From positions 32,001 through 96,000 of the forward strand of contig JAZRKN010000011.1 of NCBI GenBank assembly GCA_045646345.1: a stretch of DNA of 64,000 nucleotides, written 5' to 3'. The notes under the pieces were generated by a model, which saw only the letters and a program-made list of their open reading frames with translations, did not search any database and was not told where the DNA came from. The stretch comes from Candidatus Scatovivens sp. GTDB taxonomy: Bacteria > Bacillota > Clostridia > TANB77 > CAG-508. Of this stretch, positions 1 to 64,000 are shown piece by piece. The translations under genes were made by a program, and so were the position numbers. How positions within the stretch are numbered: the first letter of the stretch is position 1; every line of letters starts with the position of its first letter.

Positions 1-91
1 TGCTTCAAAAATAGCAGAGATAAAAGGAGTAGAATTAGAAGAAATAGCTAAAATTACTTATGAAAATGCTAATAAAGTATTTGGAATATAG
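1..91 (+). CDS. tatD: 3' end of TatD-family hydrolase (partial)
   Basis: Frame from nt 2 reads ASKIAEIKGVELEEIAKITYENANKVFGI*, the typical TatD C-terminal helix; a YabE-like gene, the usual Bacillota neighbour, lies downstream. Confidence 0.75.
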   Translation, partial: ASKIAEIKGVELEEIAKITYENANKVFGI

Positions 92-92
92 T

Positions 93-131
93 AAAAATGC
101 CTGTTATACAGATAGTATAACAGGCATTTTT
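93..131 (+). terminator. Intrinsic terminator
   Basis: aaaaatgcctgttatac-agata-gtataacaggcattttt perfect inverted repeat ending in a T tract. Confidence 0.85.
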
Positions 132-506
132 GTACTTTATTGGTAATAATAGAAACTAATTACATTGCTTATAGGTATAAAAGACTTTATATTATAATTA
201 AAGTCTTATTTTTTGTGTAAAAATTATAAAAAAAATAAATGTCAAGAAAAAAATATAAAAATTTTAAAGAAATTTTTGGCAAAAAAAATCCTTCAAAGTA
301 TTAATTTCGTAGAAAAAATAAAAAAAATGTGGAAAAAAGTAATAGAAACTTAACAATCCTGTGGAAAAACCTCCTAAATGTTTTTCCGTAGCGAGTTTGA
401 AGGTGGTTTTTATAAGTGGAAAAAAAAGGCTATTGCAAAAAAAAAACTAAATGCTATTATGTTGCTAATGAAAATATTCAGGCAAAATTAACAGGGAGGA
501 TTTATT

Positions 507-3500
507 ATGAAAAGGAAAATGTTAATCTCAATTGCATTACTAACAATTATGCTATTGAACTGCATGATGCCTCTATTCATGGTATATGCAGCCGAAGGTG
601 AAGGGATTCAACTAAACAGTACTTTATTCTATGCAGTTGTTGACGCTATTGACTGTGTTGATAACGGTGACGTTGCATTTGAAGTCAACGAAGGTACTCA
701 CACGATATACATAAGTGCTGAAGAACTTGCTAAAGTTAAGTGTTTAGATCTTGCCGGAAAAGGTATTAATGATCTAACAAACTTAGACAAATTTACAAGT
801 TTAGAGCGCTTAGTATTATCATCAAATGATCTTTACAGCGGTGAGGAAAGCAATTTAAGTGTATTAGATAACTTACCTAATTTAGTACATTTAAATTTAT
901 CAGAAAACCACTTAGATAGTGTTGCTGATATTCCTGGTACAATGGAAAGATTATTTAACTCAGATAATGGTACAATATTATTAACTGGACAGATTGTTAA
1001 TAAAGTAGTTACTGTTGATATGAATACAGTAGATAAAGATGCTACTGTACCAGAAACAGTAACAGTAGAAGTACCAGAAATCTTAAGTCTTGCTGGAGAT
1101 TTAAAATCAGTTTGGAAAACAAAAGAAGGATATACACAAACAGATCCAACATTAAAGATTGAAGAATCTTTATTAAAGACTTTAGGATTACCATATATAG
1201 ATTATGCAAAATTTGCTGATTTATATAAAGTAGGACCAGATTCAAAATCATTAACTGTAACAGTTGCTGATTCAAACGGTCTTCCTTATTATGGTATGTT
1301 AAAATATACTATTTCTATAGTAGATGAAAAGGGTGAAGGAGGATTAGCTAGTAACTTAAACAAAGCTTCTGAAAATGCTCTTTACGAATCAGTATTTAAC
1401 ATTTACGTAGTTGTTAAAAACTCAGTAAATGAAGCTATTACAATGGTAGATGAAAATCTTTATTATGCAGTAAAAGAACAATTAACAGGTGGACAAACAG
1501 TTAATGGAGAATTATCAAGCTATCCATATGTAGTAGATATGAATGGAAATACTATCTATATAGAATATGTATATACAACTACAACAGTTGAGGGAACAAA
1601 CTATCAAATATTAACAGAAAAAGATTCAACAACACCTGTATATTGTTATGATCCTGCAACAGCAAGATTATATACATATGAAGATGACGTTGTAGTTGGT
1701 GAATTAGTTGATGATGTTACATTAACACCAGCAACAATTCAAATAGTAAGTGAAACAGATGGTTCAATTACAACTAGAAATGGATATACAACTCCATTCA
1801 AATCAGAAAAAACAGGAGAAACAATGTATATAGCAGCATATGATGATGCTTATACACTTCTTATCAATGATGATGTTCTAACAAATGATATTACATCTTT
1901 AGTATTAGATGGTAAAAAAATCCAATATTTAGATGGATTACAATACTTTGTAGGATTAACTTCTGATTTAAATTTAAGTTATAACTACTTAAAAGGAGTA
2001 GAACAATTATCATTATTACAAGCCCAAAAAGATCATTGGGAAAAACAAGTTGTTGAAAACTATTCTGAACTATTAAAAACAGATCCTGATGGAAACTTAA
2101 GTACAGTAGTAGCAGAAATAGAAGCTATTATGCAAAAAGTTGAATCAACATCAGGAGCAGATGTAGCTGGAAAAATTATTGAAATTTTAAGAGATGCATC
2201 TAAATTAGTTACATCAGATGAAAATTACGAAACACAATTACAAGAAAAAGCAAATCTATTATCAGAAGAATTTAAAAAATTATATGGTTACACAGATACA
2301 GAGGGTAAACATGTAAATGGTTTAATTGATAATTTAGAAGAAGATTTGAAAGCAGAAGGAAGCACAGACACAGATGCAACAAGTATCTCAGATTTATTAT
2401 GGGAAGCTTATGCATATTTATCAGCATTATATAGAGAATATAGTAATGAATATAAAATTACAACTTTATTAGCTGATAACGTTAATTATATGACATATTC
2501 AGATTATGAAAAATATTCTGAAGCAGTTAAAACATATGAAACAGCTAAAGTTTTAGGAGATGAACAAATTGCTTTTGTAACAACATTAGAATCAGCTAAA
2601 GCTTTATCTGAATTAGATATGGAATTATTATTATCTGTATTCCCAGGAATACAAAAATATATTGATGAAGAATCTGAAACACCAGTTGCAGATTATTTCG
2701 CAGAACAAGAATATAGCCATGCAGGTTATAAAAGAATTCTTAAAGAATTCAGAATGATTGGATTATATTCAGAATTAGCAAATTATTGCTTAATTAAAAG
2801 AATGGAAGTAGAAACAGCTCCTGGAATCTGTTATGCAGAAGAATATTTAGAAAGAAGAATTGAAGAATTAAGCTTAGAAAATATTCCAGCTGATTATGAA
2901 GAAGCTATGCTAGCAAGATTAAAAGGAGAATATGCTGATTTATCATTCTTTGAAGATGATGCAATGATGATTGCAAGTTTTGATGATGTTACAGCTGCAT
3001 ATGTAGATTATGCTGCTAGAACATATGAATATGGAGAAGAAATCTCTATAACTTCTGGAGAATATCTTCCAGTAACAGATGTACAATTCACAGTAGAGAA
3101 TTATACAGCTGAAGAACTTGAAAATTTAGTTATACCAGCAGAATCAAATGGTAATTTCGCACAAGCACAAGCAGCTTTAGATTTAGCTGATGGTATTAGC
3201 AAAAATGTAGTTAAACAAATCTATTTAGCTGAAGAAGTTAATGGTGTGTTTGGCGCAGAAAACGAATTAGTTGTATACAATCAATTAATGAGTTTAGCAA
3301 AAAAATTATTAAATGGTAACGTTGAAAAATATGTTCAATTAGCAGATCTTAAAAAATTGAATATTGCTGAAAACGGACACTTAGACAACTTAGAAGGAAT
3401 TACAGAATTACAATCACTAGTTGATTTAAATGCTGATCACTGTGCATTCTCAGATGTAGAAAGCATTGATTGGTCAAAATTACCAAACTTAAGAAAATTA

Positions 3501-4958
3501 AGTTTATCACACAATGGAATCGAAACAATGGATCCATTCGTTAAATTGAAAAATTTAACATATTTAGATTTAAGTAAAAACAATATCTCAGGAAAAATAG
3601 ATATCGATCCAAACGATTTCTCAACATTCTTTGATGATTTAGCTTACTTAAACTTATCTGAAAACCAAATTTCAGATATTAGATCAATCCAATTATTCTT
3701 AGATGGAATAACAAATGGAAACTATGGTGAATATTTAGCAAATACAGAAGACTTTGAATTAGACTTAAGAAAACAAAATATCACTATAAATATAGAAGAA
3801 CCAATTCTTTATAATCCATCAGTAAAAACAATTAATGTTGATTTAACAAAAACAAAAATATTCACACAATTAAAAGCTATCGATACAAAGAGAACAGCTT
3901 TTGGTATGAACAGTGAATATGGAAGCATTAATGCTGATGGTACAAATATGTTAATCAATGTATCAAAATTAGGAAAACAAACAGCTATAGCAGACATTGA
4001 AAACATTGATAAAAACGCTGCAGTAGAAGATTACTGTATAGGATACGGATCAAAAATCACAGTTAACTACACAGTAATAGCTGGAACAGTTTCTACATTC
4101 GCAGTTAACCCAACAGAAAACATAACTGTAAATGCTGGTGAAACAGTACAATTTACAGGAGAAGTAACAGGTGAAAACCTATTTAGTACAAAAGTTATTT
4201 ATACAGTTAAAGGAAACACAAGTGCAGATACAAAAATTGATTCTAACGGATTATTAACAGTAGGTGCTGATGAAAAATCTACATCTATTACAGTAGTTGC
4301 ACATCCAGAAGCTGACCCAACAATAACAAAATCAATAGATGTTACAGTAGTACCATCTGAAGAACCTACAACACCTCCAACAGAAGGTGGAGAAGGAACA
4401 ACACCTCCAACAGAAGGTGGTGAAGGAACAAACCCACCTGCAGGAGAAGGAGAAGAAGTAACACCTCCAACAGAAGGTGGTGAAGATACAACAGTAGATG
4501 TTGTAAATCCAGGTGAATTAGGATATGAAGCTGGAGAAGAATTCTTAACAGGAATTAATCCAAAAACACCAGTAGAAGATTTCTCAACAATCTTCTTAAA
4601 TGGTAAAGAATATAATGTAGTTATTAAGAAAGATGGAGAAACAATCACATCTGGAAATATGGCTACAGGTATGTATGTACAATTACAAGATGAAAATGGT
4701 GAAGTAGTTAAAGATCAAAACGGAGATTTAGTTGTATATGAAATCATCGTAAACGGAGACGTAAATGGTGATGGACTTGCAAACTCACTAGATTCAATTT
4801 TAATCAAAGCTCACAGAAACGAAATCACAGCATTAGCTGGAGATGCGTTTGAAGCAGCTGACATTAACAACGACGGAAATGTTAACGTTGCTGACTCAAA
4901 ATTGTTATTATATCATAGAGCTGAAGTTAAAGGTTATGACTTAAACTATGTAAAATAG
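507..4958 (+). CDS. Secreted leucine-rich-repeat protein with Ig-like domain, Pro/Gly/Glu linker and C-terminal dockerin
   Basis: RBS gggagga; signal peptide; LxxLxLxxN repeats (LERLVLSSNDL, LRKLSLSHNGI, LTYLDLSKNNI); Big-like segment (TKIDSNGLLTV); duplicated Ca-binding loops GDVNGDG...D and ADINNDGNVNVAD. Confidence 0.85.
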   Translation: MKRKMLISIALLTIMLLNCMMPLFMVYAAEGEGIQLNSTLFYAVVDAIDCVDNGDVAFEVNEGTHTIYISAEELAKVKCLDLAGKGINDLTNLDKFTSLERLVLSSNDLYSGEESNLSVLDNLPNLVHLNLSENHLDSVADIPGTMERLFNSDNGTILLTGQIVNKVVTVDMNTVDKDATVPETVTVEVPEILSLAGDLKSVWKTKEGYTQTDPTLKIEESLLKTLGLPYIDYAKFADLYKVGPDSKSLTVTVADSNGLPYYGMLKYTISIVDEKGEGGLASNLNKASENALYESVFNIYVVVKNSVNEAITMVDENLYYAVKEQLTGGQTVNGELSSYPYVVDMNGNTIYIEYVYTTTTVEGTNYQILTEKDSTTPVYCYDPATARLYTYEDDVVVGELVDDVTLTPATIQIVSETDGSITTRNGYTTPFKSEKTGETMYIAAYDDAYTLLINDDVLTNDITSLVLDGKKIQYLDGLQYFVGLTSDLNLSYNYLKGVEQLSLLQAQKDHWEKQVVENYSELLKTDPDGNLSTVVAEIEAIMQKVESTSGADVAGKIIEILRDASKLVTSDENYETQLQEKANLLSEEFKKLYGYTDTEGKHVNGLIDNLEEDLKAEGSTDTDATSISDLLWEAYAYLSALYREYSNEYKITTLLADNVNYMTYSDYEKYSEAVKTYETAKVLGDEQIAFVTTLESAKALSELDMELLLSVFPGIQKYIDEESETPVADYFAEQEYSHAGYKRILKEFRMIGLYSELANYCLIKRMEVETAPGICYAEEYLERRIEELSLENIPADYEEAMLARLKGEYADLSFFEDDAMMIASFDDVTAAYVDYAARTYEYGEEISITSGEYLPVTDVQFTVENYTAEELENLVIPAESNGNFAQAQAALDLADGISKNVVKQIYLAEEVNGVFGAENELVVYNQLMSLAKKLLNGNVEKYVQLADLKKLNIAENGHLDNLEGITELQSLVDLNADHCAFSDVESIDWSKLPNLRKLSLSHNGIETMDPFVKLKNLTYLDLSKNNISGKIDIDPNDFSTFFDDLAYLNLSENQISDIRSIQLFLDGITNGNYGEYLANTEDFELDLRKQNITINIEEPILYNPSVKTINVDLTKTKIFTQLKAIDTKRTAFGMNSEYGSINADGTNMLINVSKLGKQTAIADIENIDKNAAVEDYCIGYGSKITVNYTVIAGTVSTFAVNPTENITVNAGETVQFTGEVTGENLFSTKVIYTVKGNTSADTKIDSNGLLTVGADEKSTSITVVAHPEADPTITKSIDVTVVPSEEPTTPPTEGGEGTTPPTEGGEGTNPPAGEGEEVTPPTEGGEDTTVDVVNPGELGYEAGEEFLTGINPKTPVEDFSTIFLNGKEYNVVIKKDGETITSGNMATGMYVQLQDENGEVVKDQNGDLVVYEIIVNGDVNGDGLANSLDSILIKAHRNEITALAGDAFEAADINNDGNVNVADSKLLLYHRAEVKGYDLNYVK
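4365..4490 (+). repeat. Tandem TPPTEGGEG-type linker repeats (27-30 bp units)
   Basis: acacctccaacagaaggtgg occurs three times plus one degenerate unit. Confidence 0.85.
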
Positions 4959-4969
4959 TAAAGATTGAA

Positions 4970-5003
4970 GTATTTAGGCGATGAAAAAAAGTCGCCTAGA
5001 TAC
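4970..5003 (+). terminator. Hairpin / probable terminator
   Basis: gtatttaggcgat...gtcgcctagatac stem right after the stop codon; no strong T tract on +. Confidence 0.5.
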
Positions 5004-5099
5004 GACAAAAAAAGTCATAATTAACAAAAAAAGGTATTGCATTTTAAAAAAAGAAATGGTATCCTTGTATTGTATTAGCAAATGAGGAGAATGATAATT

Positions 5100-6017
5100 A
5101 TGAAAAAAAATAAGTTAATATTATTGCAATTATTAGTTGCGTTTGTGTTAATTTCAACAAGCGTATATGCTGCAGTTACAACAACAATATCGCTTTCAAT
5201 AGCTGAAGCGACAGCATATAGAGGAGATAAAGTTGAAGTTAAATTATCTCTAGAAAATGTAGAAGAAAGTAATAAAATACAAAGTATTACTGGTTACATT
5301 AATTATGATGAAAATGTTATTGAACCATTAACTGTTGATAACATCAAACAAGGTGAAGGAAACACTGTAACAATAGGTAATGAGGTGTTAAAAGTCGAAG
5401 ACCTAACTAATGCAGATGTTAATAAAATTCCAACATCAACATCTTACATAGCTTTTAATGGAGATCCAACAAGTGGAAATGATTCTAGAATTGTAATCGA
5501 TTTTAAAGATGGAATTACAGAGGATACAGATCTACTAACAGTTGAATTCAAAGTAAAAGAAGATGCTACAATAGGAGAAGTTGAAAAAGCAATCTCTTAT
5601 TCAATGTTTGTAACAACAGCTGATTCAGCAGAATCTGAAGAAATGACAAAAAATGTCAAATTAACAGTAAAAGCTGTTGAACCAGAAAAAGAAGATGGAA
5701 ATAGCGTAAGTAATGAAAACGCAGCAAACAAAGTAGAAAACGAAGTTGAAAATAAAGTAGAAAATAAAGCTGAAAATAAAGCTGAGAATAAAGCTGAAAA
5801 CAAAGCTGAAAACAAAGCTGAAAATAAAGCTGAAAATAAAAACACAAATAAAAATACAAACAAAGCAGTAACTGGAAACAAAAATGCTTCAGATAACTCT
5901 GTTTCAGGAGCAAAACTACCTGCAGCAGGTGCTAAAGTTATTTTAATTCCAGCAACAATGTTAGTTGTATTAGCTTATGTGAGCTATAATAGATATTTAA
6001 AATATAGAGATATATAA
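5100..6017 (+). CDS. Cohesin-domain cell-wall-anchored protein with LPxTG-like (LPAAG) sorting signal
   Basis: RBS gaggag then ATG 5100; signal peptide; cohesin-like pattern GDKVEVKLSL...ITGYINYDENVIE...LLTVEFKVKEDA; AENK stalk; LPAAG + hydrophobic helix + basic tail. Confidence 0.75.
   Translation: MKKNKLILLQLLVAFVLISTSVYAAVTTTISLSIAEATAYRGDKVEVKLSLENVEESNKIQSITGYINYDENVIEPLTVDNIKQGEGNTVTIGNEVLKVEDLTNADVNKIPTSTSYIAFNGDPTSGNDSRIVIDFKDGITEDTDLLTVEFKVKEDATIGEVEKAISYSMFVTTADSAESEEMTKNVKLTVKAVEPEKEDGNSVSNENAANKVENEVENKVENKAENKAENKAENKAENKAENKAENKNTNKNTNKAVTGNKNASDNSVSGAKLPAAGAKVILIPATMLVVLAYVSYNRYLKYRDI
5727..5864 (+). repeat. 12-bp coding tandem repeat (NKVE/NKAE/NKNT stalk)
   Basis: six aaagctgaRaaY units flanked by degenerate units. 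Confidence 0.9.
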
Positions 6018-6047
6018 TATTTTCTTAAAAATAATTAATTAATCCCT

Positions 6048-6080
6048 GGAGAGATAGCAAAGGCTATCTCTTCTTTATTT
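6048..6080 (+). terminator. Intrinsic terminator
   Basis: gagatagc-aaag-gctatctc followed by a T-rich tract. Confidence 0.75.
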
Positions 6081-6107
6081 ATGCTTTAACACTTGAAAAA
6101 AATAGTA

Positions 6108-6136
6108 TTGCATTAATTTTTTGATATTGATATAAT
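6108..6136 (+). promoter_or_regulatory. SigA-type promoter of lemA-htpX
   Basis: TTGCAT-17bp-TATAAT with TG extended -10. Confidence 0.65.
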
Positions 6137-6168
6137 GTAATAAATTTTATAAATGGAGGGGAAAATAT

Positions 6169-6720
6169 ATGGTAATAGCTTTGATAATTATTCTTGTCAT
6201 AGTTTTTTGGGCTATAGGAATGTATAATGGACTTGTTCAATCAAGAAATAAAGTAAAAAATGCATGGAGCCAAATAGATGTACAGTTACAAAGAAGATTT
6301 GATTTAATACCAAATTTAGTAGAAGCTGTTAAAGGATATATGGCACACGAAAACGAGACATTAACAAAAGTTACAGAACTTAGAACTTCTTGGGCAAACG
6401 CTTCAACAATAAATGAAAAAGCAGCGTTAGATAATCAATTATCAGGTGCTTTAAAAACAATTATGGCAGTTTCTGAAAACTACCCTGAATTAAAGGCAAA
6501 CCAAAACTTTTCTGAATTACAAGAAGAATTAAGAAGTACAGAAAATAAAATTTCTTATGCAAGACAATTCTATAATGACAGCGTTACAATGTATAATACA
6601 AAATTAGAGGTTGTTCCAACAAATCTAGTTGCAGCATTGTTTGGTTTTAAACCAGAAGAATTATTTAAAACAGATTCAGAAGAAGCTAGACAAAATGTAA
6701 AAGTTGATTTTAGTAAATAA
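6169..6720 (+). CDS. lemA: LemA family protein
   Basis: N-terminal TM; YNGLV...NAWSQIDVQLQRRFDLIPNLVEAVKGY; YPELKANQNF; ENKISYARQFYN. Confidence 0.95.
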   Translation: MVIALIIILVIVFWAIGMYNGLVQSRNKVKNAWSQIDVQLQRRFDLIPNLVEAVKGYMAHENETLTKVTELRTSWANASTINEKAALDNQLSGALKTIMAVSENYPELKANQNFSELQEELRSTENKISYARQFYNDSVTMYNTKLEVVPTNLVAALFGFKPEELFKTDSEEARQNVKVDFSK

Positions 6721-6791
6721 TTTAAAAAGCGCTATCTGATTAAGGGTGGCGCTTTTGTTATTATACAAAAAATAAGAAAGGAGAGATTCTT

Positions 6792-7685
6792 ATGTATGAA
6801 GATATAAATAAAAATAAAATGAAGACAAGTGTTGTTATATTTGTATTCTTAACAATGATAACTTTGATACTATATTATTTATGCTATGCTTTTGATATGG
6901 GACCATATTCTATTATAATAGCTCTAATATTTTCAATAATTTCAACGATAGCAACATATTATAATTGTGATAAGATTGTTTTAGCATCAGTAAGAGCAAG
7001 ACCAGCAACTAAAGAAGAAGATCTTCAACTTACCAATATTCTAGAAGGATTAATGATTACTTCTGGATTAAATGTAAAACCAAGATTATATGTTGTTGAT
7101 TCAAGCCAACCTAATGCTTTTGCAACTGGAAGGAACCCAGAAAACGCTATAATATGTGTAACGAGAGGATTATTAGATAAATTAGATTATTATGAATTAG
7201 AAGGAGTTGTTGCTCACGAATTAGCACACATTAAAAACTACGACATTCGATTATCAGCGGTTGTAAGTGTAATGGTAGGGTTTGTTATTATGCTATCAGA
7301 TATGTTTACTAGAATCGCGTTTAGAAGCCGTAGAAGAAGTAGCGATGATGATAGTAGTGGTAATGCGATACTAATGATTATTGGATTGATTTTTCTTATA
7401 ATTTCGCCAATAGTTTCAAAATTAATTCAATTAGCTGTTTCAAGAAGAAGAGAATATTTGGCAGATGCTACAGCAGTATCATTTACAAGAAATCCTGATG
7501 GATTAATTTCTGCTTTAATAAAAATAAGTTCAGATGATTCTGATATGGATTCAGCAAGTAATAGTAATGCTCATATGTATATAGTTACACCTTTTAAAAA
7601 TAAAAGAAAAGCAAGTAAAAGTAGTGTGTTTTCAACACATCCTGGAATAGAAGAAAGAATAGAAGCACTTAAAAATTTAAGTTAA
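6792..7685 (+). CDS. htpX: M48 zinc metalloprotease, HtpX family
   Basis: PNAFATG, HELAH zinc motif, SRRREYLAD, FSTHP; follows lemA as usual. Confidence 0.92.
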   Translation: MYEDINKNKMKTSVVIFVFLTMITLILYYLCYAFDMGPYSIIIALIFSIISTIATYYNCDKIVLASVRARPATKEEDLQLTNILEGLMITSGLNVKPRLYVVDSSQPNAFATGRNPENAIICVTRGLLDKLDYYELEGVVAHELAHIKNYDIRLSAVVSVMVGFVIMLSDMFTRIAFRSRRRSSDDDSSGNAILMIIGLIFLIISPIVSKLIQLAVSRRREYLADATAVSFTRNPDGLISALIKISSDDSDMDSASNSNAHMYIVTPFKNKRKASKSSVFSTHPGIEERIEALKNLS

Positions 7686-7706
7686 TATTATTTTTAATTA
7701 TAATTA

Positions 7707-7730
7707 AAGCCCAACTATTAAGTTGGGCTT
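7707..7730 (+). terminator. Hairpin / probable terminator
   Basis: aagcccaact-atta-agttgggctt perfect stem. Confidence 0.7.
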
Positions 7731-7861
7731 ATTAATTTGCATTTAAATATCATATATTTTGTAAAAAAAAGAAGAAAAATATATAATTTGTCAAGTGTCT
7801 CATAAACACGGAATCTAATTATTTCAAGCTTTTGATGGGAAATAAGTAGACATGTTTTAAA

Positions 7862-7890
7862 TTGACAAACATATAAATTAATTATATAAT
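7862..7890 (+). promoter_or_regulatory. SigA consensus promoter
   Basis: TTGACA-17bp-TATAAT. Confidence 0.75.
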
Positions 7891-7917
7891 GAATTTGCAA
7901 ATTAAGGGGGCTATTGT

Positions 7918-8886
7918 ATGGAAGGAAGATTTTTTACTAATGTAATTAGAAAAATCGTTTTCATAAGTGTTATTCTAATTTGTTTACTTACAATAGGGGT
8001 TAAAGCTTCTAAATCGGATCTAAACTATATAACTATTGTTTTTCCAGAAGACTATGAAACAACAGTAGTAACATCTAAAGTTAAAGTTTCTGAAATATTA
8101 TCAGAAAATCATATAATTATATTGCCAGATGAAGTAGTATATCCAGATGAAGAGTCTGTAATTGATTTTTCTAAAAAAATTACAATCTCAAAAGTAACTG
8201 AAACTAAAAAGATTATTTCAGAACAAGTTGAAAGTGTTACAACAGAAGAACTTTTGGGAAAATATATAACTGTTACAGAAAAGATTATTGTAGAACAAGT
8301 TGAAATACCATATGAAACAATAACTAAAGATGTCTCTAAACAAGGTACTGTAACAACAGATACAGTATTGCAAAAAGGAGTTAATGGACTTAAAGAAATT
8401 AAGTATAAGGTTAGATATCAAGATAACCAAGAAATAGAAAGAAACGTTATATCCGAAAAAATAATAAAAGAACCAAAAGATAAAATAATACAAATTTCTA
8501 GTAAAATAGTATCAAGAGGTGGAAGAAGAGATACAATGTTGACACCAGAAGCAATTGCTGCAAGTGTTTCTGGAAAAACTCCGACAGTAACAAATTTAAA
8601 TACATCAGCATATTGTGCATGTATGATTTGTTGTGGTAAAACAAATGGTGTTACAAGTTCTGGCGCATTAGCAAAAGAATGGTATACAATAGCAGCAGGA
8701 AAAGGGTATCCAATAGGTACAGTTATTTACATTCCAGCGTTAGCTAACAAGCCGAATAAGGGGTGGTTTATAGTAGAAGATAGAGGTGGGGCTATAACAA
8801 ATAACAAGATAGATATTTATATGGATTCTCACACATCTGCTTTAATATTTGGAAGAAGAAATTTGGAATGTCATATTTATCAATAA
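7918..8886 (+). CDS. YabE-like G5 + 3D domain cell-wall protein
   Basis: N-terminal TM; G5 (IPYETI...QKGVNGLK...IIKEP); 3D domain (SAYC...TSSG...VEDRGGAITNNKIDIYM...FGRR). Confidence 0.85.
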   Translation: MEGRFFTNVIRKIVFISVILICLLTIGVKASKSDLNYITIVFPEDYETTVVTSKVKVSEILSENHIIILPDEVVYPDEESVIDFSKKITISKVTETKKIISEQVESVTTEELLGKYITVTEKIIVEQVEIPYETITKDVSKQGTVTTDTVLQKGVNGLKEIKYKVRYQDNQEIERNVISEKIIKEPKDKIIQISSKIVSRGGRRDTMLTPEAIAASVSGKTPTVTNLNTSAYCACMICCGKTNGVTSSGALAKEWYTIAAGKGYPIGTVIYIPALANKPNKGWFIVEDRGGAITNNKIDIYMDSHTSALIFGRRNLECHIYQ

Positions 8887-8897
8887 ATTTATAGAAT

Positions 8898-8942
8898 AAA
8901 AGGCTCTAAGGTTAAGCAATAGCTTGGCTTTAGGGCTTTTTT
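8898..8942 (+). terminator. Intrinsic terminator
   Basis: aaaaggctctaaggttaagc-aata-gcttggctttagggctttttt with G-U pairs and T tract. Confidence 0.75.
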
Positions 8943-9015
8943 GTACGTGATTTTGCTATATATATAAATAAGTAGAAAAAACAGTAAAAAAATCAACAAA
9001 ATACTTAACATAATA

Positions 9016-9044
9016 TTGAAAAATACTTGCATTTGTGGTATAAT
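9016..9044 (+). promoter_or_regulatory. SigA-type promoter about 440 bp upstream of the giant surface-protein operon
   Basis: TTGAAA-17bp-TATAAT with TG extended -10. Confidence 0.7.
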
Positions 9045-9050
9045 AATATT

Positions 9051-9455
9051 ATGTATAACTGCGCTCTTTTTTAAGAAGTATACAAATTGGAGAGTTCCAG
9101 ATGTATATATTCTGAAAAATATATTATCTATTTGTAGATGGATAATATACAAAATTTGAATATTATTAAATCTGGAATCTCAAAAATTATATTTTTCTTA
9201 GCTAAACCATTATTTTTAAAAATTGCTAGGGAAATATAAGTTTTGTGATTTTTTTTATAAATTTTTAAAAAAACTATAAAAATTTAATCAAAACTTAATA
9301 TTAACCATTTTAGACATTGAAAATGTAGTTCCGTAGCACGAAAGACAGGAATTACTTACTACTAGCAGGATTGTGGTATATACAAATTTTTGAAATAGGT
9401 TTAGTATATTATATATTAATAATAATGGGTATAATAGCCGATTATTGAGTATTAA
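9051..9455 (+). ncRNA. Putative long structured leader RNA or sRNA
   Basis: Series of stems with G-U pairs that form only on + (9090-9112/9158-9181; 9120-9149; 9182-9244; gtagttcc/ggaattac) directly after the promoter. Confidence 0.5.
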
Positions 9456-9481
9456 AATACGCAAGAAGGGGGAAGTTTGAT

Positions 9482-12400
9482 ATGACAATGAGATTTAAAA
9501 GAATTTTAGTCATAGCAATAGTATTTGCAATTACTTTTGTGAACTATGGTTTACCATTGCAAGCCATAGCTGCTGAAAGTACAGGCTTTTTGTTTGGTGC
9601 AAATTTATTCAAAAAAGACGAAATAGCTTTAAAAGCTTATTTTGACGATGATAATGCGCAAAAAACAAAAGTTTTAAACGTAAATGATACCGCTAGACTA
9701 ACCGTTGAAGTAACTCCTTTGATTGAGGGGTATTTGAAATCTGGAAGTTTAAAATTAAATTTCACGAATGGAAATGAAAATAACTTCAGAATTCAAAAAA
9801 TTGAAGTAGAAAGCGAAGATAAGGAGATAGTTCCAGAAGCTGATTCAGCTCAAGAAATGGTTCAAGATGTCGAAGACATCATTCCAGTAGAACCAGCTGG
9901 AAAAGATGAGCCAAATGAAGATAAACCAATACAAAGTTTCTTGACTGAAGGAACTAAAGATACGCTTCAAAATGTTAAGAGTATACCAGGAGGTTTAGAA
10001 AGTTTATTAAACGGTTCTGCGATAGAAAGTCTTTTACAACAAGAACCAGTTGAAGAAGAGAAATCAGAAGATGTTGTGGTTGATAATTCTATTACAGAAA
10101 TGCCAGTTCAAGAGGAAGAAAAATTAGAAGCCACTATAGAAAATAAACCTGAAACCGAAAAAGAAGATGAGAAACCAATAGAAGAAAATAAAGGTTTATC
10201 AGATTTATTGGTGTCTGAAAAAACAGAAGAAGTTGAAACAACAATTTTTGAAGAAATAGTTGTTGTTAAAGAAAATGAAATCGAATTGAATAATGTTATT
10301 GATAATACAAAAATCTATGTTGATATCGTATATAAACAAAGCGAAGCAATCAAAGTAGAAGATTTGTATAACAATATCAAAATAACTTTGGAAGGAAATT
10401 ACATCAACAAAAATTTAGATGTTCTTGAAGTAGTAGATGAAGATGAAATTACATTAGGATGGGAATATTCTAAAGAAGTGGATGTGATTTCAAACTACGT
10501 TAAAGTGTCACCATTTACAGTTGGTGAGAACTTAGGAACAATTGTAACTAATGACGTAATCATTAGAAGAGCAATCAAAGAACCTAATTATTTACCTCTT
10601 AAAGAAACAAATATCAAACTTATAATCCCTAAAATAAATGATAAATTGCCTACAGCAGTAAATGTTATCGCAGAAAACTTAATGGCAACATGTGGACAAG
10701 AATTAAATAAAGTAGTGTTTACACAAGATAATTGGACATATGATGAAGCAACTGGAGAAATGCAAATCACAGTGAGAAATGAAAATGCAGTGGTATCTCA
10801 AGGTGATGATAAATTTACAATAATCTGTAGATATGAAGACTATGTTAATACAGAAACAATAACATTAGAGAAAGATATAGTTGTTAAAGTTGAAGAATAT
10901 AATTCAAATTCAAATAAAGTTTATGAAAAAGAATTAAAAGAAGTAGAAGAAAAAGAAATATATGCTGGAGAAGTTATTACATATACAGCATCAGCAACAG
11001 AAGAGAAAATAAACAAAGGTAGAATAAACGCAAACTACAATGCAGAAGTACAATATGAAACAGAATTTTCTACAATATTAAATGTAAACTTATTAACAAG
11101 TGATCTTTTAGAAGAAATCAAAATAGAAGGATTTAAAGATGTATATGTAGATGCTGAAAATAAAGAGTTTGATGCTTCAAAAGATGTAATGTATAAAAAA
11201 GTAAAATTATATTACTCAGAAGTTAAGGACATGCTAGAAAAAGGAACAACAATTGATTTATTAGATGAAAATGACAATGTGTTGCATACATTGACAAAAG
11301 AAAATACAACAAATCAAGATGGTTGTGATTTGGAAATAACACAAAGAGTTAAACAAGCAAAAATAAGAATTAACAATATTCAAACAAATGGAAACATAAC
11401 AATTGAATTCGTAAAAGTAATTGCCAAAAGTAACTATTCATTAATCGAATTTAATAATTTTGAGAAAATAGTAAGTAAATCAAAAGCTTTTGTTAAATAT
11501 GTAGACATGGAAGAAAGATTTGCATTAAAAGAAGTAGAGGCTGAAAAAGTATTTACAGAAAGTCAAACAAAAGCAACTTTAAATATTAATAAAGAATACT
11601 TATCTACAGTAAAAGACAATTACAATGTAGAATTAAAAATTGAATTAAATAATAACTTAGAAACAAGCGATTTATATAAAAATCCAGTTTTCGAAATAGT
11701 ATTCCCAGGATATATTAAAGATGTTGAAATACAAAATATGAACTTATTCCATGAAGATGGATTAAGAGTAAATGATTTTAAAACATTTACTCAAGATGGA
11801 GAAATAAGATTAAAATTAGAACTTATAGGAACACAAAAATCATTCTGTGAATCAAGCTTGACAAATGGAACAAACATAATTATTAATGCCAATATTAAAG
11901 TGGATGAAGCAACACCAAGAAAACAAGATGAGATTAGATTATTTTACTTTAATGAAGCTGCAACAAATTATCAAGCAGAAACTGAATGGAACATTGATAA
12001 AGGAATACCAGGCAACATAGTAAAAGCTAAAAATGGTTTTGATGCGGCTGTTATTGAATATCAAGCTCCAGTTGGATTGATTGCAATAAATTCTATTGAA
12101 AATTATGATGGACAATCAAGTGTATTAAAATCAGTAAAACAAGGTGAAGTAAAAGATATGCTTTTTGTAGGAAAACCTGCACAAAGAGCAAAAATTAGAA
12201 TATCTACATTAAATAATACAGGTAATGATTGTACAGATATGTGTATAGTAGGTAGAATTCCATTTGAAGGAAATAAACATATTGAAACAGGTAAAGATTT
12301 GGGATCAACATTAACAATACCAATGCTAGACTTAATTGAAGAAGATTCTGAAAATAAAATCAAAGCCAAAATATATTATTCAACAAATGGAGAAGCTACA

Positions 12401-15070
12401 AGAGAGTTATATGCAAATGGAAATAACTGGTCAGAAACTATTGAAGATATTTCAAAAGTAAAATCATTCTTAATTGTTCCAGAAGGAACATTTAACGCAG
12501 GAGAAATTTTGAATTATTCATATAATGTAGAAATTCCTGCAAATCTTCCATATGAAGGAAAAATATATGGCACATTTACAGCTTATTATAACAATCATAC
12601 AGAATATGCAACTGTATATGAGGCAACAACTGCTGATAAAGTTGGATTAGAAACAGAACCAGGGCCAAAGATTGAGGCTTCAATGAGTGTTGATATTGGT
12701 GAAGGAACAGAAGTAAAAGAAGGTAAAGTACTAGAATATACAGTCAATGTAAAAAATACTGGAAGTATAATAGCAGAAAATGTTTATGTGAAAATGGATG
12801 CACCAATGCATACAAGATTTGTTGAATTTAAAACAATGGTAAATGATTCTGAAATAAGCGGAATTGAATATGTTGAATTAGAAAGTGCAAAACAAGAAGT
12901 AAAAATAAATAACTTAAAACCAAATGAATCACAAGAAGTTAAATTATTAGTAAAAACATTAGAAGAGATTTCTGATGAAAGAGAAAATGAAAATTATATA
13001 ATCGAAGCAGAAGCTGAAATAGAAGTATCAAATTTTGCGATAAAAACAAAAACAAATACTATAAAAAATAAACTAGTAAATGGTAATTTTATAATAAAAG
13101 CTTCAGCAAACATTCCAAATGAATTAAATGATAGAAGTATATATACATATAATTATCAAATTAAAAATTCTTCACAAAGAGATTTGGAAAACGCAAAAAT
13201 AATTTGTGAATTACCAAGAGAATTAAAATATGAAGAGTCATCTATCGAATTAATAACAGATGAAAATTTAAAAACAATATATAACGAAGAAAAACACTGT
13301 GTTGAGGTTGAGATTCCAAAATTTGTTCTATATACAAAAGCTAATTTAAGAATTAAACTAAAAGTTGCAAAAGCAACGAATGAATTAGTCACACCGAAAT
13401 TAACAGTTAAAGCAGATGGAATAGAAGAACAAGCAGCAGCTTTGAATTCAAAAATAGATACAGGTGTTTTAGAAGCTAAGGTTGAATTAGATAAAGAAGA
13501 TGTTGTTAAAGAAAGAGAAGAAGTTGTTTATAAAGTTGTAATTACAAATATAGGAAAAACAGATGCATCTGAAGTTGTAGTACAAGCAATTCCTTCTATG
13601 AATTTAGAAAATGTAAGTATAAATTTTGAAGGATCAAGTACAGGAGCAATAAATAAAGTTAATGGTAAATATGAGACGATTTTCAGAGACTTAAAAGCTA
13701 ATAGTGAAGTTGAAATTATAATAAAAGGTATTGCAACAGATTTGGAAAATGAGACAGAAGAGAAGATTATTGAAAATCAAATTTTAGTAAATTATTGTGG
13801 AGAAGATGTAGCTTCATTAATTTCTAATTCAATAACGATTGTAAATAATTATGAAATAGCAGAAGAAGTAAAACAAGAAGAAAAAATTGTTGAAGATATA
13901 CTATCTGAGGAAAATTCATTACAACTAAATAAAGAAGAATCTTCTATAAATAATAATGAAGATGAACTAATTAAAGAAGAATTAATAGAAGATTCATTAG
14001 TAAATTCTCCAGTGATTAACGAAGTAAAAGAAGAAGTAGTGTTACCAGAAAAAGAACCAGTGAAAGAAGAACCACTAGAAGAAAAATATATTATTTCTGG
14101 TAGAGTTTGGAATGATAAAAACAAAAATGGAGCAAGGGAAGTTGATGAAGAATTTTTAAATGGTATAGATGTTGAATTATATCAAGGAAAAGAATTGTTG
14201 ATGTCAACAAAGACTAATAGTGTAGGTTTTTATAATTTTGCAGAATTACTAAAAGGAAAATATACTATAGTATTCAATTATGATGGAGAAATATATACTG
14301 CAACAACTTATAATAAAGAGAATGTAGCACAAAAAGTTTCTTCAAAAGCTATTGAAGTTGTTGAAGGAAAAGCTAGTTCAAATGAATTAACTATAGATAA
14401 TGCAAATATTGAATATATTAATTTAGGATTAGTTGTAAGAGAAAAATTTAATTTAGCAATAAATAAATATGTAACTAAAGCTGTAATTAATATTGATGAT
14501 AAAAAAGAAGAATATGAATTTGAAGATTTAAAACTAGCAAAGATTGAAATTGATCCAGGAAAATTAAACAAATCAATAGTTGATTTAACATATAAAATTG
14601 TGATTGAAAATATCGGAAATGTTGATGGTTATGCAACTATGATAAATGATTTAATGCCAGAAGGAATGATATTTAATAAAGACGTCAACAATGGATGGTA
14701 TTTAAGTGATGATGGAACTATTTATAATGATACTTTAAAAGACAAAGTTATAAAACCTGGAGAAAAGCTTGAATTAATATTAGTACTTTCAAAACATATG
14801 ACAGAAGAGAATACAGGTATAATAAGTAATAAAGTATTATTAGAAAATGCTACAACAGAAGCTGATGTAAAAGAAAATAAGGAATATAATTTGGATTCAC
14901 AAGAAGTATTGATTCTAGTAAAAACAGGTTATACGGTTCCAATAATTTTAGTAGTAATTGTTACTACAATAACTATAATGATAGTAAGTAATAAAAAGAT
15001 TTATTTTAAAACAAAGGATAAAGGATCGAATAAGATGAAAAAGAATTTGTTTAAGAAAGTTTATAGATAA
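9482..15070 (+). CDS. Giant cell-surface protein with DUF11/CnaB-like and SdrD-B-like Ig domains
   Basis: Signal peptide; LEYTVNVKNTG, YKVVITNIG and YKIVIENIGNVDG (DUF11-like); ISGRVWNDKNKNG...GFYNF (SdrD B-like); VKTG + TM + basic tail. Confidence 0.75.
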   Translation: MTMRFKRILVIAIVFAITFVNYGLPLQAIAAESTGFLFGANLFKKDEIALKAYFDDDNAQKTKVLNVNDTARLTVEVTPLIEGYLKSGSLKLNFTNGNENNFRIQKIEVESEDKEIVPEADSAQEMVQDVEDIIPVEPAGKDEPNEDKPIQSFLTEGTKDTLQNVKSIPGGLESLLNGSAIESLLQQEPVEEEKSEDVVVDNSITEMPVQEEEKLEATIENKPETEKEDEKPIEENKGLSDLLVSEKTEEVETTIFEEIVVVKENEIELNNVIDNTKIYVDIVYKQSEAIKVEDLYNNIKITLEGNYINKNLDVLEVVDEDEITLGWEYSKEVDVISNYVKVSPFTVGENLGTIVTNDVIIRRAIKEPNYLPLKETNIKLIIPKINDKLPTAVNVIAENLMATCGQELNKVVFTQDNWTYDEATGEMQITVRNENAVVSQGDDKFTIICRYEDYVNTETITLEKDIVVKVEEYNSNSNKVYEKELKEVEEKEIYAGEVITYTASATEEKINKGRINANYNAEVQYETEFSTILNVNLLTSDLLEEIKIEGFKDVYVDAENKEFDASKDVMYKKVKLYYSEVKDMLEKGTTIDLLDENDNVLHTLTKENTTNQDGCDLEITQRVKQAKIRINNIQTNGNITIEFVKVIAKSNYSLIEFNNFEKIVSKSKAFVKYVDMEERFALKEVEAEKVFTESQTKATLNINKEYLSTVKDNYNVELKIELNNNLETSDLYKNPVFEIVFPGYIKDVEIQNMNLFHEDGLRVNDFKTFTQDGEIRLKLELIGTQKSFCESSLTNGTNIIINANIKVDEATPRKQDEIRLFYFNEAATNYQAETEWNIDKGIPGNIVKAKNGFDAAVIEYQAPVGLIAINSIENYDGQSSVLKSVKQGEVKDMLFVGKPAQRAKIRISTLNNTGNDCTDMCIVGRIPFEGNKHIETGKDLGSTLTIPMLDLIEEDSENKIKAKIYYSTNGEATRELYANGNNWSETIEDISKVKSFLIVPEGTFNAGEILNYSYNVEIPANLPYEGKIYGTFTAYYNNHTEYATVYEATTADKVGLETEPGPKIEASMSVDIGEGTEVKEGKVLEYTVNVKNTGSIIAENVYVKMDAPMHTRFVEFKTMVNDSEISGIEYVELESAKQEVKINNLKPNESQEVKLLVKTLEEISDERENENYIIEAEAEIEVSNFAIKTKTNTIKNKLVNGNFIIKASANIPNELNDRSIYTYNYQIKNSSQRDLENAKIICELPRELKYEESSIELITDENLKTIYNEEKHCVEVEIPKFVLYTKANLRIKLKVAKATNELVTPKLTVKADGIEEQAAALNSKIDTGVLEAKVELDKEDVVKEREEVVYKVVITNIGKTDASEVVVQAIPSMNLENVSINFEGSSTGAINKVNGKYETIFRDLKANSEVEIIIKGIATDLENETEEKIIENQILVNYCGEDVASLISNSITIVNNYEIAEEVKQEEKIVEDILSEENSLQLNKEESSINNNEDELIKEELIEDSLVNSPVINEVKEEVVLPEKEPVKEEPLEEKYIISGRVWNDKNKNGAREVDEEFLNGIDVELYQGKELLMSTKTNSVGFYNFAELLKGKYTIVFNYDGEIYTATTYNKENVAQKVSSKAIEVVEGKASSNELTIDNANIEYINLGLVVREKFNLAINKYVTKAVINIDDKKEEYEFEDLKLAKIEIDPGKLNKSIVDLTYKIVIENIGNVDGYATMINDLMPEGMIFNKDVNNGWYLSDDGTIYNDTLKDKVIKPGEKLELILVLSKHMTEENTGIISNKVLLENATTEADVKENKEYNLDSQEVLILVKTGYTVPIILVVIVTTITIMIVSNKKIYFKTKDKGSNKMKKNLFKKVYR

Positions 15071-15084
15071 GGAGGTGAATAAAT

Positions 15085-18000
15085 ATGAAAACGATTAAAA
15101 AGATATGTTTATTAGTTTTAATGTTAATAATAACAGTTTCTGTAATAAAATATACTGTTATTTCAAACGCAACAGAAATTGAAGAACAAATTATTTCTGA
15201 AGAAGTAATAGATGTAGAAAATAATATGACTTCAGAAATATTACCAAATATGCAAGAAGATACTCAAGGAATCTTAGAAGAAAATTCAGCAAATCTAGAA
15301 AACGCATATGGTAATGAATTAGTAAGTATTTCAGAAAATGTTAGTGCTATTACAAATGTTGAAACTGAATATGTAGTAAAAACAACAACAACAACCAATC
15401 AAATCGTAAATTTAATAAACACTTTTTTGAATAACAGTGTAAATAGACCTGAAGGTGTATATAATTACTATACAGGAGTTGATATTGAAAATTGGTTAGA
15501 GAGAAATATTTATACACTTCCAAATATAGCGAGTCTAGAATATGGAGAAACTTTAGATTCATATGATGAAGATGCTATTTTAGAATTTCCACATAATGCT
15601 TCTATTACAAAAAATATGAACGAATATGTGGAGTTTGACAATAGTACTTGGTATAGACATTCGCCAAAATTAAAAGGAAAACCAACAATTTTTAAAGAAG
15701 TATATGATAACTATGTTCCAGCAAATAATTCGGATATTAAAACACAAGTTGCATATTCTAATTATAATGCAAAAAGAATTTATCCATATTGGGAACTTGG
15801 ATCTATTATAGGAACTAATGATTTAAAAGATTTAAACAATCATCATGATACACAATATGTTGATGCACATAGAATCCCATATATTTTAGCATTCTTAGAA
15901 AAAGGCTCAGAAAACTTTATGACATCTCCATCAGATGCTCAAAAAGCATTATGGGGAGCTACAGGTGCTGGTTCATATCAATACAGTGATTTATATAAAG
16001 CTTCAAAAGCTGTAGAGTATTTCTTAAATGTTGAGAAAGAAGATCATCCAACATCTTTGAATGTTAAATTGCCAAGTGGTGCTCAAGTAGGAACTGTATA
16101 TTCAGTTACTACAGCAGATTTAGATGCTATGTATGAGGCTATTGGTGGAGCTGGATTTGTTGGAGAGGCTCAACCAGAAATAACATTTGACAAAACAGCT
16201 AAAGTAAAAGTTGGACCGTTTGTTATGGGAGATTATGCATATGCTATTTCAGAATATGTTGAAGATTTTTCAGGAACAGATAAAGATAGTAAAGCCAAAC
16301 TTGAATGGCCAAGTATTATAGCTGGAATTGTTGGTGGTAAAATAACTCTTGATGATGGTACTACAATGGAAATTGGTACAAGCTCAGGATCAACAGCTAA
16401 GATCTGTTATACAGATTGGTATAACAACGTTCCATATGATTATGTTGCATCAGAACTTGGTAAATCTGTTGGAGATGTAAGGGGTGAGCTAAGAGGTTCT
16501 AATGCTCATTATATATCAGTGCCTAAAAAAGAAGGAACATATGGTTCTGGAAATAAATGGAATAAAATGGGAGCTAATACAAAAACAAGTATGGGACAAG
16601 CACCAGCACAAGTATATGATTTAAAGGTTACTATAAGGGAGGGAGGACAAGACGTAGATTATCCATTCCCACTTCCATATTCAACATTCTATATCGAAAT
16701 ACCAGTAAGTGCATGTGGCCATGGAAATGTATTGTCTTCAATAACATTTGATTATAGAACTACAGAGGTAACTGGTGAAGGTGATGTTATTATAGTAAGA
16801 GCTGCTAAAACAACAACTTCATTCAGTAAAGATAAAAATTATACTATTATAGAAGGAATTTTTGGTATTGAAGAAACTATAGAAAAACCTTGTACAAATT
16901 ATACACACAGAGGAGGTTGTTACTGTGATGGTGGACACTATAGTAAAACTTGTCATGACTGTAATTGTGATGATTATTGTATATTAGATTGTTCTTCTGA
17001 TCACCATACTTCTAGCTGTTATACTCAAAAAACATGTAGTGATTCAAATCATAAGCATGATAGCTCATGTACTGGAAAAGAGTTGACATGTACAACATCG
17101 CATGCTCACTCAAAACCAGATTGTTATAAATGCTGTACTTGTAGCGGACATTATTGGACATATTCTGGAGTTGATTGTGATGGTACATGTGAGTGTGATG
17201 GTCACCCAAATACAGTATACTGTGAACGTAACGGTGAATGGGCATATTGTGAACACTATCATAGAGAATGTACGACAGGATATAACGAAGTAGAATTAGG
17301 ACCAGATGGTGATGGTGCAACACATGGAGGTACAGTATATGGTCAACCTCTGGTTAGAATAGATGAAGCTAAAGTAAAAGTCGGAACGTATGAGTATACG
17401 AAATCTGTAAATGTTAGATTGTTTTCGGTAATAAATAGATCTGCTAAAATTGTATTTGTATGGCATGGATGGGATGAAGGAGTTACCTATGAAGGTAATG
17501 AAAACTTGTCAGGATTCTTTGATTTTACAGATTTCTCATATACAGATCCAAAACCAGCAGAAGTAGGAGATAGAGTTACATATAAAGTTTCATATGAGAA
17601 TAAAACAGCGGATGATTATTTTGCTTATGTAAGAGCAAATTATCCAGCAGATATTACGGCAAATTCTTTAACGGATATAAAAGTGAAAACAGCTGATTTA
17701 TTTGATAAAGGTTCTGCATTAATTAATAAATTTTTTAATCTTGATTTATTAAATACTACTTTCATAAAACCAGATGCTAATAATATGCAACATATAGTTA
17801 ATACGGGAGCAAGTAGGACTGGTAGTGCGAAAGTTTTATTAAAAGGCAGGGATACACTTAACTTCTTTGTTCAATTTATATTTACAACGGATTGGAAAAT
17901 GAATCCAAATACTAACGAATATTATTCATTAGTTGCAGACATTACTAGTAGAGATGGAAAAGCTAAGAGTACAACAGACATGTCTATAGATTTTGCAAGA

Positions 18001-21000
18001 CGTCCGTATATGAACAATATAGATTTTGTTAGAACAAAATATAATTCTGGAGATCCTAGACATTTAGGACCAGTTATGACAAAAGTAACTTGGATTCCAG
18101 ATACACCTAAACATAAAGAATATACTGTTAATATTAATAAATATATATATGATGTAAATCATGCTAATGGTAATACATTATATACAATGAATGCTAGTGA
18201 AGAGCGTGGAATTAATCATGATGATTCTATTACAAATAATACTTTAAATTATGATGGAGTAAAGGCAAAACATGATGCACAAGAACCATTAAAACAACAA
18301 AATCCAGTATATGTAGAATATGGTGATAGAGTTACATATAAAATAGAATTATCAAATACAAAAATTATTGATAGAGAAGAGCATCCATATTATGAACCAG
18401 ATAAAGTATATGTTACTTTAGTTGATGAATTACCACTTAAATATAGTGAATTAAAGTATACAATAGAAAGCATTGGAGAAGAAGGGGCAGAAGAACAAAA
18501 AGCACATTTACAAGTTTCAACACCTCCTGATAAATCTACATCTGGTACAAGACAAAAACTTACATTTAAAGATATAATGATTCCTAAAAATGGAACTACA
18601 ACAATTACAATTAGTTTAGTTGTAGAAGAACATACAAAAGGAACAGTAGAACAAAATAGAGCATATATAGATACTAATGAGGGAGTATATAACTTCAACA
18701 GAGGTGATTTAAGAGAAAGACAAGCACTTGAAGTTTGTACAATAACAAAACATACAAAAATAACAGGAGATTCATCAGATTGGTATAAATTGAATGATTA
18801 TAAAGTAGATATTGATAAATATATAAGCTCTTATAGATCAGAAGTACACGATAGAAATGAACAATCACATTTTACTCAAGAAACTCCGATAATAGGTAAA
18901 GCTGGTTTATCTTCATTCTTTGAAAATGGAACAATGGTAACAGGAACAACTGTAGCTGCAAACGAAGATACTAGAAGAAAAGGAATGAGTAATACTGATA
19001 AGTCTAATGATCCTGTACAAGCTGAGAAAACAGATGATTTGATATATACAATAAAATTACAAAACTTGACAAAAGAAACAAGCAATTCGTTTGTTGGTGG
19101 TAATAAAAATAGAACAGCAGTAAGGGTATCTAAGGTAATTGAAGAAATTTCTCAAGGAATAGATGTAAAAGAAGTAAAAGCATATATTTATTATAGTAGC
19201 GGTTCAAGAAAGAGAGATATAACTCAATATTTACATATAACACCAGATATATCTGATGGAGCTACTAAATATGAATTTACATTAGATCATGTATATAATA
19301 CTCTATTAATGCAAAATGAATATGTAGTATTTTATGTACGAGCTAAGGTGTCAGAAAGCAATATGAGCTTAGCAAAATTAACTAATAAAGCGACACTTGC
19401 TGTATTAACCAATATAAATACTCCAGATACAACAGATATAAATTCATCTTCTGAAGATGGAAGAGTAGTTAAGGAAGAACAACCAGGAGGTTACAATGAA
19501 AATACAATAACTAATAGCTCATCTACAGAATATATTAGAATGAAAGACTTAGTAATCTCTGGTAAAGTTTGGTTAGACAAAGATAGAGACGGAAAAATGG
19601 AAGCAGAAGATTTATCTTTACTAACAGATAAAGAAAAAGAATTATATAAAGCTAATGGAGCAATGGCTGGTAAAGCTGGAGTGGAAGTTAGACTTTATAG
19701 AGAAGGACAAGCTACTCCTGTAAGGATAACATACACAGATGGAAGTGGTAAATACACGTTCTCTAAGAGTGGTGGTGCTTGGTGTGAAAACTCATTTAAT
19801 GGAAGCGGTCCAAATTATAACGCTGGAACAAATTATCAACGTATAGACAAAGCTACTGGAAAAGATGGTTTCGGAAATTATACAAGTGGAAGTGCATACA
19901 TTAAATACTATATTGAGTTCGTATATGACGGTGTTCTTTATAAGAGTACAGAGTTATATTCTAGACCAGATTACGATGCAATGAGTAGAGCTGATCAAGG
20001 TATGACAAATTTAACTGGAGGAGGAAATTATAATAATAACTATTTATACGACTCAAACGCTGCTGAAAAAGATGATGTGAGAAAAACATTTAATACAAAA
20101 TATGAATATGTTACATATAATGCAGCACTTACAGGTCCTAATGGAGGAACAAATCCAGGTGGAACATTAAACTTTGATAAAATTGGACATACATCATTAT
20201 TGAAAGAAAATCCAGAAAGAGCAATGACAGCAAGAACATTCATAAATGATGAAACAAATGAAGACAACTACTTATGGTTATATACAGGAAGTGGAGTTGG
20301 TGGTCCAAATACAGAGTATTTAAAATACATTAATTTAGGTTTAGAGTTAAGAGAAGAAGTTGATATTTCATTAACAAAAGACGTTTACAAAGTTAAAACA
20401 ACAATAAATGGTGAAACAATGGAATATAGCTTTAACGAAAACTATGGACTAAATGGTGTTGGAGCTGGACTTGGTGGTTCAAATCCTACAGCAAATGAAT
20501 ATTTAAATGACTTTATTATAGCAAAACCATATGGTCTAGAACTTTATGAATCTGACTATAAATATAGAGCAGACCAATATTTTGCAGATAAAGTAATAGA
20601 ATATAAAGGAATTGCAAGTGAGCTTAATGTTGAAGTAACATATAGAATCACGGTAGATAATAAACCAATTTCAGATGATGATGAGGTTAAAAAGACAAAA
20701 GATTATGTTACAGAAACAAACTTACTAGTTAAAGTTAACGAAATAATGGATGTTTATGAAGATAACTTTATCAAATATGGAGCAAGACCAAATAATGAAA
20801 TTACTGTAAAAACTAAAAATGCAGGTGGATACTTAGAAGACTTGAAAGTTAAAACTATAGAAGCTTGGTATTATAAAGATGTAGGAGATGGAAATGGTAA
20901 CTACAGAAGACTAAAAGAAGAAACTCCTACACAAAAACCAACATATGAAGAATTTGCTGGTGGTAGATATCAAAAAGTAGACTTAATAGTTTCTGATGCA

Positions 21001-23949
21001 TCAAAATTTAGAGATAATGGTGTAAATTACACTTCTTATGGCTATAATAAATTATTTATTAGTGGAATGGATGGAGAATTTATTTCTGAGGATAATGGAC
21101 TAGATATCTATGTAAAATATACATTAGATAAAGATAAAGCAACATTAGAACAAAACAATAGAAACTATGCAGAAACAATATCTAAGAAAGATTTACAATA
21201 TACATCTGCAAAATTAGGTGATAATTATGCAACATATACACAAACAATTACTGTAGAAGAATCAAGTTCAACAGTTGAAGTTGAAAGATCTCTAAAAATA
21301 ATGGAAAGTGTATTAAGAAACAAAGCAATTGAAAGAGGTATTGAAAATATAGCTCAAGTTAATGCATATTCAGTTTGGTATGATAATGGAGAACCAGCAT
21401 CATTGGTTGATAGAAACTCAAATGCAGGTAACCAAATAAATCCAGATGATATTTCAACTTATGAAGACACAACTTATAAGACTGGTATAGCAATAGTTGC
21501 AAGTGGAACTGGATGGGATAAAGAAGACGCATTATCAAATATACATGAAGATATTGAATTTAATATAATTCCAGATATAACAAGACACATAAATGGTGTT
21601 GTTTGGGATGATGTAAGAAATGATACTTTAGGAACAGGAAATGAAGTACAACATGTTGGTGATGGTTTGAAAAATAGCGCAGCACAAAATAACAAAGATT
21701 TAATGAACGAAAATGTTGAGTTAAATTACAGACCAGAAGATAACATTAAAGAAGATAAAGACTTCGGTATAAGAAATGTTAAAGTAGAATTTATAGAAAT
21801 TGTAAAAATGCCAGATGCTTCTAGTGAAACAGGAGAACGTTATTACGAACAAATATTAGAAGAAGTAACTTGGGATCAACAACAACACATAAGAACAAAT
21901 ACAGATGGTAGCTATGAACTATATGGTTTAATACCAGGTACTTATGTTGTAAGATTTACATATGGAGATGTTGCAGATGTGAATATTGGAAAACTAGGAG
22001 AAAACTTTAATCCTAACGATCCAGTTCAAAAAGATATGCTTATCTTCAATGGCCAAGACTATAAATCAACTAAAGCTCAAGTAATAACAGAAACAAGAAT
22101 GGATGATATATTAGATAAACTTGAGATTGAAGGTGGATCAGATGCTAGAGACGATGAAAGAAGAAGACTTGAAGTAAATAGCTATTCTGAAGTAATGACA
22201 AATCCAAAAGCCGAAATCCTAAAAGGTGTAGGTAATGGTAAACAAAGAGCTGATAATACATATTTAACAACAAACAAAGAGAAAAATTCTAATACGGAAT
22301 TAGCTGTATTAGTAAATAAAACTCATATGTTTGCAGAGACTGTAGAATTCTTAGTAAAACCAGAGAAATTAACAGAAGACCAAATTAATCAAAGAGAGGC
22401 TGAATTAAGAGCGTTGCTAGGTAATGATTATGAAGTGTCTTATGAATTCTTGCTAGATTTATTAAAAGATGAAAAAGTTAACAGAGAATTTAAAATCAAT
22501 CATATTGACTTCGGATTAGAATATAGACCTGAATCAGAAATAAGACTTGTAAAAGAAATTGAAGAAGTTAAGTTAATTACAGAAGACAAACAAGTTTTAG
22601 TAGATTTATTCTTCTTGACAAAAGGCGAAGGAACAGATACAAAACATGAGATTGATAAAGAAAGATCTAAAGGTTTAGAACTAATTCAATTTGTATCAAA
22701 TAACTATAATATACTATTAAGTAACTTGACAAATGAAGAAAGACAAGGTTTTGTGTTCGTACAAATTGATGAAGAAATTCTACAAGGTTGTACAGTTCAA
22801 ATCAACTACAAATTTGAAGCAGAAAATAACAGTCAAGTAGATAGAATAGCAGTAAATCTAGAGAAGATAAGATACAAAGAAAATCCAGCAGCAAAAGATT
22901 TATTAGCTGAATATCCAAAAGCTGCAGAATTAGCTAAGACAGACTATACTGCATCAGGAGTTGCTGCCAAAGCTGTAGAAACTGATATGTATATGAGAGA
23001 GCCAGATGGACAAAAACTAGAATACAGAATCAGACCAAAAGTTTTAGTAAGCGAAGGTGCAACAGCAGAAGAAATGAAAGAAGCATACTATGGTAGATTT
23101 GTAGGATATGGTTACTATACTGGTGAAGAATCAGATTTAGATACAATTGCAAGTTTAAAATTTGATAAGATAATGGATTATGTAGATGTTAACTTAGAAT
23201 ACAAACAAGATTCTGAGCTAGATCTTACAACAGATAAATTCTGGACAAGAGTTAAGACTGTTGACTTAAAAGACCATTTGAAACAATTAATAAAACTTGA
23301 TGAAGCTGATATTAAAGAACTTCAAAATGGTAGAGGATACGATTACAAGACATTGTTAGTATCTGTAGATGACAGAATTAAAGATGATGCATATACAGTA
23401 AAATACACAAGCATGAAAGACGAAATAACAGATACAAATCCAAGCATTAGAAATAATGACTTATCAAGATTCTTATTACCATTAAATACAGTAGCAGATA
23501 AAAACAATAAAGAAGAAAGAGCTAAGGCTGTTGCTACAATCAGATTACCACTTACAAAGGTATTATCTGCAGAATCTGATAAAGATGATATGACTTATGA
23601 AAACGTAGCTGAGATTATACAATTTACAACACTAACAGGTAGAAGAACAAACTTTGCTACAACAATTGGTAACGCAGATATTGCAGGTACTGTGCCAGAT
23701 GAGACAAAAGGTGAAAGAGAATTCGTAGCAGCTATAACAGAACACGATACAGCAGCAACAGAAACTGTTACATTAATACCTCCAACAGGTTTAATGAGAA
23801 ACAGAAGAGCTATTGTAAACGTAGTTCAAGCTACTTCAGTAGGTGTAGGAATTGTATTCATATTAGGAACAATTGCAGTAATATTAATAATGATTATAAC
23901 AATAGTATTGTTTGTAATCAGAAAATATAAGAAGAGACGTATTATATAA
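15085..23949 (+). CDS. Giant cell-surface protein with Cys/His-rich insert, DUF11-like and SdrD-B-like domains
   Basis: RBS aaggaggtg; signal peptide; GDRVTYK twice; ISGKVWLDKDRDG and INGVVWDD...DGSYELYGLIPGTYVVRFTY; IPPTG + TM + KKRR. Confidence 0.75.
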   Translation: MKTIKKICLLVLMLIITVSVIKYTVISNATEIEEQIISEEVIDVENNMTSEILPNMQEDTQGILEENSANLENAYGNELVSISENVSAITNVETEYVVKTTTTTNQIVNLINTFLNNSVNRPEGVYNYYTGVDIENWLERNIYTLPNIASLEYGETLDSYDEDAILEFPHNASITKNMNEYVEFDNSTWYRHSPKLKGKPTIFKEVYDNYVPANNSDIKTQVAYSNYNAKRIYPYWELGSIIGTNDLKDLNNHHDTQYVDAHRIPYILAFLEKGSENFMTSPSDAQKALWGATGAGSYQYSDLYKASKAVEYFLNVEKEDHPTSLNVKLPSGAQVGTVYSVTTADLDAMYEAIGGAGFVGEAQPEITFDKTAKVKVGPFVMGDYAYAISEYVEDFSGTDKDSKAKLEWPSIIAGIVGGKITLDDGTTMEIGTSSGSTAKICYTDWYNNVPYDYVASELGKSVGDVRGELRGSNAHYISVPKKEGTYGSGNKWNKMGANTKTSMGQAPAQVYDLKVTIREGGQDVDYPFPLPYSTFYIEIPVSACGHGNVLSSITFDYRTTEVTGEGDVIIVRAAKTTTSFSKDKNYTIIEGIFGIEETIEKPCTNYTHRGGCYCDGGHYSKTCHDCNCDDYCILDCSSDHHTSSCYTQKTCSDSNHKHDSSCTGKELTCTTSHAHSKPDCYKCCTCSGHYWTYSGVDCDGTCECDGHPNTVYCERNGEWAYCEHYHRECTTGYNEVELGPDGDGATHGGTVYGQPLVRIDEAKVKVGTYEYTKSVNVRLFSVINRSAKIVFVWHGWDEGVTYEGNENLSGFFDFTDFSYTDPKPAEVGDRVTYKVSYENKTADDYFAYVRANYPADITANSLTDIKVKTADLFDKGSALINKFFNLDLLNTTFIKPDANNMQHIVNTGASRTGSAKVLLKGRDTLNFFVQFIFTTDWKMNPNTNEYYSLVADITSRDGKAKSTTDMSIDFARRPYMNNIDFVRTKYNSGDPRHLGPVMTKVTWIPDTPKHKEYTVNINKYIYDVNHANGNTLYTMNASEERGINHDDSITNNTLNYDGVKAKHDAQEPLKQQNPVYVEYGDRVTYKIELSNTKIIDREEHPYYEPDKVYVTLVDELPLKYSELKYTIESIGEEGAEEQKAHLQVSTPPDKSTSGTRQKLTFKDIMIPKNGTTTITISLVVEEHTKGTVEQNRAYIDTNEGVYNFNRGDLRERQALEVCTITKHTKITGDSSDWYKLNDYKVDIDKYISSYRSEVHDRNEQSHFTQETPIIGKAGLSSFFENGTMVTGTTVAANEDTRRKGMSNTDKSNDPVQAEKTDDLIYTIKLQNLTKETSNSFVGGNKNRTAVRVSKVIEEISQGIDVKEVKAYIYYSSGSRKRDITQYLHITPDISDGATKYEFTLDHVYNTLLMQNEYVVFYVRAKVSESNMSLAKLTNKATLAVLTNINTPDTTDINSSSEDGRVVKEEQPGGYNENTITNSSSTEYIRMKDLVISGKVWLDKDRDGKMEAEDLSLLTDKEKELYKANGAMAGKAGVEVRLYREGQATPVRITYTDGSGKYTFSKSGGAWCENSFNGSGPNYNAGTNYQRIDKATGKDGFGNYTSGSAYIKYYIEFVYDGVLYKSTELYSRPDYDAMSRADQGMTNLTGGGNYNNNYLYDSNAAEKDDVRKTFNTKYEYVTYNAALTGPNGGTNPGGTLNFDKIGHTSLLKENPERAMTARTFINDETNEDNYLWLYTGSGVGGPNTEYLKYINLGLELREEVDISLTKDVYKVKTTINGETMEYSFNENYGLNGVGAGLGGSNPTANEYLNDFIIAKPYGLELYESDYKYRADQYFADKVIEYKGIASELNVEVTYRITVDNKPISDDDEVKKTKDYVTETNLLVKVNEIMDVYEDNFIKYGARPNNEITVKTKNAGGYLEDLKVKTIEAWYYKDVGDGNGNYRRLKEETPTQKPTYEEFAGGRYQKVDLIVSDASKFRDNGVNYTSYGYNKLFISGMDGEFISEDNGLDIYVKYTLDKDKATLEQNNRNYAETISKKDLQYTSAKLGDNYATYTQTITVEESSSTVEVERSLKIMESVLRNKAIERGIENIAQVNAYSVWYDNGEPASLVDRNSNAGNQINPDDISTYEDTTYKTGIAIVASGTGWDKEDALSNIHEDIEFNIIPDITRHINGVVWDDVRNDTLGTGNEVQHVGDGLKNSAAQNNKDLMNENVELNYRPEDNIKEDKDFGIRNVKVEFIEIVKMPDASSETGERYYEQILEEVTWDQQQHIRTNTDGSYELYGLIPGTYVVRFTYGDVADVNIGKLGENFNPNDPVQKDMLIFNGQDYKSTKAQVITETRMDDILDKLEIEGGSDARDDERRRLEVNSYSEVMTNPKAEILKGVGNGKQRADNTYLTTNKEKNSNTELAVLVNKTHMFAETVEFLVKPEKLTEDQINQREAELRALLGNDYEVSYEFLLDLLKDEKVNREFKINHIDFGLEYRPESEIRLVKEIEEVKLITEDKQVLVDLFFLTKGEGTDTKHEIDKERSKGLELIQFVSNNYNILLSNLTNEERQGFVFVQIDEEILQGCTVQINYKFEAENNSQVDRIAVNLEKIRYKENPAAKDLLAEYPKAAELAKTDYTASGVAAKAVETDMYMREPDGQKLEYRIRPKVLVSEGATAEEMKEAYYGRFVGYGYYTGEESDLDTIASLKFDKIMDYVDVNLEYKQDSELDLTTDKFWTRVKTVDLKDHLKQLIKLDEADIKELQNGRGYDYKTLLVSVDDRIKDDAYTVKYTSMKDEITDTNPSIRNNDLSRFLLPLNTVADKNNKEERAKAVATIRLPLTKVLSAESDKDDMTYENVAEIIQFTTLTGRRTNFATTIGNADIAGTVPDETKGEREFVAAITEHDTAATETVTLIPPTGLMRNRRAIVNVVQATSVGVGIVFILGTIAVILIMIITIVLFVIRKYKKRRII

Positions 23950-23968
23950 AATAGTTTCTAAATATAAG

Positions 23969-24000
23969 AAAAGCGCTTAGAGAAATCTAAGCGCTTTTTT
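23969..24000 (+). terminator. Intrinsic terminator
   Basis: aaaagcgcttaga-gaaa-tctaagcgcttttt. Confidence 0.9.
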
Positions 24001-24314
24001 CTTATGCTTTTTAATTTAAAATGAAAAATGATATAGCAAAATATAGGTGGGATTCTTTTTAAAATGACTTTTAAGAGGAAAATAGAAAACAGCAATGAAA
24101 TTATATTAAAACAAAGGAAAGTATGTTAAATTTGAATTTGGAACTTAAACAAGGTTAAATAAAAACATAAAAAATTTTTGAAAAAATAATTAATATTACA
24201 AATAAATTAAAATGTTAAAAGTATATTAAAATAGCAAAAAATAGCTTGTTTTACTGCAGTGTTATATGTATAATAAAATTGGAAAAAATTAATAATATGA
24301 ATAGGAGAAAAGTA

Positions 24315-25463
24315 ATGAACAGTAAAGAATGGAAAAGATGGCTGTTTTGGTTTTCTTTTGCAGTTGCTGCTATAGTTGTTTACAAAACAATTGATAGTGT
24401 TGCTGAAATTTTTGTGGCTATTGGAAGATTTTTTAATATTCTGAAACCATTTTTAATGGCATTCTTGGTGGCGTATATTTTGCATATACCATGTAGAGGA
24501 ATAGAAACAAAAATCAAGAAAACAAAAATTAAAATTATCAGTAACCATGCAAGAGGTCTTACAGTATTTTTAGTATATCTTATAACAATCTTAATTATAT
24601 TTGTAGGAATCAAGTTTATATTACCAAGTGTATCAAGTAGTATAACAGATCTTGCAAATAATATTCCGAATTATTATAACAATGCAATTGATTACTTTAA
24701 TAATTTAGATGAAGAATCTTTATTATATAAATTAAATATAAAAGAATATGTAGGAATGCTTCAAGATATTAAGATTGAAAGAGAAATTATAAAATGGATT
24801 AATATAGAAAATATTAGTTCATATATACAAGGAATAGTAGGGGCAACAAATTTAGTATTTGATGCATTTGTTACTATAGTAGTTTCAATTTATATGTTAA
24901 TAGAAAGAAGCGATATAAAAAGTTTCTTATATAATCTTTCAAAAGCAATTTTTGATAAGAAAACAAATGAAACTATTGCAAAATATTATAACAAAACTAA
25001 CGAAATTTTTTATAATTTCTTTACAAGTCAATTAATAGATGCATTTTTAGTTGGAACAATAGTATCTATAGTTATGAGCTTAATGAAAGTTAAATATGGG
25101 GTGTTATTAGGATTCCTAATTGGTTTATTTAATATTATTCCTTATTTTGGAGCTATAGTAGCTGTAATGATTGCTATTATAATAACTGTGTTTACAGGAG
25201 GTTTAGTTAAAGCTCTTTGGGTTGCATTAGTTGTAGTATCATTCCAACAAATAGATGCAAACATAATTAATCCAAGAATTTTAGGTACATCATTAAATTT
25301 AAGTCCAATTTTAGTAATTTTCGCTGTAACCTTCGGGGGAGCGTATTTTGGACCGATAGGGATGTTTTTAGGAGTTCCAGTGTGTGCCCTTTTAAAGGTA
25401 TTATTACTGGATTTCATTAAATATCAAAATGATAAAAAAGCAATGTTAGAAAATGAAAATTAA
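24315..25463 (+). CDS. AI-2E (PerM/UPF0118) family transporter
   Basis: RBS aggag before ATG 24315; multiple TMs; FNIIPYFG, QQIDANIINPRILG, GMFLGVP motifs. Confidence 0.9.
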   Translation: MNSKEWKRWLFWFSFAVAAIVVYKTIDSVAEIFVAIGRFFNILKPFLMAFLVAYILHIPCRGIETKIKKTKIKIISNHARGLTVFLVYLITILIIFVGIKFILPSVSSSITDLANNIPNYYNNAIDYFNNLDEESLLYKLNIKEYVGMLQDIKIEREIIKWINIENISSYIQGIVGATNLVFDAFVTIVVSIYMLIERSDIKSFLYNLSKAIFDKKTNETIAKYYNKTNEIFYNFFTSQLIDAFLVGTIVSIVMSLMKVKYGVLLGFLIGLFNIIPYFGAIVAVMIAIIITVFTGGLVKALWVALVVVSFQQIDANIINPRILGTSLNLSPILVIFAVTFGGAYFGPIGMFLGVPVCALLKVLLLDFIKYQNDKKAMLENEN

Positions 25464-25502
25464 CATGAATATTACATGGTGAAAAAACAATATAAAACAA
25501 TA

Positions 25503-25542
25503 AACCCTAGTGTTATATAAAAATAGCACTAGGGATTTTTTT
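25503..25542. terminator. Terminator between convergent genes
   Basis: ccctagtgttat-ataaaa-atagcactaggg with T tract. Confidence 0.75.
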
Positions 25543-25582
25543 TATTTATTAAATTCTATGTTGTTTTTTTATAATACTTGTT

Positions 25583-26170
25583 TTAATAAATAACAAATGA
25601 ATTTATAGTATCATTAATTACATTTGTATAATTGTTTAAATCTTCTAAAGGAAATTCGATATCTAATGTGTAGTAAGCGTTTGCTGTTTCTATCCATATT
25701 ACTTGAAGATAATATGGGGTTTTTGAATTTAAGTAATGTAAAGAATATGTATAAGCTTTATTTTTGTTATAATCAAATTCGTTTAATTCAGAAATATTGG
25801 AGTAATTTGTAAATTCATTAATATAAGTTTTTAAGTCTGCTGAGGCAATATCATAAAGCGTTTTTTCAGGTAATATAGTATTCTTAGAAACAAAAATGTT
25901 AAGATTTTTGGATGTTCTAAGTTCCATCAAATATCCGTCTTTAGGGGCGTACTGAGTGAATTCATAAGTCTTAAGAAAATCTAAACTAATGGATTTATCA
26001 TCACTATAAAAGGTTTTATTAGGTTTTTCAGCTTCTATTTTTTCTTCTTCTTTTTTTGATATGTGAGATGCTGTAAATATAATTCCTAATATTAGTGCTA
26101 TGCCAATTAGTATTACAATAGCAAGCTTTTTGACGTTTATTTTTTTTCTAAATTCAAATATCTGATTCAT
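25583..26170 (-). CDS. Membrane-anchored protein, possibly PsbP-like fold
   Basis: RBS aaggag before ATG 26170; single N-terminal TM; C-terminal YYLQVIWIET...YYTLDI...INDTINSF pattern. Confidence 0.55.
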   Translation of the reverse strand: MNQIFEFRKKINVKKLAIVILIGIALILGIIFTASHISKKEEEKIEAEKPNKTFYSDDKSISLDFLKTYEFTQYAPKDGYLMELRTSKNLNIFVSKNTILPEKTLYDIASADLKTYINEFTNYSNISELNEFDYNKNKAYTYSLHYLNSKTPYYLQVIWIETANAYYTLDIEFPLEDLNNYTNVINDTINSFVIY

Positions 26171-26409
26171 GTTTTCTCCTTTAATATTAATATGATAATT
26201 TATTTTAATAAAAAAATCAATAAAGTAGCGCAAATATGAAAAAGAGGTTTTTTAGGCGATTTCTGTAATAAACAGGATTCTTTGCGGAAATAAAGACTTG
26301 CTGGTAAAAAGGTCGTTTTTTACAAAAAAGATATGTAAAAAATATACATTTGTTAAATCCTCTGAAAGCTATTTCCTTAAGTATATCTGAAGGCTTCCAA
26401 ATACCCCCA

Positions 26410-26437
26410 TTGACTCTGAAATTCTTACTTATATAAT
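26410..26437 (+). promoter_or_regulatory. SigA-type promoter
   Basis: TTGACT-16bp-TATAAT about 50 bp before the start. Confidence 0.55.
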
Positions 26438-26487
26438 TAATATAAATTATTTAAAATATAAGGAATATTAATTTTGGAGGAAACAAA

Positions 26488-29400
26488 ATGAAGTTTAATT
26501 TGAAGGGGAAAAAGTTAATACTATTAATTGCTTTGCTAATCTTTTTGGCAACAATTGCAATTTTTGGAATTAGCAGTAAAGAAATCAGCTTTATAAGCGC
26601 TATAACTAAATCAAGTAAAGATTTACAGTATTATGATGAGAATACTGTTTTTGTTCTGTTCACAAAATATTTAGATGAAAATCAATCAGTTATAGCAGCT
26701 ACTTCAGTTCAAACTCAAACAGTAGACAAATTAGATTACAAAGTTAATATTCCTCAAATAGATGGATACACTCCTCTTGTTAACGAATTAGAAGGTGTTC
26801 TTGATAAAGAGGGAATGGAATATTTAGAGTCATTAGATTATGTAAAAGTAGTAAAAAAAGAAAATATATATAATATTTACATAACAATTACTTATGACGC
26901 TGCAGCATCTGCTTATTCTGTTGTTTACTATGAACAAAAAGCGGACTTAAGTGGATACACAGAAGTAAGCAGAGAAAATTTTGGTGGAACAACTGGAAAT
27001 TATACAGGAGAAGTTTATACTGGTGATGAAGTTACAATAACACCTGAAGAAAAAACAGGATTTATATTAAATACTGAAAAAACAAAATTAAATGGTAAAG
27101 TAGAAGCTTTTGGTAAAAAAGAATTTGGAATTTATTATGATAGAAAACCATATTATTTATATACATTCAATACGGGTGATTCTTATTATGAACCAATGAT
27201 AGTAAAATATGGGCAAGAGATAAATTTAACAGAAGAACCAACATATAGTGGATATGTATTTGATGGTTGGAAATATTCTACTAGTATGGATGGAGAAAAA
27301 ATTGAAAAACCATCAACAATGCCTGCTTATAATATTTATGCAGAAGCACAATGGATTAGATCAGATACACATTATACATTATCATATTATACTCAAAATC
27401 CAGATGATGATGGATATACTAATATAGGAACAGCAGAAGTGGCTGCGGTGAGCGGTGATAATTTAAAAGACAAGGATCAAGCTAGCTTAAAAACAATTAT
27501 AGAAAATGGATTTAATACAGCAAGAGGAGATACAGCAGAATATTATTATTACAATGAAGAAAAAACAAAAACAGAAAATAATGATTTTGATATAGTGGTT
27601 CAAGGTAAAGGTATAACAGTTGTGCCAATATATTTTGATAGACATTTATACAATATAACATTAGATTTTGATGATGATGATTATTCAACTAGTGCATTAG
27701 TTACTAAAAATGGAGAAACACATACAGGAAGTTATACATTCCAAGCAAGATATGAGCAAAATTTATTAAAAGATTGGATAACAGCTAATGATTTTACAAC
27801 ATTCCCAAAAAGTTCTAATAGAACATATTATTTTAAGGGATGGCAGGCTGATGGAAATTCAACAACTTATGTTTCTTTGAGATTAAATTTGACATCAACA
27901 ATGATTGAAGATGCAGATTCAGATAGAAATATAGTATATAATGCTCAATATTCTACTTCTAGTACGTCAAGACAATTGATATACTTATTTGAAAGTTTTG
28001 ACCAAACTTCAGCAGCTTCTGGAGACACAAGAAGAAAATATAATGGAAAATTTTACGATGAAGCAAGTGAATATCGACAAACTGTATATACTAGTTCTTC
28101 AATGAGTGCTAAAGAAATTACAGGTGTTACAAGTATAGGACAACAATCAAGTAATGGAAAATATTATTTTTATTATAATAGAAATGTTTTAAAAATAACA
28201 CTTTATAATATGAACAATGTTCATATTGAAAAAGAGTTACTTTATGGACAAGGAATGGAAGAGTTCGTAGATACACAACTAAATCCAGAAGACTTTAGTT
28301 TGGAGACTCCAGGAACAAAAGATTGGATTTTTGAAGGATGGTATCAAGATTCTAACTTTAAAGTACCAATGGTATGGACAAATGATGATGGAACTTATAA
28401 AACGATAACAGATAATTTGGTGTTATATGCTAAATGGAGCGCACCAACATATACCGTTACATTTAATACAAATGGTGGTACTTGGACTGAAACAGATTCA
28501 AGATATGTAAAAGTTGATAATAATACTTATACATTAACAGTTGAAGAAGGAGAAAGTTTAATAAAACCAGCAAATCCTACAAAAATGGGAAATGTTGCTT
28601 CTGCTTGGAATTATGATGTGAATTCTGAGAGTGTTGAATACTTATTTAGTGATTCACAAAAAGTATATTCAGATTTGACATTAGATTTACAATATACACC
28701 AAACGCAAATATTCCTTACAAAGTTCGTTATATAGAAGCACAATATAAAGATGGAGTATTATTAGAAGATGTATCTCAATATACAAATATTGTAGATTTA
28801 GCTCCTGCGAAAGAAGTTTATAATAATACATTTGGAAGCACAGTATCTGAATTACCTTTAGATATCTATGATAATGAGAACGAGGATAATTATTTTGTTG
28901 TTAATTTGAGAAGTGAAGAATTAACATTAGTATCTGAAGATATTGAAGATAATGTAATTTACTTTATGTATGCGAAAAATCCGATAGTACCATATACAGT
29001 TTACTATGTAAAATATCAAGAAGATTCAAATGGAAATCCAATTAGATATGATTTTGGAGATATTCCATCAGATGATGTTTTATTAGGAAAGAAAAGTAGT
29101 ACAGTTGCTGCAGGATATGCAACTGAAATTGCAAATGATATAGATGGATGGACAATAAATGGCTCATATTCACAAACAATAAAATTAACATTAAAAGCAT
29201 CTGAAAATACAATGTATTTTTACTATAACGAGAATGAACAAGGAGAATATTTAATCAATTTCTTCTTTATGAATTCAAATGGACAATATGAAACAACACC
29301 TAATTATACATATAGAGCAGAAGAGGCAGCAGGAAAAGTTTTGTACGGAAAAGATTTTGATAAATTTACTTTTGTAGGTGGTGCTACAGAAGCAGATTAT

Positions 29401-32400
29401 GATGGTAGATATTATGATTTAGATAAATGTCAAGATGCATATCTGATTGTTACAACAACAGAAGAAACAAGTGCTATGGATCTTTACTTTGCAAATAGAA
29501 CAGATTTAAGTTATACAGTGAAATATCAAGACGAAGAAGGAAATTCATTATTAGCAGATAAAGTTGTTAATAATTTAATGTATTCTTCATTAGTAACAGA
29601 AGATGCTCCTGCAATAAATGGATATAATGTAGTAAATAACGAAAATAGAAAATCAATTACAATAGGAACAAATACAAATGAAATAATATTTACATATGCA
29701 AAAAGAACAGACTTAAAATATACTGTAAATTATTATTTGGAAGGTACAAATACACCTGTTACATCAGCTAAAGTTGTTACAGGTCAAACATTCCAAGCTA
29801 GTATAACAGAAAATGCAATAGATATAGACGGATATACAAAAGTAGCTCCTATAACAGATACAATAGTTCTTGGAACTGGAGAAAATGTAATAAATTTCTA
29901 CTATAACATAAGAACAGATTTGAGTTATACAGTAAAATATTTAGAACAAGGAACAAATACAGAACTTAAAACAGCAAAAACAGTAAATAATATGACATAT
30001 AAAACAACTGCAACAGAAGAAGCAGTTGATGTAGAAGGATATGATAAAGTAAATCCTTCACAAAAAACAATAACAATAGATGTAACAGGAAATGAAATTG
30101 TATTTTATTATACAAAGAGAACTGACTTAAGCTATACAGTAAGATACTTAGAACAAGGGACAAATACAGAGGTTGCGGCAGTTAAAACAGTAAATGGACA
30201 AACATTTAAAGCAATAATAACAGAACAAGCAAAAGATATATCAGGATACAACAAGGTTGCACCAACAAGTCAAACTATAACAATAGATGTAACAGGAAAT
30301 GAAATTGTATTTTATTATACAAAACGTACAGATTTAAGTTATACAGTAAAATACTTAGAACAAGGAACAAATAACGAATTATCAACAAAAACTGTAAATA
30401 ATAAAACATATCAATCAAAAGTAACAGAAGAATCTATAGATATAGCAGGATACAATAAAGTAGACCCAACAGAAAAAACAATAACAATAGATGTAACAGG
30501 AAATGAAATTGTATTCTATTATACAAAAAGAACAGATTTAAGTTATACAGTAAAATATTTAGAACAAGATTCTAATGTAGAATTAAAAGAAGAAAAAATA
30601 GTAAATGGACAAACATTTGAAGCAACAGTAACAGAAGCTGCAGTTGATGTAGAAGGATATGATAAAGTAAATCCTACAGAATCTTTAGTGATTAAAGTAA
30701 CAGGAAACGAAATTGTATTCTATTACACAAAAAGAACAGACTTAAGTTATATAGTAAAATATTTAGAACAAGATTCTAATATAGAATTAAAAGAAACAAA
30801 AACAGTTAATGGACAAACATATAAATCAATAGCAAAAGAAAACGCTATTGATATAGAAGGATACGATAAAGTAGAACCAACAGAAAAATCAGTAACAATA
30901 GAAGTATCAGGAAATGAAATAATATTCTACTATACAAAGAGAACAGATTTAAGCTATACAGTAAAATACTTAGAACAAGGTTCTAATATAGAACTTAAAG
31001 AAACAAAAGTTGTAACAGATCAAACATTTGAAATGGATGTTACAGAGAATGCAGAGGATATTTCAGGATATGACAAAGTAAACCCAACAACTCAAACAAT
31101 AACAATTAAAGTGTCAGGAAATGAGATTGTATTCTACTATACAAAGAGAACAGATTTAAGCTATACAGTAAAATACTTTGAACAAGGAACAAATGAAGTA
31201 TTAGCTGATGAAAAAGTGGTTAATGGACAAACATATAAATCAGTAGTAACAGAAAAAGCAATTGACATCTCAGGATATGATAAAGTAGACCCAACAGAAA
31301 AATCAATAACAATAGAAGTGACAGGAAATGAAATAATATTCTACTATACAAAGAGAACAGATTTAAGCTATACAATAAAATATTTAGAAGAAGGTTCAAA
31401 TGAAGTATTAGCGGATGAAAAATTGGTAAATGGACAAACATATAAATCAGTAGCAAAAGAAAACGCTATTGATATAGAAGGATATGACAAAGTAGACCCA
31501 ACAGAAAAAACAATAACAATAGAAGTAACAGGAAACGAAATAATATTCTACTATACAAAGAGAACAGATTTGAGCTATACAGTAAAATATTTAGAAGAAG
31601 GTTCAAATGAAGTATTAGCTGACGAAAAAGTTGTAAATAGTCAAACATATAAATCTGAAGTAACAGAAGAAGCGATTGACATCTCAGGATATGATAAAGT
31701 TGACCCAACAGAAAAAACAATAACAATAGAAGTAACAGGAAACGAAATTGTATTTTATTACACAAAACGTACAGACTTGAGTTATACGGTTAAATATTTA
31801 GAACAAGGAACTGATAAAGAAGTTTCTACAATCAAAACAGTAAACAATAAAACATATAAATCAGCAGCAACTGAAGAAGCTATTGATGTAGAGGGTTACA
31901 ATAAAGTAGATCCAACAGCAAAAACAATAACAATAGAAGTGACAGGAAATGAAATAGTATTCTATTATACAAAAAGAACAGATTTAAGTTATACAGTTAA
32001 ATATTTAGAACAAACTACTGGTAGAGTGCTAGCAGAAGAAAAAGTGGTAACAGGAAAAGCATTTAAAGAAACTGTGACAGTAGAAGCTGTTGATGTTGTT
32101 GGTTTTGCAAAAATAAATCCAACAGAATCTTTAATAATAGAAGTTGCTGGAAATGAAATTATTTTCTATTATAAAAAAATAGATGGATTAAGCTATACAG
32201 TAAATTATTTAGAACAAGAAAATAATCAATTAATAGCAACAAGTAAAATTGTTGATGGAAAAACTTTTGAGGAACAAGTAAAAGAAGAAGCAATTGATGT
32301 AGAAGGATATGATAAAGTAGATCCAATAGAAGCATCAATAGTAATTGGTGTAGGAGAAAATGTAATTAATTTTTATTACACAAAGAGAACTGACTTAAGC

Positions 32401-35400
32401 TATACAGTAAAATATTTAGAAAAAGAAACAGGAAATGAATTATCAGAAATAAAAACAGTAAGTGGTCAAACATATAAATCTGAAGTAACAGAAGAAGCAA
32501 TTGATATCTCAGGATATGACAAAGTTGCTCCAAACGAAAAAACAATTATAGTAGATGTTACAGGAAATGAAATTACATTCTATTATACAAAAAGAACAGA
32601 TTTAAGCTATACAGTAAAATATTTAGAACAAGGAACAAATGAAGTATTAGCTGACGAAAAAGTTGTAAATAGTCAAACATATAAATCAGTAGCAACAGAA
32701 GAAGCAATTGACATCTCAGGATATGATAAAGTAGACCCAACAGAAAAAACAATAACAATAGAAGTAACAGGAAATGAAATAATATTCTACTATACAAAAA
32801 GAACAGATTTAACTTATATAGTAAAATACTTAGAGCAAGGTTCAAATGAAGTGTTATCTGAAGATAAAGTAGTAAATAGTCAAAGATATAAAGATACAGT
32901 TACAGAAGAAGCAATTGAAATTTCAGGATATGACAAAGTAGAACCAACAGAAAAATCAATAACAGTAGAAGTAACAGGAAACGAAATTGTATTCTATTAT
33001 ACAAAACGTACAGATTTAAGTTATACGGTTAAATACTTAGAGCAAGGAACAGATAGAATTTTAGCAGAAGAGAAAGTGGTAACAGGAAGAACATATAAAG
33101 AAACAATAACAGAAGATGCAGTAAATGTAGTAGGATTTACAAAAGTAAATCCACAAGAAACAATAATTATAGAAGTATCTGATAATGAGATGATTTTTTA
33201 CTATAAAAAAGTAGAGGGATTAAGTTATACAGTAAATTATTATGAAAATGGAACAGATACAAAAGTTTCTGAAAGCAAAGTCGTTGACGGAAAAATATTT
33301 GAAGAACAAGTGACAGAAGATGCTATTGAAGTAGAAGGATATGACAAAGAAGAACCAATTCAAAAATCAATAGTAATTGGTGTTGGTGAAAATGTAATCA
33401 ATTTCTATTACACAAAGAGAAGTGATTTAGAGTATACAGTAAAATATTTAGAACAAGGAACTAATGAAGTATTAGCTGACGAAAAAGTTGTAACAGATCA
33501 AACATTTAAAATGGATGTTACAGAAGAAGCTATAGAAATATCTGGATATGACAAAGTAGAGCCAACAACTCAAACAATAACAGTAGAAGTATCCGGAAAC
33601 GAAATAATATTCTACTATACAAAGAGAGTAGACTTAAGCTACACAGTAAAATACTTAGAAGAAGGTTCAAACAACGTATTATCTGAAGATAAAGTTGTAA
33701 ATAACCAAAGATATCAAGATACAGTTACAGAAGAAGCGATAGAGATTTCAGGATATGACAAAGTAGATCCAACAGAAAAATCAATAACAGTAGAAGTAAC
33801 AGGAAACGAAATTGTATTCTATTACACAAAGAGAACAGACTTAAGTTATACAGTAAAATATTTAGAACAAGCTTCTAATGAAGTGTTGGCTGAAAATAAA
33901 GTGGTAAATAGACAAACATATAAATCAGTAGTGGCAGAAGAAGCAGTTGACATTTCAGGATATGACAAAGTAGACCCAACAGAAAAAACAATAACAATAG
34001 AAGTAACAGGAAACGAAATTATATTCTATTACACAAAGAGAACAGACTTAAGTTATACAGTTAAATATTTAGAACAAGGAACAAATGAAGTATTAGCTGA
34101 CGAAAAAGTTGTAAATAGTCAAACATATAAATCAGTAGTGACAGAAGAAGCGGTTGATATCTCAGGATATGACAAAGTAAACCCAACAGAAAAAACAATA
34201 ACAATAGAAGTAACAGGAAATGAAATAATATTCTACTATACAAAAAGAACAGATTTAACTTATATAGTAAAATATTTAGAACAAGGTTCAAATGAAGTGT
34301 TATCTGAAGATAAAGTAGTAAATGGTCAAAGATATAAAGATACAGTTACAGAAGATGCAATTGAAATTTCAGGATATGACAAAGTAGAACCAACAGAAAA
34401 AACAATAACAATAAAAGTAACAGGAAATGAAATTGTATTCTATTACACAAAACGTACAGATTTAAGTTATACAGTAAAATACTTAGAACAAGAAACTGAT
34501 AGGGTATTGGCAGAAGAAAAAGTTGTAGATGGATTAACATATAAAGCTATAGTAACAGAGAATGCAATTAATGTTTTAGGATTTACAAAAGTTAATACAC
34601 AAGAAAAAATAACAATAGGAGTAAGTGGAAATGAAATAATCTTCTATTATAAAAAAGTAGAAGGATTAGCATATACAGTAAATTACTTAGAGCAAGGAAC
34701 AAATGAAGTGGTTGCTCCAAGTAAAAATGTAGATGGAAAAACTTTTGAAGAAGTAGTAACAGAAAAAGCAATTGATGTAGAAGGATATGACAAAGTTTCT
34801 CCGATAGAATCTACAATAATAATTGGAATTGAAGAGAATGTAATTAATTTCTATTACACAAAACGTACAGATTTAAGCTATACGGTAAGATATTTAGAAC
34901 AAGATTCTAATAGGGAGTTGGCACTTGCAAAAACGGTAGATGGAAAAACATTTAAAGAGCAAATAACAGAAGTTGCAAGAGATATTGAAGGCTATAATAA
35001 AGTAGGAAACACTGAAGCAACAATAACAATCGAAGTAAATGGTAATGAAATTATATTCTACTATGCAAAGAGAACAGATTTGGCTTATACAGTAAAATAT
35101 TTAGAACAAGATACAAATGAAGTTTTATTAACAGAGAAAGTTGTAGAAGGAAGAACATTCCAAGAAGTTATAACAGAGCAAGCAGCAGATATTGCAGGTT
35201 ATAGCAAAGTTAATTTAGAAGAAACAATAACAATGGAAGTAAGTGGAAATGAAATTAAATTCTACTATACAAAGAAAACAGACATTGAGTATACAGTTGA
35301 ATTCTATTATGATGGAGTAATTGATACGTCTAAAACAGAAGTGCATCAAGGAACATTTAAAGGAATTGTTGACAATTATACAGATAATGTGATTTTCGGA

Positions 35401-37677
35401 TATAGATTAGATGAAGAAATAAACTTCCCATTACAAATTAGTGCTGATTCATCAGAAAATACAATTAAAATTTATTATGTGATTGATGATACACAAACAA
35501 AAGATATTTCATATACAGTTGAGTATTATAAAGAAGGAACATTAATTGATATAGATACACAAGTTAATACAAAAACTGTTCAAGTACTAGAACCTGACGT
35601 GTTACAAGTGAATAAAAATGATATTAATATAGTTGACAAATATTTTGGTTATAGATTAGATTCTACAGAACCTACTCAAATACCAAATGAAGTTAACAAT
35701 GGAGATGTAATTAGAGTTTATTATGTAATTGACGAAGGAAATACTAAAAAATTAACATATACAGTTGAATATTACAAAGAAGGTGTTTTAGTCGAAAATG
35801 ATACACAAACAGTAAGTGAAACTGTTCAAATATTACAACCAGATACTTTAGATGTTAGAAAAGGTGAAATCAATACATTAAATAAATATGTTGGATACAA
35901 ATTAAAAGAAACAACACCAGCTATAATTCCGGACAAAATAGCTACAGGGGAAACAATTAAAGTTTACTATGTAATTGATGAAAACCAAAGAAAAGATTTA
36001 AGCTATACAATTGAATATTATAAAGATGGTATATTACAACCAGAAGAAACAAAAGAAGTTTCTATAAATGTACAATTACTAAAACCTGATACAATTCCTG
36101 TAGATAAAGCAGAAATGGTATTGTCAGGAAAATATGTAGGATACAGATTAGAAAAAACTTCACCATCTGAAATTCCAACTATAGCTAATAATGGAGATGT
36201 AATTAGAATTTATTACATTAAAGATCAATTTAACTATACTGTAGAATATTACTATGATGGACAAATTGATAATACAAAAACAGATGTATTTACAGCTACA
36301 TATGATGATGTAATTACAGAATATGCAGATAAAAACATATTTGGTTACAGATTAGAGAAAACTGAAAGACTACCACTTAAAGTTTCTGAAAAACCAGAAG
36401 AAAATGTTATTAAAGTATATTATATAGTTGATGATGGAAATACAAAAACTTTAAGTTATAAAGTAGAATATTATATGGATGGTATCTTACAAGAAGGTGA
36501 TACTCAAATAGAATATAAAACAGTTCAAATATTACAACCAGACACATTAAATGTTGATAAATCAAAAATTAATTTGGTTGACAAATATGTGGGATATAAA
36601 CTTGAAAAAACAGAACCAAATTCAATACCAGATGTTGCTACAACAGGTGATGTATACAAAGTTTATTATGTGAAAGATACATTTGGCTATATAGTAGAAT
36701 ATTACTATGAAGGACAATTAAAAGAAGAGAAAACAGAATCATTATCAGCATTATATGATGTAATGATTGATACATATCCAAATAAAGATGAAGGAAAATA
36801 CTATGTAGATTATACAGAAAATTTCCCAATGAAAATCTCTGAGAATACAAATAATAATGTAATAAAAGTTCATTATGAAAAAAGATTATCAACAATAACT
36901 GTTCATTATTATTGTGATAATATGAATGATTCAGAAAAAGTGACAAATGCAGGAAATGGAACAACAGGAGAAGGTGAATCAAAAAATAAAAAAGTTTCAA
37001 TAAGTCAAGATATTGTTATAGAAGATAAGGTTGATACTGTTCATAAAATTTCTGAAGCAACAGATATTTCAGAAAAATATATACTAGTTTCAAAACCTGA
37101 AAAAGAAGAAATAACAATGACTGTTGAATCTCAAGAATTTGAATATATTTATAGATTAAAAGAAACAAAAGTTATCGTAAACTTTATTAATCAATTAACA
37201 GGTGAAATATTAGCAACAGATATTATTAAAGGACAAGTAGATGACATGTATCACGCTGTGCCTAAAGATATGCCTGGATTTGGATTTAAGCATGATGAAA
37301 TTCCAGAAAATGAAATTGGAAAAATGACTATGGAACCAATTACAGTAAATTTCTACTATCAACCATCTCCACAAGGAGAACCACCAGTAGCTGCTGTTAC
37401 ACCAGCTGAAAAACACAATTTTAAAGGGCAAGGACCTGCAACAGGTGATAGTATAGTAATTGTTTCTATGACTATTGTAGTGGCAATTATTGCTATAAAT
37501 ATTAATCAAGGAAAAACATTAAAAGTAAATACAAAAGATTTATTAAAAGGAGGTAAAAGAGTAAGAAAAGAGAGAATAGTTGGTAAACACCACACTGCCA
37601 AAAAACCAACTAGAGTGGCTAGAATGGAAAAAACTAGCAGAGTAGAAAAGAGTTGTAGAAGACAACGAAAACACTAA
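26488..37677 (+). CDS. Giant adhesin with InlB-B/Flg_new repeats and about 28 MucBP-like repeats, sortase-type anchor
   Basis: RBS ggagg; PTYSGYVFDGW, FEGWYQD...LYAKW, YTVTFNTNGG; tandem RTDLSYTVKYLE...ISGYDKV...NEIIFYYTK units; GPATG + TM + long basic tail. Confidence 0.88.
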   Translation: MKFNLKGKKLILLIALLIFLATIAIFGISSKEISFISAITKSSKDLQYYDENTVFVLFTKYLDENQSVIAATSVQTQTVDKLDYKVNIPQIDGYTPLVNELEGVLDKEGMEYLESLDYVKVVKKENIYNIYITITYDAAASAYSVVYYEQKADLSGYTEVSRENFGGTTGNYTGEVYTGDEVTITPEEKTGFILNTEKTKLNGKVEAFGKKEFGIYYDRKPYYLYTFNTGDSYYEPMIVKYGQEINLTEEPTYSGYVFDGWKYSTSMDGEKIEKPSTMPAYNIYAEAQWIRSDTHYTLSYYTQNPDDDGYTNIGTAEVAAVSGDNLKDKDQASLKTIIENGFNTARGDTAEYYYYNEEKTKTENNDFDIVVQGKGITVVPIYFDRHLYNITLDFDDDDYSTSALVTKNGETHTGSYTFQARYEQNLLKDWITANDFTTFPKSSNRTYYFKGWQADGNSTTYVSLRLNLTSTMIEDADSDRNIVYNAQYSTSSTSRQLIYLFESFDQTSAASGDTRRKYNGKFYDEASEYRQTVYTSSSMSAKEITGVTSIGQQSSNGKYYFYYNRNVLKITLYNMNNVHIEKELLYGQGMEEFVDTQLNPEDFSLETPGTKDWIFEGWYQDSNFKVPMVWTNDDGTYKTITDNLVLYAKWSAPTYTVTFNTNGGTWTETDSRYVKVDNNTYTLTVEEGESLIKPANPTKMGNVASAWNYDVNSESVEYLFSDSQKVYSDLTLDLQYTPNANIPYKVRYIEAQYKDGVLLEDVSQYTNIVDLAPAKEVYNNTFGSTVSELPLDIYDNENEDNYFVVNLRSEELTLVSEDIEDNVIYFMYAKNPIVPYTVYYVKYQEDSNGNPIRYDFGDIPSDDVLLGKKSSTVAAGYATEIANDIDGWTINGSYSQTIKLTLKASENTMYFYYNENEQGEYLINFFFMNSNGQYETTPNYTYRAEEAAGKVLYGKDFDKFTFVGGATEADYDGRYYDLDKCQDAYLIVTTTEETSAMDLYFANRTDLSYTVKYQDEEGNSLLADKVVNNLMYSSLVTEDAPAINGYNVVNNENRKSITIGTNTNEIIFTYAKRTDLKYTVNYYLEGTNTPVTSAKVVTGQTFQASITENAIDIDGYTKVAPITDTIVLGTGENVINFYYNIRTDLSYTVKYLEQGTNTELKTAKTVNNMTYKTTATEEAVDVEGYDKVNPSQKTITIDVTGNEIVFYYTKRTDLSYTVRYLEQGTNTEVAAVKTVNGQTFKAIITEQAKDISGYNKVAPTSQTITIDVTGNEIVFYYTKRTDLSYTVKYLEQGTNNELSTKTVNNKTYQSKVTEESIDIAGYNKVDPTEKTITIDVTGNEIVFYYTKRTDLSYTVKYLEQDSNVELKEEKIVNGQTFEATVTEAAVDVEGYDKVNPTESLVIKVTGNEIVFYYTKRTDLSYIVKYLEQDSNIELKETKTVNGQTYKSIAKENAIDIEGYDKVEPTEKSVTIEVSGNEIIFYYTKRTDLSYTVKYLEQGSNIELKETKVVTDQTFEMDVTENAEDISGYDKVNPTTQTITIKVSGNEIVFYYTKRTDLSYTVKYFEQGTNEVLADEKVVNGQTYKSVVTEKAIDISGYDKVDPTEKSITIEVTGNEIIFYYTKRTDLSYTIKYLEEGSNEVLADEKLVNGQTYKSVAKENAIDIEGYDKVDPTEKTITIEVTGNEIIFYYTKRTDLSYTVKYLEEGSNEVLADEKVVNSQTYKSEVTEEAIDISGYDKVDPTEKTITIEVTGNEIVFYYTKRTDLSYTVKYLEQGTDKEVSTIKTVNNKTYKSAATEEAIDVEGYNKVDPTAKTITIEVTGNEIVFYYTKRTDLSYTVKYLEQTTGRVLAEEKVVTGKAFKETVTVEAVDVVGFAKINPTESLIIEVAGNEIIFYYKKIDGLSYTVNYLEQENNQLIATSKIVDGKTFEEQVKEEAIDVEGYDKVDPIEASIVIGVGENVINFYYTKRTDLSYTVKYLEKETGNELSEIKTVSGQTYKSEVTEEAIDISGYDKVAPNEKTIIVDVTGNEITFYYTKRTDLSYTVKYLEQGTNEVLADEKVVNSQTYKSVATEEAIDISGYDKVDPTEKTITIEVTGNEIIFYYTKRTDLTYIVKYLEQGSNEVLSEDKVVNSQRYKDTVTEEAIEISGYDKVEPTEKSITVEVTGNEIVFYYTKRTDLSYTVKYLEQGTDRILAEEKVVTGRTYKETITEDAVNVVGFTKVNPQETIIIEVSDNEMIFYYKKVEGLSYTVNYYENGTDTKVSESKVVDGKIFEEQVTEDAIEVEGYDKEEPIQKSIVIGVGENVINFYYTKRSDLEYTVKYLEQGTNEVLADEKVVTDQTFKMDVTEEAIEISGYDKVEPTTQTITVEVSGNEIIFYYTKRVDLSYTVKYLEEGSNNVLSEDKVVNNQRYQDTVTEEAIEISGYDKVDPTEKSITVEVTGNEIVFYYTKRTDLSYTVKYLEQASNEVLAENKVVNRQTYKSVVAEEAVDISGYDKVDPTEKTITIEVTGNEIIFYYTKRTDLSYTVKYLEQGTNEVLADEKVVNSQTYKSVVTEEAVDISGYDKVNPTEKTITIEVTGNEIIFYYTKRTDLTYIVKYLEQGSNEVLSEDKVVNGQRYKDTVTEDAIEISGYDKVEPTEKTITIKVTGNEIVFYYTKRTDLSYTVKYLEQETDRVLAEEKVVDGLTYKAIVTENAINVLGFTKVNTQEKITIGVSGNEIIFYYKKVEGLAYTVNYLEQGTNEVVAPSKNVDGKTFEEVVTEKAIDVEGYDKVSPIESTIIIGIEENVINFYYTKRTDLSYTVRYLEQDSNRELALAKTVDGKTFKEQITEVARDIEGYNKVGNTEATITIEVNGNEIIFYYAKRTDLAYTVKYLEQDTNEVLLTEKVVEGRTFQEVITEQAADIAGYSKVNLEETITMEVSGNEIKFYYTKKTDIEYTVEFYYDGVIDTSKTEVHQGTFKGIVDNYTDNVIFGYRLDEEINFPLQISADSSENTIKIYYVIDDTQTKDISYTVEYYKEGTLIDIDTQVNTKTVQVLEPDVLQVNKNDINIVDKYFGYRLDSTEPTQIPNEVNNGDVIRVYYVIDEGNTKKLTYTVEYYKEGVLVENDTQTVSETVQILQPDTLDVRKGEINTLNKYVGYKLKETTPAIIPDKIATGETIKVYYVIDENQRKDLSYTIEYYKDGILQPEETKEVSINVQLLKPDTIPVDKAEMVLSGKYVGYRLEKTSPSEIPTIANNGDVIRIYYIKDQFNYTVEYYYDGQIDNTKTDVFTATYDDVITEYADKNIFGYRLEKTERLPLKVSEKPEENVIKVYYIVDDGNTKTLSYKVEYYMDGILQEGDTQIEYKTVQILQPDTLNVDKSKINLVDKYVGYKLEKTEPNSIPDVATTGDVYKVYYVKDTFGYIVEYYYEGQLKEEKTESLSALYDVMIDTYPNKDEGKYYVDYTENFPMKISENTNNNVIKVHYEKRLSTITVHYYCDNMNDSEKVTNAGNGTTGEGESKNKKVSISQDIVIEDKVDTVHKISEATDISEKYILVSKPEKEEITMTVESQEFEYIYRLKETKVIVNFINQLTGEILATDIIKGQVDDMYHAVPKDMPGFGFKHDEIPENEIGKMTMEPITVNFYYQPSPQGEPPVAAVTPAEKHNFKGQGPATGDSIVIVSMTIVVAIIAININQGKTLKVNTKDLLKGGKRVRKERIVGKHHTAKKPTRVARMEKTSRVEKSCRRQRKH
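29497..35274 (+). repeat. Array of about 28 coding repeats of ~207 bp (MucBP-like)
   Basis: Counted from the translation; units of 68-69 aa. Confidence 0.9.
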
Positions 37678-37710
37678 TATAAAAAATAAATAAATTTAAT
37701 AAAAAGTTAT

Positions 37711-37747
37711 GAAAAGGTTTACAAATTCCGAACTTGTAAGCCTTTTC
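37711..37747 (+). terminator. Hairpin / probable terminator
   Basis: gaaaaggtttacaa...ttgtaagccttttc. Confidence 0.65.
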
Positions 37748-37944
37748 GTGCTGTTTGAAATGTTTTAATGAATTAATAAAGGCTCTATGTAATAAGAGTA
37801 AAAAAGTAAGAAAAATGATGGGAATTTTCTATAAATAATGATTATGCTTTTTATGGAAAAAAAGTTGTTACAGAAAAAATTAAAAATTTTTGAAATAAAA
37901 CGCGTCAAAACCTCGATTTCCCTAAGAAAAATATCAAAAAAAGC

Positions 37945-37973
37945 TTGACTATTTACTTATATTAATATATAAT
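37945..37973 (+). promoter_or_regulatory. SigA-type promoter of rpoBC
   Basis: TTGACT-17bp-TATAAT. Confidence 0.7.
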
Positions 37974-37975
37974 AT

Positions 37976-38140
37976 TGTAGTGATTTTAGGGGATAAGTCC
38001 GTCTTGTTTACCCTAGAATAATTATTACAGAAATTTAATAGGAGGAATTGATTAGGAGTGGAACTACTAGAAAATAGCGTTTTTTGGCAGGGATGCTATG
38101 GGCTGGTAACAACCTTCTATTGCAAGAGGGACCTATTAAG
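37976..38140 (+). ncRNA. Putative structured rpoB leader RNA
   Basis: Long hairpin 37976-38029; multibranch domain closed by ttaatagg (38035-42) / cctattaa (38132-39). Confidence 0.45.
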
Positions 38141-38189
38141 TTAATATATACATTACCTGCTAAATATTAAGTGAAGGTGGTATTTTATT

Positions 38190-41100
38190 TTGGGAAAAGT
38201 AAAAGTAAAAGACATTGTACATGAGAAAAGTGTACGTAAAACTTTTTCTAAAATTGGAGATTTCGTAGAAATCCCTAATTTGTTAAAAGTTCAAAAAGAT
38301 TCTTATGACTGGTTCATTAAAGAAGGATTAGGAGAAGTATTAAGAGATATTTCACCTATCGTGGACTATTCAGGAAATTTAGTTTTAGAATTCTTTGATT
38401 ACTACATGGAAGAAAAAACTAAATATACTTTAGAAGAATCTAAAGAAAGAGATGCTACTTATTCTACAAGACTTCACGTTAAAGTTAGATTAATTAACCG
38501 TGAAACTGGAGAAATTAAGGAGCAAGAAATTTATTTAGGAGACTTCCCACTTATGACAGAAAGTGGAACTTTCGTTATAAATGGTGCTGAGAGGGTTGTA
38601 GTAAGCCAATTAGTTCGTTCTCCTGGATGTTACTTTGATTCAAGCTACGACAAAACTGGTAAAAAATTATATACTGGTTCTGTAATGCCAATAAGAGGAG
38701 CTTGGATTGAATATGAAACAGACAGTAACGACATTTTCTGGGTAAGATTAGACAGAACTAGAAAATTACCAGTTACATGTTTATTAAGAGCTATAGGATT
38801 AGATACTGACGAAAAAATAATTGATTTTTTCGGAGAAGAAGATAAAATTTTAGCAACAATCGCTAAAGATCCTATAAAAAATGCTGATGAAGCTTTAATT
38901 GAAATCTACAAAAAATTAAGACCAGGTGAATTACCTACTGTAGATGCAGCAAGAAGCTTATTCGATGGATTATTCTTCGACAACAGAAGATATGATTTAT
39001 CAAAAGTTGGTAGATACAAATACAACAAAAAATTAAACTTAGCTTCAAGAATTGCTAACCATATTTCATGTGATTCAATAGTTAATCCAGAAACTGGAGA
39101 AGTTTTAGTTGAAAAAGACGAAAAAATTTCTAGAGAAGTAGCTAAAGAAATTCAAGATGCTGGTATTAATGTTGTATATGTTAATATTGAAGGAAAAAGA
39201 GCTAAAGTTATAGGAAATGGAACTGTTGATATAAGAGCTTATGTTGATCCAAAAATAGCAGAAGACTTAAAAATTAAAGTTGATGTTAACTATGGAGTAT
39301 TACAACATATCTTAGAAACAGCAAAAAATGATAAAGAATTAAGAAAAGCTATAGAAGAAAGTATGGATGAATTAATTCCAAAACATATCGTAACAGAAGA
39401 TATCCTTGCTTCTATAAACTACTTATTAAACTTAGAATACAATGTATTAATAGCAGACCCAGCAAAACCAAGATTAGGTGTTATAGATGATATAGATCAT
39501 TTAGGAAACAGAAGAATTAGATGTGTTGGTGAGTTATTACAAAACCAATTTAGAATTGGTTTAACAAGATTAGAAAGAGTTGTTCGTGAAAGAATGACAC
39601 TTCAAGATTTAGATGTTGTAACACCACAAAGTTTAATTAACACAAAACCAATTACATCATCAATTAGAGAATTCTTCGGAAGTTCTCAATTATCTCAATT
39701 CATGGATCAAACTAACCCATTATCAGAATTAACTCATAAGAGAAGAATTTCAGCATTAGGACCAGGTGGTTTATCTAGAGAAAGAGCTGGTTTTGAAGTT
39801 CGTGATATTCACTATACTCACTATGGTAGATTATGTCCAATTGAATCTCCTGAAGGTCCAAACATCGGATTAATCTCAGCACTTTCAACATTTGCTATTA
39901 TTAATGAATATGGATTTATCGAAACTCCATACAGAAAAATAGATAAAGAAACATGTAAAGTAACTGATGAAGTTAAATACATGACAGCTGATGAAGAAGA
40001 TCAATACATTATTTGCCAAGCTTCTGAAGAATTAGATGAAAACGGATGCTTAGTAAATAAAAGAGTTAGAGTAAGAGACAGAGCTGAAATTAAAGAAATT
40101 GCAAAAGAAATGGTAGATTATATCGACGTTTCTCCAAAACAATTAGTTTCAGTTGGTGCAGCAATGATACCTTTCTTAGAGCATGATGACGCTAACCGTG
40201 CCCTAATGGGATCAAACATGCAACGTCAAGCTGTTCCTTTAATGATTACAGATTCTCCAATGGTTGGAACTGGAATCGAATACAAAGCTGCTAAAGATTC
40301 AGGTGTTATGATACTTGCTGATGAAAACGGTGTTGTAGAAAAAGTAGAAGGTGACAAAATCGTTATTAAAAACGAAGCTGGACAAAAGAAAACTTATGTA
40401 TTAAGAAAATTCAAGAGAACAAATGGTAGTACATGTATTAACCAAAGACCAATAGTTAAAGAAGGAGAAATAGTTAAACGTGGTGATGTTATCGCCGACG
40501 GACCAGCTACTCAAAACGGAGAAATGGCTTTAGGTAAAAACTTACTTATCGCATTTACTACTTGGGAAGGTTATAACTACGAGGATGCTATTCTATTAAA
40601 TGAAAGATTAGTAAAAGAAGATGTTTTAACATCTATGCACATAGAAGATTACGATTGCGAATGTCGTGATACAAAATTAGGACCAGAAGAAATCACAAGA
40701 GATATACCAAACGTTGGTGAAGATTCTTTAAGAGATCTTGACGAAAATGGTATTATCAGAATTGGTGCTGAAGTTAGACCAGGTGATATCTTAGTTGGTA
40801 AAGTTACTCCAAAAGGAGAAACAGAATTAACTGCTGAAGAAAGATTATTAAGAGCTATCTTCGGTGAAAAAGCTAGAGAAGTTAGAGATACATCATTAAG
40901 AGTTCCACATGGTGAAGCTGGAACAATCGTTGACGTTAAAGTATTTACAAGAGAAAATTCAGACGAATTAGCTCCAGGAGTAAATCAAGTAATCAGAATT
41001 TATATCGCTCAAAAGAGAAAAATCTCTGTTGGTGATAAAATGGCTGGACGTCACGGAAACAAAGGTGTTATTTCAAGAATATTACCAGAAGAAGATATGC

Positions 41101-41936
41101 CATTCTTACCAGATGGAACACCAGTAGACGTTGTATTAAACCCACTTGGTGTACCTTCTCGTATGAACTTAGGGCAAGTTTTAGAAGTTCACTTAGGTGC
41201 AGCTGCAAGACTATTAGGATGGAAAATGGCTACACCAGTATTTGATGGTGCAACAGAAGAAGATATCGAATCTATGTTAGAAATGGCTGGACTTGAGACT
41301 TCAGGAAAAACAACATTGTATGATGGTAGAACTGGAGAAGCATTTGATAAACCAGTTACAGTTGGTGTAATGTACATGTTAAAACTTCACCACTTAGTTG
41401 ATGATAAAATACATGCTCGTTCTACTGGACCATACTCACTTGTTACTCAACAACCACTTGGAGGTAAAGCTCAATTCGGTGGACAAAGATTTGGTGAGAT
41501 GGAGGTTTGGGCACTTGAAGCTTATGGTGCTGCTTACACATTACAAGAAATCTTAACAGTAAAATCTGACGATGTTGTAGGTAGGGTAAAAACTTATGAA
41601 GCTATCGTTAAAGGTGAAAATATTCCTGAACCAGGAATTCCAGAATCTTTCAAAGTATTAATAAAAGAACTTCAATCTTTAGGATTAGATGTTAAACTTT
41701 ATAGTGAAACAAACGAAGAGATTGAAATTAAAGAACATACTGAAGAAGGTATGGACGGAATTGAAGAAAGAATCGACGAAAGTGAACTTGAAGCAGATAA
41801 CTTAATAGAAGTTTCTGAAGACGAATTAGAAGAACAAGATGATTTAGAAGATGAATTCTTCACAAATATATTAGATGATGAAGATATTTCTGATGATGAA
41901 ATATTTACAGATTTAGATTCTGAAGACGAAGACTAA
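38190..41936 (+). CDS. rpoB: RNA polymerase beta subunit
   Basis: TTG start with RBS gaaggtgg; [65 protein letters not shown]. Confidence 0.99.
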
Positions 41937-42097
41937 TAAATAAATTTTATAATTAAATATTAAATGTTTCTAAGGTGTTTTGAATTCATAATAAAATGTG
42001 CAGCAGTGTATATTCAAAATACCTTGGGAATACGGTAAATATAATATTTGCCACCTAAATAAAAATAAATTTAAAAATTAAGGGGGCTACTTTAAAA

Positions 42098-45000
42098 GTG
42101 GAAGAATTAGAAGTTTTTAATAAGTTAAAAATAGGATTAGCTTCAGATGAGAAAATTAGAGAATGGTCTCATGGAGAAGTTAAAAAACCAGAAACTATTA
42201 ACTACAGAACTTTAAAACCAGAAAAAGATGGTTTATTTTGTGAAAAAATATTTGGTCCAACAAAAGACTGGGAATGTCATTGTGGAAAATATAAAAGAGT
42301 AAGATATAAAGGAATCGTTTGTGATAGATGTGGTGTTGAAGTTACTACAGCCAAAGTAAGAAGAGAAAGAATGGGACACATTGAACTTGCTGCTCCAATC
42401 GCTCATATTTGGTATTTCAAAGGAATTCCAAGTAGAATTGGTTTATTACTTGATATCTCTCCAAGAAGTTTAGAGAAAGTTATATACTTTGCGTCTTATA
42501 TCGTTACAGATAAAGGAACTTCAGGATTATTAAAATGTCAAGTATTAACAGAAAAAGAATACGTTGAAGCTGAAGAAAAATATGGAAAAGGATCTTTCAA
42601 AGCTGAAATGGGTGCTGAAGCTATAAAAAAATTATTAGCTGAATTAGATATCGAAAAATTATCAGCACAATTAAAGAAAGAACTTGCTAAAGCAAGTGAA
42701 CAAAAAAGAGCAAAAATCATTAAAAGATTAGATACAGTTGAATCATTCAGAGTTTCTGAAAACAAACCTGAATGGATGGTAATGAATGTAGTACCAGTAA
42801 TTCCACCAGAATTAAGACCAATGGTTCAATTAGATGGTGGTAGATTTGCTACATCTGACTTAAATGATTTATATAGAAGAGTTATTAACAGAAATAACAG
42901 ATTAAAAAGATTATTAGAACTTGGAGCACCAGAAATAATCGTTAGAAACGAAAAAAGAATGCTTCAAGAATCAGTAGATGCTTTAATAGATAATGGAAGA
43001 AGAGGAAGACCAGTAACAGGTGCTGGAAATAGACCTTTAAAATCATTATCAGATATGCTTAAAGGAAAACAAGGTAGATTCCGTCAAAACCTTTTAGGTA
43101 AGAGGGTTGACTACTCTGGACGTTCAGTTATCGTTGTTGGTCCAGAATTAAAAATTTATCAATGTGGTCTTCCAAAAGAAATGGCTGTTGAGTTATTCAA
43201 ACCATTTGTTATGAAAGAATTAGTTGGTAGAGGAATTGCTCATAACATAAAAAATGCTAAAAGAATGGTTGAAAAATTAAGACCAGAAGTATGGGATACC
43301 TTAGAAGAAGTTATTCAAGATCACCCAGTAATGTTAAACCGTGCGCCTACTCTTCACAGATTAGGTATTCAAGCATTCCAACCAATCCTTGTTGAAGGTA
43401 GAGCTATTAAACTTCACCCATTAGTTTGTACAGCGTTCAACGCTGACTTCGACGGTGACCAAATGGCTGTTCACGTTCCTTTAACACCAGAAGCAATTGC
43501 AGAAGCTAGATACTTAATGTTATCTACAAACAACCTTTTAAAACCTCAAGATGGTAAACCAGTTACAGTACCTACACAAGATATGATTCTTGGTGCTTAC
43601 TATTTAACACTTGAAACAGAAGGTGAAAAAGGTGAAGGTATGTACTTCAAAGATGAAGATGAAGCTATGATGGCTTATCAAAATGGAGATGTTGGATTAC
43701 ATGCTAGAATTAAAGTAAGAAGATTTAAAACAGACGAAGATGGAACAGTTAGATCTAAAACAATTTCAACAACTGTTGGTAGATTAATTTATAACCAAGG
43801 AATTCCTCAAGATTTAGGTTTTGTTGATAGAACAGATCCAGAAAAAGAATTCGATTTAGAAATTGATTTCCCAGTTATTAAAAAGAATTTAGGAAAAATT
43901 GTTGCAAACTGCATAAATGTTCATGGATTATCAAAAACAGCTGAAGTTTTAGACTATATTAAAGCTACAGGATATAAATTCTCAACAAAAGGTGCTATCA
44001 CAGTATCTGTTGCTGACGTTGCAGTTCCAGAAGCTAAAAAAGATATTTTAGCTAAAGCTGACGAAGATGTATCTCATGTATTTAGACAATATCAACGTGG
44101 TATGATTACTAACGACGAAAGATATGATGCTATTATTAAAATTTGGGAAAAAGCTACATCAGATGTTACAGAAGCAATGAAAACTAACTTTGATGAATTA
44201 AACCCAATATACATGATGGCTCAATCTGGTGCCCGTGGTAATATGAACCAATTAAGACAAATTGCTGGTATGCGTGGTCTTATGGCTAACACATCTGGTA
44301 AAGCAGTTGAAATTCCAGTTAAATCTTGTTTCCGTGAAGGTCTAGATGCTCTAGAATACTTCATTTCAGCACACGGTGCTAGAAAAGGTTTAACAGATAC
44401 AGCTTTAAGAACAGCTGACTCTGGATATTTAACAAGAAGATTAGTTGACGTTTCTCAAGATATTATAATTAGAGAACCTGATTGTGGATCTACAAGAGGA
44501 ATTGTTTTAGAAGATATTAAAGATGGAAACCAAATAATCGAACCATTAGAAGAAAGATTAGTTGGTAGATATGTTATAGAAGATGTTGTAAATCCAGAAA
44601 CAAAAGAAGTAATCGTTAATCCAGAAACAATGATTACAGACAAAATAGCTAAAGCTATTGTAAAAGCTGGAATTACACAAGTAACAGTTAGATCTATCTT
44701 AGAATGTAGAGCAAGACATGGAGCTTGTGCTAAATGCTATGGTATGGGATTAGCTACAAGAGAAATAGTAAACGAAGGAGAATCAGTAGGTATTATTGCA
44801 GCACAATCAATTGGTGAGCCTGGTACACAGCTTACAATGAGAACATTCCACACAGGTGGTGTTGCTGGAGGAGATATCACACAAGGTCTTCCAAGGGTTG
44901 AAGAGTTATTTGAAGCTAGAAATCCAAAAGGTTTAGCTATAATCACTGAAATTGACGGTACAGTTAAAATCAATGATGAGAAGAAGAGAAAAGAAGTTAT

Positions 45001-45646
45001 TGTTACAAGCAAAGACAATAGCAAAACATATACAATTAGCTTTGGTTCTAAAATTAAAGTTAAAGATGGTGATGTATTAAAAGCCGGAGATCCAATTACA
45101 GAAGGATCTATCAACCCAGCTGATTTATTAGCTGTTAAAGGTGTTGAAGGTGTTTACACATATATCATTTCAGAAGTTCAAAAAGTTTATAGAAACCAAG
45201 GTGTTGATATCAATGACAAACACATTGAAGTAATTGCAAGACAAATGCTTAAAAAAGTTAGAATTGAAGATCCAGGAGATTCAGAATTCTATACAGCTTC
45301 ATTAGTTGACTTATTAGAAGTTGAATACAGAAATGAAGAATTAGTTGCTCAAGGTAAAAAACCAGCAACATTTAGAAGAGTATTACTTGGAATTACAAAA
45401 GCTTCTCTTGCTACAGAAAGTTTCTTATCTGCTGCATCATTCCAAGAAACAACAAAAGTATTAACAGAAGCAGCTATTAAAGGAAAAGTAGATAATTTAA
45501 TGGGATTAAAAGAAAATGTTATTATTGGTAAATTAATTCCTACAGGAACAGGATTAAAACGTTACCAAAACATTAGAATTAATACAGAAAAAAAATCTAC
45601 AGTAGAAGATGAAGTTGCAGAAGAAGTTGAAGCAACAGAAGAATAA
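42098..45646 (+). CDS. rpoC: RNA polymerase beta' subunit
   Basis: GTG start; zinc-binding CHCGKY...CDRC; catalytic NADFDGD; [13 protein letters not shown]. Confidence 0.99.
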
Positions 45647-45653
45647 TACAAAT

Positions 45654-45688
45654 AAAAGAGTGAAGACAGATTGTTTTCACTCTTTTTT
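45654..45688 (+). terminator. rpoC terminator
   Basis: aaaagagtgaagaca-gat-tgttttcactctttttt. Confidence 0.85.
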
Positions 45689-45743
45689 GCGTTTTAAATA
45701 TAAAAAAAGGCGTAAAATAAAGCAAAAACAAGGGTTTACATAA

Positions 45744-45772
45744 TTGACACGGGTTGATTAGTGTGCTATAAT
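45744..45772 (+). promoter_or_regulatory. SigA consensus promoter
   Basis: TTGACA-17bp-TATAAT with TG extended -10. Confidence 0.8.
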
Positions 45773-45833
45773 AGATGTGTTAACTAATTGTTAACGTTGC
45801 AAGTGTTTCACATTCTCAGCAAGGGGGTTCTAT

Positions 45834-46886
45834 ATGATTACTGAAAAACGAGCATTACTACTGTCTTCCAGCAAACACATTTTGGAGTTCGTTAAGAACT
45901 TCGAGGCAATCAAGGTTATCGACTCTGTGAAGGAGATCGAGGATACCTGGCGCAAAAACAAAACGCCTATCTGCTTGAATTCTGTTTTTGAAGCAGAGCA
46001 GATGAATCTGCCGGAAGGTATTGATATTATTTTGTGGGTAGGGGAGGAATTTTTGTACGATCCTGAAAACTTTACGAGATTCTGCTACGAAAATGGTTTC
46101 GAATGCGGAGAATTTCGTACTGGCAAGGTCTACAATACCCACAAGGAGCGCTGCTTCCTGTGCGAGCTGGCACACCTGAAAGGTATGCCTAATTCCCTGG
46201 CTTATTACAACGAACATGTCGAAAAACCTGTGGATTGCATTATCTACGAGAGTCGGCTGTTTTATGTTGTATCAGAGTTGGGGGCAATTAAGCCTGGCTA
46301 TCTGATGATTGTGCCAAAGCAGCATATCTTATCTGTCGCACAGTTCCCTGAAGGATTTATGTCTGAGTATCATCAAGTTTGTGCTGATGTTGAGACAATC
46401 CTTAAAGGTGCGTACGGCAAAGATAAGGTTGTCGTGTTCTTTGAACACGGTTCTGGTCCTAGCGGAATGACATCTCATCCTAAGTCTATTGTACATGCTC
46501 ATACGCATGTTGTAGTAGATTTTCAGATTGAACCGAAGTATTTGGAACAGGTTCAGATGAAAAAGGTCGATAATATTTCCGTGGCCAAAAATGATCACTA
46601 TTTTTCTTACCAGGAATCTTCTGTCGGAGAACTGCTTGTATGTATGGACCCTGAAGTATACGTACAGCGTCAGTATCCGAGACAGATTATGGCAAAGGAA
46701 TATGGATTGGCGCCGGGACAGTATAACTGGCGTAACGTAGCGTTTTCCGAAAATGTCGATGCTCAGCTGTATAACATTTTTAGATATCTGACGTCTGAAG
46801 AGGAAACTATCAATGAGAGAATTCTTGACAGAACTGAAGGTTTCGTAACTGGTTATGCAGCAAGAGATGACTTTCCAAGTGTGTAA
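45834..46886 (+). CDS. HIT-superfamily (Cwf19/CwfJ-like) nucleotide hydrolase with extra N-terminal domain; atypical codon usage
   Basis: CFLC; GYLMIVPKQH; VVFFEHG; HAHTH triad; RQYPRQIMA...YNWR; frequent CTG, CGT, AAG and GAG codons unlike the neighbours. Confidence 0.75.
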   Translation: MITEKRALLLSSSKHILEFVKNFEAIKVIDSVKEIEDTWRKNKTPICLNSVFEAEQMNLPEGIDIILWVGEEFLYDPENFTRFCYENGFECGEFRTGKVYNTHKERCFLCELAHLKGMPNSLAYYNEHVEKPVDCIIYESRLFYVVSELGAIKPGYLMIVPKQHILSVAQFPEGFMSEYHQVCADVETILKGAYGKDKVVVFFEHGSGPSGMTSHPKSIVHAHTHVVVDFQIEPKYLEQVQMKKVDNISVAKNDHYFSYQESSVGELLVCMDPEVYVQRQYPRQIMAKEYGLAPGQYNWRNVAFSENVDAQLYNIFRYLTSEEETINERILDRTEGFVTGYAARDDFPSV

Positions 46887-46908
46887 GTAATGTAGGCAAC
46901 TAATGACC

Positions 46909-46942
46909 GGCCACCCAAGAATTGGGTGGCTGAAGCCATTTT
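46909..46942 (+). terminator. GC-rich hairpin terminator
   Basis: gccacccaa-gaa-ttgggtggc followed by a short T run. Confidence 0.6.
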
Positions 46943-47038
46943 TAAAGGAATTTGTTAGAGTATATTTATTGCAAAGATACTCTATTTATTATATAATACA
47001 AAAGGATTTAAAATAATATTTGCAAAGGAGCAAAATAT

Positions 47039-48193
47039 ATGAAAGATGAAATAAAATTACCAAATTATGAACATTGTATATTAAATACAATAACATCAGT
47101 ATTAAAATATTATAATGTTGAAACAAATCACAAATCATTAGAGGTTTTAGATAAAAAATTAGAAAAAAAATATAAAAATATAATCTTTTTAGTGTTAGAT
47201 GGTATGGGAGAACATATATTAAATAAATTATCTCCAGATGGATTCTTTTCAAGCAAAAAAGCTGATTGTGTAACATCTGTATATCCATCAACAACAACTG
47301 CAGCATTAACAACATATTATGCAGGAAAACCACCATATGAAACAGGATGGATTGCATGGTCTCAATATTTTAAAGAATATGGAAGAGCATTAGATATGCT
47401 ATCTCACAAAGAATCTTATTATAGAGAATCATTAAGAAAACCAAATTTAGATGTATTTGCAAAAGTAGTAAATTATGAAACAATCTTTGAAAGAATTGAA
47501 AAAGCATCACCAAATGTTAAAGCATATGAATTAGTTCCTTCATACTCAGATAAAAGATCAAAAAGAACTTACAGAGCAGATACTTTAGATGAAATAATAG
47601 ATGCAATTCATGACTTGACAAATTCAACTGGAGAAAGATTTATCTTTGGATATTGCGATAATCCAGATGCAACACTTCATAAATTTGGAGCATATTCAGA
47701 TGAGGCAAAAGAGTTTATTTTATCTGCAGAAGAAAAAATACAAAAAATGTGTGAAGAATTATCAGAGGATACATTAGTAATTATTTCAGCAGATCATGGA
47801 CATAAAGATATAGAAAAAGCATATACATTATTAGATTATCCAGAAATATTAGATTGTTTAATTATGCCAGCATCATTAGAATCTAGAGTTGTTGGATTCT
47901 GGGTAAAAGAAGAAATGAGAGAAGAATTTGTAGAAAGATTTAATAATGTTTTTGGTGAAGAATTCTGGTTAATGACAAGAGAAGAATTTTTAGAAAAGAA
48001 CTTTTTAGGTTTCGGAGAAAAGCATAAAAAGATTGATGAATTTATTGGAAATTATATTGCACTTTCAACTGGTGGAAGTATTATTAGATTAGAAACATTT
48101 TTAGTAGAAGGGAAACCAGTGAAAAAATCAACACACTGTGGTTTATCTAAAGAAGAAATGGAAGTACCAGTACTTATAATTTCAAAAGACTAA
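47039..48193 (+). CDS. Alkaline phosphatase superfamily, type I phosphodiesterase / nucleotide pyrophosphatase
   Basis: FLVLDGMG, TSVYPSTT nucleophile motif, PDATLHKFG, ISADHGH, THCG; no signal peptide. Confidence 0.85.
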   Translation: MKDEIKLPNYEHCILNTITSVLKYYNVETNHKSLEVLDKKLEKKYKNIIFLVLDGMGEHILNKLSPDGFFSSKKADCVTSVYPSTTTAALTTYYAGKPPYETGWIAWSQYFKEYGRALDMLSHKESYYRESLRKPNLDVFAKVVNYETIFERIEKASPNVKAYELVPSYSDKRSKRTYRADTLDEIIDAIHDLTNSTGERFIFGYCDNPDATLHKFGAYSDEAKEFILSAEEKIQKMCEELSEDTLVIISADHGHKDIEKAYTLLDYPEILDCLIMPASLESRVVGFWVKEEMREEFVERFNNVFGEEFWLMTREEFLEKNFLGFGEKHKKIDEFIGNYIALSTGGSIIRLETFLVEGKPVKKSTHCGLSKEEMEVPVLIISKD

Positions 48194-48289
48194 GGTGATT
48201 AGAAAGTATAAGTATTGATTAAAGAAAAGTGATAGTATATAATTAAAAATATTATAAAACAATTAAATTTAATACAAGGAGATATTCAA

Positions 48290-48925
48290 ATGAAAAGTAA
48301 AAAAGCATTAATGATATCAATAATAGTTTTCGTGGTAGTTGCAATATTAGCACTATATTTAGTATTAAATAAAGGTCACATTGGAAATTTTAATTTAGTA
48401 TCATTAGAAGATGATGCAGAACAAATATTACCTAAATTAGAAATAAGTTTGGATAAACAATATATATCATCAAAAGATAGTAGTGATGTTGCTAAAATTA
48501 CAGCAACTATTGATGGAGAAAATGCAACAGAAAATGTAAAATATGAAGTATCAGATAGTAAAATTGTTGCAATAAACGAAAACAATGAAATAGTTCCGTT
48601 AAAAGATGGAAAAGTTGTTGTAAAAGGTACATATGATGGTATTGAGGCTGAAGCAAAAATCGAAGTAATAACACCAATAAAAACAATGTCTTTTACATCT
48701 ACAAACAGTACAATAAGAGTAGGTAAAGATTTACAATTAAAGCTAAAAGTAACACCATCAGATGCATCAATGTCAACACTAAAATACACAACTAGTGATG
48801 ATTCGATAGCAACTGTTAGTCCAAATGGTATAGTAACAGGAATTGCTCCTGGAAAAGTAACTATAACATTATTAGATGTATATACAGGGGTAGAAAAAAA
48901 GGTTAATTTAACAATAAAAAAATAG
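48290..48925 (+). CDS. Membrane-anchored protein with two Big_2 Ig-like domains
   Basis: N-terminal TM; YEVSDSKIVAI; YTTSDDSIATVSPNGIVTGIAPGKVTIT. Confidence 0.8.
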   Translation: MKSKKALMISIIVFVVVAILALYLVLNKGHIGNFNLVSLEDDAEQILPKLEISLDKQYISSKDSSDVAKITATIDGENATENVKYEVSDSKIVAINENNEIVPLKDGKVVVKGTYDGIEAEAKIEVITPIKTMSFTSTNSTIRVGKDLQLKLKVTPSDASMSTLKYTTSDDSIATVSPNGIVTGIAPGKVTITLLDVYTGVEKKVNLTIKK

Positions 48926-48935
48926 GTTTGGAAAT

Positions 48936-48962
48936 GACTCTAGAAATAGAGTCTTTTTTTTA
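48936..48962 (+). terminator. Intrinsic terminator
   Basis: gactcta-gaaa-tagagtc followed by a T run. Confidence 0.8.
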
Positions 48963-49084
48963 TAAAAAACTGATTTTACAAAAAGAATTATATGTTTACA
49001 TTTGTCTAAAGTATAAGTGGGGCTTTGCTTTACAGAAAAACGAAAATATGATATGATATTATAGGTAAAATTAGGAGTGATTTA

Positions 49085-50614
49085 ATGAGAAAAAGTATTT
49101 TTGATAAATTAGGAATTGATTTAAATTCATTAACAAAAGAAGAAAAAGGCTTTTTTAGAGGTTTTATAAATGAATATGGTAAAAATGTATATAAATACAA
49201 CAATCCAGTAACACAAAATTATTTCAACAATTTAATTGCTGCAATAATGCTTGAGTTTAATGGGGCATTTGAAAACTCTGATATAAGGACTTTATATAGA
49301 ATTAAATCTGCTAAAAGTGTAATAGATAAAATGCTTGAGTATTTTGGGAGAGATGATAAATTTATCTTAGAAGAAAATAATTTTGGAGAATTACAAAGGA
49401 GTTTAAAAGAAGATTTAAAAGATATGTTTGCTATGACAATAGTTGGTTGTAGTAGACCACCAATTTTATATTCAGATAATCCAGAAATTCAAGCTTTAAT
49501 AAAAGAACAAAATACAAATCATAGTATTTTAGCTGAAATGCAAAAATATAAATGTAGATTAACTGGTTCAGAATTTTCAAGTGGGAAAAAAAGCAGTTAT
49601 AAATTTGAAGGCAATAGAGACTTTGAAAGACTTTCAAAAGAAGAATACTATGTATATTGTATGAGTTTAATTGAAAGAATAAAATCATTGATAGATCCAA
49701 ACGCTAAAAAGTTACTAAAAAAATATGATGATATGTTAGATAGAATTAGAGAAAAAGTACCTGATTCTTTTACAAGTATTGCAGAACCATTTATTTTTGA
49801 AGATTCTATAGCTTATCCAAGAACAACATTTGATAAAAAACAAATTGTTTCTCAAATATCATCAAGCCGTATTTTAAAAATGGGAGATGACGCAAGAGAA
49901 CTAACAGAAATGAAACAGCCAATAAGTAAAGATGATGTAGAAGTAGTAGATTTTTTAGATTTAATTGATGATTTTTCGGCTAGGATTAATGACAAATTGG
50001 ATTTGCTAGTTCTTAGAAAACAAGTTGAAGCAACATTTGAAAATTCTGAATTATTAAAAAAATTTGGAGTAAGAATAAGTCCAAATAGTTTAAAGCAAAA
50101 AAGAACAGAAGATGGGTATGTTGCAGATTTTATATATATAGAAACACCTTTTGGAATAATTGAATTACAACTTCAAACGCAACATGAAAATCAAGAGGGA
50201 AGTTATGGATATGCTGCTCATGGTGATATGGAAGGTAAGAATTTAAAAGAATTTGATATTCCGGATTTAGAGAATGAAGCAGAACTAAAAGATTTTAGAA
50301 CTTGTGTAGAATTTGTTTCTGCCAAGAAATACATTGCTCAATTTGATAATGCTGAAAAAGCTCGTGTATTTATACAAGTTTTAGGTAAATATCAAAACTA
50401 TAAATCAATTATGACACAAGTTAAATCTGGATCTGAAGATGATAAAAGATTAACAGAATATTTTGCAAAACTATATAAATCAAGAAATGAGATATTCCCA
50501 GGAGAGGCAGAACAAGAAAGAATGGAATCTTTTATTTATTACGATATAGAAGAATATATGCAAAGTAAAGAATTTAAAAATATAGTAAATAGACAAAAAG
50601 AACAAGAGTTATAA
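49085..50614 (+). CDS. Divergent RelA/SpoT-type nucleotidyltransferase (synthetase domain only) with a large insertion
   Basis: RIKSAKSVIDK (aa72), DMFAMTIV (aa113), DGYVADF (aa343), IELQLQT (aa359), YGYAAH, in canonical order. Confidence 0.65.
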   Translation: MRKSIFDKLGIDLNSLTKEEKGFFRGFINEYGKNVYKYNNPVTQNYFNNLIAAIMLEFNGAFENSDIRTLYRIKSAKSVIDKMLEYFGRDDKFILEENNFGELQRSLKEDLKDMFAMTIVGCSRPPILYSDNPEIQALIKEQNTNHSILAEMQKYKCRLTGSEFSSGKKSSYKFEGNRDFERLSKEEYYVYCMSLIERIKSLIDPNAKKLLKKYDDMLDRIREKVPDSFTSIAEPFIFEDSIAYPRTTFDKKQIVSQISSSRILKMGDDARELTEMKQPISKDDVEVVDFLDLIDDFSARINDKLDLLVLRKQVEATFENSELLKKFGVRISPNSLKQKRTEDGYVADFIYIETPFGIIELQLQTQHENQEGSYGYAAHGDMEGKNLKEFDIPDLENEAELKDFRTCVEFVSAKKYIAQFDNAEKARVFIQVLGKYQNYKSIMTQVKSGSEDDKRLTEYFAKLYKSRNEIFPGEAEQERMESFIYYDIEEYMQSKEFKNIVNRQKEQEL

Positions 50615-50626
50615 ATACTTAGAAAT

Positions 50627-50655
50627 TTGACAATAACTAGGTTTAGTAGTATAAT
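50627..50655 (+). promoter_or_regulatory. SigA consensus promoter of gdpP
   Basis: TTGACA-17bp-TATAAT. Confidence 0.75.
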
Positions 50656-50693
50656 TAAACTTGTAGTGATTTTATGTAAAGTAAGGAGAATTT

Positions 50694-52703
50694 ATGCCAA
50701 CCTCGAATAGTAAAATATTAGATAGGCTGACGAGTAAGAACATAATCTATATAATAATAATAGGTTTTTTGAGTATATCATTATGTTTGTATGATTTAAG
50801 ATGGATTATACCTTCAATATTCATATATATAGCAACAATAATATATACAATGTGGGTTTCTGGTAAGAAGAAGACTGAAATAGAAAACCATATTAAAGCT
50901 GTAACATCAGATGTTGATACAGCATCAAAAGGAAACCTTATTAATACTCCAATACCGCTTGTATTAATAGAAACAAATGGTAATATTATTTGGAGAAGTA
51001 AAAAATTCGTAACAGAATTTCAAAATATAGATATTGGAACTTATTTAAATCCAATAGTAAAAGAAATTAAGTTAGATATTGAGAAAAACGACGAACCAGT
51101 AGAGATATCAAAACAATTTAACATCGACAAAAAAATCTATAGAATTCGTGGAAGTGTTGTAAAAGCTAAGAAAAGAGATAAGAAAAAACAAAAAGAATAT
51201 ATTCTATCATTATATTTTATAAATGAAACAAAATATAATGAATTATTTGACCAATATAATAATTCAAAACCTTGTATAGGTATTGCAATGATTGATAACT
51301 ATGAAGATATCATTCAAAGAATTTTACCAGAAAAGAAAATTGAATTATTAGCCAAAATCGAAAAAGAAATAATCGATTGGGTAACAAGTACAGGTGGTTT
51401 AATAATAAAAACAGAAAGAGATACTTTCATCTATGTTTTTGAACAACAATATTTAGCTGAATTTGAAAAAGAAAAATTTAATATATTAGACAGAGTAAAA
51501 AATATAGATATTGATGACAAGATTCAAATAACATTAAGTATAGCAATCTCTACTGAAGGAAATAGCAATTATGAAAAATATAAATTAGCATTAGCTGCAA
51601 TGGAAATTGTACTAGGTAGAGGTGGAGATCAAGCTGTTGTTAGAAAAGATGGAAAATATAAATTCTATGGTGGAAAAACTTTAGAAGTTGAAAAAAGAAC
51701 TAAAGTTAAAGCAAGAACTATTTCACAATCAATTTCTAGAATTATCGAAGAATCTGATAATGTTGTAATTATGGGTCATAGAAATATAGATATAGATGCA
51801 TTTGGTGCAGCATTAGGATTATATAGATTGTCAAAAACATATGGAAAAGATTGCTTTATAGCGTCTGAACCTACAGGTAAATCTTTAGGTAAGTTTTTAG
51901 ATAAATTGAAATCTGAAGATGAATATAAAGATGTTATTTTAAATGAAGATGAGGCAATTGAAATTATTAGTAAGAATACATTATTAATAATAGTAGATAC
52001 TCATAAAACTTCATATGTAGAATTTCCAGAATTATTAAATAAAATTGATAGAAAAATTATAATAGATCATCATAGAAAAGCTCCTGACTGTATTGAGAAT
52101 GTATTAATTTCATTCCATGAAGTTTATGCATCATCTACAGCAGAACTTGTAACTGAAATTATTCAATATTCTAAAGAAGATATAACATTAAACTTAATAG
52201 AAGCTGAAAGTCTATACGGTGGAATTATGGTTGATACAAAAGACTTTACTTTTAAAACAGGTGTAAGAACATTTGAAGCTGCAGCATATTTAAGAAAATA
52301 TGGTGTAGATATAATAAGAGTAAAGAAATGGTTTCAAGCAGACCTTGAAAGCTATAATATGATTGCAAATATAGTTAAAAGCGTAGAAATTCATAATGAC
52401 ACTATTGCTGTTGCAGTATATGAAGAGGAAGATGAAAATGCTAACTTGATTTGTGCTAAAGCGGCAGATGAACTTTTAACAATAAGTGACATAACAGCAT
52501 CTTTTGTAATGGCTAAGATGGGAGAAAAAGTTTGTATCAGTGGACGTTCAATAGGAGATATAAATGTACAACTTATATTAGAAAAAATGGGTGGTGGAGG
52601 ACACATCACTTTAGCTGGAGCTCAACTTGAAGGATTTTCTCTTGAAGATGCCAAAGATGAACTTATTATTAGAATTAATGAATATTTATTAGAAATAGAA
52701 TAA
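50694..52703 (+). CDS. gdpP: Cyclic-di-AMP phosphodiesterase GdpP (TM-PAS-degenerate GGDEF-DHH/DHHA1)
   Basis: Two N-terminal TMs; GRGGDQAVV; MGHRNIDIDAFG; IIIDHHR; GGGGH; directly upstream of rplI-dnaB. Confidence 0.93.
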   Translation: MPTSNSKILDRLTSKNIIYIIIIGFLSISLCLYDLRWIIPSIFIYIATIIYTMWVSGKKKTEIENHIKAVTSDVDTASKGNLINTPIPLVLIETNGNIIWRSKKFVTEFQNIDIGTYLNPIVKEIKLDIEKNDEPVEISKQFNIDKKIYRIRGSVVKAKKRDKKKQKEYILSLYFINETKYNELFDQYNNSKPCIGIAMIDNYEDIIQRILPEKKIELLAKIEKEIIDWVTSTGGLIIKTERDTFIYVFEQQYLAEFEKEKFNILDRVKNIDIDDKIQITLSIAISTEGNSNYEKYKLALAAMEIVLGRGGDQAVVRKDGKYKFYGGKTLEVEKRTKVKARTISQSISRIIEESDNVVIMGHRNIDIDAFGAALGLYRLSKTYGKDCFIASEPTGKSLGKFLDKLKSEDEYKDVILNEDEAIEIISKNTLLIIVDTHKTSYVEFPELLNKIDRKIIIDHHRKAPDCIENVLISFHEVYASSTAELVTEIIQYSKEDITLNLIEAESLYGGIMVDTKDFTFKTGVRTFEAAAYLRKYGVDIIRVKKWFQADLESYNMIANIVKSVEIHNDTIAVAVYEEEDENANLICAKAADELLTISDITASFVMAKMGEKVCISGRSIGDINVQLILEKMGGGGHITLAGAQLEGFSLEDAKDELIIRINEYLLEIE

Positions 52704-52708
52704 ATTTT

Positions 52709-52745
52709 AAAAGAGGCAATATTTTTTATTATTGCTTCTTTTTTT
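52709..52745 (+). terminator. Intrinsic terminator
   Basis: aaaagaggcaata...tattgcttctttttttt. Confidence 0.7.
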
Positions 52746-52906
52746 ATAGAAAAAACGATATATAAAAATAATTAGAAGATTAACAGATAAAACTTGATGT
52801 ATAGCTAAATTTTGCTTGAAATTTGGAGTAAAATGTTATACAATACATTAGCGAAATTATAAATAATTATAATTTATAAAATAAATTTCGAAGGGAGATT
52901 TATGGA

Positions 52907-53356
52907 ATGAAAGTTATTTTAAAACAAGACATAAAAGGAGTAGGAAAAAAAGATCAAGTAATAAACGCAGCAGATGGATATGCAAGAAATTTCTTATTAC
53001 CAAAAGGATTAGCTGTTCCAGCAGATAGTGGAAATATGAATAATCTAAAAGCAAAAAATGAATCGGTAGCTTATAGAAAAGGCGAAGATTTAAAAGAAGC
53101 TAAAGAAATAGCAGAAAAAATGAAAAAAATAACTGTAAAAATAGAAGTTAAGGCAGGAGAAAATGGAAAACTATTTGGAGGAGTAACTTCTAAAGAAATT
53201 GCAGAAGCCCTAAAAAAAGATTTTAATATTGATGTTGATAAGAAAAAAGTGCTTTTATCAGAAACTATTAAAGTTGCTGGATGCACAAAAGTAGATATAA
53301 GATTAAACGAAGGAGTTATGGCATCAGTACAAGTTATGGTTGTACCAAAACAATAA
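52907..53356 (+). CDS. rplI: 50S ribosomal protein L9
   Basis: MKVILKQDIKGVGKK...DGYARNFLLPKGLA; GKLFGGVT. Confidence 0.98.
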   Translation: MKVILKQDIKGVGKKDQVINAADGYARNFLLPKGLAVPADSGNMNNLKAKNESVAYRKGEDLKEAKEIAEKMKKITVKIEVKAGENGKLFGGVTSKEIAEALKKDFNIDVDKKKVLLSETIKVAGCTKVDIRLNEGVMASVQVMVVPKQ

Positions 53357-53377
53357 TGTTTAAAAGAGGGATGTAAG

Positions 53378-54718
53378 ATGGAACTAGGAAAAGTACCGCC
53401 ACATGACATAGAAGCAGAACAAGCTGTTTTGGGTTCTATGTTAACTGACAAAGAAGCAGTTTTTAGTGCGTTAGAGCTTTTAAAGGAAGATGCTTTTTAC
53501 AGAGAAGATAATAGAGCAATATTTGCAGCAATAGTTAGTTTATATGCCAAGAGTGAACCAATAGATATTATAACTGTAAAAGCAGAATTAACTGAATCTG
53601 GGAATTTTGAAAGAATAGGAGGTCTTGAATATTTAGCAAGCCTTCCAGAAAGAGTTCCTACAACTGCCAATGTAGATAAATACATTAAAATAGTTGAAGA
53701 AAAAGCTTTAATGAGAAATTTAATATTAACAGCGAACGACTTGATATCTTTAGGTTATGATGAAACTGAAGATGTTGAGAGAGTTATGGATATGGCTGAG
53801 AAGAAAGTGTTTGAATTAACTCAAAAGAAAAACACAAAAGGTTATACAGCTATTAAAGATGTTTTAGTTGAAACTTTTGCAAAACTTGAAGAATTATGCA
53901 ATCAAAAAGGAAAACTAAGTGGAACATCAACTGGGTTTGCAGATTTAGATTTGAAAACTTCAGGACTTCATGATTCAGATTTATTAATAGTAGCAGCAAG
54001 ACCTGCGATGGGTAAATCAGCATTTGCAATTAATATAGCAACAAACGTAGCTCTTCAAAGTGGAAAAGGTGTTGCGATATTTAACCTAGAGATGTCTAAA
54101 GACCAAGTTGGTAACAGAATTTTGTGCAGTGAGGCTTTAATTGATAGTAATAAAGTAAGATCTGGACAATTAGATGATGATGACTGGGTAAAACTTGCTT
54201 CTACATTAGGAAGACTTTCTGAAGCACCTATTTACATAGATGATACTGCTGGTATTTCAATCATGGAAATTCGTGCTAAGTGTAGAAAATTAAAAATAGA
54301 GAAAGATATTGGTTTAGTCGTAATAGACTACTTACAACTTATTCAAGGTAGTGGTGGAAAAAATTCTAGCCGTGAGCAAGAAATTGCTGAGATCAGTAGA
54401 TCTTTAAAGATTCTTGCAAAAGAGCTTAATATTCCTGTAATTGCGCTTTCACAATTGTCTCGTAGTGTTGAAAAAAGAGATGATAAAAGACCAATGCTAT
54501 CAGACTTAAGAGAGTCTGGTTCTATAGAGCAAGATGCCGACATTGTAATTTTCCTTTATAGAGACGATTATTATAATGAAGATAGTGAAAAGAAAAATGT
54601 TGCCGAGGTTATTTTGGCTAAACATAGAGGAGGTTCAACAGGTACTGTAGATTTAGCTTGGCTTCCAAGTTATACAAAATTTGCGAATTTAGAAAGAAGA
54701 TACTTTGAAGAATCTTAA
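53378..54718 (+). CDS. dnaB: Replicative DNA helicase
   Basis: PPHDIEAEQAVLG; AARPAMGKS Walker A; IDYLQL; LSQLSR; SDLRESGSIEQDAD. Confidence 0.98.
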   Translation: MELGKVPPHDIEAEQAVLGSMLTDKEAVFSALELLKEDAFYREDNRAIFAAIVSLYAKSEPIDIITVKAELTESGNFERIGGLEYLASLPERVPTTANVDKYIKIVEEKALMRNLILTANDLISLGYDETEDVERVMDMAEKKVFELTQKKNTKGYTAIKDVLVETFAKLEELCNQKGKLSGTSTGFADLDLKTSGLHDSDLLIVAARPAMGKSAFAINIATNVALQSGKGVAIFNLEMSKDQVGNRILCSEALIDSNKVRSGQLDDDDWVKLASTLGRLSEAPIYIDDTAGISIMEIRAKCRKLKIEKDIGLVVIDYLQLIQGSGGKNSSREQEIAEISRSLKILAKELNIPVIALSQLSRSVEKRDDKRPMLSDLRESGSIEQDADIVIFLYRDDYYNEDSEKKNVAEVILAKHRGGSTGTVDLAWLPSYTKFANLERRYFEES

Positions 54719-54736
54719 AATTAAAATGAAATTGGG

Positions 54737-54793
54737 GCGCTAGTAAAAAATGAATCTTTAAAATCTTAGAGATTTTACTAGCGTCTTTTATTT
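54737..54793 (+). terminator. Hairpin / probable terminator
   Basis: ggcgctagtaaaa...ttttactagcgtc followed by T-rich tract. Confidence 0.6.
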
Positions 54794-54840
54794 AATAAAG
54801 AATATGATTTTATATTTAAAAAATATAAAAGGAGAGATAT

Positions 54841-55863
54841 ATGCTAAAAGAAAAAGTGGTAGAAACAATTAAGAAACATAATTTAATAAATAATGGGGAT
54901 AGAGTTGTTTGCGGAGTTTCTGGGGGACCAGATTCTATTTCAATGCTTAATATTTTAAAAAAATTAAAAGATGAAAATATATTTGATTTTGAAATTTTTG
55001 TAGCACATATAAACCATGGGCTTAGAGAGAATGCGAAAATTGATGAGCAATATGTTTTAGATTATTGCAATAAAAATGGAATAGAATGTTTTACATTAAA
55101 TACAAATATTAAAGATATTGCAGAAAAAGAAAAAAGAGGCTTAGAGGAAACTGGAAGAATTGTAAGATATGAATTCTTTGATAGAGTTTTGAAACAAACA
55201 AACTCTAATAAGATTGCTATTGCTCATAATAAAAATGATAATGTAGAAACAATATTTATGAACATTATTAGAGGTTCTGGACTTTCTGGATTAAAAGGAA
55301 TTGAAGCAAAATCTGGTAAATACATTAGACCTTTAATTGAATCTGAAAGGGAAGAGATTGAACGTTATTGTGAAGAAGAAAAATTAAATCCAAGACATGA
55401 TGAATCTAATGATGAGAATATTTATACAAGAAATAAAATCAGAAACGTTGCTATTCCCTATGTGAAAGAAGAATTAAATCCTAATATTTTAGAAACAGTA
55501 ACAAGACTATCAGATATTGCAAAAGATGATCTAGAGTACTTAGAAATTCAAACAGAAAAAGCATATCAAGATATGTGGATTGAAGAAAAAAATATCACAG
55601 AAAATGTATATAATGTGGAAAAAGAGGCTACAATTATATTAGATTTGAGGAAATTTAATTCTCAAAATAAAGCAATTCAAAAAAGAGTAATATTATATTC
55701 TATTAATAAGATTTTTGGTAGTACAAAAGGAATCGAAAAAATACATATTGAGGATATAATAAAACTTTGTAACAATAATATAGGCAATAAATTTTTAACT
55801 CCAAACAAGAAAACTAAAATTGTAATCAAAAATAAAAAAATATATATAATTGGTCTAAAATAA
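54841..55863 (+). CDS. tilS: tRNA(Ile)-lysidine synthetase, short form
   Basis: GVSGGPDS PP-loop; HINHGLR; AHNKNDNVET; IRPL; DESN...YTRNKIR. Confidence 0.95.
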   Translation: MLKEKVVETIKKHNLINNGDRVVCGVSGGPDSISMLNILKKLKDENIFDFEIFVAHINHGLRENAKIDEQYVLDYCNKNGIECFTLNTNIKDIAEKEKRGLEETGRIVRYEFFDRVLKQTNSNKIAIAHNKNDNVETIFMNIIRGSGLSGLKGIEAKSGKYIRPLIESEREEIERYCEEEKLNPRHDESNDENIYTRNKIRNVAIPYVKEELNPNILETVTRLSDIAKDDLEYLEIQTEKAYQDMWIEEKNITENVYNVEKEATIILDLRKFNSQNKAIQKRVILYSINKIFGSTKGIEKIHIEDIIKLCNNNIGNKFLTPNKKTKIVIKNKKIYIIGLK

Positions 55864-56017
55864 GTTTCCGTAAAGGCCTTGAAAAGCTAATTGTTACAGA
55901 CATATTTCTTTTAAAAAAAGCTATTGCAATTGAAAAATTGCTATGCTATATTTTATGCAAGAAAGAGTAATTTGTTTAGAAAAGACGATTTTCTAAATAT
56001 ATAGGAGGAAAAAAGTT

Positions 56018-57853
56018 TTGAAAAATGGAATTAAAACATTAGCGACATGGCTTGTACTAGGATTAATTTTTCTTGCCTTGTTAAGCGCTGTTGTAAATAA
56101 CTCAGATTATAAGATGAGTTATTCAGATTTATTAAACAAAATATCTACAGGAGAGGTTACTGAGGTTGTTATATCATCAGACTCAAAAACTGCAAGAGCA
56201 TTATTAAAAAGCTCAGAAACAGGTAACGATAAATCAGAAGCAAAAATAGCAACTGAAAAAGAAGTTATTATTCCAAGTTTAGATGCATTTATGGAACAAA
56301 TTTCTGATAATATCGTTAGTGGACAATTAGTATTAACTCAAGAAGAAGAGTCAATTGTTATGGCAATTCTTGGAGCATTTTCTCCATTTATAATATTAAT
56401 AGTATTCTTACTATTCTGGTTATTACTTATGAATCCAAATCAAAATGGAAACAAATCTATGAGTTTTGGAAAAAGTAAAGCTAGAATGTTAAATACAAAT
56501 GATCCAAAAACAAAAGTAACTTTTAAAGATGTTGCTGGTATAGATGAAGAGAAAGAAGAGTTATCTGAAATAGTAGATTTCTTAAAATCACCACCCACAT
56601 TTACAGATATGGGAGCAAGAATACCAAAAGGTGTTTTATTAGTAGGTCATCCAGGTACAGGTAAAACATTACTTGCTAAAGCAGTAGCTGGAGAAGCGGG
56701 AGTACCATTCTTTATTATAAGTGGTTCTGATTTCGTAGAAATGTTTGTTGGTGTTGGTGCTTCAAGAGTAAGAGACTTATTTGAACAAGCAAAAAAGAAT
56801 GCTCCATGTATCATATTTATAGATGAAATTGATGCAGTAGGACGTCAAAGAGGTGCAGGTCTTGGTGGAGGACATGACGAAAGAGAACAAACATTAAACC
56901 AATTACTTGTTGAAATGGACGGATTTGCTGCTAACGAAGGTGTAATTGTATTAGCTGCAACAAACAGACCAGACGTATTAGATAAAGCTTTATTAAGAGC
57001 AGGAAGATTTGATAGACAAATAGTTGTTGGAACACCAGATGTTAAAGCAAGAGAAGAAATATTAAAAGTACATGCAAGAAAGAAAAAATTAGGTGATGAT
57101 GTAGATTTAGGAACAATTGCTAAAAATACAGCAGGTTTTGTTGGTGCTGATTTAGAAAATGTTTTAAATGAAGCTGCATTATTAGCTGCAAGAAGAGATA
57201 AAACAGAAATAGGAATGGCTGAAATCGAAGATGCTATGGTTAAAGTAACAATGGGACCAGAGAAAAAATCAAGAGTAATAAGTGATAAAGAAAAAAGACT
57301 TGTTGCATTCCATGAAGCTGGTCACGCAGTTGCAAGTAGATTCTTAGAAACACAAGACGATGTACATCAAATTTCTATTATCCCAAGAGGAATGGCTGGT
57401 GGATATACAATGTATAGACCATCAGAAGATAGATCATTTATGAGCAAATCAGAAATGGAAGAACAAATTATATCATTATTAGGTGGTAGAGTTGCTGAAG
57501 CTTTAGTTTTAGGTGATATTTCTACAGGAGCAAGTAATGATATTGAAAGAGCATCAAAAATTGCTAGAGCAATGGTTACTAAATACGGTATGAGTGAGAA
57601 ATTAGGAGCTATTACATTTGGATCAGGACAAGAAGAAGTATTCTTAGGAAGAGATTTCACAACTCAAAAGAACTTTAGTGAAGAAACATCAGGATTAATA
57701 GATGCTGAAGTTAAGAGAATTATTGATACAGCTTATAGAAGAACAGAAGACATTTTAAATGAACATATGGATAAATTACAAGCAGTTGCAAATGTCTTAT
57801 TGGAAAAAGAAAAGATAGATGGAGAAGAATTTGCAGAAATAATGAATTCTTAA
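56018..57853 (+). CDS. ftsH: ATP-dependent zinc metalloprotease FtsH
   Basis: TTG start with RBS aggagg; two TMs; GHPGTGKT; [10 protein letters not shown]; HEAGH. Confidence 0.98.
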
Positions 57854-57883
57854 AATTACTTCTATATATCTAATTAAATACTA

Positions 57884-57921
57884 AAAAAAAGAAACATCTC
57901 TAAAACAGGGATGTTTCTTTT
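57884..57921. terminator. Bidirectional terminator (ftsH and the original tRNA-Lys 3' end)
   Basis: aaaaaagaaacatctct-aaaac-agggatgtttcttttt. Confidence 0.85.
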
Positions 57922-57969
57922 TGGTGCGCCATAGAGGATTTGAACCTCCGACCATTTGATTAAGAGTCA
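57922..57969 (-). repeat. att site: displaced 48-bp 3' part of tRNA-Lys
   Basis: 47/48 identical to 63812-63859 (T at 57939 vs C at 63829); ends just past the anticodon loop. Confidence 0.95.
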
Positions 57970-58079
57970 TAAAAAGGGGATTTTTTAAAATGTTTTATTA
58001 TATCTCAAAATGTTGTAAATACTCTGTTTGATAGATTTATTTTACTTTAAAATATTTTATAAAATTATATAATATTTCC

Positions 58080-58102
58080 ACTTTCGCCACTTTTTCGCCA
58101 CT
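58080..58102 (+). repeat. Putative integrase arm-type site (left)
   Basis: actttcgccactttttcgccact, identical to 63741-63763. Confidence 0.75.
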
Positions 58103-58155
58103 CGATAATACTATAAAAATGATAATTTGTTATACGACATTGATAGAGGAGTAAT

Positions 58156-58232
58156 AAAAAAAGTTACTAGGTCAAGGCTCCAATTGCCAAGGACTAGTAA
58201 CTCTGTAGATACAGTCGACAATGTATCTACAA
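58156..58232 (-). ncRNA. Putative ~76-nt two-hairpin sRNA
   Basis: Minus-strand promoter TTGAAT (58267-62) / TGtTATAAT (58246-38); perfect 10-bp stem 58204-58231; terminator stem agttactag/ctagtaact with T7. Confidence 0.6.
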
Positions 58233-58873
58233 GAAATATTATAACATATAATTATAATAAAATTCAATATATAAGTTTTATACCTACACTATAAAAAAAG
58301 AAGTTATCTTTGTTGAGAATGATATTAAATTAATATCGTTAAAATATCGTTCAAAAAAATTAAAAGACCTAGATATTTTTTTGAAAGTAGAATGATATAT
58401 ATTAATAGAATTGATTTATATTTGTTATATACCCCTAGGTATCTTGGATATATATAAACAATGAGAATCGGTGGAGAGGGATTCAAAAAACACACAGGTT
58501 ATTATATAACCCCCGTGTGATATGTCGTAAAAAGTCGAATAAAAAACAATACTCCGAAACTATAAAAAGAATTTAACTCGAGAGAAACACGAGAAAATGT
58601 GAATAAAAAAGAATTGCAAGAAAGTTGCGTGAGAAATGCAACGAAATGCAATTCAAAAAAATATATTTTAAACAACGAGTAAAGAAAATCGCGCAAAAAA
58701 AGACACAAAAAAGAATATTCCGACACTATAAAAAGAAAATGACAAAAATTGACATATAAAAAAAGAGGAAATCTATTCCTCTTCATTTTGTTTATATTAA
58801 TAACTTGATTACTTCTTTATAAAAAAATCTAGATTTGTTGATTTTAGATAGTTTTAGAAGTAAATAATTGATT

Positions 58874-59131
58874 TTATTTAATACTTCCAATAAGTAATGG
58901 TCTAGATAAAATAGAAGTTAATTTTTTCTTTTCATTAAATGGTATTTCCCAAGTTCCACCACTTATCATATTTTTAATAAAATATTTCTTGTTTGGCTCA
59001 CCTAATTTTGAAAGTAATTTATTATAAGTGTTTTTTCTACAAGTATATATTATTAATTTACTTTCAGAATAAGAGATATTTATATTTGTTTCTTGTTCTT
59101 CATATAATGTATCATATATTTTTTCTTTCAT
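58874..59131 (-). CDS. Small hypothetical protein of the element
   Basis: RBS gagg; 85-aa ORF in line with the leftward operon (EEQETNINI...IIYT). Confidence 0.7.
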   Translation of the reverse strand: MKEKIYDTLYEEQETNINISYSESKLIIYTCRKNTYNKLLSKLGEPNKKYFIKNMISGGTWEIPFNEKKKLTSILSRPLLIGSIK

Positions 59132-59187
59132 AATTTCCTCGATTCATAATTAAAATTATTTTGGCTATTAAATTTCTTTATATAACG

Positions 59188-59351
59188 TGTAAAGAATCTT
59201 TATAGTATAAATCAATAAATGTGTTTTTACTTATAAAGAAACTTTACAGTGTATTTTTTATAATTAAACTCATTTTTGTTCAAATATAAAGGATTATTCA
59301 ATTATTACATATTTTTTATATATTATTTAGACTGTAAAGAAATTTTACAGA
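59188..59351. repeat. Three imperfect palindromic 19-mers, putative origin iterons
   Basis: tgtaaagaatctttatagt (59188), tataaagaaactttacagt (59232), tgtaaagaaattttacaga (59333). Confidence 0.6.
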
Positions 59352-59383
59352 TATAATATATATTACCATACCTAGTTGGATTT

Positions 59384-59731
59384 TTATTCGCACCATTTAG
59401 AGAGGAATTTATATTTATTTTCAGTACGAGTGAAACGACCGTTTTCAATTACTTCAATAAAACCTTTTTTAGATAATTCTTTAATAGCTTTTTGAAATGT
59501 TGGTGTTGTTGTGAATGATTTATATATTCTAAAAGGGAATGTTGTTGTTATACTTCCATTTGAATAATCTAACATATAGATATATACAACTTTGGCTATT
59601 GAACTTAAGTCTAAAAAGTTCTTATGTGTTAATTGAGAATGATAGATTTGAACTAACTTTGTATTATTAGTTGGTGTATCTACTTTGCGGTCATATTTCC
59701 AAATAGGTTTTTGATATTTTTTTCTAGACAT
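59384..59731 (-). CDS. Winged-HTH protein, putative replication initiator
   Basis: RBS aggtggtg; FLDLSSIAKVVYIYM...TFQKAIKELSKKGFIEV...NKY, the pattern of HTH_36-like phage/plasmid initiators. Confidence 0.6.
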   Translation of the reverse strand: MSRKKYQKPIWKYDRKVDTPTNNTKLVQIYHSQLTHKNFLDLSSIAKVVYIYMLDYSNGSITTTFPFRIYKSFTTTPTFQKAIKELSKKGFIEVIENGRFTRTENKYKFLSKWCE

Positions 59732-59748
59732 AAAATACACCACCTATC

Positions 59749-59777
59749 TTGCAAAAATAATAATATTGTAGTAAAAT
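59749..59777 (+). promoter_or_regulatory. Counter-transcript promoter
   Basis: TTGCAA-17bp-TAAAAT pointing against the leftward operon. Confidence 0.65.
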
Positions 59778-59782
59778 AAATT

Positions 59783-59857
59783 CATATTCTTACTGAAGAG
59801 GCGATATGTAATATTTTCTTACACTCATTACATATTCTTACCTCTTCTCTTTTTTTA
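59783..59857 (+). ncRNA. Putative antisense RNA targeting the int, ant and rep translation starts
   Basis: Own promoter; stem gaagagg..atatgtaat / attacatat..cctcttc with T tract; 59817-59850 is the reverse complement of 62558-62591 at 33/34 nt. Confidence 0.7.
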
Positions 59858-59870
59858 TTTACTAACATTT

Positions 59871-60065
59871 CTAAATCCTTTCAGCTTGAATTATTAAATT
59901 GTTTGATGATTGAGAATACACCCAATTATCAATTAGTTCTTTGTTAAAAAATAATCGATTCCCGATTCTAAAATGGGGAAGTTGTTTCATTCTTACTAAT
60001 TTTCTTATACTTGAAATACTACAATGTAAATATTCAGATAATTCTTTAACATTAAATATTTGCAT
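59871..60065 (-). CDS. Excisionase-like HTH_17 protein
   Basis: FNVKELSEYLHCSISSIRKLVRMKQLPHFRIGNRLFF...IDNW. Confidence 0.85.
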   Translation of the reverse strand: MQIFNVKELSEYLHCSISSIRKLVRMKQLPHFRIGNRLFFNKELIDNWVYSQSSNNLIIQAERI

Positions 60066-60444
60066 TTATAACACCCTCTTCAATTAATTTTTTCTTAAAG
60101 TATTCATAACCTTTTAAAGTGATTTTTGTTTGTATTAATTCTCTGTTGTCATCTTTTGCATAATCAACTTTTAAATAAAAGAGTCCAATTCCTTTATTAG
60201 TAGAATATTGAGGGTGACAACGAATCTTTTTAACTGTTTTGGTTAAGTATATATAATTGTTTTCTAATAGATAAGTTTTAAAGTCTTGAAGTTTTATTCC
60301 TAATAAATTCGCACAGTCTCTAAAACTCATTGAAGTTCTTTCAAGTGATTCAATATCATTAAAATTTTTTTCTTTTGTATTTTTCTCCAGTAAATTATTA
60401 GCGATTACTAACGCTCTTGATAAAATTTCTTTTTCATTTTCCAT
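60052..60444 (-). CDS. Phage antirepressor KilA-C domain protein
   Basis: ILSRALVIAN...MSFRDCANLLG...YLLENNYI...GLFYLK...QTKITLKGYEYF. Confidence 0.8.
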   Translation of the reverse strand: MENEKEILSRALVIANNLLEKNTKEKNFNDIESLERTSMSFRDCANLLGIKLQDFKTYLLENNYIYLTKTVKKIRCHPQYSTNKGIGLFYLKVDYAKDDNRELIQTKITLKGYEYFKKKLIEEGVINANI

Positions 60445-60458
60445 ATTCTTACCTCTTC

Positions 60459-60635
60459 TTAATTTGATTTTTTTGATAATTCTGAAATTATTTTTAAGAC
60501 TTTTTCTTTTTCTTCTTCTGATAGTTTTTTTCTTAACTTCCTAGAGAAAGAAGTATCGGTTATACCAAGTTTTTCAGCTACTTGATATTTTTTTACGTGA
60601 TTACTTATACACGCGATTGTAATTTCATCATTCAT
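60459..60635 (-). CDS. Cro-like HTH protein, 58 aa (not in the ORF track)
   Basis: RBS gaggtg; MNDEITIACISNHVKKYQVAEKLGITDTSFSRKLRKKLSEEEKEKVLKIISELSKKSN*. Confidence 0.8.
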   Translation of the reverse strand: MNDEITIACISNHVKKYQVAEKLGITDTSFSRKLRKKLSEEEKEKVLKIISELSKKSN

Positions 60636-60684
60636 AGTATTTCACCTCATTTCATAGATTATAAAACTAAATACAGATAAGTTA

Positions 60685-60713
60685 TTGACATATTACTGTA
60701 TTTAATTTATAAT
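60685..60713 (+). promoter_or_regulatory. Rightward promoter of the element
   Basis: TTGACA-17bp-TATAAT, overlapped by inverted repeat taaatacag...ctgtattta. Confidence 0.75.
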
Positions 60714-60714
60714 G

Positions 60715-60743
60715 ATTATACTATGATAACAACAATTAATCAA
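60715..60743 (-). promoter_or_regulatory. Leftward promoter of the element
   Basis: TTGATT-17bp-TATAAT on the minus strand. Confidence 0.7.
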
Positions 60744-60820
60744 CAGAGAAGAACAATAAAATTATGACAAAAATACAATGAAAATAATAAACTTTATTGT
60801 ATTTAGAAAAGGTAATGAAT

Positions 60821-62221
60821 ATGTTTATAAATGAAAATAAGCCATATCTTTTTATATCAAATAATTTAGAAGTGTTTAATAATGATATGTTTGATATAAA
60901 ACAACAAATTGAATTGGTTGGAATTAATAAGAATAAAACTAAAGAATTAGGAACAATATGCGTTAAATTTTTAAATTTCTATGATGAACTAATTTTTATT
61001 TTAAATAGATGTGTTGAACTAACAGAAAAACCTTTTATAAGAATAGAAATGTTTTTACAGAAAAAAATAAATCTAGATAATAAGGAACTTATAGAACTTC
61101 TTTATAGAGAATTACATCAATATCATTCAAGAATATTAAATGAAATAATAAAATCTTCTGATGATTTAAAAATGTATGAAAAATGGTTAGTAGAATTAAA
61201 AAATGCATTAATTAATGATGAGTGTTACGAAACATATTACAATGAACAAATCAACGAAATACAACAATCTTTATTAAACAATAAAAAAATATATGAATCT
61301 GAAAAAATGGAAGAAGAGATAGATAAAGAATATTTAGAAGAATTAGAAAAACAGATAAAAGATGAAGAAAATTATTTAGAAGACTTTAAAAAAGTAAAAG
61401 AAGATAACAAAACAAGTAAAGATAGTATAAAAAATGAAATTAAAGATATAGAAAATAATATAGTAGAAGAAAAGAAAAAAATTAAAAAAACTGAAGAGGC
61501 TGATTTATTATTGAAAAAATATATTGAAAAAATGATAAATGATATTACAAATTATAAAAACTTTTTTGACTCTTCTTGTGGTTTTATGGATAAAAAAAAT
61601 TATAATGAAATTGATATAGATTATTTTGTGAAAATGTTTTCGAGTAAATTGATATTACCACAGACATATATTTATAAAGTATACGAAGAATATAATTTTA
61701 TTACACCAATTGATAGATTTATCTTTAATACAATTAAAAATAAATCAAAAAAAGATTTAAAAAGAAATACTCTAGAAGACTTGAAAAAAACACCAATAAC
61801 ATTAGCAAGAATTTTTGAAATAAATTCAGTGAAAGAAATTTTAGACATTTCTTTGAGTTTATTTGTTGAAAATAAATTTACTATAAAAAAATGCAAAAAT
61901 TGTGGGAAATATTTTATTCCTCATAATAAACAGGTATATTGTGATAATCAAAGTCCACAAAATCCAAATAAAACGTGTAAAAATCTTACAGATGATTTGA
62001 GAGATAACAAGAATCCAATATATGAAGTATATAGAAATAACTATAAAACTCAAAGCAATAAAAAAAGAAGAAATAAACATATTAAAACAATAGAAAACAA
62101 ATTCAATGAGTGGAATAAACGTGCAAGAGAAGAAATGGAAAAGTGTATATTAGGTGAAATGACTTTAGATGAATATAAACAATGGCATAAGAATAATCAA
62201 GACTGGATTAAAAAATTTTAA
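60821..62221 (+). CDS. DUF6076-like protein: coiled-coil middle and C-terminal Cys4 zinc finger
   Basis: RBS aaggt before ATG 60821; IKKCKNCGKYFIP...YCD..SPQNPNKTCK. Confidence 0.65.
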   Translation: MFINENKPYLFISNNLEVFNNDMFDIKQQIELVGINKNKTKELGTICVKFLNFYDELIFILNRCVELTEKPFIRIEMFLQKKINLDNKELIELLYRELHQYHSRILNEIIKSSDDLKMYEKWLVELKNALINDECYETYYNEQINEIQQSLLNNKKIYESEKMEEEIDKEYLEELEKQIKDEENYLEDFKKVKEDNKTSKDSIKNEIKDIENNIVEEKKKIKKTEEADLLLKKYIEKMINDITNYKNFFDSSCGFMDKKNYNEIDIDYFVKMFSSKLILPQTYIYKVYEEYNFITPIDRFIFNTIKNKSKKDLKRNTLEDLKKTPITLARIFEINSVKEILDISLSLFVENKFTIKKCKNCGKYFIPHNKQVYCDNQSPQNPNKTCKNLTDDLRDNKNPIYEVYRNNYKTQSNKKRRNKHIKTIENKFNEWNKRAREEMEKCILGEMTLDEYKQWHKNNQDWIKKF

Positions 62222-62240
62222 TATGAAAGGTGGTGAAAAT

Positions 62241-62396
62241 ATGGAAAATTCTACTGATATAATAAAAAAATGCTCAACAAAATATGGTTTTGCAGAAAAC
62301 GTTATTAATATTATGATGTATATTTCAAAACAAGCTGGATATAAGGAAGAAGAATTTGAAGATTTATTACAGAGCTATCTTGCGACAAAAAAATAG
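62241..62396 (+). CDS. Small hypothetical protein (51 aa)
   Basis: RBS aaggtggtg before ATG 62241. Confidence 0.6.
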   Translation: MENSTDIIKKCSTKYGFAENVINIMMYISKQAGYKEEEFEDLLQSYLATKK

Positions 62397-62410
62397 AAAG
62401 GAGATAAAAA

Positions 62411-62539
62411 ATGAAAGAAATTGATGAAAGATACAGAATATCAACAGAGGAAATTAATGAATATTTTAATGGGAGAAGAGAAACTACATATGAAGAATTT
62501 TATGCGTTTCTAGAATGGAGAGAAAATAAGAAAAAATAA
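62411..62539 (+). CDS. Small hypothetical protein (42 aa, not in the ORF track)
   Basis: RBS aaggag; MKEIDERYRISTEEINEYFNGRRETTYEEFYAFLEWRENKKK*. Confidence 0.55.
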   Translation: MKEIDERYRISTEEINEYFNGRRETTYEEFYAFLEWRENKKK

Positions 62540-62579
62540 GAGTGTAAGTAAGAATATAGAGAAGAGGTAAGAATATATA

Positions 62580-63707
62580 ATGAGTGTAAGAGAAATAGAA
62601 AGGAATAAGAAATACAAAATTGAAGTTGTAATTGGTTACAATGGAAATAAGAAGATAAGACATACAGAAGTGTTTTATGGTGGAAAAAAAGAGGCAACAT
62701 TAAGAGAAAACGAAATTAAAATAAGTAAGAAGAACAATAGTTATATAAGTAAAACAAAAATGACATTTAAGAATTTAATTGAAAAATGGTTGGAAAGTCA
62801 AAAAAATGTATGGTCACCGATAACATACAAATCAAATTCAATTTTGAGTAAAGTTGTAATTGATTATATTGGTCACATACCAGTTCAAAATTTAAATTCC
62901 GAAGTGTTAGAATCTTTTTATAATTCTTTAAGAAAAGATACAAATTATTCAGAGAATACTATACAACATTATTACACATTGATTAATTCTGTTTTAAATA
63001 AAGGTGTTGTATGGAATTATTTGATGAATAACCCAAATAAAAGAATTGAAAAACCAAAGTTTATTAAAAAAAGAATAGAATGTTATTCGCCTGAAGAGGT
63101 AGAAAAATTAATTGAAGTTTTAAATAATGAATCCCTAAAATATCAAGCTATTATAATGTTGACTTTAGATAGTGGCGCTAGAAGAGGAGAAATAACAGGT
63201 CTAACCTGGGAAGATATAAACCTTGAAGAAAAGACATTGTTTATAAATAAAAGTACACAATATGTAAAAGAAAAAGGAATATTTGAAAAAACACCAAAGA
63301 ATCAAACAAGTATAAGAAAGATTTATATTTCAGATTCAACAGTCGAGATACTGAAGAAATATAAAAAAGAACAATTAGAAAAGCGAATTAAGTTAGGGAA
63401 TAAATGGGGAAATAGTAAAAGAGTATTTACAACAGAAATGGGAAATGATATGCACCCAGATACACCAACAAAGATATTAGAAAAGATAATAAAAAGATAC
63501 AATTTAAAGAGGATTACTTTTCACGGATTAAGACATACATCAATATCATTACAAATAAGTAGAGGAATACAAGTTCAGATTATTAGTAAAAGAGCTGGTC
63601 ACTCTAATGTAACAGTAACACATAACACATATTCACATTTCTTTGAAGATGAATTTAAGGAAGTAGCTAATGTGATGAATGATATATTAAAAGTAAAAGC
63701 TAATTAA
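62580..63707 (+). CDS. int: Tyrosine integrase with N-terminal arm-binding domain
   Basis: SGARRGEITGLTW (R), KTPK (K), FHGLRHT (HxxR), RAGHS...TYSH (H, Y). Confidence 0.95.
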   Translation: MSVREIERNKKYKIEVVIGYNGNKKIRHTEVFYGGKKEATLRENEIKISKKNNSYISKTKMTFKNLIEKWLESQKNVWSPITYKSNSILSKVVIDYIGHIPVQNLNSEVLESFYNSLRKDTNYSENTIQHYYTLINSVLNKGVVWNYLMNNPNKRIEKPKFIKKRIECYSPEEVEKLIEVLNNESLKYQAIIMLTLDSGARRGEITGLTWEDINLEEKTLFINKSTQYVKEKGIFEKTPKNQTSIRKIYISDSTVEILKKYKKEQLEKRIKLGNKWGNSKRVFTTEMGNDMHPDTPTKILEKIIKRYNLKRITFHGLRHTSISLQISRGIQVQIISKRAGHSNVTVTHNTYSHFFEDEFKEVANVMNDILKVKAN

Positions 63708-63710
63708 AAC

Positions 63711-63740
63711 AAAAAGAAGAGGTTTTGTACCTCTTTTTTT
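63711..63740 (+). terminator. Integrase terminator
   Basis: aagagg-ttttgta-cctctt followed by a T run. Confidence 0.7.
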
Positions 63741-63763
63741 ACTTTCGCCACTTTTTCGCCACT
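63741..63763 (+). repeat. Putative integrase arm-type site (right)
   Basis: Identical to 58080-58102. Confidence 0.75.
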
Positions 63764-63811
63764 TTTCTTATAAAATAAAAAAATACCAAGTCACAAAATA
63801 CTTGATACTAC

Positions 63812-63887
63812 TGGTGCGCCATAGAGGACTTGAACCTCCGACCATTTGATTAAGAGTCAACTGCTCTACCAACTGAGCTAATGGCGC
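63812..63887 (-). tRNA. tRNA-Lys, anticodon CTT, encoded CCA
   Basis: GCGCCAT TA GCTC AGTTGGTA GAGC A GTTGA CTCTTAA TCAAA TGGTC GGAGG TTCAAGT CCTCT ATGGCGC ACCA, 76 nt cloverleaf. Confidence 0.97.
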
Positions 63888-63907
63888 ATATGAACTTGAC
63901 AATGACT

Positions 63908-63936
63908 ATTATAAAACAATGGTATTCTTTTGTCAA
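63908..63936 (-). promoter_or_regulatory. tRNA promoter
   Basis: TTGACA-17bp-TATAAT on the minus strand, 20 bp before the tRNA. Confidence 0.8.
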
Positions 63937-64000
63937 TAATAACTTAATAAAGAATATTTTATAAAAAATAGGGAATTTCTGTATAAAATTTGGTAATTGA

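Follow-up and report, generated by a model that had tools for sequence, protein, structure and literature searches.

A gene for a split synthetase-fold protein and its transcription context

Within the window, the whole 64,000-nt stretch of Candidatus Scatovivens sp. DNA that was analysed, an open reading frame on the forward strand at 49085..50614 encodes P0001, a protein of 509 aa to which modelling and structure searches assign a split RSH-synthetase fold. It is a real gene whose homologues are under purifying selection: for five close pairs dN/dS lay between 0.17 and 0.25, and a single distant pair, its synonymous sites near saturation, gave 0.45. A pseudogene was ruled out on the values of the five close pairs. 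A sequence artefact was ruled out as well, since contigs of two other studies (X2 and X3), among four runs compared, bridge the whole stretch in one piece without gaps.

The upstream Big_2 gene ends at a terminator-like hairpin of the intrinsic type, followed by a T-run (48936..48963, forward strand; one found compared with 0.3 expected in shuffled sequence). Two further forward-strand elements precede the ATG: a sigma-A-like promoter candidate with an extended TG (10/12; 49029..49057), a consensus match only, of a kind found at 18 sites compared with 13.2 expected, and a Shine-Dalgarno-like AGGAG (49073..49077), recognised from sequence 7 nt upstream of the start. Beyond the stop codon, a perfect sigma-A consensus (12/12; 50627..50655, forward strand) stands ahead of gdpP, identified by Pfam, and is a candidate promoter of the downstream gdpP-rplI-dnaB genes in their own right. 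Given the hairpin upstream, the candidate promoter and Shine-Dalgarno element, and the sigma-A consensus before gdpP, the P0001 gene is probably transcribed alone. The protein has no transmembrane or signal-like segment, its highest 19-residue hydropathy being 0.94 and internal, and the gene contains no CGG codon. Towards the end of the window (58000-64000), an AT-rich region that has lost strand skew carries small HTH-like ORFs after ftsH and ends near a tRNA-Lys; it is probably an integrated element.

Fold and active site of P0001

A first-pass annotation of this DNA had described a RelA/SpoT-type synthetase with its motifs in order, and these were found as described: RIKSAKSVIDK at residues 72-82, DMFAMT at 113-118, GYVADF at 344-349, ELQLQT at 360-365 and HGDMEGK at 379-385. 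The unusually long gap between the catalytic Asp and the GY motif was also confirmed. D113 and G344 lie 231 aa apart, compared with about 43 in the genome's own Rel, which leaves a net insert of about 188 aa; across the wider family, 98 of 100 rows have a spacing of 162-318, with a median of 185. Pfam gave no HD, TGS or ACT domain, in agreement with the same annotation. The proposed check against PF04607 came out only in part: it was the sole Pfam match, but it stayed sub-threshold (E 0.055; 14.2 bits against a cut-off of 27); the insert splits the model. NCBIfam gave no match to P0001, and family profiles matched RelSeq (1VJ7) at E 6.7e-4 and 5.8e-6.

The AlphaFold2 model of P0001 had a pLDDT of 87.9 and a pTM of 0.85, with residues 373-384 at low confidence. 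In a wide VIA structure search, Rel, RelP, SpoT, RelA and RelQ filled ranks 1-7 of 48,161 chains, at Z values (9.2-7.7) that sit only moderately above background; a Foldseek search with the whole model gave nothing at E ≤ 0.001, with 1VJ7 at rank 2. Superposition, which had also been proposed, aligned residues 31-194 of RelP (6EX0) with residues 24-383 of the model over 144 residues at 3.0 Å. As this alignment spans both sides of the insert, the two halves rebuild one synthetase domain. The RSH nucleotidyltransferase fold is thus present in the predicted structure, with RSH chains at the top ranks; the assignment is firm because structure matches agree with sequence profiles, and on the model we regard it as near certain. 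A Pol-beta-type nucleotidyltransferase was ruled out, since RSH chains outranked other nucleotidyltransferases in the structure search.

Residues 1-122 (49085..49450) form N-terminal helices and the first half of the synthetase core, and residues 303-385 (49991..50239) form the second half. Between them lies the helical insert (residues 123-302; 49451..49990), in which residues 227-280 are a variable lobe that is far shorter in most relatives. Folded alone, the insert was predicted to be a helical bundle (pLDDT 87.8); its best Z was 5.5, with no chain at Z ≥ 8 and no Foldseek match, which means that it has no kin among the chains searched, not that its fold is new. The first-pass annotation had omitted two further elements, a conserved alpha/beta C-terminal domain (residues 386-502; 50240..50590), matched in sequence only within the family, and a C-terminal tail, RQKEQEL (50591..50611), which is a weak example of a candidate translocation signal; in the six closest relatives the last two residues are ER or DR. 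Against PDB sequences, neither the insert profile nor that of the C-terminal domain gave anything under E 0.15, and the latter profile matched 18 short proteins that look like family fragments. In the ESM Atlas the top clusters scored 0.91 and two of them carried PF04607 (in 12% and 98% of members), a recognition that falls under the reliable level, and PHROGs gave scattered weak matches at most.

Active-site residues were mapped onto S. aureus RelP by motif register and HMM alignments, with no coordinates used. RelP R78, K80, S84, K88, D107, Y151, E174, Q176 and H190 are kept as R72, K74, S78, K82, D113, Y345, E360, Q362 and H379. Changed relative to RelP are R91 (to E85), R112 (to T118), K147 (to T341), N149 (to a variable residue at 343), H155 (to F349, in the motif that begins with G344) and R178 (to Q364). 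Over 100 diverse rows, with a mean column identity of 11% and relatives about 20% identical, R72 is kept in 98, K74 in 99, D113 in 99, E360 in 100, Q362 in 93, H379 in 100 and K385 in 95. The catalytic Asp and Glu are therefore retained as had been claimed, the residues for metal and triphosphate are near-invariant, and HxxYK, which had been listed as altered, is not really lost. Among 65 close rows, K337 is found in 62, K339 in 64 and R340 in all 65; position 345 in the G-loop is Tyr in 62 and Phe in three, position 341 is Thr in 61, position 118 is Thr in 57, position 85 is Glu or Asp in 53, and position 343 varies. K337, K339, R340, Q364 and K385 are newly near-invariant in the family.

In RelP, R112 stacks on the ATP adenine and R91 is a phosphate ligand in the donor site, as given in the available text of PMC5794853; the adenine is stacked by R95 in FaRel2, according to the accessible part of PMC11782079, and guanine-reading roles are ascribed to RelP K147 and N149 in PMC13710873. 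The earlier claim that the acceptor-site motifs are altered stands in so far as the guanine readers are changed. It does not stand for the DxxGxR Arg, which is a donor-site residue; the equivalent of the RelP R91 ligand is gone too (E85), and the acceptor-stacking Tyr is kept. The wider family is less uniform, with Lys at position 118 in 59 of 100 rows, K341 in 33 and N343 in 57, and the GYxSxH His replaced by Phe or Tyr in 84 and the EIQIRT Arg by Gln in 85. Since distant members commonly carry Lys at 118 and retain KxNG, the nucleotide pocket differs within the family, and some distant members may still read guanine. FaRel2 binds tRNA through a basic surface, as described in the available text of 10.1101/2024.07.05.602228. 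P0001 has no clearly net basic segment, so its composition lends no support to a surface of this type or to the tRNA-CCA acceptor that had been suggested.

Compared with long RSH enzymes of the Rel/RelA/SpoT kind (1VJ7, 24IO, 6YXA and 7OIW), P0001 shares the fold (Z 9.2-9.6), the RxK, D, GY, ExQ and AAH motifs and the 19 residues from Glu to His. It lacks their HD, TGS and ACT domains, has the 188-aa insert, a C-terminal domain of its own and a shorter G-loop without KDYI, and carries the R-to-T, H-to-F and R-to-Q changes. The E360-H379 spacing of 19 and the YGxAAH motif, both matching long Rel, suggest descent from the synthetase domain of long Rel. Like RelP and RelQ (6EWZ, 6EX0 and 5DED), it has a single synthetase domain; unlike them, it is more than twice as long, is patchily distributed and has changed the equivalents of R91, R112, K147, N149, H155 and R178. 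We put the chance that P0001 is catalytically active at about two in three; the loss of two donor-site Arg in its clade means that catalysis may be weak or missing. Keeping the metal ligands with both nucleotide pockets rebuilt makes P0001 a direct candidate for an alarmone chemistry, or an acceptor, not seen before.

Distribution, secretion system and possible function

Relatives numbered 74 in a word-indexed search, with identities of 33-99%; when 50% representatives were searched with a profile, 198 passed E ≤ 0.001, and 150 of these were among the matches listed. The named relatives are gut Clostridia MAGs. In CAG-508, the taxonomic family of the host, a wide profile matched in 18 of 150 genomes and a narrow one in 15 of 150, and two of four genomes of its genus had a member. 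The narrow profile matched none of 98 genomes from the other four families of the order, and none of 300 genomes were positive across the phylum. The P0001 family is therefore patchy and, among the genomes searched, confined to one family of small-genome gut Clostridia. Fold, profiles and motifs bear out the earlier view that it is a new, diverged subfamily of RSH synthetases, and we found no literature description of it; some members may be among the supplementary data of PMC12691689 or of surveys of RSH subfamilies.

As had been noted for P0001, no antitoxin lies next to it; over 26 loci the gene order changes, without any recurring small partner gene. Neighbouring genes change from clade to clade, and the loci are many, housekeeping and mostly non-mobile. 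Frequent neighbours of the relatives are nucleotide or tRNA genes, namely gdpP and ORFs that, from their sequence starts, we take to be guaA/guaB, U32-peptidase-like and methyltransferase-like. The host genome itself also encodes Rel, an enzyme resembling RelP, and an RSH of 556 aa whose motifs are canonical. The last (L003:673-2343 on contig C15) stands alone, has its own insert of about 115 aa, matches PF04607 at E 3.8e-13 and adjoins a U32-peptidase-like gene, a type of site also used by several distant members of the P0001 family. The host Rel (L001; C1:17532-19769) reads KKNMYQSIH, with Met replacing the usual Gly of the G-loop.

The order to which the host belongs, TANB77, is described as uncultured and with reduced genomes in the available part of PMC11680825. 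VirD4 was found in 147 of 151 genomes of the order and a T4SS pilin in 41 of 41, and gene content indicates that the order carries a core chromosomal T4SS. In the host genome, one locus (C14:133400-154100; L121 and L122) encodes seven tandem VirB2-like pilins, a VirB4-like ATPase and large uncharacterised membrane proteins, and virD4 lies elsewhere, flanked by a dnaJ-like gene and prfA (C11:129170-131230; L120). Relaxase PF03432, the sole relaxase family searched, had no match in this genome and was present in two of five genomes. The core T4SS, the tandem array of VirB2-like pilins and the small genomes resemble the chromosomal T4SS of Patescibacteria as presented in the accessible text of PMC12102498 and PMC12857230. 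In contrast to that system, the host here belongs to Clostridia, virD4 is unlinked, and epibiosis and cargo are hypothetical. We found no paper on the T4SS of the TANB77 order or on its cargo.

A possible connection to this system is the C-terminal tail. Past the last conserved motif the tails are of variable length (19-66 residues in 90 sequences), acidic, and end in Arg or in Glu and a hydrophobic residue (Glu-Leu). A terminal Arg was present in 72 of 162 sequences, close kin included, compared with 5.6% of 1418 host ORFs. One tail pattern was found in 26 of 94 cluster representatives and 32 of 1295 host ORFs (internal control 0/94), and two patterns together in 38 of 94 and 29 of 846 (internal control 1/94); these patterns are post hoc, one was framed with P0001 in view, and the kin are not independent. 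The tail of P0001 itself came no higher than 114th of 1295 when scored with the family matrix, and housekeeping proteins such as RpoB and an Lgt-like protein also scored high. Variable C-terminal tails are known from T4SS cargo, and the last six or seven positions are without acidic residues in the cargo covered by the available part of PMC8740702; tails of the P0001 family are alike in their variable length but are more acidic. The link between tail and T4SS is one that we infer from sequence. About 30 long proteins of the host genome share an acidic tail (L143-L162) and form a candidate effector set. Many top-scoring proteins are long and uncharacterised: among 20 chosen by eye from the top ranks, 11 have no Pfam match, and two helicases, a BadF-type kinase, an LRR protein and an integrase are found in the remainder.

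We hypothesize, with a probability of roughly 0.3, that P0001 is a secreted, self-restrained pyrophosphotransferase with (p)ppApp-like products, delivered by the T4SS into a contacted bacterium. R72, K74, S78 and K82 together with D113 and E360 would bind ATP-Mg, and Y345 with the basic K337/K339/R340 patch would hold a purine nucleotide acceptor, with a relaxed or an adenine preference, so that (p)ppApp would form, alone or mixed with (p)ppGpp. Lying beside the donor-site strand, the insert would keep the enzyme inactive inside the producer, and the lack of an immunity gene would thereby be explained. The VirD4 coupling complex would recognise the tail, and the most likely target would be a bacterium on which the small-genome producer lives or with which it competes. 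Patchy presence, many different loci and the lack of a transmembrane or signal-like segment are effector-like traits. The secretion system spans five families and the P0001 family was found in one, and the P0001 gene is not near the secretion locus; both points count against an effector. We place the odds of export by the T4SS a little under even.

Exported alarmone synthetases such as SaEAS (8VX3) and Apk1/Tas1 are the nearest precedent for such an effector; the accessible text of PMC12691689 describes some as lacking immunity genes and some as T4SS-linked. P0001 resembles them in its scattered loci, in the absence of an immunity gene from some of them, in fold (8VX3 at Z 7.7-8.2) and in a proposed action outside the producer. 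It differs in having a candidate C-terminal tail in place of a signal peptide, and Pfam gave no LXG, PAAR, MuF, XopAD or DUF4157 match. Were P0001 T4SS cargo, it would be the first class of effector from a gut order that is common and uncultured, would suggest how that order lives and would offer an explanation of why it resists culture.

The same catalytic conservation would be expected of a cytoplasmic accessory enzyme that is controlled by the insert and uses a non-canonical acceptor (an adenosine nucleotide, a tRNA end or another), its tail having some other role or none. The candidate promoter of its own among housekeeping genes, the frequent nucleotide or tRNA genes beside relatives and the lack of a link to the secretion locus are in keeping with this tentative alternative. 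It leaves the terminal-Arg tail unexplained and sits poorly with absence from most family genomes searched; in addition, neighbours change from clade to clade, and the relatives are not independent of one another. We regard as doubtful a pseudo-enzyme, or a scaffold for nucleotide binding, that would hold ATP-Mg or an alarmone without pyrophosphate transfer, inside the cell or after export, and act through the insert and C-terminal domain. It would account for the change of all six RelP equivalents (R91, R112, K147, N149, H155 and R178) in the clade and for an insert and C-terminal domain that are conserved and under selection. However, pseudo-enzymes usually lose their catalytic residues first, and D113, E360, R72, K74 and H379 persist at 98-100 of 100 in very distant members, with Q364 and K385 newly near-invariant.

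That P0001 is an ordinary (p)ppGpp synthetase derived from the Rel synthetase domain, with R340, K385 or insert residues compensating for the lost basic residues, we consider unlikely. The Rel-like E360-H379 spacing and YGxAAH motif, the retained Y345, the Lys at 118 in 59 of 100 rows and the KxNGY that persists in part of the family would fit such an enzyme; the genome has three other RSH synthetases, however, and the His of GYxSxH and Arg of EIQIRT are replaced in most rows, as given above. Least probable of all is a CapRel-type toxin, whether from an anti-phage or a toxin-antitoxin system, in which the insert or C-terminal domain would serve as fused antitoxin: the alignment with CapRel (7ZTB) is the longest, covering 182 residues at Z 7.2 and rmsd 5.0, the distribution is patchy, and toxSAS proteins (FaRel2, 8PU4, at Z 5.5, and CapRel) share the fold, the G-loop Tyr and the catalytic Asp and Glu, but P0001 has no antitoxin or other partner gene, no net basic segment and no equivalents of FaRel2 R77 and R95, occupies housekeeping, mostly non-mobile loci, and was not found in phage or defence libraries, with PADLOC matching 0 of 18 members and none of 308 pattern matches in viral contigs being a relative.

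A probable four-base CGG step and an extra tRNA-Gly

Five of the 26 homologue loci look split, with seven breaks, all of them +1 at an in-frame CGG before a conserved Gly; two loci that are fragmented throughout (L115 and L116) were excluded from the CGG counts. With X placed at the CGG step, L029 reads as a full 482-aa family member. In coding context in the host genome, CGG was in frame at one of 14 sites and strictly +1 at five of 14, and no other codon exceeded 2.1%; in other genomes it was in frame at four of 17 and +1 at five of 17, compared with 209 of 63,917. Read-through at CGG restores full ABC-F, CotH, GerA, ZIP and VirD4 domains. Among 20 split virD4 genes that were picked (L123-L142), the motif is visible in 19, and all 19 break at CGG on the Walker-A Gly. 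The gerA CGG site is bridged gap-free in three studies. These steps are located at L023, L024, L028, L029, L030 and L080 and in secA at L027, and in the host genome at C1:157798, C11:129668, C14:68387 and C16:6022.

The host genome carries an extra tRNA-Gly on the reverse strand (C1:228598-228671) with the anticodon loop CU-UCCG-A, in which G37 stands in place of A37 and which is complementary to CGGA; it has a Gly-type acceptor stem and U73. Of 28 genomes whose loci (L184-L213) were examined, 22 have this UCCG-loop tRNA-Gly, the 10 from the host's own family all among them, and six genomes had the standard loop only within the locus fetched. A U-C mismatch at 30-40 is present in 21 of the 22, in a stem that otherwise covaries. 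Nine genomes of one family (f2) gave no DNA match to it, and ARAGORN found no tRNA-Arg(CCG) or tRNA-Arg(UCG) in the host genome. It is probable, on this comparison of genes, that CGGN is decoded as Gly by a natural four-base step throughout the lineage, and the UCCG-loop tRNA-Gly is the likely decoder; RNA editing may be an alternative. The available text of PMC8629427 has CGG reassignments to Gln and Trp only, and we found no published report of a CGGN step in a search that reached few subscription papers. If confirmed, this would be natural genome-wide four-base decoding in bacteria, and many 'pseudogenes' in these genomes would be intact. This side finding may matter more than the P0001 gene itself.

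A wider conjecture joins the two lines, and we hold it only loosely: the order would live on other bacteria as Patescibacteria do and inject tail-tagged enzymes by its core T4SS, and the P0001 family would be a self-inhibited alarmone-type effector that rewires the nucleotide pool of the host cell through a non-canonical product, its mRNA, in common with much of that of the lineage, being readable with a four-base Gly step at CGG. Some CGG codons stay in frame, for example in the HIT gene of the window (45834-46886), which encodes a HIT-domain protein of 350 aa, has a raised GC content and was probably acquired; it is followed by a gene of the nucleotide-pyrophosphatase family (47039-48193).

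Follow-up and report, generated by a model that had tools for sequence, protein, structure and literature searches.

The window analysed here is a stretch of 64,000 nt from a Candidatus Scatovivens contig and contains an island of about 5.9 kb (57922-63887) that is complete and not decayed; an earlier note on this DNA had described it, and its description was reproduced on re-analysis. The left end is a 48-nt att copy (57922-57969), a duplicate of the 3' part of tRNA-Lys that was found by direct-repeat search and is crossed by a contig joint in runs X2 and X3. The second copy (63812-63859) lies 5,890 nt further on, within tRNA-Lys(CTT) itself (63812-63887, minus strand, tRNA and repeat searches), and differs from the first by one mismatch, as had been stated. 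The neighbour of this integration site is ftsH, and the relatives of the element are Clostridia. A pair of repeats (58075-58102 and 63736-63763) is likely to represent integrase arm-type sites, and int (62580-63707, plus strand) encodes a tyrosine integrase of 375 aa (family match E 4e-24), so that the integrase and the specific att site expected of a PICI are both present.

Gene content and the switch region

All ORFs are present and open, in line with the earlier claim that they are intact, and the families proposed before (xis, KilA-C, cro, DUF6076-like and int) were recovered, cro with a weak match. The absence of packaging and conjugation genes was confirmed as well: among the 10 ORFs scanned, none falls into a family of packaging or conjugation genes or of HTH repressors, and Pfam and PHROG scans gave no structural or lysis genes. 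Neither a capsid morphogenesis family nor a relaxase or conjugation family was found in the element or in 57 cargo ORFs from 23 loci of relatives, where ORF calling may miss small genes (e.g. the TerS gene of locus L079).

The minus strand carries xis (59871-60065, AlpA-like, HTH_17 E 2.6e-9, phrog_66), a gene for an ANT (KilAC) antirepressor-type protein (60052-60444, E 5.7e-7) and a cro-like HTH gene (60459-60635), xis lying inside a divergent operon as in PICIs. Opposite to these lies the gene of a DUF6076 protein (60821-62221, plus strand, E 1.9e-14), for which no literature was found. Between the two arms we observed overlapping face-to-face promoter-like sites (60685-60743; 60685-60713 with a perfect consensus on the plus strand and 60743-60715 on the minus strand), a layout with counterparts in 8 other DUF6076 elements; promoter consensus sites, taken as a class, were not above chance (50 vs 50.9 expected). 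The DUF6076 protein has a coiled coil, four invariant cysteines and a helical C-terminus, and its full-length model (pLDDT 73) matched only coiled coils. It lacks an HTH and occupies the repressor slot of the divergent layout, the slot that in 15 relatives holds a cI-cluster protein (with HTH_3 in all 4 scanned). DUF6076 and HTH_3 repressors are swapped between close sister elements, and the integrase tree requires five such changes or more. Since they exchange in the same slot, a protein repressor is likely and the earlier statement that the element has no CI is likely wrong; DUF6076 is the likely, putative master repressor.

Other parts of the element are variable. Two micro-ORFs of 51 and 42 aa (62241-62539, plus strand, family matches none or very weak) lie in a cargo slot (62244-62544) that was kept in run X8 and holds 342 other letters in the circular variant described below. 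A left cargo slot (about 58109-58477) contains a two-hairpin small RNA with a promoter-like site (58140-58267, minus strand, fold z -5.1), which is missing from both closest relatives (the element G660 and the circular variant) and for which a search of the host genome gave no convincing target. Its homologues sit within ORFs of >1000 aa, directly after a MuF_C domain, and it is an accessory piece captured from a phage-type MuF-C large-protein gene.

The conserved core gene ORF85 (58874-59131, minus strand), identified by profile searches and gene maps, resembles phrog_1709 weakly. Its predicted model (pLDDT 91) gave a best structural match of Z 5.7, no viral structural match at E<=0.001 and, in the Atlas, only hypothetical clusters. 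The MotA C-terminal domain was also matched, but at Z 4.2 only, and no function was assigned from this likeness.

Probable replication region and predicted antisense RNA

Downstream of the switch, on the minus strand, lies the gene of a 115-aa winged-helix (wHTH) protein (59384-59731; HTH_36 E 4e-4, PHROG DnaD-like/initiator 5e-7). These matches fall below the Pfam cut-off and the nearest profiles are phage initiators; the protein is likely an origin-binding initiator devoid of the DnaB_2 domain that phage initiators have. A putative replication origin (59165-59372) follows, in which iteron sets flank an AT-rich tract after a rep-like gene, as in PICIs. The iteron-like repeats reported before proved to be four palindromic copies (59165-59350), the first recurring 3 times where shuffled sequence gave 0.37 recurrences on average and 2 at most, and a motif conserved across the clades of the family (59360-59372) stands directly after the wHTH stop. 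Relatives show the same 1+3 layout with clade-specific repeat sequences. Repeat and protein divergence were correlated (rho 0.62, n=18, with two rows mis-anchored and 9 of 27 loci lacking an anchor), as expected from linkage alone. The ORFs of the element include no primase (the DUF3987/DUF5906 primase of PICMI included), helicase, loader or full initiator, and no primase, helicase or full initiator was found in the 57 cargo ORFs of relatives except one DUF6291 rep-like ORF. The earlier view that the element relies wholly on helper functions goes too far, as it has its own int, xis and a likely initiator with cognate origin.

Upstream of the wHTH gene we found a predicted antisense RNA gene (59749-59860, plus strand) with a promoter-like site (59749-59777), a hairpin of about 75 nt (fold z -6.0) and a U-tail. 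The structure is conserved in the family, with double changes in 8 of 17 pairs and a covariation exceeding that of 500 out of 500 shuffles. Its segment 59814-59855 and the start region of int (62553-62594) are 90% complementary, and int and kilAC ranked first and second as predicted targets among 1,649 start regions. The long int complementarity occurs at one of the 29 loci having an integrase, the pairing with int and antirepressor being limited to this sub-clade, and it could stem from a duplicated ribosome-binding region. Regulation largely by RNA, as proposed before, is not borne out: one antisense RNA is conserved, the left small RNA is accessory and the int/antirepressor pairing is restricted to the sub-clade. 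A 15-nt antisense pattern had 107 matches, which were set aside as chance (none of 80 loci checked encodes an element protein). Rfam gave no match to the RNA in the window at E<=1, nor in 3 relatives at gathering score. In ctRNA plasmids, a copy-control RNA is encoded opposite the leader of a rep-like gene, a position like that of the RNA predicted here. A further resemblance is to the c4 RNA of P1/P7 and the sar RNA of P22, which are likewise about 75 nt and pair with the ribosome-binding region of an antirepressor that has an ANT domain (PMC12197685). Unlike these, the RNA of the element matched no Rfam family, and the target predicted most strongly for it, the start of int, lies at a distance of 2.7 kb.

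Relatives, circular contigs and the cos-like site

An ORF85 profile had matches in 99 of 401 genomes, 24 places reaching E<1e-30, which corresponds to about 6% of the sampled genomes of this host family. The same gene order recurs elsewhere, as the earlier note had suggested checking: gene maps show the core at att-bounded Lys, Pro, Met, Leu and Thr tRNAs and at an Arg tRNA. It comprises an integrase, the repressor slot, divergent cro/xis, the 115-aa winged-helix protein, clade-specific repeats and ORF85. The 16 att-bounded loci, all in uncultured Clostridia, have a median size of 6.2 kb and occupy five tRNA types. No such family was described in the literature searched, which agrees with the earlier term undescribed; a listing inside a supplementary table may exist. 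Scans of IMG/VR with int and wHTH found no copy of the element.

The attP circles that had been proposed as a check were found for a variant that is about 97% identical. Run X1 contains it as a circularly permuted contig of 5,726 nt, and in runs X2 and X3 a joint (8311 to 2422) goes back 5890, at a depth of 8 vs 1-2 for the flanks; runs X8 and X12 hold the integrated form. This evidence consists of assembled contigs from three runs of one study of unrecorded library type, and X2 and X3, with identical depths, may be one data set. The circles show excision of the variant, not of this copy, and say nothing on packaging.

A further feature is a cos-like putative packaging signal (58429-58517, plus strand), recognised from sequence and phage context and composed of a C-run, about 30 nt, a G-rich core (58465-58484) and a conserved tail. 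It adjoins an A-rich conserved repeat region (58518-58790) that ends in a terminator-like hairpin (58762-58784), is kept in G660 and the circle and is possibly a terminase-binding (cosB-like) region. A cos pattern matched 14 IMG/VR contigs, several of the phage matches being near-copies, and in 13 of these the site lay just upstream of terminase genes in phages of 35-39 kb; the window and G660 match by construction, because the pattern was built from these two. The site had been called cos/oriT-like, and this context upholds the cos but not the oriT part. The TerL of the cos-matching phages shares 50% identity with the TerL of Bacillus phage B13, in which the 3'-cos has been mapped (PMC9610010) and lies within sequence similar to the cos-like site. 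Over 58 ungapped positions the window matches B13 at 27, the L289/L290 phages at 37 and G660 at 48. The same TerL (64-88%) occurs in prophages at three places in two genomes of the same genus; a search of the element's own genome (96.7% complete) gave no gene of a TerL family.

With a profile made from phage sequences alone, the motif was detected at 10 of 73 loci, each of them an element of this kind; reversed decoys gave nothing below E 0.55. Within its own genome the cos-like site is the only match, at a score far weaker than that of G660 (E 6.5e-5 vs 4.6e-13); it abuts an inserted cassette and may have been weakened. The motif is present in eight other elements, and elements with integrases of distant clades retain it in either orientation and at differing positions. 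Among the 16 att-bounded loci it occurs in 5 and an annotated TerS in 1, the rest having no identified packaging signal. TerS is absent from the element studied here, which has by sequence and phage context a helper-type cos in cis with predicted cleavage; L079 carries a TerS gene (Terminase_2, E 8e-29) and L060 a broken terS, in the same region as the motif elsewhere. Exact cos-core and cos-tail patterns had no match in IMG/VR, and a blastn comparison of the non-coding left arm with cultured phages yielded AT-rich noise only. Against five candidate helpers, the element had only short blastn matches of low complexity, the one at cos not being among them, and neither wHTH nor ORF85 was found at E<=0.01 in these five complete genomes.

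The candidate helpers share with B13 and HK97-like 3'-cos phages the layout HNH-cos-terS-terL and a similar cohesive-end sequence. B13, at 50% TerL identity, serves only as a reference for the helper type; the helpers are likely uncultured, HK97-like 3'-cos temperate phages of 35-39 kb from the same Clostridia. At 5.9 kb vs 34.8-39.3 kb the element is about one sixth, not about one third, of their size.

A probable miniature satellite and its alternatives

We consider it likely that this intact, tRNA-integrated mobile element lives as a miniature cos-type phage satellite. The att sites, intact genes, family, circular contigs, cos-like sequence with its phage context, RNA covariation and complementarity are the basis of this reading; the cos-like signal and the free circle of a close variant point to a very small phage parasite riding helper capsids. 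DUF6076 would silence the element. On induction it would excise, as the assembled circle of the close variant illustrates, and replicate from its own iteron origin through the winged-helix initiator with borrowed helicase and primase. The helper terminase would cut at the cos-like site and the DNA would be packaged into helper capsids, probably as multimers, about six 5.9-kb units filling one head. The antisense RNA of about 75 nt upstream of the initiator gene would act family-wide as a plasmid-type copy-control RNA, and in this sub-clade may also block translation of int and the antirepressor.

An integrative mini-replicon, with plasmid-like excision and replication, antisense copy control and a vestigial cos, spreading only by generalised transduction, vesicles or transformation, seems unlikely. 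A copy-control-like RNA upstream of a Rep-like gene with iterons, the depth of the circles over their flanks, the majority of att-bounded loci without cos motif or TerS and the divergent cos of the window agree with it. Retention of the motif in both orientations, at different positions and across distant integrase clades, together with TerS or broken TerS in the same region, argues against it and points to repeated selection for phage packaging. We give very little credence to an island that lacks a relaxase and depends on a conjugative element for mobilisation in trans, with its oriT in the repeats that follow the wHTH gene and with wHTH as an auxiliary relaxosome protein. Small size, int/xis, the cross-clade motif after the wHTH stop as a potential nick site and neighbouring IME-like elements in these hosts would fit, but the scans described above found no relaxase or conjugation family, the nearest wHTH profiles are phage initiators and the element has a cos-like site within a family with phage-type genes (ANT, Cro, TerS). 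Slightly less probable still, and already largely refuted, is the decay of a larger prophage of which the att ends, early genes and cos were left. The Cro/ANT/xis order and cos are prophage features, and decay does occur in the family (the broken terS of L060, the int-less L066). Against this stand the intact ORFs and arm sites, the circles, the recurrence of one small core at many tRNAs throughout the order, the five candidate helpers lacking wHTH and ORF85 and the closest integrases, which are all in elements of 5-11 kb. The earlier proposal of a minimal clostridial satellite rather than a deletion remnant is supported.

As a miniature satellite, the element is predicted to work like a cos-type PICI, yet without primase-replicase and at about one sixth of helper size. 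SaPIbov5 and EcCICFT073 (PMC6092414, PMC5052747) have int on the same side as the repressor, a divergent xis, a helper cos in cis and no TerS, all with counterparts here, putative ones for repressor and cos. They also resemble the element in having a replication gene and an origin whose two iteron sets enclose an AT-rich tract, and in carrying cargo at the far end as well as between repressor and int. Unlike these islands (about 14 kb, 1/3 of the helper), the element lacks a primase or replicase and Ccm or another capsid-size gene, and has DUF6076 in the repressor slot and an antisense RNA before the initiator. With PICMI of Vibrionaceae (PMC10803314) it shares a minimal gene set with int and an HTH_17/AlpA-type gene (PF12728 in the PICMI model), no capsid remodelling and expected concatemer packaging. 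PICMI, however, needs a primase, integrates at fis, has no cos found, random concatemer ends and a virulent helper, whereas the element uses tRNA genes for integration, carries a cos-like site as well as a repressor slot and lacks a primase.

Of the five core components used by SatelliteFinder (PMC10085698), the element has two, at most three. Surveys of satellites look for primase-replicase, TerS and capsid genes and would miss a family without these. Only tentatively, and with some doubt, do we suggest a distinct and widespread class of gut-clostridial satellites of about 6 kb, which would have an origin-binding winged-helix domain only and borrow the whole replisome, swap cos-in-cis and TerS packaging, have in DUF6076 a repressor of a new kind and, in this clade, restrain initiator, integrase and antirepressor together through one 75-nt antisense RNA.

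The miniature satellite would extend cos piracy to elements one sixth the size of their helper, and gives DUF6076 and phrog_1709 the first functional context found in our searches. It also supplies a testable satellite-helper pair, for which there are a signal defined in sequence, genomes of candidate helpers and a junction of the circle suited to PCR. The cargo of relatives includes toxin-antitoxin, restriction-modification and reverse-transcriptase genes, and the family may therefore move defence genes among gut Clostridia.

A family of small elements in tRNA genes

The anatomy claimed in the earlier note for the element in tRNA-Lys(CTT) (57922-63859) was borne out by its att repeat, tRNA, arm-type repeats, open reading frames and family matches. 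A 48-nt repeat with one mismatch delimits a unit of 5,890 bp, the right copy being the 3' part of tRNA-Lys(CTT), paired arm-type repeats lie directly internal to each end, and all element ORFs are open. Pfam and PHROGs identified an integrase, an HTH_17 excisionase (xis), ANT/KilAC and DUF6076, together with a weak Cro-type match and, below the cut-off, an HTH_36/initiator match of the 115-aa winged-helix protein (wHTH, 59384-59731, minus strand); the core gene ORF85 (58874-59131, minus strand) gave a weak match to phrog_1709 in PHROGs. None of the 10 element ORFs scanned against Pfam and PHROGs matched packaging, conjugation or HTH repressor families. The element has 23.9% GC, the genome as a whole 27.7%.

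The element belongs to a family and is not a remnant. The wHTH profile matched 696 representative clusters (E<=0.001) and the ORF85 profile had matches in 99 of 401 genomes of the host family, 24 places scoring below 1e-30. We mapped 63 non-duplicate loci (numbered L below; the best ORF85 matches plus 20 weaker ones): strong matches lie nearly all within small elements with the core order int - repressor <> cro or 55-aa ORF - xis - wHTH - ORF85, int being at the opposite end in some, and weak matches are mostly solitary chromosomal genes. Att repeats overlapping a tRNA were found at 16 loci of 5.1 to 11.5 kb (median 6.2 kb), a count that takes in L066 (no int), L063 (no ORF85) and L057 (different gene order, uncertain att). 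Relaxase, capsid and TerL families were absent from the Pfam matches of 57 cargo ORFs at 23 loci; the families found were toxin-antitoxin, restriction-modification, LysM and antirepressor. Within the genus, 50 of 75 genomes gave a match to tRNA-Lys(CTT); among 30 loci examined, this integrase lies next to it only in the element's own genome and in the close relative G660 (integrase 98% identical).

ORF85 homologues of about 83 aa also occur alone on the chromosome, with no integrase and at varied positions (e.g. L094-L111 and G000:C4:6543-6773), in roughly 75 of the 401 family genomes; they may be a version of the core gene that was domesticated or belongs to the host. L066:4051-10546 is an att-bounded 6.5-kb derivative without integrase that retains wHTH and ORF85 and carries a 493-aa reverse transcriptase and a 970-aa helicase, a possible defence cargo.

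The repressor slot and the predicted small RNAs

A tree of the integrases from 25 loci (DUF6076 in 7 rows, cI-cluster repressors in 15) requires 6 changes of repressor type, at least 5 of them forced by supported branches, and sister pairs such as L074/L112 and L085/L086 differ in type. DUF6076 (60821-62221, plus strand) has four invariant cysteines and is preceded by overlapping, face-to-face promoter-like sites; judged by its position, it likely replaces the repressor. DUF6076 again occupies the repressor slot in a second type of element in the same genus (L034, L035, L039; int - DUF6076 or cI <> xis - Phage_rep_org_N - IstB/DnaC-like ATPase), some members of which carry mobilisation-like or restriction-modification cargo.

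Between xis and wHTH the window encodes a predicted antisense RNA (59749-59860, plus strand). In a screen of this gap at 24 loci, a reverse promoter, hairpins and U-tail were convincing in 11. The ten of these that were aligned have two helices in common, in which 8 of 17 pairs show changes on both sides; their covariation score exceeds 500 of 500 shuffles and all slid controls, a score that kinship can inflate, the ten having been chosen for their similar look. In a variant found in the window and L040, the upper stem is altered and the promoter and tails are the same. Against 1,649 start regions (mean pairing score -14.8, sd 4.3), the window RNA paired best with the start of int (-53.8), its loop covering the start codon, and second best with that of kilAC (-33.2). 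The int target is preserved in G660 and in the circle described below, up to the edge of a variable slot, and long complementarity to int was found at 1 of 29 loci with an integrase. At six loci (L061, L060, L079, L087, L088, L122) an ORF of 46-65 aa that overlaps the antisense RNA runs up to the start of wHTH, resembling a leader peptide for translational coupling; the window has only a 12-codon ORF there.

The left small RNA (58140-58267, minus strand) is accessory, and its homologues lie inside ORFs of >1000 aa, directly after the MuF_C domain. In L314 (genome G352), L315 (G268), L318 and L320, a promoter-like site and a two-hairpin antisense RNA occupy this position within the large MuF-C coding sequence. 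This RNA, of which the element holds a captured copy, may serve as an RNA antitoxin or attenuator inside the gene.

Probable replication origin, cos-like site and candidate helpers

In most relatives a short conserved motif and a single repeat come after the wHTH stop, separated by an AT-rich tract of about 95 nt from up to three additional repeats. The repeat sequence depends on the clade, and the arrangement is that reported for PICI origins in PMC6092414. At 16 correctly anchored loci we counted 1-4 further repeat copies against shuffle means of 0.2-0.5 (of 27 loci, 9 lacked the anchor and 2 were mis-anchored). In phage initiators the counterpart of wHTH is the N-terminal domain, and wHTH has no DnaB_2 domain; we infer an origin-binding initiator that would borrow helicase, loader and primase; ORF85 is, by position only, a candidate for recruiting replication proteins. 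In L129, L130, L135 and L093, ORFs of 450-650 aa, possibly primase/helicase, follow ORF85 where wHTH would be, and these elements may be a link to classical PICIs.

A cos-like site (58429-58517) was isolated as a conserved block by aligning the window with G660, and a degenerate pattern was derived from the two copies. It matched the window once, by construction (0 of 100 shuffles), and IMG/VR 14 times, several matches being near-copies. In 12 of the 14 it starts about 110 nt before the gene at the TerS position (phrog_1066, unnamed) and about 440-500 nt before TerL; in another it has an HNH gene on one side and, on the other, a methylase/ParB gene and then a TerS-position gene, and one match is unrelated. 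PHROGs confirmed the submitted TerL and HNH proteins. A profile made from phage copies alone matched 10 of 73 loci (1.16 Mb), namely the window, G660 and eight further integrated elements (L116, L032, L090, L074, L112, L117, L122 and, at E 0.03, L060), against a best reversed decoy at E 0.55; another round added L080. The eight elements argue for the motif in a non-circular way. In the element's own genome this profile matched only the cos-like site, which scores much below the G660 copy and may be weakened. In L079 the motif is replaced by a Terminase_2 gene that follows ORF85, and L060 has a broken terS.

L032 (G084), a 10.8-kb element in tRNA-Thr with a related integrase and a DUF6291 rep-like gene, has a strong cos-like match but matches neither wHTH nor ORF85. 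L085 and L086 carry a different C-run motif about 400 nt after ORF85, with the spacing of the cos-like site; it is unmatched by the profile and possibly the cos of another helper group. TerS-like ORFs of no named family follow ORF85 in L041:9339-9689, L064:11130-11511 and L088:7925-8311 (phrog_2412 and a small HTH protein); phrog_2412 also matches the N-terminus of a phage TerS-position protein in L292.

Of the phages that bear the motif, five are complete (34.8-39.3 kb), one of them a provirus; one phage encodes a switch of CI/Cro type, a DnaB helicase and an initiator with HTH_36 and DnaB_2. With the TerL of these phages, 4 of 75 same-genus genomes gave matches at E<=1e-40, two of them at 64-88% identity, and one such prophage carries the motif in front of terS. 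The element's own genome yielded no TerL family gene. The phage TerL is 50% identical to that of Bacillus phage B13, for which PMC9610010 reports a 14-nt 3' overhang mapped by PhageTerm and restriction, also a feature of its sequence record; the sequence after it resembles the window's cos-like site.

Circular form and relation to known satellites

Contigs of a variant about 97% identical to the element show that a circular form exists and do not demonstrate packaging. Run X1 contains a circularly permuted contig of 5,726 nt that crosses att and has a 30-nt terminal overlap, and in X2 and X3 the joint, at depth 8 against 1-2 in the flanks, 'goes back 5890' (X1-X3 come from a single study, and the X2 and X3 data are possibly the same); in X8 and X12 int continues into the tRNA, the integrated form, and X4-X6 gave pieces of the element only. 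In the circle, 75 letters replace the window's slot 58109-58477 and 342 letters replace 62244-62544. G660 also lacks the first slot and its length predicts about 76 letters there, which makes the G660 form likely for the circle at this slot.

We consider the element quite probably a satellite. Its way of working would be like that of cos-type PICIs (SaPIbov5, EcCICFT073) and its size is like that of PICMIs, whereas it lacks the primase-replicase that defines the former and is not at the fis site that defines the latter; because both defining features are missing, it was assigned to neither. No published description of such an element was found in the portion of the literature searched.
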